This document shows positions 1 to 25,202 of a DNA stretch of 25,202 nt, piece after piece. Every line of letters starts with the position of its first letter. Positions within the stretch are counted from its first letter, which is position 1. The DNA comes from a virus. Taxonomy: Duplodnaviria > Caudoviricetes. Where the stretch lies: positions 1 to 25,202 of IMG/VR virus record IMGVR_UViG_3300033076_000654; one strand, given 5' to 3'. The translations under genes and the position numbers were made by a program. The notes beneath the pieces were generated by a model, which had not been told where the DNA came from, made no database searches, and worked only from the letters and a program-made list of their open reading frames with translations.

Positions 1-1
1 A

Positions 2-52
2 TTTAGCTTTGCTGTTATTTTTTGCGTACGTTTCCATTCGAGTTATTACCAT
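2..52 (-). CDS. 5' fragment of the gene after the capsid gene (MVITRMETYAKNNSKAK..., runs off the window)
   Basis: ATG at 52-50 follows an A-rich spacer; the frame is open to the window edge. Confidence 0.5.
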   Translation of the reverse strand, partial: MVITRMETYAKNNSKAK

Positions 53-92
53 CGCTTTTCTTAATTTTTTTTGATTAAACTTCTTTTTATTG

Positions 93-132
93 TGAAATGA
101 ACCCGGAAACAATCGCCGCCGGGTTCATTTCA
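93..132 (-). terminator. Perfect 14-bp inverted repeat just after the capsid stop (3' stabiliser or weak terminator)
   Basis: TGAAATGAACCCGG (93-106) pairs with CCGGGTTCATTTCA (119-132) around a 12-nt loop. There is no clean U-tract on the minus strand. Confidence 0.65.
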
Positions 133-136
133 ATAA

Positions 137-1165
137 TTACGCGCAACCGACGATCGTTGAACAATCCTTGAAGTTGAACGTGTAATTTACGCCGTTGTTT
201 GGATCCCCAGCAGCGAACGCGTCGTTCGGAATGAAGAACAAATTCCAATGAAGTTGAAGTTTGATTTTCCAAGCGTCGGCGCAATCGTCGTAATGAACTT
301 TTAAGTCATAAGTCAACCCGGTGAAAGGATCCGTAATTGTTCCGTGTTCGAACATATCGTTGCGCTTTGCATATTCGCCGACGTACTTATTCCAAGTCAC
401 CAACTGAACCGCGCCGGGCGCAAGAACGATAAATTCACCGGCACCGATTGCACCTTCAACGAAGCGATCGTTGTAATATTGATAATCAACCCAACGCGAA
501 AGATCCGTTCCGGTTGCAGCGTTACAACAAGCGATTTGATTCACTTTCGCGAACAAATCCAAGTTTCCGCCGCCGATCATCATAGGCGCACCGCTTCCGC
601 CCACTTTGTCGTATTCGTGACGAATTTGAGCCGTTGCAATTGCGCGGCTTGCGTTTGAAGTGTCTTCAAACAATTTCACGGATTTTTGAGTTGTTCCGTC
701 TGCAAAGTCACCGAAATTTAAGGCTTGCAATCCCAACAATTGCTTATTCAAAGCAACGTTAACGGCGTTCATTTGCGACATAATAACCGAAGAAACCCAA
801 ACTTGATCACCTTCGCAAAGTTTGCGCATTTCGTCTTCTTGAAAAAGAAGTCCTTTTGTTTCGATACAACGATCAATTTCAACAATTTTTTCAAGTGGTG
901 TTCTTTCAACCGAAGTCGTGCAATCGTTTGAACAAGTTAAGTTCACTTCGCTTTCGGTGCCGCGAACGTGATAATTCACTTGAACGGCGCGATATTTTCC
1001 GTTCGTTGGAACCGGAATCATTTCAACGCCGGCGCGATTTTCTGCGCTCATTAAGGCGTCAAGATAGCCGACGCGATCGCGCTTCAAAGATGGGGCGTTT
1101 TGTCCAGCAACGTTGACAAGATCCGCTTGTAGTTTAGAGCAAAGCCCTTGTGTAAAAGTAGCCAT
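137..1165 (-). CDS. Major capsid protein (HK97-fold presumed), 342 aa
   Basis: Size and position after portal, MuF and scaffold. Flanked by structured intergenic hairpins and preceded by a long A-rich initiation region, as expected for a highly expressed gene. Contains 10 Cys. Confidence 0.8.
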   Translation of the reverse strand: MATFTQGLCSKLQADLVNVAGQNAPSLKRDRVGYLDALMSAENRAGVEMIPVPTNGKYRAVQVNYHVRGTESEVNLTCSNDCTTSVERTPLEKIVEIDRCIETKGLLFQEDEMRKLCEGDQVWVSSVIMSQMNAVNVALNKQLLGLQALNFGDFADGTTQKSVKLFEDTSNASRAIATAQIRHEYDKVGGSGAPMMIGGGNLDLFAKVNQIACCNAATGTDLSRWVDYQYYNDRFVEGAIGAGEFIVLAPGAVQLVTWNKYVGEYAKRNDMFEHGTITDPFTGLTYDLKVHYDDCADAWKIKLQLHWNLFFIPNDAFAAGDPNNGVNYTFNFKDCSTIVGCA

Positions 1166-1222
1166 TTTTTAATTTTTTTTTTTAAGTTGATTTTGAATTG
1201 ATTTGTTTCGGATCTGATCAAT

Positions 1223-1314
1223 AAAAAAGCCCTTCTTTTCGTGCAGCAATTGCGTTCGAAGAAAGGCTTTTGAATGAAAAGCCCGAATTTGCGCTTTTGG
1301 TTGCGCGAACCCGG
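1223..1314 (-). promoter_or_regulatory. Structured RNA leader between scaffold and capsid genes (three hairpins, one terminator-like)
   Basis: Hairpins at 1283-1314, 1265-1283 and 1225-1271, with a U6 tract at 1223-1228. Pairings were read directly from the sequence. Confidence 0.6.
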
Positions 1315-1349
1315 TTGATTGCGTTTGAAGCGCCGCCGCGCCGTTTTTT

Positions 1350-2180
1350 TTAATCTTTACCGAACGTCTTCATTGATTGAAGTTGTTCAATATTCGCTTG
1401 CGCTTTTTGAAGTCCGGGCAAGTTGAACTTTTGTTCGTTTGCCGTTGGGCTTCCGGTGCCGGCGTTTGTCGGTGCCGGCTTTGGTGTACCGGTTCCCGGC
1501 GTTCCGCCGTTGCTTTGCTTAATTACATTCAACGAAGTTAAATGATTGTCAAGCAATTCTTCGAAAGTCAAAGCCTTCGTTCCGTCTGAATTCAAAGGTT
1601 TCAAGCCGTTTTTCGTCTTGACTTCGAGTTCGCCGGAATCGGTGACGTCGATTTCATATTGCGAAGATAAGAAACTTTGAACCGCCGGCAATACAACTTC
1701 CGGCGAAACAATCAAAGATTTTTTCGACAATACGTTTCGAAGCGCTGAATCCTTTTTGAAAGTCTTGATTGTGTTTGTTGCTTCGGCTTCTTTTGCCGGA
1801 ATAACTTCTTCAATCAATCGCTTGTTTTCTTTGGTCAATTCGATCAACTTGTTTTGAAGTTCGCTTGCACCTTCGGCGCTTGTTGACTTCGCTTTTTCGT
1901 AAGCCGTCGAAATGATTTCGTCAAATTTTTTGTCTTTCAGATCTTCACTTGAAAGCCCGAAAGTTTTCTTGATCCGGTGTTCGATTTTTGAAAGTTCAGT
2001 TCCGCGAACTTCGTCTTTAATCGGTTGAATGAAGTCCGGATCGTTGGAAAAAACTTCTTTCATTGAAGACTTGAAACTTGACGTCAATTCGTCAATATTC
2101 ACTTCTTCTTCTGAATTTAATTTTTCAAGAATATCTTTCGACAATCCGATCTTTTTCAAGAATTGTTCCGCGTGTTTCAT
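1350..2180 (-). CDS. Capsid scaffolding protein, 276 aa
   Basis: K/E-rich helical, coiled-coil-like sequence with a G/P/T-rich flexible region near the C-terminus; directly upstream of the capsid gene. Confidence 0.8.
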   Translation of the reverse strand: MKHAEQFLKKIGLSKDILEKLNSEEEVNIDELTSSFKSSMKEVFSNDPDFIQPIKDEVRGTELSKIEHRIKKTFGLSSEDLKDKKFDEIISTAYEKAKSTSAEGASELQNKLIELTKENKRLIEEVIPAKEAEATNTIKTFKKDSALRNVLSKKSLIVSPEVVLPAVQSFLSSQYEIDVTDSGELEVKTKNGLKPLNSDGTKALTFEELLDNHLTSLNVIKQSNGGTPGTGTPKPAPTNAGTGSPTANEQKFNLPGLQKAQANIEQLQSMKTFGKD

Positions 2181-2185
2181 TGTTG

Positions 2186-2494
2186 TTATTTTTTAGATTT
2201 TGATTTTTTGGGCGCGTCTTCTTCGCTGGATCCTTCGCCTTCAATATCCAAAAAGTCACCGGTTGCCGGCGCTTCTTCGATTGATTGTTCGGGTTCCGGC
2301 ATTGTTGGAATTTCTTCTTCAACAACAACGTTCGCCGGAATCGGTGAAGGGGCTGAAGGCAATTCAATTTTTAAGTTGTCCGTGACAATTTCATAGTTTT
2401 TGAAAAGTCCGCCGGCTTTCAATTGTTTCAAAGTGTTTTCCGTAATTTCCGAAATCCTTCCGGTCTTTACATTTACGACGCGAATTTTGTTCAT
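2186..2494 (-). CDS. Hypothetical head-module protein, 102 aa (small N-terminal domain plus acidic/Pro-rich disordered tail)
   Basis: ATG with an A-rich leader and an upstream TATATTTG element; typical codon use; fills the gap between genes. Confidence 0.75.
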   Translation of the reverse strand: MNKIRVVNVKTGRISEITENTLKQLKAGGLFKNYEIVTDNLKIELPSAPSPIPANVVVEEEIPTMPEPEQSIEEAPATGDFLDIEGEGSSEEDAPKKSKSKK

Positions 2495-2517
2495 TGTGTT
2501 TTGAATTTGTATTTGTG

Positions 2518-2525
2518 CAAATATA
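2518..2525 (-). promoter_or_regulatory. Bacteroidota sigma70 -7 element TATATTTG for the scaffold/capsid transcript
   Basis: Matches TAnnTTTG in intergenic DNA, 23 nt upstream of ATG 2494. Confidence 0.65.
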
Positions 2526-2530
2526 GTAAA

Positions 2531-2755
2531 TTAACCGAAGACAATTTCGTCGTCAATCTTGACGATCAGATTGTCCGGATTTGTTTCGCCGTCTTGTTCA
2601 GCGTATTCGAAAACAAGTTCTTCGCCAACGGCAAGCGCTTTGTTCATTAAGTTGATCATTGTTGTTGAATCAACAACCGCCAAAAACGAAAGCGGCGATT
2701 CGGACGAAACAAACGTTTCGTTGTATCTTTTCAAAAGTTCAAAGAATTCTTTCAT
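2531..2755 (-). CDS. Small acidic protein, 74 aa; candidate immunity or inhibitor for the MuF-fused metallopeptidase
   Basis: Separated by 1 nt from the MuF fusion stop; 15 D/E versus 5 K/R; position is that of MuF toxin immunity genes. Confidence 0.6.
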   Translation of the reverse strand: MKEFFELLKRYNETFVSSESPLSFLAVVDSTTMINLMNKALAVGEELVFEYAEQDGETNPDNLIVKIDDEIVFG

Positions 2756-2756
2756 A

Positions 2757-4415
2757 TTATTTCAAAAGTTTTGAAGGCAAAAATTCTTTGACAACGTGTT
2801 CGAAATAATATTCATTCATTAAGTCGAACAATTCCGGGAATTCGTCGCGAAAGATCGGATTGTCAAGAAAGTAATTTTCAGAAGCGTGCGCGAAGAATTC
2901 CATTCGAGCCATTGAGCCGCGATTTTGTGTTTGATATTTTTTGCCGTGTCCGTAGCCGTATTTTGCACCGGTCAAGGCTTCGATTGTGTCAAGATAGGCG
3001 CCGACTAATTCGTCGATATACTTTTTCGGAATTTGCTTGTCGTATTTTTGATATGCCTTTTGATAAAAGTCATTCAAGTTTTGAAATCTTGTTTTGAAAT
3101 CTGAATCATTTTTCAAACGATCTGAAACAAGTTTTTTTGAATTCAAAAAGGCTTGTTCTGAAAAGTATTGATTGAAGTCGATATTGTGTCCGAACAAACG
3201 TCTTTCAAGGTGCAATCGGTGTCCGTATTCGTGAACAACAACCCTTAAAAGATTTTCATTTGAAGAATATCTTGATCCGGTTCCGACAACAACCTTTTTC
3301 GAACTTGGCGAATAGAACGCGCCGTCCGCTTTTACTCGATCAGTTCCGCGTTCAAAGGTTCCGTTGTCGGAAAGATCAAAAAGAACTTGCGGCAAGCCTT
3401 GAAGATTTTCAAGATCCTTCGGCGTCTTGCTGGATTTGTAAGTATAAAGATCTTTGATTTCTTGTTCTGCGCGCGGCTTGAAGACTTGCGATTGTTCCGG
3501 CTTTGCTTCTTGCGTCGCTTGTCCTTCTTGTTCCTTCAAGAACTTCTTCTTCATTGAAGGTGTCATTTTGAAAGGTATTGCGGAATGTCTGCAATTATAG
3601 CCGCCGCGATAAGTCGCGAAGGTTTCTTTGTTGGTTCCCGGAATCATTCCGGTTCCGTTGCTTATTGCCCAAGAAATTTCTTTTTCAAGTTCTTCTTTCA
3701 AGACAACGCCTTTTCCACTCCACCGGATACATTGCGCGCGCGAATCGTCGATCAAGGATCCGACGTATCTGAACGCGTCAAGTTCATATTCTTGCGCGAT
3801 CTTCGAATTGACTTGTCCGTCGAACTGATTCAACGCGTCGCGCGAAACTTGCGTAACATATCGACGAAGAAGCGAATTGCCGGCTTGCGTCGTTGTGATC
3901 CAAGTTCGAAGCGCGCTTTCAAGATCCGTGATTGTGGATCCTGCAACAATATTTTTGAATATCCCTTGTTTCACCGGTTCAATGAATGAAGTATTGACGC
4001 CGGATCCGGTCAAGCCGTCGATCGTTTGTTGTGTGATCGCTTTTTGAATCGGATTGATCAGATCTTCAAGTTCATTTTGTGAAAGATCGTTCACGGATTT
4101 TTGAACGTCAAAATTGAATTGCTTGATTGTTTGAAAGTTCCTTAAATAGGCTTTAATAGGCGGTGAATAAGCCTTCAATTGATTGACAATGATTTGATCG
4201 ACTTCGTTCAGCAAGTCAACGTTCTTGTCGTCAAAAATAAGATTGTTTCCGTCCTTGTTCATTTTGGAAACTTGACGACGAACCGCTTCGAAGATCTTGT
4301 CTTCGATCGGTGTCAAAGAATTCAACAAGTCCTTGTCGGCTTCGACAATTGCGTTTTCCTTCTTTGTCAATATCTTGATCACGGCGTCGTCAAAGCCGAA
4401 TTCGTCTTTTGCCAT
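2757..4415 (-). CDS. MuF / SPP1 gp7-like minor head protein with a C-terminal zincin metallopeptidase domain, 552 aa
   Basis: Follows the portal. MuF-type motifs DSRAQC and GGYNCRH (3585-3605), then a Q/E/K linker, then HEYGH (HExxH, 3219-3233) and a downstream EFFA (ExxA, 2889-2900). Confidence 0.85.
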   Translation of the reverse strand: MAKDEFGFDDAVIKILTKKENAIVEADKDLLNSLTPIEDKIFEAVRRQVSKMNKDGNNLIFDDKNVDLLNEVDQIIVNQLKAYSPPIKAYLRNFQTIKQFNFDVQKSVNDLSQNELEDLINPIQKAITQQTIDGLTGSGVNTSFIEPVKQGIFKNIVAGSTITDLESALRTWITTTQAGNSLLRRYVTQVSRDALNQFDGQVNSKIAQEYELDAFRYVGSLIDDSRAQCIRWSGKGVVLKEELEKEISWAISNGTGMIPGTNKETFATYRGGYNCRHSAIPFKMTPSMKKKFLKEQEGQATQEAKPEQSQVFKPRAEQEIKDLYTYKSSKTPKDLENLQGLPQVLFDLSDNGTFERGTDRVKADGAFYSPSSKKVVVGTGSRYSSNENLLRVVVHEYGHRLHLERRLFGHNIDFNQYFSEQAFLNSKKLVSDRLKNDSDFKTRFQNLNDFYQKAYQKYDKQIPKKYIDELVGAYLDTIEALTGAKYGYGHGKKYQTQNRGSMARMEFFAHASENYFLDNPIFRDEFPELFDLMNEYYFEHVVKEFLPSKLLK

Positions 4416-4419
4416 TCGT

Positions 4420-4427
4420 CAAATTTA
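4420..4427 (-). promoter_or_regulatory. TAAATTTG -7 element, 4 nt before the MuF ATG (overlaps the portal stop)
   Basis: Minus strand reads TAAATTTG-acga-ATG. Confidence 0.55.
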
Positions 4428-6347
4428 AGCAATTCCGCCCGGTGCCGCCTTTGGCGTTCCAAGAATTCGACGCGCTTTCGCTTCGTCAAATCCGTAAATT
4501 TCAACAAGCAAAGCGACGGCGCTTTCGAAGTCCGTTGTTCCGGCTGCGACTGATTGTTGAAGTTGAAGGATCCCTTGAACGCCCCCGACGGATCCTTTCA
4601 AGTTCGCCTTTGCTTCGGCTTCTTTGGCAAGAACTTCTTGATTGATTCCGAATTCTTGTCCGCCGGAAAGATCGATCACTTGCTTCGGGATATTTGATTC
4701 AAATATCGGAATCATTGCTTGATCCAGCGCCGCGAAAATATCGTTCAAATTTTGTTCAAGAAATTCGGTTCCGTTTTCTGCGATCAATTTCATTAAGGTC
4801 TTGTAAGAAAAAAGGGATTTCAAAAGATCTTCTTTCTTGATTGTTCCGGCTGCAACAAGTGCGGCTTTGTCGGACGCCTTCAAGTGATATATCGGATCGT
4901 AAGAAACAAGAACTTCAACGATTCTTGAAGTTGCTTTGTTGCCGGAAAAGCGCTTCTTCGCAAGATCCTTCGTCGCTTCAACAAGAAAAGCAACCGGCGC
5001 GTTCTTATCGGTCAACTTTGAAACTTCGTCAATCAAATCGGATTCGGTCTTCATTGAAAACGAAATCGGTTTCACAATTGTCGGATCCTTTGGATCTGAA
5101 ACGTTCCGATATTTTTCAATAAAGATCAAAGATTTGAAAATGATTTCGTCAAAAAGATTGTTCGAAATTTTTGTCAATTGGGCGAACGAATCTTCGCGAT
5201 CAATTTCTTTCGCCGTTCCGGATTGCGCTTCGTCGATTGTGTTTAAGTGAAGCGCTTCTTCGGCTTTCTTCAATAACGTTTCCCAAGCCTTGCCCGAATA
5301 TTCAATCACGCCAACGTCGGGCGAAATGAATCGAACAAGCGGATCGCTGGACGATTGATCAGTTCCAAAAGCGGCGCTTCCTTTTTCGCGTAAAAAAACG
5401 CCGTAAGGTGAACGCGAAACAACGCGTCCGGTTCCTTTACATTTTTTGCAAGATTCGGATTCTTCGCTTTCGGTATTGAAAACAATTCCTTCACGGCAAC
5501 CGGGCGCGTCGCAAGTTTCCGCGACTTCTTCGCGATAAGGAAAAGCGCTTGTTGTCATTACGCCTTGCCAATCGCTATATTGACGAATCGCTTCGTTTGC
5601 AAAAGGAACAAACGCGCTGAAATATGAATCGAAATATTTTTCGTGTGTTTGATCGCCGCCTAAAACACAACCCGGAATCGATCCGATTTCGTGAAGATAT
5701 ATCAATTCAACTGCGAACTTTCGATCGCGATCGTTGCCGTATTGCGTGTGACGATAAAAGCCTTCGCGCGTTAAAGTCAAATAAACGTCGCCTTCTTGAA
5801 CTTGCTTTCCGTTCTTTGTGATCCAAGATTTCGCGTCTTCGTCTTCCCAAGAAATCGCGTCTTTTGACAAGAATTTGATTTCGTCGGAATCTATTAAAAC
5901 CGGTTCAACTTCAACTTTTTGCGTCGGATCAATCAACCCTTCGCCCTTTGGGATCCAAACAAGCCAAGCGTTCGGATCTTCGATCATTCGCGGAACAATA
6001 AACTTTTGAATGTATGAATAAAAGAATTGATTGTCGAACTTCTTTTCATTCAGATAAACGGAAAGTTCGTCGGAAACTTGAATCGAAAAGTTCGCGTTTT
6101 GAAAGATCCGGAAAAGTTTATCGATCGCCCTTGTCATTGATCCCTTTGTGATCGGTTCGTAAATTGCAAGACGATATTTTTGAACGTCCGGATCTTCATT
6201 CGGACGGCGCTTTGTCAAGATTTCGCCCGGATCAGTTCCGCGCGTGTGAACAAACATTTTTTCGCGGACTTCAACCCACTTGTCGAAGTGCTTCGGTTTG
6301 AATTTTTTGTCGGCGATCAAGCCGTTGATTTCTTCGATTGTGATCAT
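4425..6347 (-). CDS. Portal protein, about 640 aa, with an inserted Cys4 zinc-finger-like segment
   Basis: Large helical protein immediately upstream of MuF. The start is moved to ATG 6347 because it forms an ATGA overlap with the upstream stop. Contains CDAPGC...CKKCKGTG. Confidence 0.8.
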   Translation of the reverse strand: MITIEEINGLIADKKFKPKHFDKWVEVREKMFVHTRGTDPGEILTKRRPNEDPDVQKYRLAIYEPITKGSMTRAIDKLFRIFQNANFSIQVSDELSVYLNEKKFDNQFFYSYIQKFIVPRMIEDPNAWLVWIPKGEGLIDPTQKVEVEPVLIDSDEIKFLSKDAISWEDEDAKSWITKNGKQVQEGDVYLTLTREGFYRHTQYGNDRDRKFAVELIYLHEIGSIPGCVLGGDQTHEKYFDSYFSAFVPFANEAIRQYSDWQGVMTTSAFPYREEVAETCDAPGCREGIVFNTESEESESCKKCKGTGRVVSRSPYGVFLREKGSAAFGTDQSSSDPLVRFISPDVGVIEYSGKAWETLLKKAEEALHLNTIDEAQSGTAKEIDREDSFAQLTKISNNLFDEIIFKSLIFIEKYRNVSDPKDPTIVKPISFSMKTESDLIDEVSKLTDKNAPVAFLVEATKDLAKKRFSGNKATSRIVEVLVSYDPIYHLKASDKAALVAAGTIKKEDLLKSLFSYKTLMKLIAENGTEFLEQNLNDIFAALDQAMIPIFESNIPKQVIDLSGGQEFGINQEVLAKEAEAKANLKGSVGGVQGILQLQQSVAAGTTDFESAVALLVEIYGFDEAKARRILGTPKAAPGGIA

Positions 6348-7432
6348 TTGCAATTTAGTGATTGTGAACAATTACAACGTTCGGCTTTGGCTTCAATAAA
6401 CCAATGTGAACCGATTTCATTGTTCTTTGAAATTTCGCCTTGAACTTGATATTCTTTGCCACCGATATAAACGTCGCGCCCGGCGAAGATAGTGACAAGC
6501 AACTTGACAAATCTTTGCGGCGCGTGCTGGCTTCGAAGCGTCCAATTTTCGCAAATTTGCGAAGCGGTTGTTTTTAGTGAAGTGTTAACGACTTGTTTTT
6601 GAAGATCAAAGTTGTCTTGTTCAAAAGAACCCGGAACCCGGATCGCGTTTGAATATTGAAACGGCGCGCCCCAATAAGCCGAAGAATTTGTTCCGTAATA
6701 AAGCCCGAAACAATCTTTTGAAGGGTAAATTGATTCGACAAGAATCGACTTCTTGCCATTGCTGCACTGAATAGCCTTAAAAGGTTCAGAACAAAAACAA
6801 ACAACTTGATCGCGATTGAAAGCGTAAGGCAAAGGAACGGCGCTTGTTGCAAAGCAAAATTTGAAATAAAAGCAATTGTCGCCGGTTTGTTGCAAGACAA
6901 GATTCGCGATTGCGTCAAGATCAAAACGGATTTGCTGAATCGAATTTGTCGATTCGGCGCCCGAATAATCGCTTGTTGTGTAAGTTCCGACGTAAGCGTC
7001 CAAAAACAAAGAATCAAACGTTTCTTCGTCTGAAACGCGAATCGCTTCGTCTTTACAACAAGAATAAATTTCAAAAGAACAAAAGCCTTCGTCAAGCGGC
7101 GCTTGCAATCCCGGATAAGTCCAGCCGTAAAACTTCGCGTTGTCTTTGATTTGATAGGGTTGTTGAAACTGAAAGTCAAACGTGTCATCGGATTCAAAAG
7201 GAATCCAAAAGGCGGAATCATTCGCGCAAAGATTGCAATTCCAAGAATCCGAACAATCACAAAGGATCAAGCCATTGTTGACGATCGCGAACGAACAATC
7301 GTCCGATCCGCCGCAAAGGATTTTCAAGTCTGAACAAAGAACCCTTGAATTCGGTTCTGGAAAGATACATTCCGGCGTTATATCGCAAAAGATCGCGTTT
7401 CCGGTTTGATATGAATTGAAAAGTTCAGCCAT
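6344..7432 (-). CDS. Cys-rich tail or tail-tip structural protein, 362 aa (possibly distal-tail-like)
   Basis: Lies in the tail module after the tape measure gene; beta-rich; 22 Cys counted. The specific role is inferred only. Confidence 0.55.
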   Translation of the reverse strand: MAELFNSYQTGNAIFCDITPECIFPEPNSRVLCSDLKILCGGSDDCSFAIVNNGLILCDCSDSWNCNLCANDSAFWIPFESDDTFDFQFQQPYQIKDNAKFYGWTYPGLQAPLDEGFCSFEIYSCCKDEAIRVSDEETFDSLFLDAYVGTYTTSDYSGAESTNSIQQIRFDLDAIANLVLQQTGDNCFYFKFCFATSAVPLPYAFNRDQVVCFCSEPFKAIQCSNGKKSILVESIYPSKDCFGLYYGTNSSAYWGAPFQYSNAIRVPGSFEQDNFDLQKQVVNTSLKTTASQICENWTLRSQHAPQRFVKLLVTIFAGRDVYIGGKEYQVQGEISKNNEIGSHWFIEAKAERCNCSQSLNCK

Positions 7433-7436
7433 TGCA

Positions 7437-7444
7437 CAAATTTA
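7437..7444 (-). promoter_or_regulatory. TAAATTTG -7 element, 4 nt before ATG 7432
   Basis: Minus strand reads TAAATTTG-tgca-ATG, within the intergenic gap. Confidence 0.6.
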
Positions 7445-7450
7445 ATAAAT

Positions 7451-10400
7451 TTAAGGACAAGCCGCCGTTCCGATTTTCATTGTTATTACTCCGGTGTAAT
7501 TTGTACCGGTGTAGGCTAATTGAAAATAAATATATCCGGCGGTATTTGTTCCGCCCCAAACAAAAGGAATTGTTCCACTTGTTGCGCCTATCGGAATAAT
7601 TCCGTCCGAAGGACGTGATCCCGGAACAAAAAAGCCGCCGTTCGCCCCAGCCCAAAAATGAAGCGGCTTTGTTAGTGGCGTACTGCAAGAATATTCAAGA
7701 ACGTAACTTGATCCAACAATAGGCAAGCCCAAAGAAGAATCAGAAATAACGACGTTTCTATATCTTCCGTTCCCGGCGTTGTTTGCCGTCAAAGAAAAGT
7801 TTCCGCCGCCTAAACTTGCGCAAGTTAAATTTGAACCGCCTTGACAAACAATCGTTTGAAAATATTCACAAACAAGAACCGCCGGCGGCGTTGAAATGTA
7901 GCCGCAAAGGCGAACTTCCGAAGCGCCGGAAAGAACCGAAGGATCGAATTCAATCATTGCCGTCAAAGATCCGTCGAAGACTGAATCTTGATAAGTAACG
8001 CCCGGAATTGACAACAAAGGAATTCCAAAAGGCGAAGCGTTGATTTCGGCTTCTTGAATGTAAGGCAAGCCGAACGGCGCTTTTTCCAAGAAGAAAACAA
8101 AGTCACCTTCTTCAAGTGAAGCGTAAGTCACGCGGATTGAAGAAAAGTCGTCCGGACAAAAAGTTTCGTTAATATCTTGATAAACGCCCGAAGTAATTGA
8201 AAGCCCTTCAATTCGAACGCCGGTCAAGATTGAATCAAATCCGGAATTGTCGTTTTCGAAATCGATTGCGTTGACTTTGAAGGCTTGAACAATATTCCAA
8301 GTGAACCCGGATCCGAATATTGAAGACAAGTCAAATTCAAAACGATATTCAAAAAAAACGTCTTCTTCGATCCAAGAATTGTTGACGTTGTTCGTTGAAA
8401 TGTAAGTCGGCGACAAAGCGCCGGCGTTTGTTCGATTCAAATATTGCGCCGTCGGTGCAATCAAAACTTGTCCGGTGAAAGGCGATTGATCCCAACGAAC
8501 GCGCGTCAAAAAGTGAGTTTTCAAAAGTGTCGTTCCGTCGTCTTCAACGATCAGATCGTTCAAGTTTTGCCAACCGCCCGGAAAGCCTGCAACGCGGTTC
8601 GAAATATGAATCGAATCGACAAAGAAAGTCGTTTGAGTTGCCGACGGAAAAGCGTTTGATCGCTTGTAAATTGTTAAAGTGATTCGCTTCAAGAAATCAC
8701 GCCAAACAACGCCCGGCGTTATCAATCCCCAATTATCAAGGCAAGTCTTGAAATCGCCGGCTTCAAGCGTTAATCGGTGTTGAATTCTTTCCTTTGGTGC
8801 TGGCTGCAAACAATCCGTCGTTTGTGATTGAAACAACTGATCGAATTCACTTGTCACTTTTGGGGTGCAACCGCAATCAAGATCCGGAAGTTCAGTCACC
8901 GAAATAGGATCAGAAAGAAACGTGTTTGCCGTGATCGTATCGTTGCCATAAACAACCGCCGCAATCCGGTAAGTTGAAGAAGGATTGATTGTTGTTCCGA
9001 CGAAGCAAGTCACGCGCCAAACGTTCGGCGCAACGTTTGCAAAAGTCGAAGGTGAATTCAAATGATTATCGATCACGCCAACGCCGCCAACGTTCAAAAT
9101 TTGCGCGCGGCTTGAATCGTAATTTGTCAAGAAGTCAATCGAATTGTCGAATTGCGTTTCGTCAAACATTTGAAGAATGATCCCGGAAGCGCCGCCGTAA
9201 ATTGACGGAATTGTGATTTCAAAACTTACCGCCGTTTTTTCAATCGTTGAAAAGTTTGTAACTGAACCAACTGATCGCGTAAATTGAAACGAAGGCGAAT
9301 TGAATTCGCTTGATCCGTTGTAAAGCCCTTTATTATACCAACGCGCCGAAAACTTGATTGAATTCGTTTCAATACATTCGAACGGCATTTCGTCAACAAG
9401 AACGTTCGGATCTTTCAAATAAAACATTGAACAAAGTTTCTTGTTCGAATTATAGACGGACGGCAAAACGTTTGCCCAATCAGTCAAGCCGCTTGAAATA
9501 TTGCGTTTGAATTTGATATTGTTGACAAAGGTTGTCGCATTGATTAAAGATTCGAAATCAGAAATCAAAAAGAAGTTGAATTGAATTTCAAATTCACCGG
9601 CGGCGGCGTTTGTTGGGGTGAAGAAGGCTTCAAAGTTCTTTTGATTCAAGGCATTGATCCCGGCACCGATCAAAGGCATTGCGATTTGAACGCCGTCGAT
9701 CATTGAAGAATCGTATTCAATGTAATAAGCCACCGAAGGCGGCGCAAGAACCGAAGAAAAGTCACAAACAAAAGCGAACAAGATCGGATTGAACCAAATT
9801 TGAACGCCGTTCGTCAATGTATTCGGATAAACAAAAGAAAACTTCATCAACTTCTTGTCTGCGATTGTTGAAGTGACAAGATCCAGCGATCCGCAAAGTT
9901 TGTCAATATCGCGAAGAAGTCCGTTTTCGGTTCCGATTACGACGTCCGTACAAGCAAGACAAGAAACGTCTTGCTTTGCAAGTCCTTGAACGTGAGTTCT
10001 GATATTTGCCGGATCTTTTCCGCACCAACCGAAAAGAAAGTCGCAATCAAGAATTTGATCTTGCGACGAAGGCGTCCAAGTTATTGAAATTGGAACCGAA
10101 GATCCGAACGGAATGATTCCGTCAATATCTGAAAAAGTAAATTCCGAAGCGTTACAAAAACCGGCGTCAACTTTCCAATTGATAAAACCGATTGTATTGT
10201 TCACCATATTAACCCCAATCGTTGAAGAAGTTCCGAAAAGAACTTCACCGAAGTCGATCGGTTGCGGCGTTACAATTGTAAAAGGATCAACGCATTGCAA
10301 AGGGATATAATAATTGCCTTCGTTGCCGTGTTCAGCCGTTACAAAGTCGAATTTGACGTATCCGTCCGAAAGTCCTTCGGCACAAATTGCAACTTCAAAA

Positions 10401-10657
10401 GATAAGGTTTCACCGGGCGCGATCCAATATCCGAAATTCGGCGGAATGTCGCCGTTCACACTGATAAGCGTTGAAGTATAGTTCACGCCGGCACCGGTTG
10501 CGCCTATAATATCAAGCAACTTCAAGTTTGTATTGTGAACGTTCTGAATTGTGAACGTTGATCTTTGGCAACAATCGCAAAGAATTTTGTTCGGCGTTGC
10601 CGGATTGTAAGTATCTTGAAAGATCTGATCCGAAATAATTACAAGTTTTCTTGCCAT
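7451..10657 (-). CDS. Large tail-tip or fibre protein, 1068 aa, with N-terminal Ig-like (ASH / choice-of-anchor-D-like) domains and a Gly-rich C-terminal putative receptor-binding domain
   Basis: Patterns FTIQN...IAPGETLSFEV and PQPIDFGEVLFGTSSTIGVNMVN...IPFGSSVPISITWTP match ASH/PapD-like Ig folds; position is downstream of the tape measure gene. Confidence 0.7.
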   Translation of the reverse strand: MARKLVIISDQIFQDTYNPATPNKILCDCCQRSTFTIQNVHNTNLKLLDIIGATGAGVNYTSTLISVNGDIPPNFGYWIAPGETLSFEVAICAEGLSDGYVKFDFVTAEHGNEGNYYIPLQCVDPFTIVTPQPIDFGEVLFGTSSTIGVNMVNNTIGFINWKVDAGFCNASEFTFSDIDGIIPFGSSVPISITWTPSSQDQILDCDFLFGWCGKDPANIRTHVQGLAKQDVSCLACTDVVIGTENGLLRDIDKLCGSLDLVTSTIADKKLMKFSFVYPNTLTNGVQIWFNPILFAFVCDFSSVLAPPSVAYYIEYDSSMIDGVQIAMPLIGAGINALNQKNFEAFFTPTNAAAGEFEIQFNFFLISDFESLINATTFVNNIKFKRNISSGLTDWANVLPSVYNSNKKLCSMFYLKDPNVLVDEMPFECIETNSIKFSARWYNKGLYNGSSEFNSPSFQFTRSVGSVTNFSTIEKTAVSFEITIPSIYGGASGIILQMFDETQFDNSIDFLTNYDSSRAQILNVGGVGVIDNHLNSPSTFANVAPNVWRVTCFVGTTINPSSTYRIAAVVYGNDTITANTFLSDPISVTELPDLDCGCTPKVTSEFDQLFQSQTTDCLQPAPKERIQHRLTLEAGDFKTCLDNWGLITPGVVWRDFLKRITLTIYKRSNAFPSATQTTFFVDSIHISNRVAGFPGGWQNLNDLIVEDDGTTLLKTHFLTRVRWDQSPFTGQVLIAPTAQYLNRTNAGALSPTYISTNNVNNSWIEEDVFFEYRFEFDLSSIFGSGFTWNIVQAFKVNAIDFENDNSGFDSILTGVRIEGLSITSGVYQDINETFCPDDFSSIRVTYASLEEGDFVFFLEKAPFGLPYIQEAEINASPFGIPLLSIPGVTYQDSVFDGSLTAMIEFDPSVLSGASEVRLCGYISTPPAVLVCEYFQTIVCQGGSNLTCASLGGGNFSLTANNAGNGRYRNVVISDSSLGLPIVGSSYVLEYSCSTPLTKPLHFWAGANGGFFVPGSRPSDGIIPIGATSGTIPFVWGGTNTAGYIYFQLAYTGTNYTGVITMKIGTAACP

Positions 10658-10661
10658 TGTA

Positions 10662-10669
10662 CAAAGTTA
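10662..10669 (-). promoter_or_regulatory. TAACTTTG -7 element, 4 nt before ATG 10657 (overlaps the upstream stop)
   Basis: Minus strand reads TAACTTTG-taca-ATG. Confidence 0.55.
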
Positions 10670-12430
10670 AACAATTCCGGAAACTGAAATAATCCTTTTT
10701 GCGAAATCGACTTTCAATTCTTTGACGATCCCGAAAGCCGGCGATCCGCCTTTGATCAGTCGAACCGATTTCGTAAAGTCGAACGATTCGAATTCGTCGC
10801 AATCAAATTCAAATTGAAAAGTGAAGTCGAATTGTTTTGTTGCTGGATTGCGCGGATCGTCGATATAATGAAACAAAGAATAAAGGTTGTTATTGAACCC
10901 TTCACGGAACCAAAAAGGATAATTGAATCGGTCGTCTTCTGAAATATAGCCTTGTCCGTAAGAAACGGAACCGCCGCAAAAAGCGTCCGAATAATAGTTT
11001 TGAACCTTTGCTTCGGTGTAACCGCTTGACGGATCCCAAATCAACAACTTGTAATTGAAAGCCGTGTCGTTGTTTAACAACAAATATCTTTTCGATTGAC
11101 TGAAAACGCCACCGAACAACGCGTCAACAATACCGCCCAAAACGTCGGCGAAATAAGAAAAGACGTCTTGTTCGATATTGTCGTCACGGAATCGCGCCGG
11201 CGACAAAGGCAATTGAACGTTCAGTTCGCCGGCTTGCGAAGGCGAATAAGGAACGTTGAAGTCAACAATATCGTTGAAACGCGGACTTGCTTCGTTTCCG
11301 ATATAGTCTTGCGCGTCCGGTTGATATTCGAATCGTCCAAAAGCCCAGCGTTCGCGATCTTGCCAACTGAAACAAATCTTGTTGTCAATGATCCGCCCTT
11401 CGTTGTAAAGTTGTTCGGCGTCGATCCAAGTTGAAACGCCTTGAAAATAGTCCTTGCGTTCAAAAATGAAAGCGTTTCCAACAACCCAAAAGTTCGCGTT
11501 GAACGTTGGCTTCAAGATATTGTTCATTAAACTTTCAAGCGTTTCAACCGGCAAGTTTTCAGAAATCGGAAGGTAATTCGTTTCGGTTCGTTTGCGCCCT
11601 TTGTGAACTTGCGCTGCAAAGAATAATGTATTGTAATAAGGCGACGACGGATCGTTCAAGATTGAACTTTGAAACGTCAATCCGCATTTGTCGCAAACGT
11701 TTTTTATGTAGTCACGAAGAAGCGGCGTCGGGTGAAACTTTCCGCAAGGGATCGCGAATTCGCGAACTTCTTGAAAGACTTCAAGGATTTGTTCAACGGC
11801 TTCAACCGGATTCGTGAATTGCGAATCATTGCAATCGCTTTGAGTGCAATTCGTGCCGGGTAAAGCGCACGCAATCGTACAAACAATATAAACAATTCCG
11901 GCAATAACCGCAACAACAACAAGAAGCGGAACCATAATCGAAAACAAAACGGCATTAAGAAGGTAAGCAAGCCAAACAAGAACGTATTGAATAAACGCCG
12001 GGCGGTGTTCGATACAATATCGGATTGCTGGACGTTGCGCGTTCAAGAAGCCGTTGTGATCGTCCCAAATGATTGTGCTTTTCAAGCAATTGACTTCGGG
12101 CTTTTCTTCAACGATATTCGCCGAAATATAGCAATCCGGTTCGCACCAATCAATCGAATCGCCGCGAATAACGCCCTTGAAAACTTCTTTCAAACAACAA
12201 TCGTCAAAGACTTTGACTTGCGCCGTATTTGCGAAGCCGTTCGGATCGTCTAAAAAGATTGTTTTAAGAATATTATATCCGTCGTCGTAAAAGGTAAGTT
12301 CAGACGAAAAGGATTTCGAAATTGTTCCGTCTTGATCGTTTTCGCGGATCGTTGTTTCGAAAGTATCAGTTCCGTCGATTCGTCCGGTTATCAAGACGCC
12401 GTTGATTTCAATTTTGATCGGTGAGTTCAT
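10667..12430 (-). CDS. Tail hub or tip protein, 587 aa, with an internal hydrophobic segment
   Basis: ATGA-coupled to the tape measure gene; beta-rich termini; about 45 aa hydrophobic stretch; 16 Cys. Confidence 0.65.
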   Translation of the reverse strand: MNSPIKIEINGVLITGRIDGTDTFETTIRENDQDGTISKSFSSELTFYDDGYNILKTIFLDDPNGFANTAQVKVFDDCCLKEVFKGVIRGDSIDWCEPDCYISANIVEEKPEVNCLKSTIIWDDHNGFLNAQRPAIRYCIEHRPAFIQYVLVWLAYLLNAVLFSIMVPLLVVVAVIAGIVYIVCTIACALPGTNCTQSDCNDSQFTNPVEAVEQILEVFQEVREFAIPCGKFHPTPLLRDYIKNVCDKCGLTFQSSILNDPSSPYYNTLFFAAQVHKGRKRTETNYLPISENLPVETLESLMNNILKPTFNANFWVVGNAFIFERKDYFQGVSTWIDAEQLYNEGRIIDNKICFSWQDRERWAFGRFEYQPDAQDYIGNEASPRFNDIVDFNVPYSPSQAGELNVQLPLSPARFRDDNIEQDVFSYFADVLGGIVDALFGGVFSQSKRYLLLNNDTAFNYKLLIWDPSSGYTEAKVQNYYSDAFCGGSVSYGQGYISEDDRFNYPFWFREGFNNNLYSLFHYIDDPRNPATKQFDFTFQFEFDCDEFESFDFTKSVRLIKGGSPAFGIVKELKVDFAKRIISVSGIV

Positions 12431-15400
12431 TTCGTTTTGTTTCTGATTCGTTGATCTTTGTATTGCAAGCGCGAAACGATTCCATTGATTCCGCGTTCGT
12501 CGATTGACAAGGACAAGCCTTTTTGTTCCCGGATCGCCTTTTCGATTCGATCAAGTCTTGCGTCCGTCAATGAATTATTGATCACAACAATTTTTTCGTT
12601 GATATTCGAAGCAAGTTTCGGATCCCTTCCGGCGTGAATTGCTTCAAGCAAAGGTCTGAATTGACGCGTCTTTTCCTTCGTGATAACGAATTCGCCTTTG
12701 TGAACAACGCCGGCTTCTTCGAACTTTCCGCCGTCGCCGGTATAGCCACCTTTCGCAAATGAAGAAGCCGCCCTTGCTTGCGCCCTTGCTTGAACAAGTC
12801 CAGCCGCAAGCGCGATCAAAGTTGCCGCAATCGTAAAGGGTGCCGCCGCGCCACCTTCCGCCGCCGCTTTCGCGATTGCAACCGAAGAATTCGCGACAAG
12901 TTCGATCGCCGCAAGCGCTTGTTGTTGACGGACGAAACGCGCTTTTTGTTCGTTCAGTTTGCGAAGTCTTTCTTCTTCGATTTGAAGAATTTCGGCGTTT
13001 CCTTTTTCGGCGATTTCTTTTGCAGCGTCAACGCGCTTTTGTTGTCCACTGATCGCGGCTTCCGTTTCTGCAATTCGTGCAGCAATTACGGCGTTCACCG
13101 CGTCAAGGGTTGCTTTTGCAACTTCAAAGATCCCTTGAATGATCGCTTGTTTTTCGTCTTCGGCAATCTTTTTCTTGCGTTCGCTTTCGTCTTCGGCAAT
13201 CTTGACGGAACGATCCGCAAAGTCTTGTTCAGTTTTCAAGATTTCAAGATCCGCGTTGCGTCGAATCAAGGTCTTTTCTTCTTTGGTAAGTCCTTCTTGC
13301 CCAAGTTCGAAGTCACGTTGTTCTTCAATTGCAGCGATCCGGACGCGTTTTTCGTCTTGAAGACTTGATTCAATATCCTTCAAGTTCTGATCAAGTTGAT
13401 CTTTTATTGAACTTTTTTGTTCCGGCGTTTTGGCAACTGAAAGATCCTTCAACAACTTCGATCTTTCCTTTTCAAGTTCACGCGTATTTTGAACCATATT
13501 TTCAAGCGTGATCGCGTTGTTCGTGTTGTTTATATCGTTCAACGTTTTCGCGCGATCCTTTGCCGCCTTTTCTTCAATTACTTTGATCGCGTTTTCCGTT
13601 TCGTTCGTTGCTTTTTCCTTTTGCTTCTTGCGAAGAACGTCGAATTGCTTTTGAACGGCTTCGGTTAAAGTTCCTTCTTTCTTTGCTTCTTTGACGCGGT
13701 TGTCGATTTCGGCGTCGATTTCATTCGTTTGCGCTTCCAGCAATCCGCGAAGTTTTGCGATTTCTTCTTCTTTGGTCTTTGGGTTAATAAACGAAATCGG
13801 TTGCTTGTTGATTTCAAGTTGAACTTTCTGAATTTCGCGCGTAAGATCTTGAAGAAGTTTGATCCGATCCGCCGCCAACTTTGCCGCCGCCTTTGCTTCT
13901 TCTTTTGAAAGACTTGAAGTCTTCGCGGTTGCTTCGGCGCCAATCCGTGAAAGTTTGTCGATCGTTTCGTTCGTGGCGTTTAATTTGTCTTGAATTTCTT
14001 TTGTTGTTCCGTCGATCGCTTCTTTGACGATTTCAGTTTGCCCTAAAAGATCCGAATTCATTTTTTCGGCGCTTCCCATATAGTCCGCCGCGTTGTTCGC
14101 TTTGATCTTTTCTTGAAGCGCTTTCGCTTGATCTTCGATCGCTTTGATTTCGGCTTCATTGAACCCGGCAAGAATCTTCTTTCTTTCGTCGCCGAAAGAT
14201 TTGTCTTGCGCAAGTTGGCGCGCCGCGTCCTTGATTTGTGCCGCGCGAAGTTTGTCTTCAAGTTCGATTTGTTGCTTCGTCAATTCGATCAATTGTCCTT
14301 CAACGGCTTTCGCCCTTGCCGCCGCTTTGATTGATTCAGCAAGTTGCTTGTAAACTTTGTCAAGTTGTGAAACGAAAGCCGTTTCGTCGGACAAGTTCTT
14401 CAAGGTTGTTCCGTACTTCGAATTTATTTCGTTGATCAGTTGAACGCGTTCGCTGGATCCGGCGTTCGTATTTCGAAGCGCGCCGAACAATCGATCAAGT
14501 TCGACTTTTTCTTTTGCGAATTCCGCGTTCGTTTGTTCGGTGACGGCTGCAAGCGCTTCGCTTGTTGTGATGAAATTGTCTTCTTCTTGCGTTGCGGTTT
14601 CAACTGAATCGCCAAAGTCCAAGAAGAACGCCGCCGCAACGGATAAAGCCGAAGCGATCAATCCGATCGGATTCGATTTCAAAACGGCTGAAAAGGTTGT
14701 TGTCGCCGCCGTTGCTGCACGCGTTGCCACCGCCGAAGCGGTTGTTGCGCCGGTGAAGACGTTTGTCGCGATTGTGGACGCGCGCAAAGCCGCCGTTCGG
14801 ATCCCGGTTGCAATTGCCGCCGCCTTGTCGCGAACGGCTGAAATTCCTTTTTGTATGTTTGAAATCAATTCGGCTTGAACGGCTTGTTTTTGTTGCCCGA
14901 CGTAAAAGGCAACGGCACCGGCAAGAAGAAGAAGCGATCGTCCGTTTTGCTGGACGAAGCCCGGAAGCGCTGCGAATACGTCAATCGCACCTTGCGCACC
15001 GGCAAGCAATGATTCAAAAACCGGAAGCAATCCTTCACCGATCGAACGTTTCAATTGCTCGAAGTTTCCTTCAAGCGTCGAAATCCTTCCGGCGGTTGAT
15101 TGTGAAAGTTTTTCAGTAAGTCCGAAAAAGCGTCCGCCTTCTTCGGTAAGGTTGCCGAAAGCGCGTTCAAATACGTCGAAAGAAATCTTTCCTTCGGATC
15201 CAAGTTTTTTGACTTGATCTTCGGAAACTTTCAATTCTTTCGCGAATTCTTGAATAATCGGAACGCCGGCTTCCGTTAACTGATTTATATCTTCGGCGTA
15301 TAGTGTACCGGCGACGCGTGCTTTTCCATAAATTACGGCTAATTCATTGAAGTCTTTTCCGGTTGCGCTGGATACGTCACCGATCTTTTGAAGCGTTGAT

Positions 15401-15804
15401 TGCAATTGTTGAACCGGTTCACCAAAAGCAAGAAGCGCCTTTCCGGCGTTGTTGACTTGTTCCGGCGTGAAAGGGGTTGCAACTGAAAACTTTTCAAGAT
15501 CCGCAAGAACTTGTTTCGCTTTGTCGGCGGATCCTAAAAACGTTTCAAACGAAATTCCAAGCGATTCGTAATTTGCGACGGCTTGAATTGCGCCTTTTCC
15601 GAAATCAATTGCGGCGGCTGCAACTTGAACGCCACCAAAAGCGGCGGCGGCACCGGCAAGCGTTTTTTGAAGAAGCGAAACTTTTTTTGTCGTGTCGTCG
15701 GTTGCTTTTCCAACGCCGGCGATTTGCGCTTTGACGGCTTCGAGTTCTTTTCGAAGTCCGGCGGTTTCCGCTTGAATTTTGAATAAGACGTTTTTAACTG
15801 CCAT
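12427..15804 (-). CDS. Tail tape measure protein, 1125 aa
   Basis: N-terminal tape-measure domain (FETFLGSADKAKQVLADLEKFSVATPF...LQKIGDVSSATG...YGKARVAG), Ala-rich and coiled-coil body, and the C-terminal FAKGGYTGDGGKFEEAGVVHKGEFV motif typical of tape measure proteins. Confidence 0.95.
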   Translation of the reverse strand: MAVKNVLFKIQAETAGLRKELEAVKAQIAGVGKATDDTTKKVSLLQKTLAGAAAAFGGVQVAAAAIDFGKGAIQAVANYESLGISFETFLGSADKAKQVLADLEKFSVATPFTPEQVNNAGKALLAFGEPVQQLQSTLQKIGDVSSATGKDFNELAVIYGKARVAGTLYAEDINQLTEAGVPIIQEFAKELKVSEDQVKKLGSEGKISFDVFERAFGNLTEEGGRFFGLTEKLSQSTAGRISTLEGNFEQLKRSIGEGLLPVFESLLAGAQGAIDVFAALPGFVQQNGRSLLLLAGAVAFYVGQQKQAVQAELISNIQKGISAVRDKAAAIATGIRTAALRASTIATNVFTGATTASAVATRAATAATTTFSAVLKSNPIGLIASALSVAAAFFLDFGDSVETATQEEDNFITTSEALAAVTEQTNAEFAKEKVELDRLFGALRNTNAGSSERVQLINEINSKYGTTLKNLSDETAFVSQLDKVYKQLAESIKAAARAKAVEGQLIELTKQQIELEDKLRAAQIKDAARQLAQDKSFGDERKKILAGFNEAEIKAIEDQAKALQEKIKANNAADYMGSAEKMNSDLLGQTEIVKEAIDGTTKEIQDKLNATNETIDKLSRIGAEATAKTSSLSKEEAKAAAKLAADRIKLLQDLTREIQKVQLEINKQPISFINPKTKEEEIAKLRGLLEAQTNEIDAEIDNRVKEAKKEGTLTEAVQKQFDVLRKKQKEKATNETENAIKVIEEKAAKDRAKTLNDINNTNNAITLENMVQNTRELEKERSKLLKDLSVAKTPEQKSSIKDQLDQNLKDIESSLQDEKRVRIAAIEEQRDFELGQEGLTKEEKTLIRRNADLEILKTEQDFADRSVKIAEDESERKKKIAEDEKQAIIQGIFEVAKATLDAVNAVIAARIAETEAAISGQQKRVDAAKEIAEKGNAEILQIEEERLRKLNEQKARFVRQQQALAAIELVANSSVAIAKAAAEGGAAAPFTIAATLIALAAGLVQARAQARAASSFAKGGYTGDGGKFEEAGVVHKGEFVITKEKTRQFRPLLEAIHAGRDPKLASNINEKIVVINNSLTDARLDRIEKAIREQKGLSLSIDERGINGIVSRLQYKDQRIRNKTK

Positions 15805-15815
15805 TTTTTGAAGTT

Positions 15816-16148
15816 TTAGGATCCGACTTTGCGCCGGGATTGATTCGACTTGTCGTTGTTGTTGCCTTCAAGCGCTTCGTTCTTTTCTTCAATGATCCGG
15901 ACGTAAGTTGATAAGGTTTGATAATATTCTTCAACGTTCAGATTTTCAAGGGCTTTCATTTCGGAAACTTTATTGTCGCAAATGATTTGATTCAAATAAT
16001 TTATTTCATCAATGTAGTTCCCGACTTCGTTTCCCGAATAAAGCGCAAAAGTTTTTCGTTGTGAAGGGCGTTTCGATTCAAATAATCTAAAATATCGGTT
16101 TCGGATATATTCGAATAGTTGATTGTGAGTTCGAACGCCCTTTGAACA
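15816..16148 (-). CDS. -1 frame extension of the tail assembly chaperone (gpGT-like); not in the ORF track
   Basis: The -1 frame is open from the T TTT TTT heptamer (16154-16148) to TAA at 15816, 11 nt before the tape measure ATG. It encodes ...YIDEINYLNQIICDNKVSEMKALENLNVEEYYQTLSTYVRIIEEKNEALEGNNNDKSNQSRRKVGS. Confidence 0.75.
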   Translation of the reverse strand, partial: CSKGVRTHNQLFEYIRNRYFRLFESKRPSQRKTFALYSGNEVGNYIDEINYLNQIICDNKVSEMKALENLNVEEYYQTLSTYVRIIEEKNEALEGNNNDKSNQSRRKVGS

Positions 16149-16588
16149 AAAAAATTGAACAAGTCCGGATTTGATTTGAAAAGATCGATCTTGTTCTTGC
16201 GTGTGACTTCGTTGAATTCCGTTTCGTCTTCGCCGTCTTCAATGAAGTAACAAGCGGCAAGTTCAATCAAGGTTGATTCTTCGCCCAAGAAGTCAAGACG
16301 GAATTCGATTTCGTTCAGTATCGAAAAAAGTTCAACGATATTGCCCGAATTCGCGCGTTGCTTCATTTGCTCGATCAGTTGCTTCAACGTTTCTTTTGTC
16401 AAGTTCATTGAAGCGAATCTTGTCGCAACTTCGGCGGCGATTGCGCGCTTTGCCGGCATTGTTAAAGGATTTTCGTATTCGTACCAATTCACGCCGCGCG
16501 AATCGGTGAAGATTTGTTTCAAAGGGATCATTGATCCGGTTGAATGTTTGACGGATTGCGGCGGTTGTTGTCGTCTGAATAGTTTCAT
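16001..16588 (-). CDS. Tail assembly chaperone (gpG-like), 195 aa
   Basis: Upstream of the tape measure gene with a frameshift arrangement. The start is moved to ATG 16588 (ATGA overlap with the 43-aa ORF). Confidence 0.7.
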   Translation of the reverse strand: MKLFRRQQPPQSVKHSTGSMIPLKQIFTDSRGVNWYEYENPLTMPAKRAIAAEVATRFASMNLTKETLKQLIEQMKQRANSGNIVELFSILNEIEFRLDFLGEESTLIELAACYFIEDGEDETEFNEVTRKNKIDLFKSNPDLFNFFVQRAFELTINYSNISETDILDYLNRNALHNEKLLRFIRETKSGTTLMK

Positions 16589-16716
16589 TTTTTCTTCGTT
16601 TTTGGATTTGCTTTCTTTGTTGCGTTGATCGACGCGTTGCAAATTGCAAAAGCCGAAGATTCGGACTTTCCTTGTTTAATAACGGCGGCGACGCAACGAT
16701 CAAGTTTTTTCGGCAT
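16585..16716 (-). CDS. Small basic protein, 43 aa, MPKKLDRCVAAVIKQGKSESSAFAICNASINATKKANPKTKKK; not in the ORF track
   Basis: ATG with an A-rich leader, an upstream TATCTTTG element, and ATGA coupling to the next gene. Confidence 0.8.
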   Translation of the reverse strand: MPKKLDRCVAAVIKQGKSESSAFAICNASINATKKANPKTKKK

Positions 16717-16737
16717 TGTTTGAAATTTTGATTGCTT

Positions 16738-16745
16738 CAAAGATA
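16738..16745 (-). promoter_or_regulatory. TATCTTTG -7 element for the tail module
   Basis: Intergenic TAnnTTTG match 21 nt upstream of ATG 16716, with a TTG 18 nt further upstream. Confidence 0.65.
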
Positions 16746-16762
16746 CGAATTTCTTTCAGCGA

Positions 16763-18037
16763 TCAAGGCTTCAAATATTTGACGAAATCGTTGTGAAACG
16801 TCCAAAGGTAGTAACGCAAACAATCCAGCAAGTGAGTAAGATTCGCGTCTTTTTTCTTGTCAATATTGCCGTCGTCGCTTGTTTCAACGTTCTGCAAGTC
16901 GTGAATCAGAAATTGACAAGACGCGTCGATTTCGAAGTTCGGGTGTTTTTCAAGAATCGAATTCAAAAGGACGCGCGAATTCTTGATCGAAGGATTCACC
17001 GAAGGAACCTTGAACGCCGACTTCGGAAGTTGAAGTTCTTCTTTGATAATAACGTAAAAGTTCAAAGCGCCCTTTGTCATTGCTGAACGATTCGCGCCGG
17101 ACGCGTCACCGGTGACAATGAACAATTGATTGCCGAACGTTTTCTTGATTTCAGCGCAAAGGGCGAAAATATCCGAATTGCGAAGTCTGAATTCCTTCAA
17201 GATCCGAATCTTGTTGTCGAATGATTGTCCAGCAATACAAGTGATCGGATCAACGTTGAAGTCAAAGGACAAAATGATCGGGGCGTTCGGATTGATCTTC
17301 AAGTCCGGCTTGATCGTTTTGATTTTGTTGAATGAATAAGCGAAAGGACGTTCGACGTCCACAACGTCCCAATCGCCAAGAACGAAGATCGCGCGCGTCA
17401 CTTCGTCCAAATTTTCAAGGCTTTCGAGATATTCCGCCGGCAACGTTGGATTGTCCGCCATTGTCGCGCGCAAATAAAAGAACTTTTCCGGAAGTTTTCC
17501 TTCAATATATGGCGTGTGAAAGACTTTCTTTGTCCAAGTCTGCGAAGGGTTGCAAGTGACAAGGATCAGTTTCGGCGGCATAGGATCAATAATATTTCGC
17601 CCGGCGCGAAGAATACATTTGTTGAACGTCTTTTGTTGAAGTTCTTGTCCTTCTTCAAGCAAGAAGAAGTTCGCTTCAAGTCCGTCGAATTGTGTCAAGT
17701 CCTTATCTGAATCGAAGTTTTCCGAAATGAATTGAAGTTCGCTTCCGTTCGTGAACTGAACGATCTTGTCTTGTTGGTTGTATTTTCGAATGAATCCCTT
17801 CGGACAAATTTTGAAGAAGGACTTGATCGACGTCTTCTTCAATCGCGGCAATGATTCACGGACGACAAAGGATCTTGAACCCGGATAAAGCCGCGCAAGC
17901 AAGATTAAGATTGCCATTGATACGAAAGTCTTTCCGCCACCGGCGGCACCGCCAAACATTAAATAATTGAAACGCCCGGAAAGCGTCGCTTCAATAAATT
18001 CAAGTTGTTTCGGGTGCGGTTCGAACGCGATCTTCAT
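16763..18037 (-). CDS. terL: Terminase large subunit, 424 aa
   Basis: Walker A GGAAGGGKT, Walker B FFLLEEGQE, coupling motif VTCNP, and RNase H-like nuclease motifs SFDFNVDP, GDASG and HLLDCLRY. Confidence 0.95.
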   Translation of the reverse strand: MKIAFEPHPKQLEFIEATLSGRFNYLMFGGAAGGGKTFVSMAILILLARLYPGSRSFVVRESLPRLKKTSIKSFFKICPKGFIRKYNQQDKIVQFTNGSELQFISENFDSDKDLTQFDGLEANFFLLEEGQELQQKTFNKCILRAGRNIIDPMPPKLILVTCNPSQTWTKKVFHTPYIEGKLPEKFFYLRATMADNPTLPAEYLESLENLDEVTRAIFVLGDWDVVDVERPFAYSFNKIKTIKPDLKINPNAPIILSFDFNVDPITCIAGQSFDNKIRILKEFRLRNSDIFALCAEIKKTFGNQLFIVTGDASGANRSAMTKGALNFYVIIKEELQLPKSAFKVPSVNPSIKNSRVLLNSILEKHPNFEIDASCQFLIHDLQNVETSDDGNIDKKKDANLTHLLDCLRYYLWTFHNDFVKYLKP

Positions 18038-18279
18038 TTGAACTTCTTTTCAAGAAAGTTGAATTCGTGCTTCTTGTTGACAAAGAATTGAAGCGTTTCG
18101 TTCCATTCCGCAAGCGATTGTCTTTCGTCGCTGGACAAAGTTCTTGACAAGATTTCAAATTCGACTTCGGAAACTTTGTTGCGAAGCCATTGTTCAACCT
18201 TTGCTTTTGTCTTCAAACAACAAAAAAGTTGTTCGATCAAAAGTTCTTTTTCAAGGTCTGAAAGTGTGACGTTGTTCAT
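18034..18279 (-). CDS. Hypothetical protein, 81 aa
   Basis: AAC-rich leader; ATGA overlap with terL. Confidence 0.75.
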   Translation of the reverse strand: MNNVTLSDLEKELLIEQLFCCLKTKAKVEQWLRNKVSEVEFEILSRTLSSDERQSLAEWNETLQFFVNKKHEFNFLEKKFK

Positions 18280-18300
18280 TGTGTTTGTTGTTTGTTGTGT

Positions 18301-18507
18301 TTAATTCATTCCGATTCGATAATATAATTCTTCAAGGACGTCAACAAAGAATTCGACGTTTTCACCTTCAAGATTTTCGCCGTTGCTGAAAGTAAAGTCT
18401 TCGTTCAACTGATCAATCTTCTTGACGCAAAATTGAATCGCTTCTTCGATTCCGCCTTTGTCTTCGATCAATTCGTTGACGTATTCAAAGAATTCTTCGT
18501 TTGTCAT
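18301..18507 (-). CDS. Hypothetical highly acidic protein, 68 aa
   Basis: ATG abuts the terS stop; 18 D/E versus 4 K/R. Confidence 0.75.
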   Translation of the reverse strand: MTNEEFFEYVNELIEDKGGIEEAIQFCVKKIDQLNEDFTFSNGENLEGENVEFFVDVLEELYYRIGMN

Positions 18508-19035
18508 TTATTTGAATTTTATTATCTGATCCCCAATTTTGAAGATTTGTTCTTCACCGGAAAGATCAATTGCGTTTTGATCGTTCCAATTTGCCGGATC
18601 AACGTTCTTCAAGGCGAAGATTATTGCCGTCGTCGAAGGGTTGATAAACTTCTTTCGTTTCGTTCTGATCGTTGACGTTTTGACGCCGCCGGCGTTGAAT
18701 CGTTCGATCGTTTCTTCTTCTTCAACGAAGAAGCCCGAAATCGCCTTTTCAAGTGCGCTTGTTGCCTTTTCTCGAAGTCCTTCTTTGCCGATTTTTGCGT
18801 TTGCGTCTTTCGCCTTTTTGAATAGTTCGGCAAAGTCGGCATTGTCACGGCACCAATTGCGAAAGGTTCGGATTGCAATTCCGACTTCTTCGCAACAACT
18901 TTCGATCGTCACGTTTTCCAGCGAATAGAGTTCGCAAATTTTTTCAACCTTCGTCCGGCGTTCTTGTTCCGGATCAATCTTCTTTTTTGTTTTCGTCGAT
19001 TTCGGCTTCGACGACAAGCCCTTTTTTTTGATCAT
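18508..19035 (-). CDS. terS: Terminase small subunit
   Basis: HTH (TIESCCEEVGIAIRTFRNWCRDNADFAELFKKAK), helical oligomerisation region and PSTTAIIFALKN motif; upstream of terL. ATG 19035 is preferred over TTG 19065. Confidence 0.85.
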   Translation of the reverse strand: MIKKKGLSSKPKSTKTKKKIDPEQERRTKVEKICELYSLENVTIESCCEEVGIAIRTFRNWCRDNADFAELFKKAKDANAKIGKEGLREKATSALEKAISGFFVEEEETIERFNAGGVKTSTIRTKRKKFINPSTTAIIFALKNVDPANWNDQNAIDLSGEEQIFKIGDQIIKFK

Positions 19036-19106
19036 TGATTCGCAAGTTTTCGGTTGTTGCTTCAACCCGGTTCCGTTGTTGTTGTTCTTGCGGATCGTTG
19101 TTCAAA

Positions 19107-19385
19107 TCATTTTTTGAAGAACTTGTCGCGGATCACAATTGTTTTTCCGATCTGCGATCCTTTAACCCAATTCAATTGATTGATCTTTTGCTTTGCCGTT
19201 TCCGGTTCGCCGTGACGCGAAAGAAAAGAATTCACTTGTTCTTTTGTCTTTCCGCCCTTTTTGCCCCATTCGTTGCGGCTTGAATCTTGTCCGCCTTGAA
19301 TGATTCTTTTTTCGCCGTCAACGATACATTCGGCTTTCCAAGCCTTGCCCTTTGCGGTTGCGTTTGTGATCTTACATTTTGCCAT
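19107..19385 (-). CDS. Small basic hypothetical protein, 92 aa
   Basis: ATG start and tight packing; K-rich, with an SFLSRH motif. Confidence 0.75.
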   Translation of the reverse strand: MAKCKITNATAKGKAWKAECIVDGEKRIIQGGQDSSRNEWGKKGGKTKEQVNSFLSRHGEPETAKQKINQLNWVKGSQIGKTIVIRDKFFKK

Positions 19386-19388
19386 TGA

Positions 19389-19682
19389 TCAAGAATTTTG
19401 AATTTGTTCTTCGGGCTGAACTGAAAGTCCAGCACCGGCGGAAAGGTATTTGATGAAGGCGTAAGAATCCGGCTTCAATTTGTGACTTTTATTCAAAGCC
19501 CAATTGTTGCAAAAGGCGATCCAAATATTGTTGAAACGTTGATATATCTTGCCGTCTTGAAGAATCGGATTGTCGACTTCGATCGACTGAATTGTTTCTT
19601 CGTAAGATTTGACAAGTTGCCAAAATTCAACTTGAATTTTTGCCGTTTCGCGGCTTGCTTCGCGTTTGATTCTTCGATTCAT
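19389..19682 (-). CDS. Hypothetical protein, 97 aa
   Basis: TAATG overlap with the upstream gene. Confidence 0.75.
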   Translation of the reverse strand: MNRRIKREASRETAKIQVEFWQLVKSYEETIQSIEVDNPILQDGKIYQRFNNIWIAFCNNWALNKSHKLKPDSYAFIKYLSAGAGLSVQPEEQIQNS

Positions 19683-19870
19683 TATTGCGAATTTAAGAAA
19701 TTAAAAAACACAACGATTGAATCTTTGATCATTTGCCTTTCAATTTCAAGATCATTGAAGGATTGTTGAAAGGCTTCAAGCGAAACGTTCGGATTTGTTG
19801 CAAGATCGTTTTGAAGATCATTGATTGATCGATCGATTGCTTCTTGCGCGGCTTTGATTTCTTCGTTCAT
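19682..19870 (-). CDS. Hypothetical coiled-coil protein, 62 aa
   Basis: ATG 19870 is separated by 1 nt from the upstream stop and is preferred over the longer non-ATG start in the track. Confidence 0.7.
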   Translation of the reverse strand: MNEEIKAAQEAIDRSINDLQNDLATNPNVSLEAFQQSFNDLEIERQMIKDSIVVFFNFLNSQ

Positions 19871-19871
19871 A

Positions 19872-20273
19872 TCAAAAAAGTTCTTGTTGAATTGCGACTT
19901 TGTTCTTTTGGATCCGCAAAAAAGCAAGGTGTTGTTCTGCAATTTCACGGCTTGCGCGAATAATGTTTTCGCGTTGTTTCATTGATTCGATCCAATCTTG
20001 AATATCTTCTTCGGCTTCGGCGTAAAAATAGCCCTTTGACGTTCCGACAAGTCCGGGAAGGATATTGTTCAAGCGAATGAATTGAATGATCTTGCGGATT
20101 CGCGGTTCAGTCAATTCGACGCCGAAATGATTCCGGATCCCGGCGATCATTTTCGCATTTGTGACAATGTTTTCTTTGCCCGGACGATCCTTGAATCGTT
20201 TGACAATTATCGGAACAAGTGCTTCTTCGTCGCTGGATATATTCGACGTTATTTCTTCAAAGTTTCTGATCAT
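19872..20273 (-). CDS. Winged-helix DNA-binding protein, 133 aa
   Basis: EPRIRKIIQFIRLNNILPGLVGTSKGYFYA fits a recognition helix plus a wing ending in GY. Confidence 0.7.
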   Translation of the reverse strand: MIRNFEEITSNISSDEEALVPIIVKRFKDRPGKENIVTNAKMIAGIRNHFGVELTEPRIRKIIQFIRLNNILPGLVGTSKGYFYAEAEEDIQDWIESMKQRENIIRASREIAEQHLAFLRIQKNKVAIQQELF

Positions 20274-20434
20274 TTCGGTTGTTGTTGAAGTTCATTGATT
20301 TTGATTTGAATTTGATCGCGGCGTTCTTCTTGCGATCTGATTTGCCTTTCAAGCATTGCAACAAGCGAACGTTGTTGCGCAATTTGTTTTTCAATGAAAA
20401 CAAGGTTGCTTTGAAGATCTGAAATCTTTTTCAT
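20270..20434 (-). CDS. Small coiled-coil protein, 54 aa (MKKISDLQSNLVFIEKQIAQQRSLVAMLERQIRSQEERRDQIQIKINELQQQPK); not in the ORF track
   Basis: ATGA overlaps at both ends; fills the gap exactly. Confidence 0.85.
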   Translation of the reverse strand: MKKISDLQSNLVFIEKQIAQQRSLVAMLERQIRSQEERRDQIQIKINELQQQPK

Positions 20435-20727
20435 TGTTGTCTTTGTTGGCGTTCTTTGATTTTTTCAGAAACAAGCGATTCGAAACGGCTGAATTCTGAA
20501 TCTTGACGTCGAAGTTTTTCAAATTTTCGCTTTTTGATTTCTTCGAGAATCATTCCGAAAATGTATTGCAACGATCCGATCGTTCCGGAAAATACGAAGA
20601 TCACTTTGAAAATATAGATTATCAAAGTCAAGATTGAAAGCAAGATCACAACGGCAAGCGTAAGCGGTGCCGTCCAAAGAATCGAAATTTTTTCGATTGC
20701 TGAAAGGTTGTTGAAGTTCTTTTTCAT
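20431..20727 (-). CDS. Putative membrane protein, 98 aa
   Basis: ATG 20727 with an A/C-rich leader; long hydrophobic stretch followed by a basic, charged tail. Confidence 0.7.
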   Translation of the reverse strand: MKKNFNNLSAIEKISILWTAPLTLAVVILLSILTLIIYIFKVIFVFSGTIGSLQYIFGMILEEIKKRKFEKLRRQDSEFSRFESLVSEKIKERQQRQQ

Positions 20728-20754
20728 TGTTTGAAGTGTTTGTTGCGAATATCG

Positions 20755-20796
20755 AAAGAAGTCCGGGTTCCCGGTCAAAAGATCCCGAACTTCTTT
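20755..20796 (-). terminator. Hairpin downstream of ssb (stabiliser or weak terminator)
   Basis: mRNA AAAGAAGUUCGGG pairs with CCCGGACUUCUUU (13 bp, one G-U). Confidence 0.6.
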
Positions 20797-20810
20797 TCAA
20801 CTTTTTTTTG

Positions 20811-21212
20811 TTAGAACGGCAAGTCGTCGTCGGCTGTTTCAGTTGAAGCCGGAACCGGCGCTTGTTGCTGCACGTTTTCGGCGTTGGCTTCTTTCATTGA
20901 AGAAACGATTTCGACGCGTTCGACGCGAACTTTGATCGACGTTCTTTCGATTCCGTCTTTGTCCGTGTATTTTTCGACGTTCAATTCACCTTCGACAAAA
21001 AGTTTCATTCCTTTCTTGATAAACTTTTCGGCGAATTCCGCGCCCTTGTTCCAAGATTCGCAATTGAACCAAGTTGTTTGATCAATTGGGGCGCCGTTGG
21101 CGTCCTTCTTGCGTTTGTTCACGGCGATTGAATAGTTCGCGACGTTGGCGCCTTGCGCCGTTCTGATTGCTGGATCTTGTCCAACGTTTCCGATCAAAAT
21201 GATTTTGTTCAT
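20811..21212 (-). CDS. ssb: Single-stranded DNA-binding protein, 133 aa
   Basis: MNKIILIGNVGQDP, TTWFNCESW, KKGMKLFVEGEL and an acidic DDDLPF C-terminus. Confidence 0.97.
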   Translation of the reverse strand: MNKIILIGNVGQDPAIRTAQGANVANYSIAVNKRKKDANGAPIDQTTWFNCESWNKGAEFAEKFIKKGMKLFVEGELNVEKYTDKDGIERTSIKVRVERVEIVSSMKEANAENVQQQAPVPASTETADDDLPF

Positions 21213-21223
21213 TGTTGTTGTTT

Positions 21224-21475
21224 TTAGGGTTTGATAATTTTTAGCGGCATTTTGTCCGTAATGATCCCGGACGATTTCAAGACAAGTTGATGAAGTTCAA
21301 GCCATTCTTTGAAGGTCAATCCTTCGGGGTGCTTTGCGGATTTCAAAAGTTTGCCTTCTTCGTTCTTCATTGGGTTGCCGTCGGCGTCGTTTTCTTGAAA
21401 GAATTCACATTCGTTGAAGTACATATTCTTTAAGATAAAAACCACCGCCGCCGGAAAGTTGATTGTTTCGTTCAT
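21224..21475 (-). CDS. Hypothetical protein, 83 aa
   Basis: ATG 2 nt after the upstream stop; typical codon use. Confidence 0.75.
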   Translation of the reverse strand: MNETINFPAAVVFILKNMYFNECEFFQENDADGNPMKNEEGKLLKSAKHPEGLTFKEWLELHQLVLKSSGIITDKMPLKIIKP

Positions 21476-21477
21476 TT

Positions 21478-22356
21478 TTATTCGTATTGATTTGACTTGA
21501 TTGATTCAATTGTTTTTCGAAGATCCGTTCCGTTTTGGATCAACTGATCGTAAAATTCGCGAACTGCGATTTCGAAACAAATCTTTCGGATTTCGTGTTC
21601 AAAGGCGTTGTCGAATCCTTGTTCAAAAACCTTTTGCGCGATCTTGCGCAAGTCGCGCGCTTCTTCGACTGAACTTGCCTTCTTTTTTTGAAAGCGTTCT
21701 TTTTGGATCCGGACGGCGCGCTTTCTGATCTCGAACTTTTCTTTGTTTTCGATTGTCAAAAGTTGAAGTCGATTTTCAAGGACTTTGAAGATCGGTTCAA
21801 ATCCGGTGAACGTTCCTTCAAAGATCTTTTGATCCCGGTATTTTTCGAATTTCTGAACGATAAACATTTCGACGAATCCCCAAAAGTCGCGCGCTTGTTC
21901 TTCTTTCGAAGGTTCCGCCGGCTTCAATTGCGTCTTGTCAATCTTGCGACTGAATTCGATCATTGCTTTCGCGCGGTGTGATTTGTAAGCGTTGAAAACG
22001 TTTGCAAGGTAAAGCGCCGAAAAGTTTTGAAAGTGATTGATTTCAACTTGAAGTTCCCCAGCAACGGCAAGTCGAAAAGCGATCCGGATTTCTTCGGGTG
22101 AATAATCTTTCATATCACTTTGAATGAATTCAATCAAGACGGCTTTTTGAAGTTCAGAAGGGAAGTTTTCCGGCTTCAATCCGATCAAAGCGAAAACATA
22201 GCGAAGCGATTGTCGGATCGGTTCGTCGGTGTCAAGGTTGCGAATCTTTGTATCAAGCGCCGCTTGAACAATTTCGCGTCCGCTAAAAGTTGCGAACTGA
22301 ATCGTCGAAAGAAGGCTTTCCGCCCGGACGATTTGATTGTTGTTGTTGTTGATCAT
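21478..22356 (-). CDS. Replication accessory protein (putative helicase loader, lambda P position), 292 aa
   Basis: Overlaps the 3' end of the initiator gene; helical; no Walker A motif. Function is inferred from synteny only. Confidence 0.5.
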   Translation of the reverse strand: MINNNNNQIVRAESLLSTIQFATFSGREIVQAALDTKIRNLDTDEPIRQSLRYVFALIGLKPENFPSELQKAVLIEFIQSDMKDYSPEEIRIAFRLAVAGELQVEINHFQNFSALYLANVFNAYKSHRAKAMIEFSRKIDKTQLKPAEPSKEEQARDFWGFVEMFIVQKFEKYRDQKIFEGTFTGFEPIFKVLENRLQLLTIENKEKFEIRKRAVRIQKERFQKKKASSVEEARDLRKIAQKVFEQGFDNAFEHEIRKICFEIAVREFYDQLIQNGTDLRKTIESIKSNQYE

Positions 22357-23089
22357 TTTTTCTTCTTTTTATCCAATTGTTGCAAGTTAAAAAAACCGAC
22401 GTGTATTTCTTCGTCAAAGTTTTGAAGTTTTCCATTTGAAGAAGTATTTCTTCGACGGCTTGTTTTGATCCGGCTTCGGCGATCAGTTTTTCGGCTTGAT
22501 CGAAAGTCAATTGATTTGACAATTTCGCAACCGAAGGACAATTCTTCTGAATGAAATTCTTCAATTCAAATTCAACGCAATCGCTTAAAACAATACTTGT
22601 ATTGTTTTCTTTTGTAATTGTATTTGAATATGTAATTGAAGGGGTTGTCTTTTGCTTGTCCTTTTGGTTAACCTTATTTTTAACCAAATCAACCGGCTTT
22701 TCTTTCAAGTTAGGATTGCCGCCCAATTTGCCAAATTCGCGCCGCATTTGACGAAGCGCTTCGTCTTGAATCATTCGCTTTGAAAAAAAACGTCCTTTTT
22801 CGTCTTGTTTTAGGATCCCGAAATCGGTCAATTCTTCGAAGACTTTCGTGAACCTTTTCGGACTAATTCCGGACAACTTTTGAATCCCTTTTTTGTCCAA
22901 AATTTGCGATCCGATTGTCAAATATCCCGGTTCGCTGGATAAAAACATAAGACAAAGAAGATCGATCCAAACGCCGCGCGTTTCGGCTGAACAAAGACGA
23001 AGCGACGGATCCGTCAACCAATCCGACGCGTAAAAAAGAAACGCCGGCGCCTTTGTTCGTGAAGTTTTTTTCAAGTTGTTGTTGTTCAT
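22283..23089 (-). CDS. Phage replication initiator (YdaU/DUF1376-like N-terminal domain), 268 aa
   Basis: PAFLFYASDWLTD...RGVWIDLLCLM...FFSKRM...GKLGGNP N-terminal domain, low-complexity linker and a C-terminal domain ending TCNNWIKR. Confidence 0.8.
   Translation of the reverse strand: MNNNNLKKTSRTKAPAFLFYASDWLTDPSLRLCSAETRGVWIDLLCLMFLSSEPGYLTIGSQILDKKGIQKLSGISPKRFTKVFEELTDFGILKQDEKGRFFSKRMIQDEALRQMRREFGKLGGNPNLKEKPVDLVKNKVNQKDKQKTTPSITYSNTITKENNTSIVLSDCVEFELKNFIQKNCPSVAKLSNQLTFDQAEKLIAEAGSKQAVEEILLQMENFKTLTKKYTSVFLTCNNWIKRRKNDQQQQQSNRPGGKPSFDDSVRNF
22590..22697. repeat. Putative replication origin inside the initiator gene: degenerate 12-bp repeats plus an AT-rich tract
   Basis: Minus strand GGTTAAAAATAA GGTTAACCAAAA GGACAAGCAAAA GACAA, an inverted pair TTTGGTTAA/TTAACCAAA (22663-22688), then an AT-rich 6-nt periodic tract TCAATT ACATAT TCAAAT ACAATT ACAAAA. 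Confidence 0.6.
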
Positions 23090-23460
23090 TTGTTGCAGCG
23101 ATTAAGCAAGTTTTGAAAGCGTTGATCGCGCTTCTTGCGTCGTCCGTTGATCACGTTCGAAACAAAGGTCAAAGAAAACTTCGGATTCTTTTCGCAAAAG
23201 TTTTTCATTGATTTGAACTTCGAAATCAACATAATTCGAACAAATTCGCGTTCTTCGTCCTTGATAAGTTTTTCATTGCTGGCTTCAACTGAATTCAACT
23301 TGATCTTGATTTGATCGATCAGATCCGGCGTTTTGTCCTTTGAAATTCGTCCGTTCAAAACGTTGATCGTCGCCCAATAAGAAAGCCCGGACAACTTGCA
23401 AAACTGATCAACTGATCCGAATTTGTCTTTGATTGCTTTCTTCAATTTACTTTGTTTCAT
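23086..23460 (-). CDS. Tandem Cro/XRE-like HTH regulator, 124 aa
   Basis: Two homologous units: KFGSVDQFC...INVLNGR and KFKSMKNFC...SNVINGR. ATG 23460 is preferred over TTG 23478. Confidence 0.7.
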   Translation of the reverse strand: MKQSKLKKAIKDKFGSVDQFCKLSGLSYWATINVLNGRISKDKTPDLIDQIKIKLNSVEASNEKLIKDEEREFVRIMLISKFKSMKNFCEKNPKFSLTFVSNVINGRRKKRDQRFQNLLNRCNK

Positions 23461-24445
23461 TTTCTTCGGTTTGATCAAAAAGGTTCATTTGTTCCATTGC
23501 GGCGGAAAGGACGTCTTGACGCGTTTCGTTTGCGACAAGATCAATCAATTCGTCTTTTGATTCAATTGATTGAACGCGCTTGATCGCTTCTTCTTCGGTC
23601 AAAGAATCCGTCGTTGCTGGATCCGGTGCCGGTGTCGGATCCGGGATCGGTTCGGAAAGTTTCTTCTTCTTGTTGTTGATCGATCTTTTGAAGTCGGCGT
23701 TTCCGTGAAGTTCCGGGTGTTTTTGCCATACGGCGCGAAGCGCTTCAAGATCTTGCGCGGCTGAAATTGATTCAAGAATTTCTTTGATTTCAAGAACTTC
23801 TTCTTTGAAAGTCTTCGGCGCGCCTTGAACAACAACCGCTTGAACGGCTTCCGTTGTGGCTTTTGTTTGATTGCTTGAAATAACTTCGGCGTGAACTTCA
23901 ACCGGCGGCAATTCTTCGGCGGTGTAAGGCAAGCCGCCCAATTCGTCCGAAAAGCAAAGTCGGAAGCCTTGCGCCATTGCAACCTTTTTGATCATTGTTA
24001 AAGGCTTTTCGCGCCAAAATTTAGTGACTGATCCGTCTTTTGTGAACTGAACGTATTCAGCAAATTCGACTTCGTGAATGAAAGCGTGATTGAAGTCTTT
24101 TCGGTGAATAGTGATCACGGCTTTGACGTTCGAATTCTTCAAATCCTTTCGATTCAATTCGCCGGTTGTCGTGACGTTCCAGCCCGAAAGAAGTCCGGAT
24201 CTTTCCGCGCGCTTGATATAGGTTTCAAATCCAACGATCACGGAAAAGTTGTTTCCGTACTTCGAAGCGTAGATTTCGCGCTTGAAAGGATTCAATCCGA
24301 ATGATTGCGCGATTTCGGTAAATTGTTCGACTTCTGATCGCGTTAAATTTGACGCCAAATTCATAGCGTTCAAATATTTGTGAATTTTTTCAATGTCGAA
24401 CGTTTCAATCCTTGAAACTTCGACGGCGTTGTTGTTGTTCTTCAT
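23447..24445 (-). CDS. bet: Bet/RecT-family single-strand annealing recombinase, 332 aa
   Basis: FTEIAQSFGLNPFKREIYASKYG...VIVGFETYIKRAER...FWREKPLTMIKKVAMAQGFRLCFSDELGGLPYTAEE. The start is moved to ATG 24445. Confidence 0.93.
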   Translation of the reverse strand: MKNNNNAVEVSRIETFDIEKIHKYLNAMNLASNLTRSEVEQFTEIAQSFGLNPFKREIYASKYGNNFSVIVGFETYIKRAERSGLLSGWNVTTTGELNRKDLKNSNVKAVITIHRKDFNHAFIHEVEFAEYVQFTKDGSVTKFWREKPLTMIKKVAMAQGFRLCFSDELGGLPYTAEELPPVEVHAEVISSNQTKATTEAVQAVVVQGAPKTFKEEVLEIKEILESISAAQDLEALRAVWQKHPELHGNADFKRSINNKKKKLSEPIPDPTPAPDPATTDSLTEEEAIKRVQSIESKDELIDLVANETRQDVLSAAMEQMNLFDQTEENETK

Positions 24446-24449
24446 TTTG

Positions 24450-24457
24450 CAAAAATA
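24450..24457 (-). promoter_or_regulatory. TATTTTTG -7 element, 4 nt before the bet ATG
   Basis: Minus strand reads TATTTTTG-caaa-ATG, within the intergenic gap. Confidence 0.6.
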
Positions 24458-24491
24458 AGTAAAAAAAACTTTCGGCTTCTTTTGTTGATAA

Positions 24492-24989
24492 TTATTTTGA
24501 AAGACTGATTTCGCAAGTCGTTTTTGACGTCTTGATTGCCGGGAAAAGATCAATCATTTCGCCGGTTTCTTGTTCGATCATTGTTGTCGGTGCCTTCAAG
24601 ATCTTCAATTGATCTTCAAGGGCTTTTCTTTGTTCTGCGATTTCGTCTTCTTTGGCTTTGATTTCGTTGAATTTTGGCGTTTGGGTGTAATTGTACCGAA
24701 CGCCGCTTTCTTTCAACTTAAACGTCACGCCGTACTTTGTGACGCCGGTCTTCGCTTCGTTTCCGTAAAGATCAAGTTCGTCGGTTGCGATTTCGCGGAT
24801 CTTTGACTTTGCCGTTTCGATCACTTGCGAAAAGAATTCGAGTTGCGCAAGGGCGTTCAGCGTTTCGCGTCCGCCGTCTTCGACTTGTTCAATAATTTGC
24901 GCCGCGAATTGTTGCGCAAGTGTTTTCGAAAACGCGACTTCGCCGGCTTCGATTTGTTCTTTGATAACGTTGACAATGTTTGAATTCAT
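24492..24989 (-). CDS. Hypothetical recombination-module protein, 165 aa
   Basis: ATG with an A-rich leader; coiled-coil plus beta segments; directly upstream of bet. Confidence 0.8.
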   Translation of the reverse strand: MNSNIVNVIKEQIEAGEVAFSKTLAQQFAAQIIEQVEDGGRETLNALAQLEFFSQVIETAKSKIREIATDELDLYGNEAKTGVTKYGVTFKLKESGVRYNYTQTPKFNEIKAKEDEIAEQRKALEDQLKILKAPTTMIEQETGEMIDLFPAIKTSKTTCEISLSK

Positions 24990-25004
24990 TTTGTTTTGTT
25001 TTTT

Positions 25005-25202
25005 TTAGTTGCTGGACAATTTGACATTGATCAAGGCGACGAAGGCTTGTCCAAAAGTGCCGACTTCGACTTGTTGAAGAAATTTTTGAATTGACGAAAT
25101 TTCAATGAATTTCAGATTTTCAATTGTGATCCGGAAGCCGAAAGTTTTATTCCGATTCAATTGATTGATTAAGAAGGCGATTTCGTGTTCATTAAATTCT
25201 TC
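25005..25202 (-). CDS. 3' fragment of a hypothetical gene (...EEFNEHEIAFLINQLNRNKTFGFRITIENLKF...LSSN)
   Basis: The frame is open from the window edge to TAA at 25005-25007, with genome-typical codons. Confidence 0.7.
   Translation of the reverse strand, partial: EEFNEHEIAFLINQLNRNKTFGFRITIENLKFIEISSIQKFLQQVEVGTFGQAFVALINVKLSSN

Follow-up and report, generated by a model that had tools for sequence, protein, structure and literature searches.

A MuF head protein with a predicted zinc peptidase tail and a small partner gene, exchanged together among uncultured phages that probably infect freshwater Bacteroidota

The window (the whole 25.2-kb stretch of DNA that was analysed) is a fragment of a tailed phage whose virus record is 73% complete, and every annotatable gene is encoded on the minus strand. 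The portal gene (4425..6371; PHROG 7376 (phrog_7376), E 3e-8) lies directly upstream of a MuF gene (2757..4415), which is followed by an ORF of 74 aa (2531..2755), an ORF of 102 aa and the presumed scaffold and major capsid genes. The last two were named from position and size, and neither had a family match. For the presumed capsid protein and two structural proteins rich in Cys (137-1165, 6344-7432, 7451-10657), neither PHROG nor Pfam gave a family over the cut-off. The phages of the window form an uncultured clade with genomes of 31-37 kb, the capsid of which has no cultured relative. Contigs matching the window came from two freshwater studies and one unlabelled metagenome; contigs of three studies span this stretch piecewise and show no cassette joint.

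The MuF gene encodes a 552-aa minor head protein with a predicted C-terminal zinc peptidase (ORF call, Pfam, PHROG). Its first 277 residues (3585..4415, minus strand) constitute a MuF2-like core that is kept in 46 viral loci. The match to PF06152 (MuF2; E 2.2e-5, 24 bits) falls just below the cut-off of 26.3; together with a match to the minor head protein family PHROG 581 (phrog_581, E 0.0019) and the adjoining portal gene, it identifies the protein as a MuF within a portal module. The original prediction had described a MuF domain ending in GGYNCRH, and this motif indeed ends at residue 277. The linker that follows (residues 278-315; 3471..3584, minus strand) had been called charged; it is more exactly basic (8 K/R, 4 D/E) and Q-rich, and it contains a swap point near nt 3518, located by blastn to loci L002 and L003.

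The remaining part of the protein, residues 316-552 (2760..3470, minus strand), is a domain of a type that we term T1 and that resembles the lethal-factor zincins. The three motifs claimed for it are all present: HEYGH at residues 395-399 (3219..3233), GYGHGKKY at 487-494 (2934..2957) and EFFAH at 506-510 (2886..2900). H395, E396 and H399 are the predicted zinc ligands and general base, and E506 the predicted third ligand. In an alignment of 20 tails with 24-75% identity to that of the window, residues H395, E396, H399, H402, D476, G487, G489, H490, Y494, E506, A509, H510 and E513 were invariant. An HExxH motif with a conserved downstream glutamate ligand, the hallmark of gluzincins, was thus found in 20/20 tails. 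In the AlphaFold model of the domain (pLDDT 92, pTM 0.90) three strands precede the HExxH helix, as expected for a zincin fold. In a VIA structure search, Certhrax ranked first (Z 8.7, rmsd 4.8, 166 aligned residues), with matches also to lethal factor 1yqy (Z 8.0, rmsd 3.9, 149 aligned), PPEP-3 (Z 6.5) and PPEP-2 (Z 6.4); most later rows were zinc peptidases. The predicted zincin fold is therefore closest to the lethal-factor and Pro-Pro-endopeptidase type domains (Z 8.7-6.4). Foldseek against the PDB returned the same neighbours without significance (best E 0.25, none at E <= 0.001). These middling fold scores (Foldseek E 0.25; Z at most 8.7) weigh against the explanation that we favour below. 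When the tail profile was run against PDB sequences, the matches were to immunoglobulins only and were discarded as chance hits.

The active site of lethal factor comprises H686, E687, H690, E735 and Tyr728 (PMC3496994). The invariant Y494 would play the part of Tyr728; it lies 12 residues ahead of E506, and the corresponding Tyr-Glu distance in lethal factor is 7. The T1 model shares its predicted fold and the HExxH...Y...E layout with the lethal-factor zincins (ATLF PF07737, lethal factor domain IV, PPEP-2/3), but differs from them in sequence (12-17% identity, rmsd 3.8-4.8), in its own GxGH...Y signature and in belonging to a phage head protein without the parts for delivery into animal cells. 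Neither the window protein nor six T1 tails matched the ATLF (PF07737) HMM, and the T1 tail of the window protein reached no Pfam cut-off; a sister tail type, T2, does match ATLF (L044, 30.7 bits). A sequence neighbour of T1 is M90 (PF06167), and a weak match below cut-off was obtained to the zincin-like MPTase family PF18818 (E 5e-4). The latter family recalls the virion-linked HExxH peptidase domains of polyvalent proteins (Iyer 2017, PMC5512222); the single tail on a MuF protein with a dedicated partner gene is a layout that the accessible part of that paper does not describe.

The T1 domain has 205 relatives among clusters at 50% identity. Among the 150 of these 205 matches that were listed, 96 are at least 400 aa long, and the GH...Y signature occurs in 96/96. 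A MuF Pfam match was present in 48 of the 79 long homologues scanned, three of which are portal-MuF-peptidase fusions, and the Foldseek neighbours of the peptidase in BFVD are viral minor capsid proteins. By these sequence comparisons T1 is a broad, head-linked clade of putative peptidases. The tail and the presumed capsid protein of the window had no match among cultured phages. In one relative (L014) the motif is duplicated within the peptidase at the MuF end and a second peptidase fragment lies downstream, at about 7974; this may reflect a misassembly or be left over from a former cassette.

The 74-aa ORF (2531..2755, minus strand), a member of a family that we term S2, starts with its ATG 1 nt past the MuF stop codon and encodes an acidic protein (15 D/E, 5 K/R), both as originally noted. 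Co-occurrence, fold and co-folding mark it as a predicted active-site inhibitor of the peptidase. No match to the family was found in Pfam, PHROGs or NCBIfam, and a protein search gave 19 matches without genomic context. Modelled alone, the partner is compact, with three helices and a beta part (pLDDT 92); the best structural neighbours (Atlas 0.78, BFVD E 0.09, VIA Z 3.8) do not establish a new fold. The dN/dS ratio ranged from 0.07 to 0.51 in 9 pairs of the small gene and from 0.08 to 0.30 in the 8 of 9 peptidase pairs that were computable; both genes are under purifying selection. Pairwise identities of S2 and T1 correlate (r 0.80), in part due to shared descent.

Co-folding of the peptidase with its partner gave an ipSAE of 0.77, compared with 0.00 for the best of three controls, and placed the small protein over the predicted zinc site. 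Among solved complexes 116 of 157 attain the mark used here, and among mismatched pairs 2 of 215; these counts apply only roughly to complexes with their own alignments. The runs agreed in at least 94% of contacts (91-99 contacts; partner pLDDT at least 87). On the peptidase, the predicted interface includes H395, E396, H399, H490, Y494 and E506. In the model, partner residues 23-27 pack against the G489-H490 loop and D476, and residues 57-63 lie on the GH loop and the zinc site, with Pro60 against H399 and Asp61 within the interface. Asp61 is invariant in a partner alignment of 20 rows, one short row of which is uncertain, and in the model it could reach the metal. The predicted complex has the look of an active-site plug. 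Binding at the active-site cleft would also suit a small protein that is a substrate, a chaperone or a targeting adaptor, and the model does not discriminate between inhibitor, substrate and adaptor. The compact fold of the partner (pLDDT 92) and the large interface (91-99 contacts) speak against such roles, as does the finding of a partner specific to each toxin type, a pattern shared with proven MuF immunity proteins; we regard them as highly improbable. An enzyme with its cognate inhibitor, taken alone, is in our judgement very probable.

The suggestion that the peptidase is a swapped-in module was borne out at the DNA level. The relatives L002 and L003 are about 85% identical to the window up to position 3518, where the alignment stops, and it resumes at 2532/2508; between these breakpoints they carry T2 and an unrelated partner family, S1, in place of T1 and S2. 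The breakpoints bracket peptidase and small gene exactly and define an exchangeable cassette (2533..3517, roughly 2530-3517, minus strand) that consists of the end of the linker, the peptidase and the small gene. On a tree of 40 MuF cores, from which some near-duplicates and truncated rows were omitted, the T1 label requires 12 changes, at least 8 of them forced by well-supported branches, and it is no more clustered than in shuffled labels (120 of 500 shuffles were as low). As many of the loci are near relatives, their counts overstate the number of independent events, for which the tree gives at least 8. The combination of T1 and S2 was also present on unrelated MuF carriers in different head modules (L055, L058, L067).

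The original prediction had inferred a swapped-in module from AT-richness. The G+C counts it gave are exact (33 of 120 nt at 3061-3180, 59 of 120 nt at 3781-3900), but both stretches are picked extremes: 33 is lower than every tiled 120-nt count of the window (minimum 34, mean 51.6). Over the whole peptidase domain the GC content is 38.8%, against 43.7% in the MuF core, and 41.0% in the small gene. The AT-rich stretch (3061..3180, minus strand; about residues 412-452) corresponds to the helical insert that is least conserved in the domain and does not mark the whole module. AT-richness was thus a weak sign and was rejected as proof of acquisition, a point that rests on the comparative data instead. 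One contig that is about 95% alike on both flanks diverges across 218 nt of equal length within this variable insert (window 2991-3210), which suggests an exchange of the peptidase insert segment alone.

The tails of the 46 viral loci that share the MuF core were sorted into types. T1 was found in 15 loci besides the window and T2, another HExxH domain with ATLF matches, in 16; the other tails are PARP-like (3, one of them truncated), ART-ending (1), a zeta toxin (1) and T4, a further HExxH type (2). Five loci encode short MuF proteins without a tail, and three more stop before the tail can be typed. Six tail types and short forms therefore occur on one MuF family, as is characteristic of interchangeable toxins. 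A profile scan added 10 further T1 contigs, giving 26 in total, one of which ends within the gene. S2 lies directly after T1 in 24 of the 25 contigs with a visible gene end (one S2 is cut by the contig end), including 10/10 T1 loci that were found after the S2 profile had been made, whereas the profile matched none of 31 non-T1 MuF loci. The small gene thus co-varies with the peptidase type, as proposed, and this distribution (24/25 against 0/31) together with the predicted complex makes it a cognate downstream ORF. T2 is followed by S1 in 16/16 loci, ART-type tails by a third, Cys-rich partner in 3/3, and in 5/5 cases no partner follows the short MuF genes. The S1 proteins (e.g., L003:7761-7961; 16 loci in all) have about 65 aa, an EWF motif and no Pfam match. 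One Cys-rich small family stands behind two different ART-type tails (L017:8767-8970, L029:4803-4991). The MuF-zeta toxin gene of L019 (2791-3100) has no small gene on the same strand, and by eye the gap may hold a convergent ORF on the opposite strand.

Neither of two outcomes named beforehand as contrary to the original prediction, the lack of a zincin fold and a small ORF conserved independently of the peptidase, arose; the sole exception to the pairing is L022, where from 3749 onward an intact T1 stands in a different downstream context without S2. The T4 tails (L037:2620-4293, L039:5995-7668) have no partner gene at all. L022 and these two T4 loci show that a cognate inhibitor is not needed for every peptidase tail to be tolerated, which counts against the explanation favoured below. 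In L063 (3050-5643), where an ART-like domain comes after T1 in the MuF protein, S2 is again the next gene downstream, so that the partner goes with the peptidase also where another domain ends the protein; the layout of P0143 resembles that of L063 (T1, then ART-like).

These tails also bear on the idea that the peptidase cuts the MuF protein or other head proteins during maturation, with the small protein as a timer acting in trans. Autoproteolysis has been proposed for virion peptidases such as P1 DdrB (Iyer 2017, PMC5512222), Pfam and PHROG scans of the window turned up no dedicated prohead protease, and the ART domain behind the L063 peptidase could be released by cleavage. Close relatives carry ART, PARP-like or zeta-kinase tails or no tail, so head building needs no peptidase, and we consider a self-processing role very improbable.

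The lifestyle of these phages was assessed in 18 relatives of at least 90% completeness, 5 of which have terminal repeats. Tyrosine integrase, ParA, HTH_3 and rve were all at 0 in these genomes, in a search that detected its controls, and no resolvase was found above cut-off; three weak resolvase matches below cut-off, in frames of 607-629 aa that are probably portal genes, were set aside. Of about 80 ORFs in two genomes, 66 were compared with PHROGs, and no lysogeny gene was among them. Absence is judged here on four Pfam families, which divergent genes might escape. In contigs of GTDB genomes, the two weak matches to a possible T1 prophage copy were unrelated host genes and were rejected, and all 78 matched clusters of the presumed capsid are represented on contigs of at most 40.6 kb. 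By these sequence searches the phages of the window are likely non-integrating.

Just past the cassette, upstream of the 102-aa gene, lies TAnnTTTG (2518..2525, minus strand), an element like the Bacteroidota-type -7 promoter consensus (PMC6847099). Among 27 distinct sequences from upstream of this gene, 20 have it at a distance of 23-31 nt, against a background of 2.5% per 60 nt; a sigma-70 scan remained at chance level. By eye, 18 genes of the window have A-rich starts and no visible Shine-Dalgarno motifs, and two homologues, one of the partner and one of the capsid protein, carry labels of Bacteroidota MAG proteins. Based on the promoter-like element, the gene starts and the MAG labels, the host is probably a freshwater member of the Bacteroidota. 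A promoter motif within 300 nt upstream of the inhibitor gene was seen in only 3 cassettes among those listed. TAnnTTTG also stands exactly 4 nt ahead of the ATG of three structural genes (10669, 7444, 4427, minus strand); these could give leaderless transcripts, and two of the three motifs overlap an upstream stop codon. The one before the MuF start overlaps the portal stop, is kept in 4 of 41 relatives and was not relied on.

MuF proteins with metallopeptidase tails have been catalogued before. In a survey of such proteins (Jamet 2017, PMC5576092), metallopeptidase domains make up 20% of 191 MuF toxins and small downstream ORFs follow in 89%, and its supplement lists MuF1-ATLF proteins in Aeromonas. 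A MuF-metallopeptidase with a small gene behind it is therefore not novel in itself, contrary to what the original prediction implied. The window agrees with those toxins in having a MuF gene beside the portal gene, a variable C-terminal toxin and a small downstream ORF, and the gene pair fits MuF polymorphic toxin-immunity systems in those features that could be checked here. It differs in that lysogeny genes were not found, T1 lies below Pfam cut-offs and the partner has no family match. In that survey, MuF proteins with known toxins were reported solely from temperate phages and prophages, none being found in virulent phages, and under its model lysogens are immune and the toxin slows their competitors. 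The shared architecture and the Bacteroidota MAG labels of the partner and capsid homologues would suit such a temperate-phage toxin, but the 18 relatives without integrase, ParA, HTH_3 or rve and without a resolvase over cut-off, the lack of a T1 prophage copy in GTDB and the capsid-cluster contigs of at most 40.6 kb (78 clusters) make it quite unlikely here. The association with temperate phages has published exceptions. The lytic Microbacterium cluster EJ phages encode a MuF-VIP2 protein and show no temperate features (PMC7302621); that protein is an ART toxin, for which the text consulted describes neither cassette exchange nor an immunity partner.

Close parallels for the small gene are Apk2 and Bxa, MuF-fused toxins of Bacteroidota hosts with a small cognate adjacent protein, which blocks the toxin by direct binding, as shown experimentally (PMC12226406, PMC11699363, PMC10083569). 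These are alarmone synthetases and ADP-ribosyltransferases of prophages, whereas the enzyme of the window is a peptidase known from sequence and models alone. No characterised MuF peptidase-inhibitor pair was found in the open-access literature searched. What is new here is an unnamed peptidase clade and a partner without family match in a probable Bacteroidota phage clade without integrase (0/18).

We favour, as moderately probable, a MuF protease that is made with its inhibitor, packaged in the head and delivered with the DNA, and that cuts a host protein at an early stage of infection. The peptidase tail and the small gene swap as a unit, co-occur and are both under purifying selection, and the predicted lethal-factor-type fold retains H395, E396, H399 and E506 as well as Y494, with the partner modelled on the GH loop and the zinc site. 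Given the gene spacing (a 1-nt gap or an overlap), protease and inhibitor would be co-translated late in the cycle, and the protease would be plugged during head assembly. The portal would draw the MuF protein into the procapsid in few copies, by analogy with SPP1 gp7, which is portal-targeted (PMC6316719). The protease may then reach the next cell without its inhibitor, or faster than it, and would cleave a host protein there, most likely one of defence or regulation. As no lysogeny genes were found in these phages, the inhibitor would protect the producing cell in the lytic cycle and not a lysogen.

A different use of the same pair would be as a weapon between phages, in which the delivered protease harms the cell or a co-infecting phage unless the resident phage has already made the cognate inhibitor, so that the cassette type serves kin recognition among competing lytic phages. 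The frequent swaps among near-identical phages, the type-specific partners, the broad toxins (ART, zeta kinase) among the interchangeable tails and the lysogeny genes not being found are consistent with this. Against it, orphan S2 genes were seen in 0/31 non-cognate loci, within MuF-centred flanks of up to 6 kb, and the inhibitor gene is part of the late head operon and is preceded by no conserved promoter motif; we hold this use to be unlikely. A wider proposal is that strictly lytic phages of freshwater Bacteroidota, forming a widespread clade, use the head protein as the base of a complete polymorphic toxin-immunity system, with protease, ART and kinase warheads swapped together with cognate antidotes, the cassette type deciding the winner of a shared cell and the 74-aa partner representing a new class of metalloprotease inhibitor with an invariant aspartate at the zinc. 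This is rather doubtful.

The role of MuF toxins during infection is still open, according to recent work (PMC10083569, PMC11699363), and those assayed in the studies cited here are nucleotide or ADP-ribose enzymes of prophages. The locus described here adds a pair built around a predicted peptidase, in which the cassette edges are sharp and the small protein is predicted to plug the active site, and related phages supply natural swap partners for studies of cross-protection. The inhibitor would make cloning of the protease and substrate trapping possible, and the lysogen-competition model would not apply to phages that are seemingly unable to integrate.
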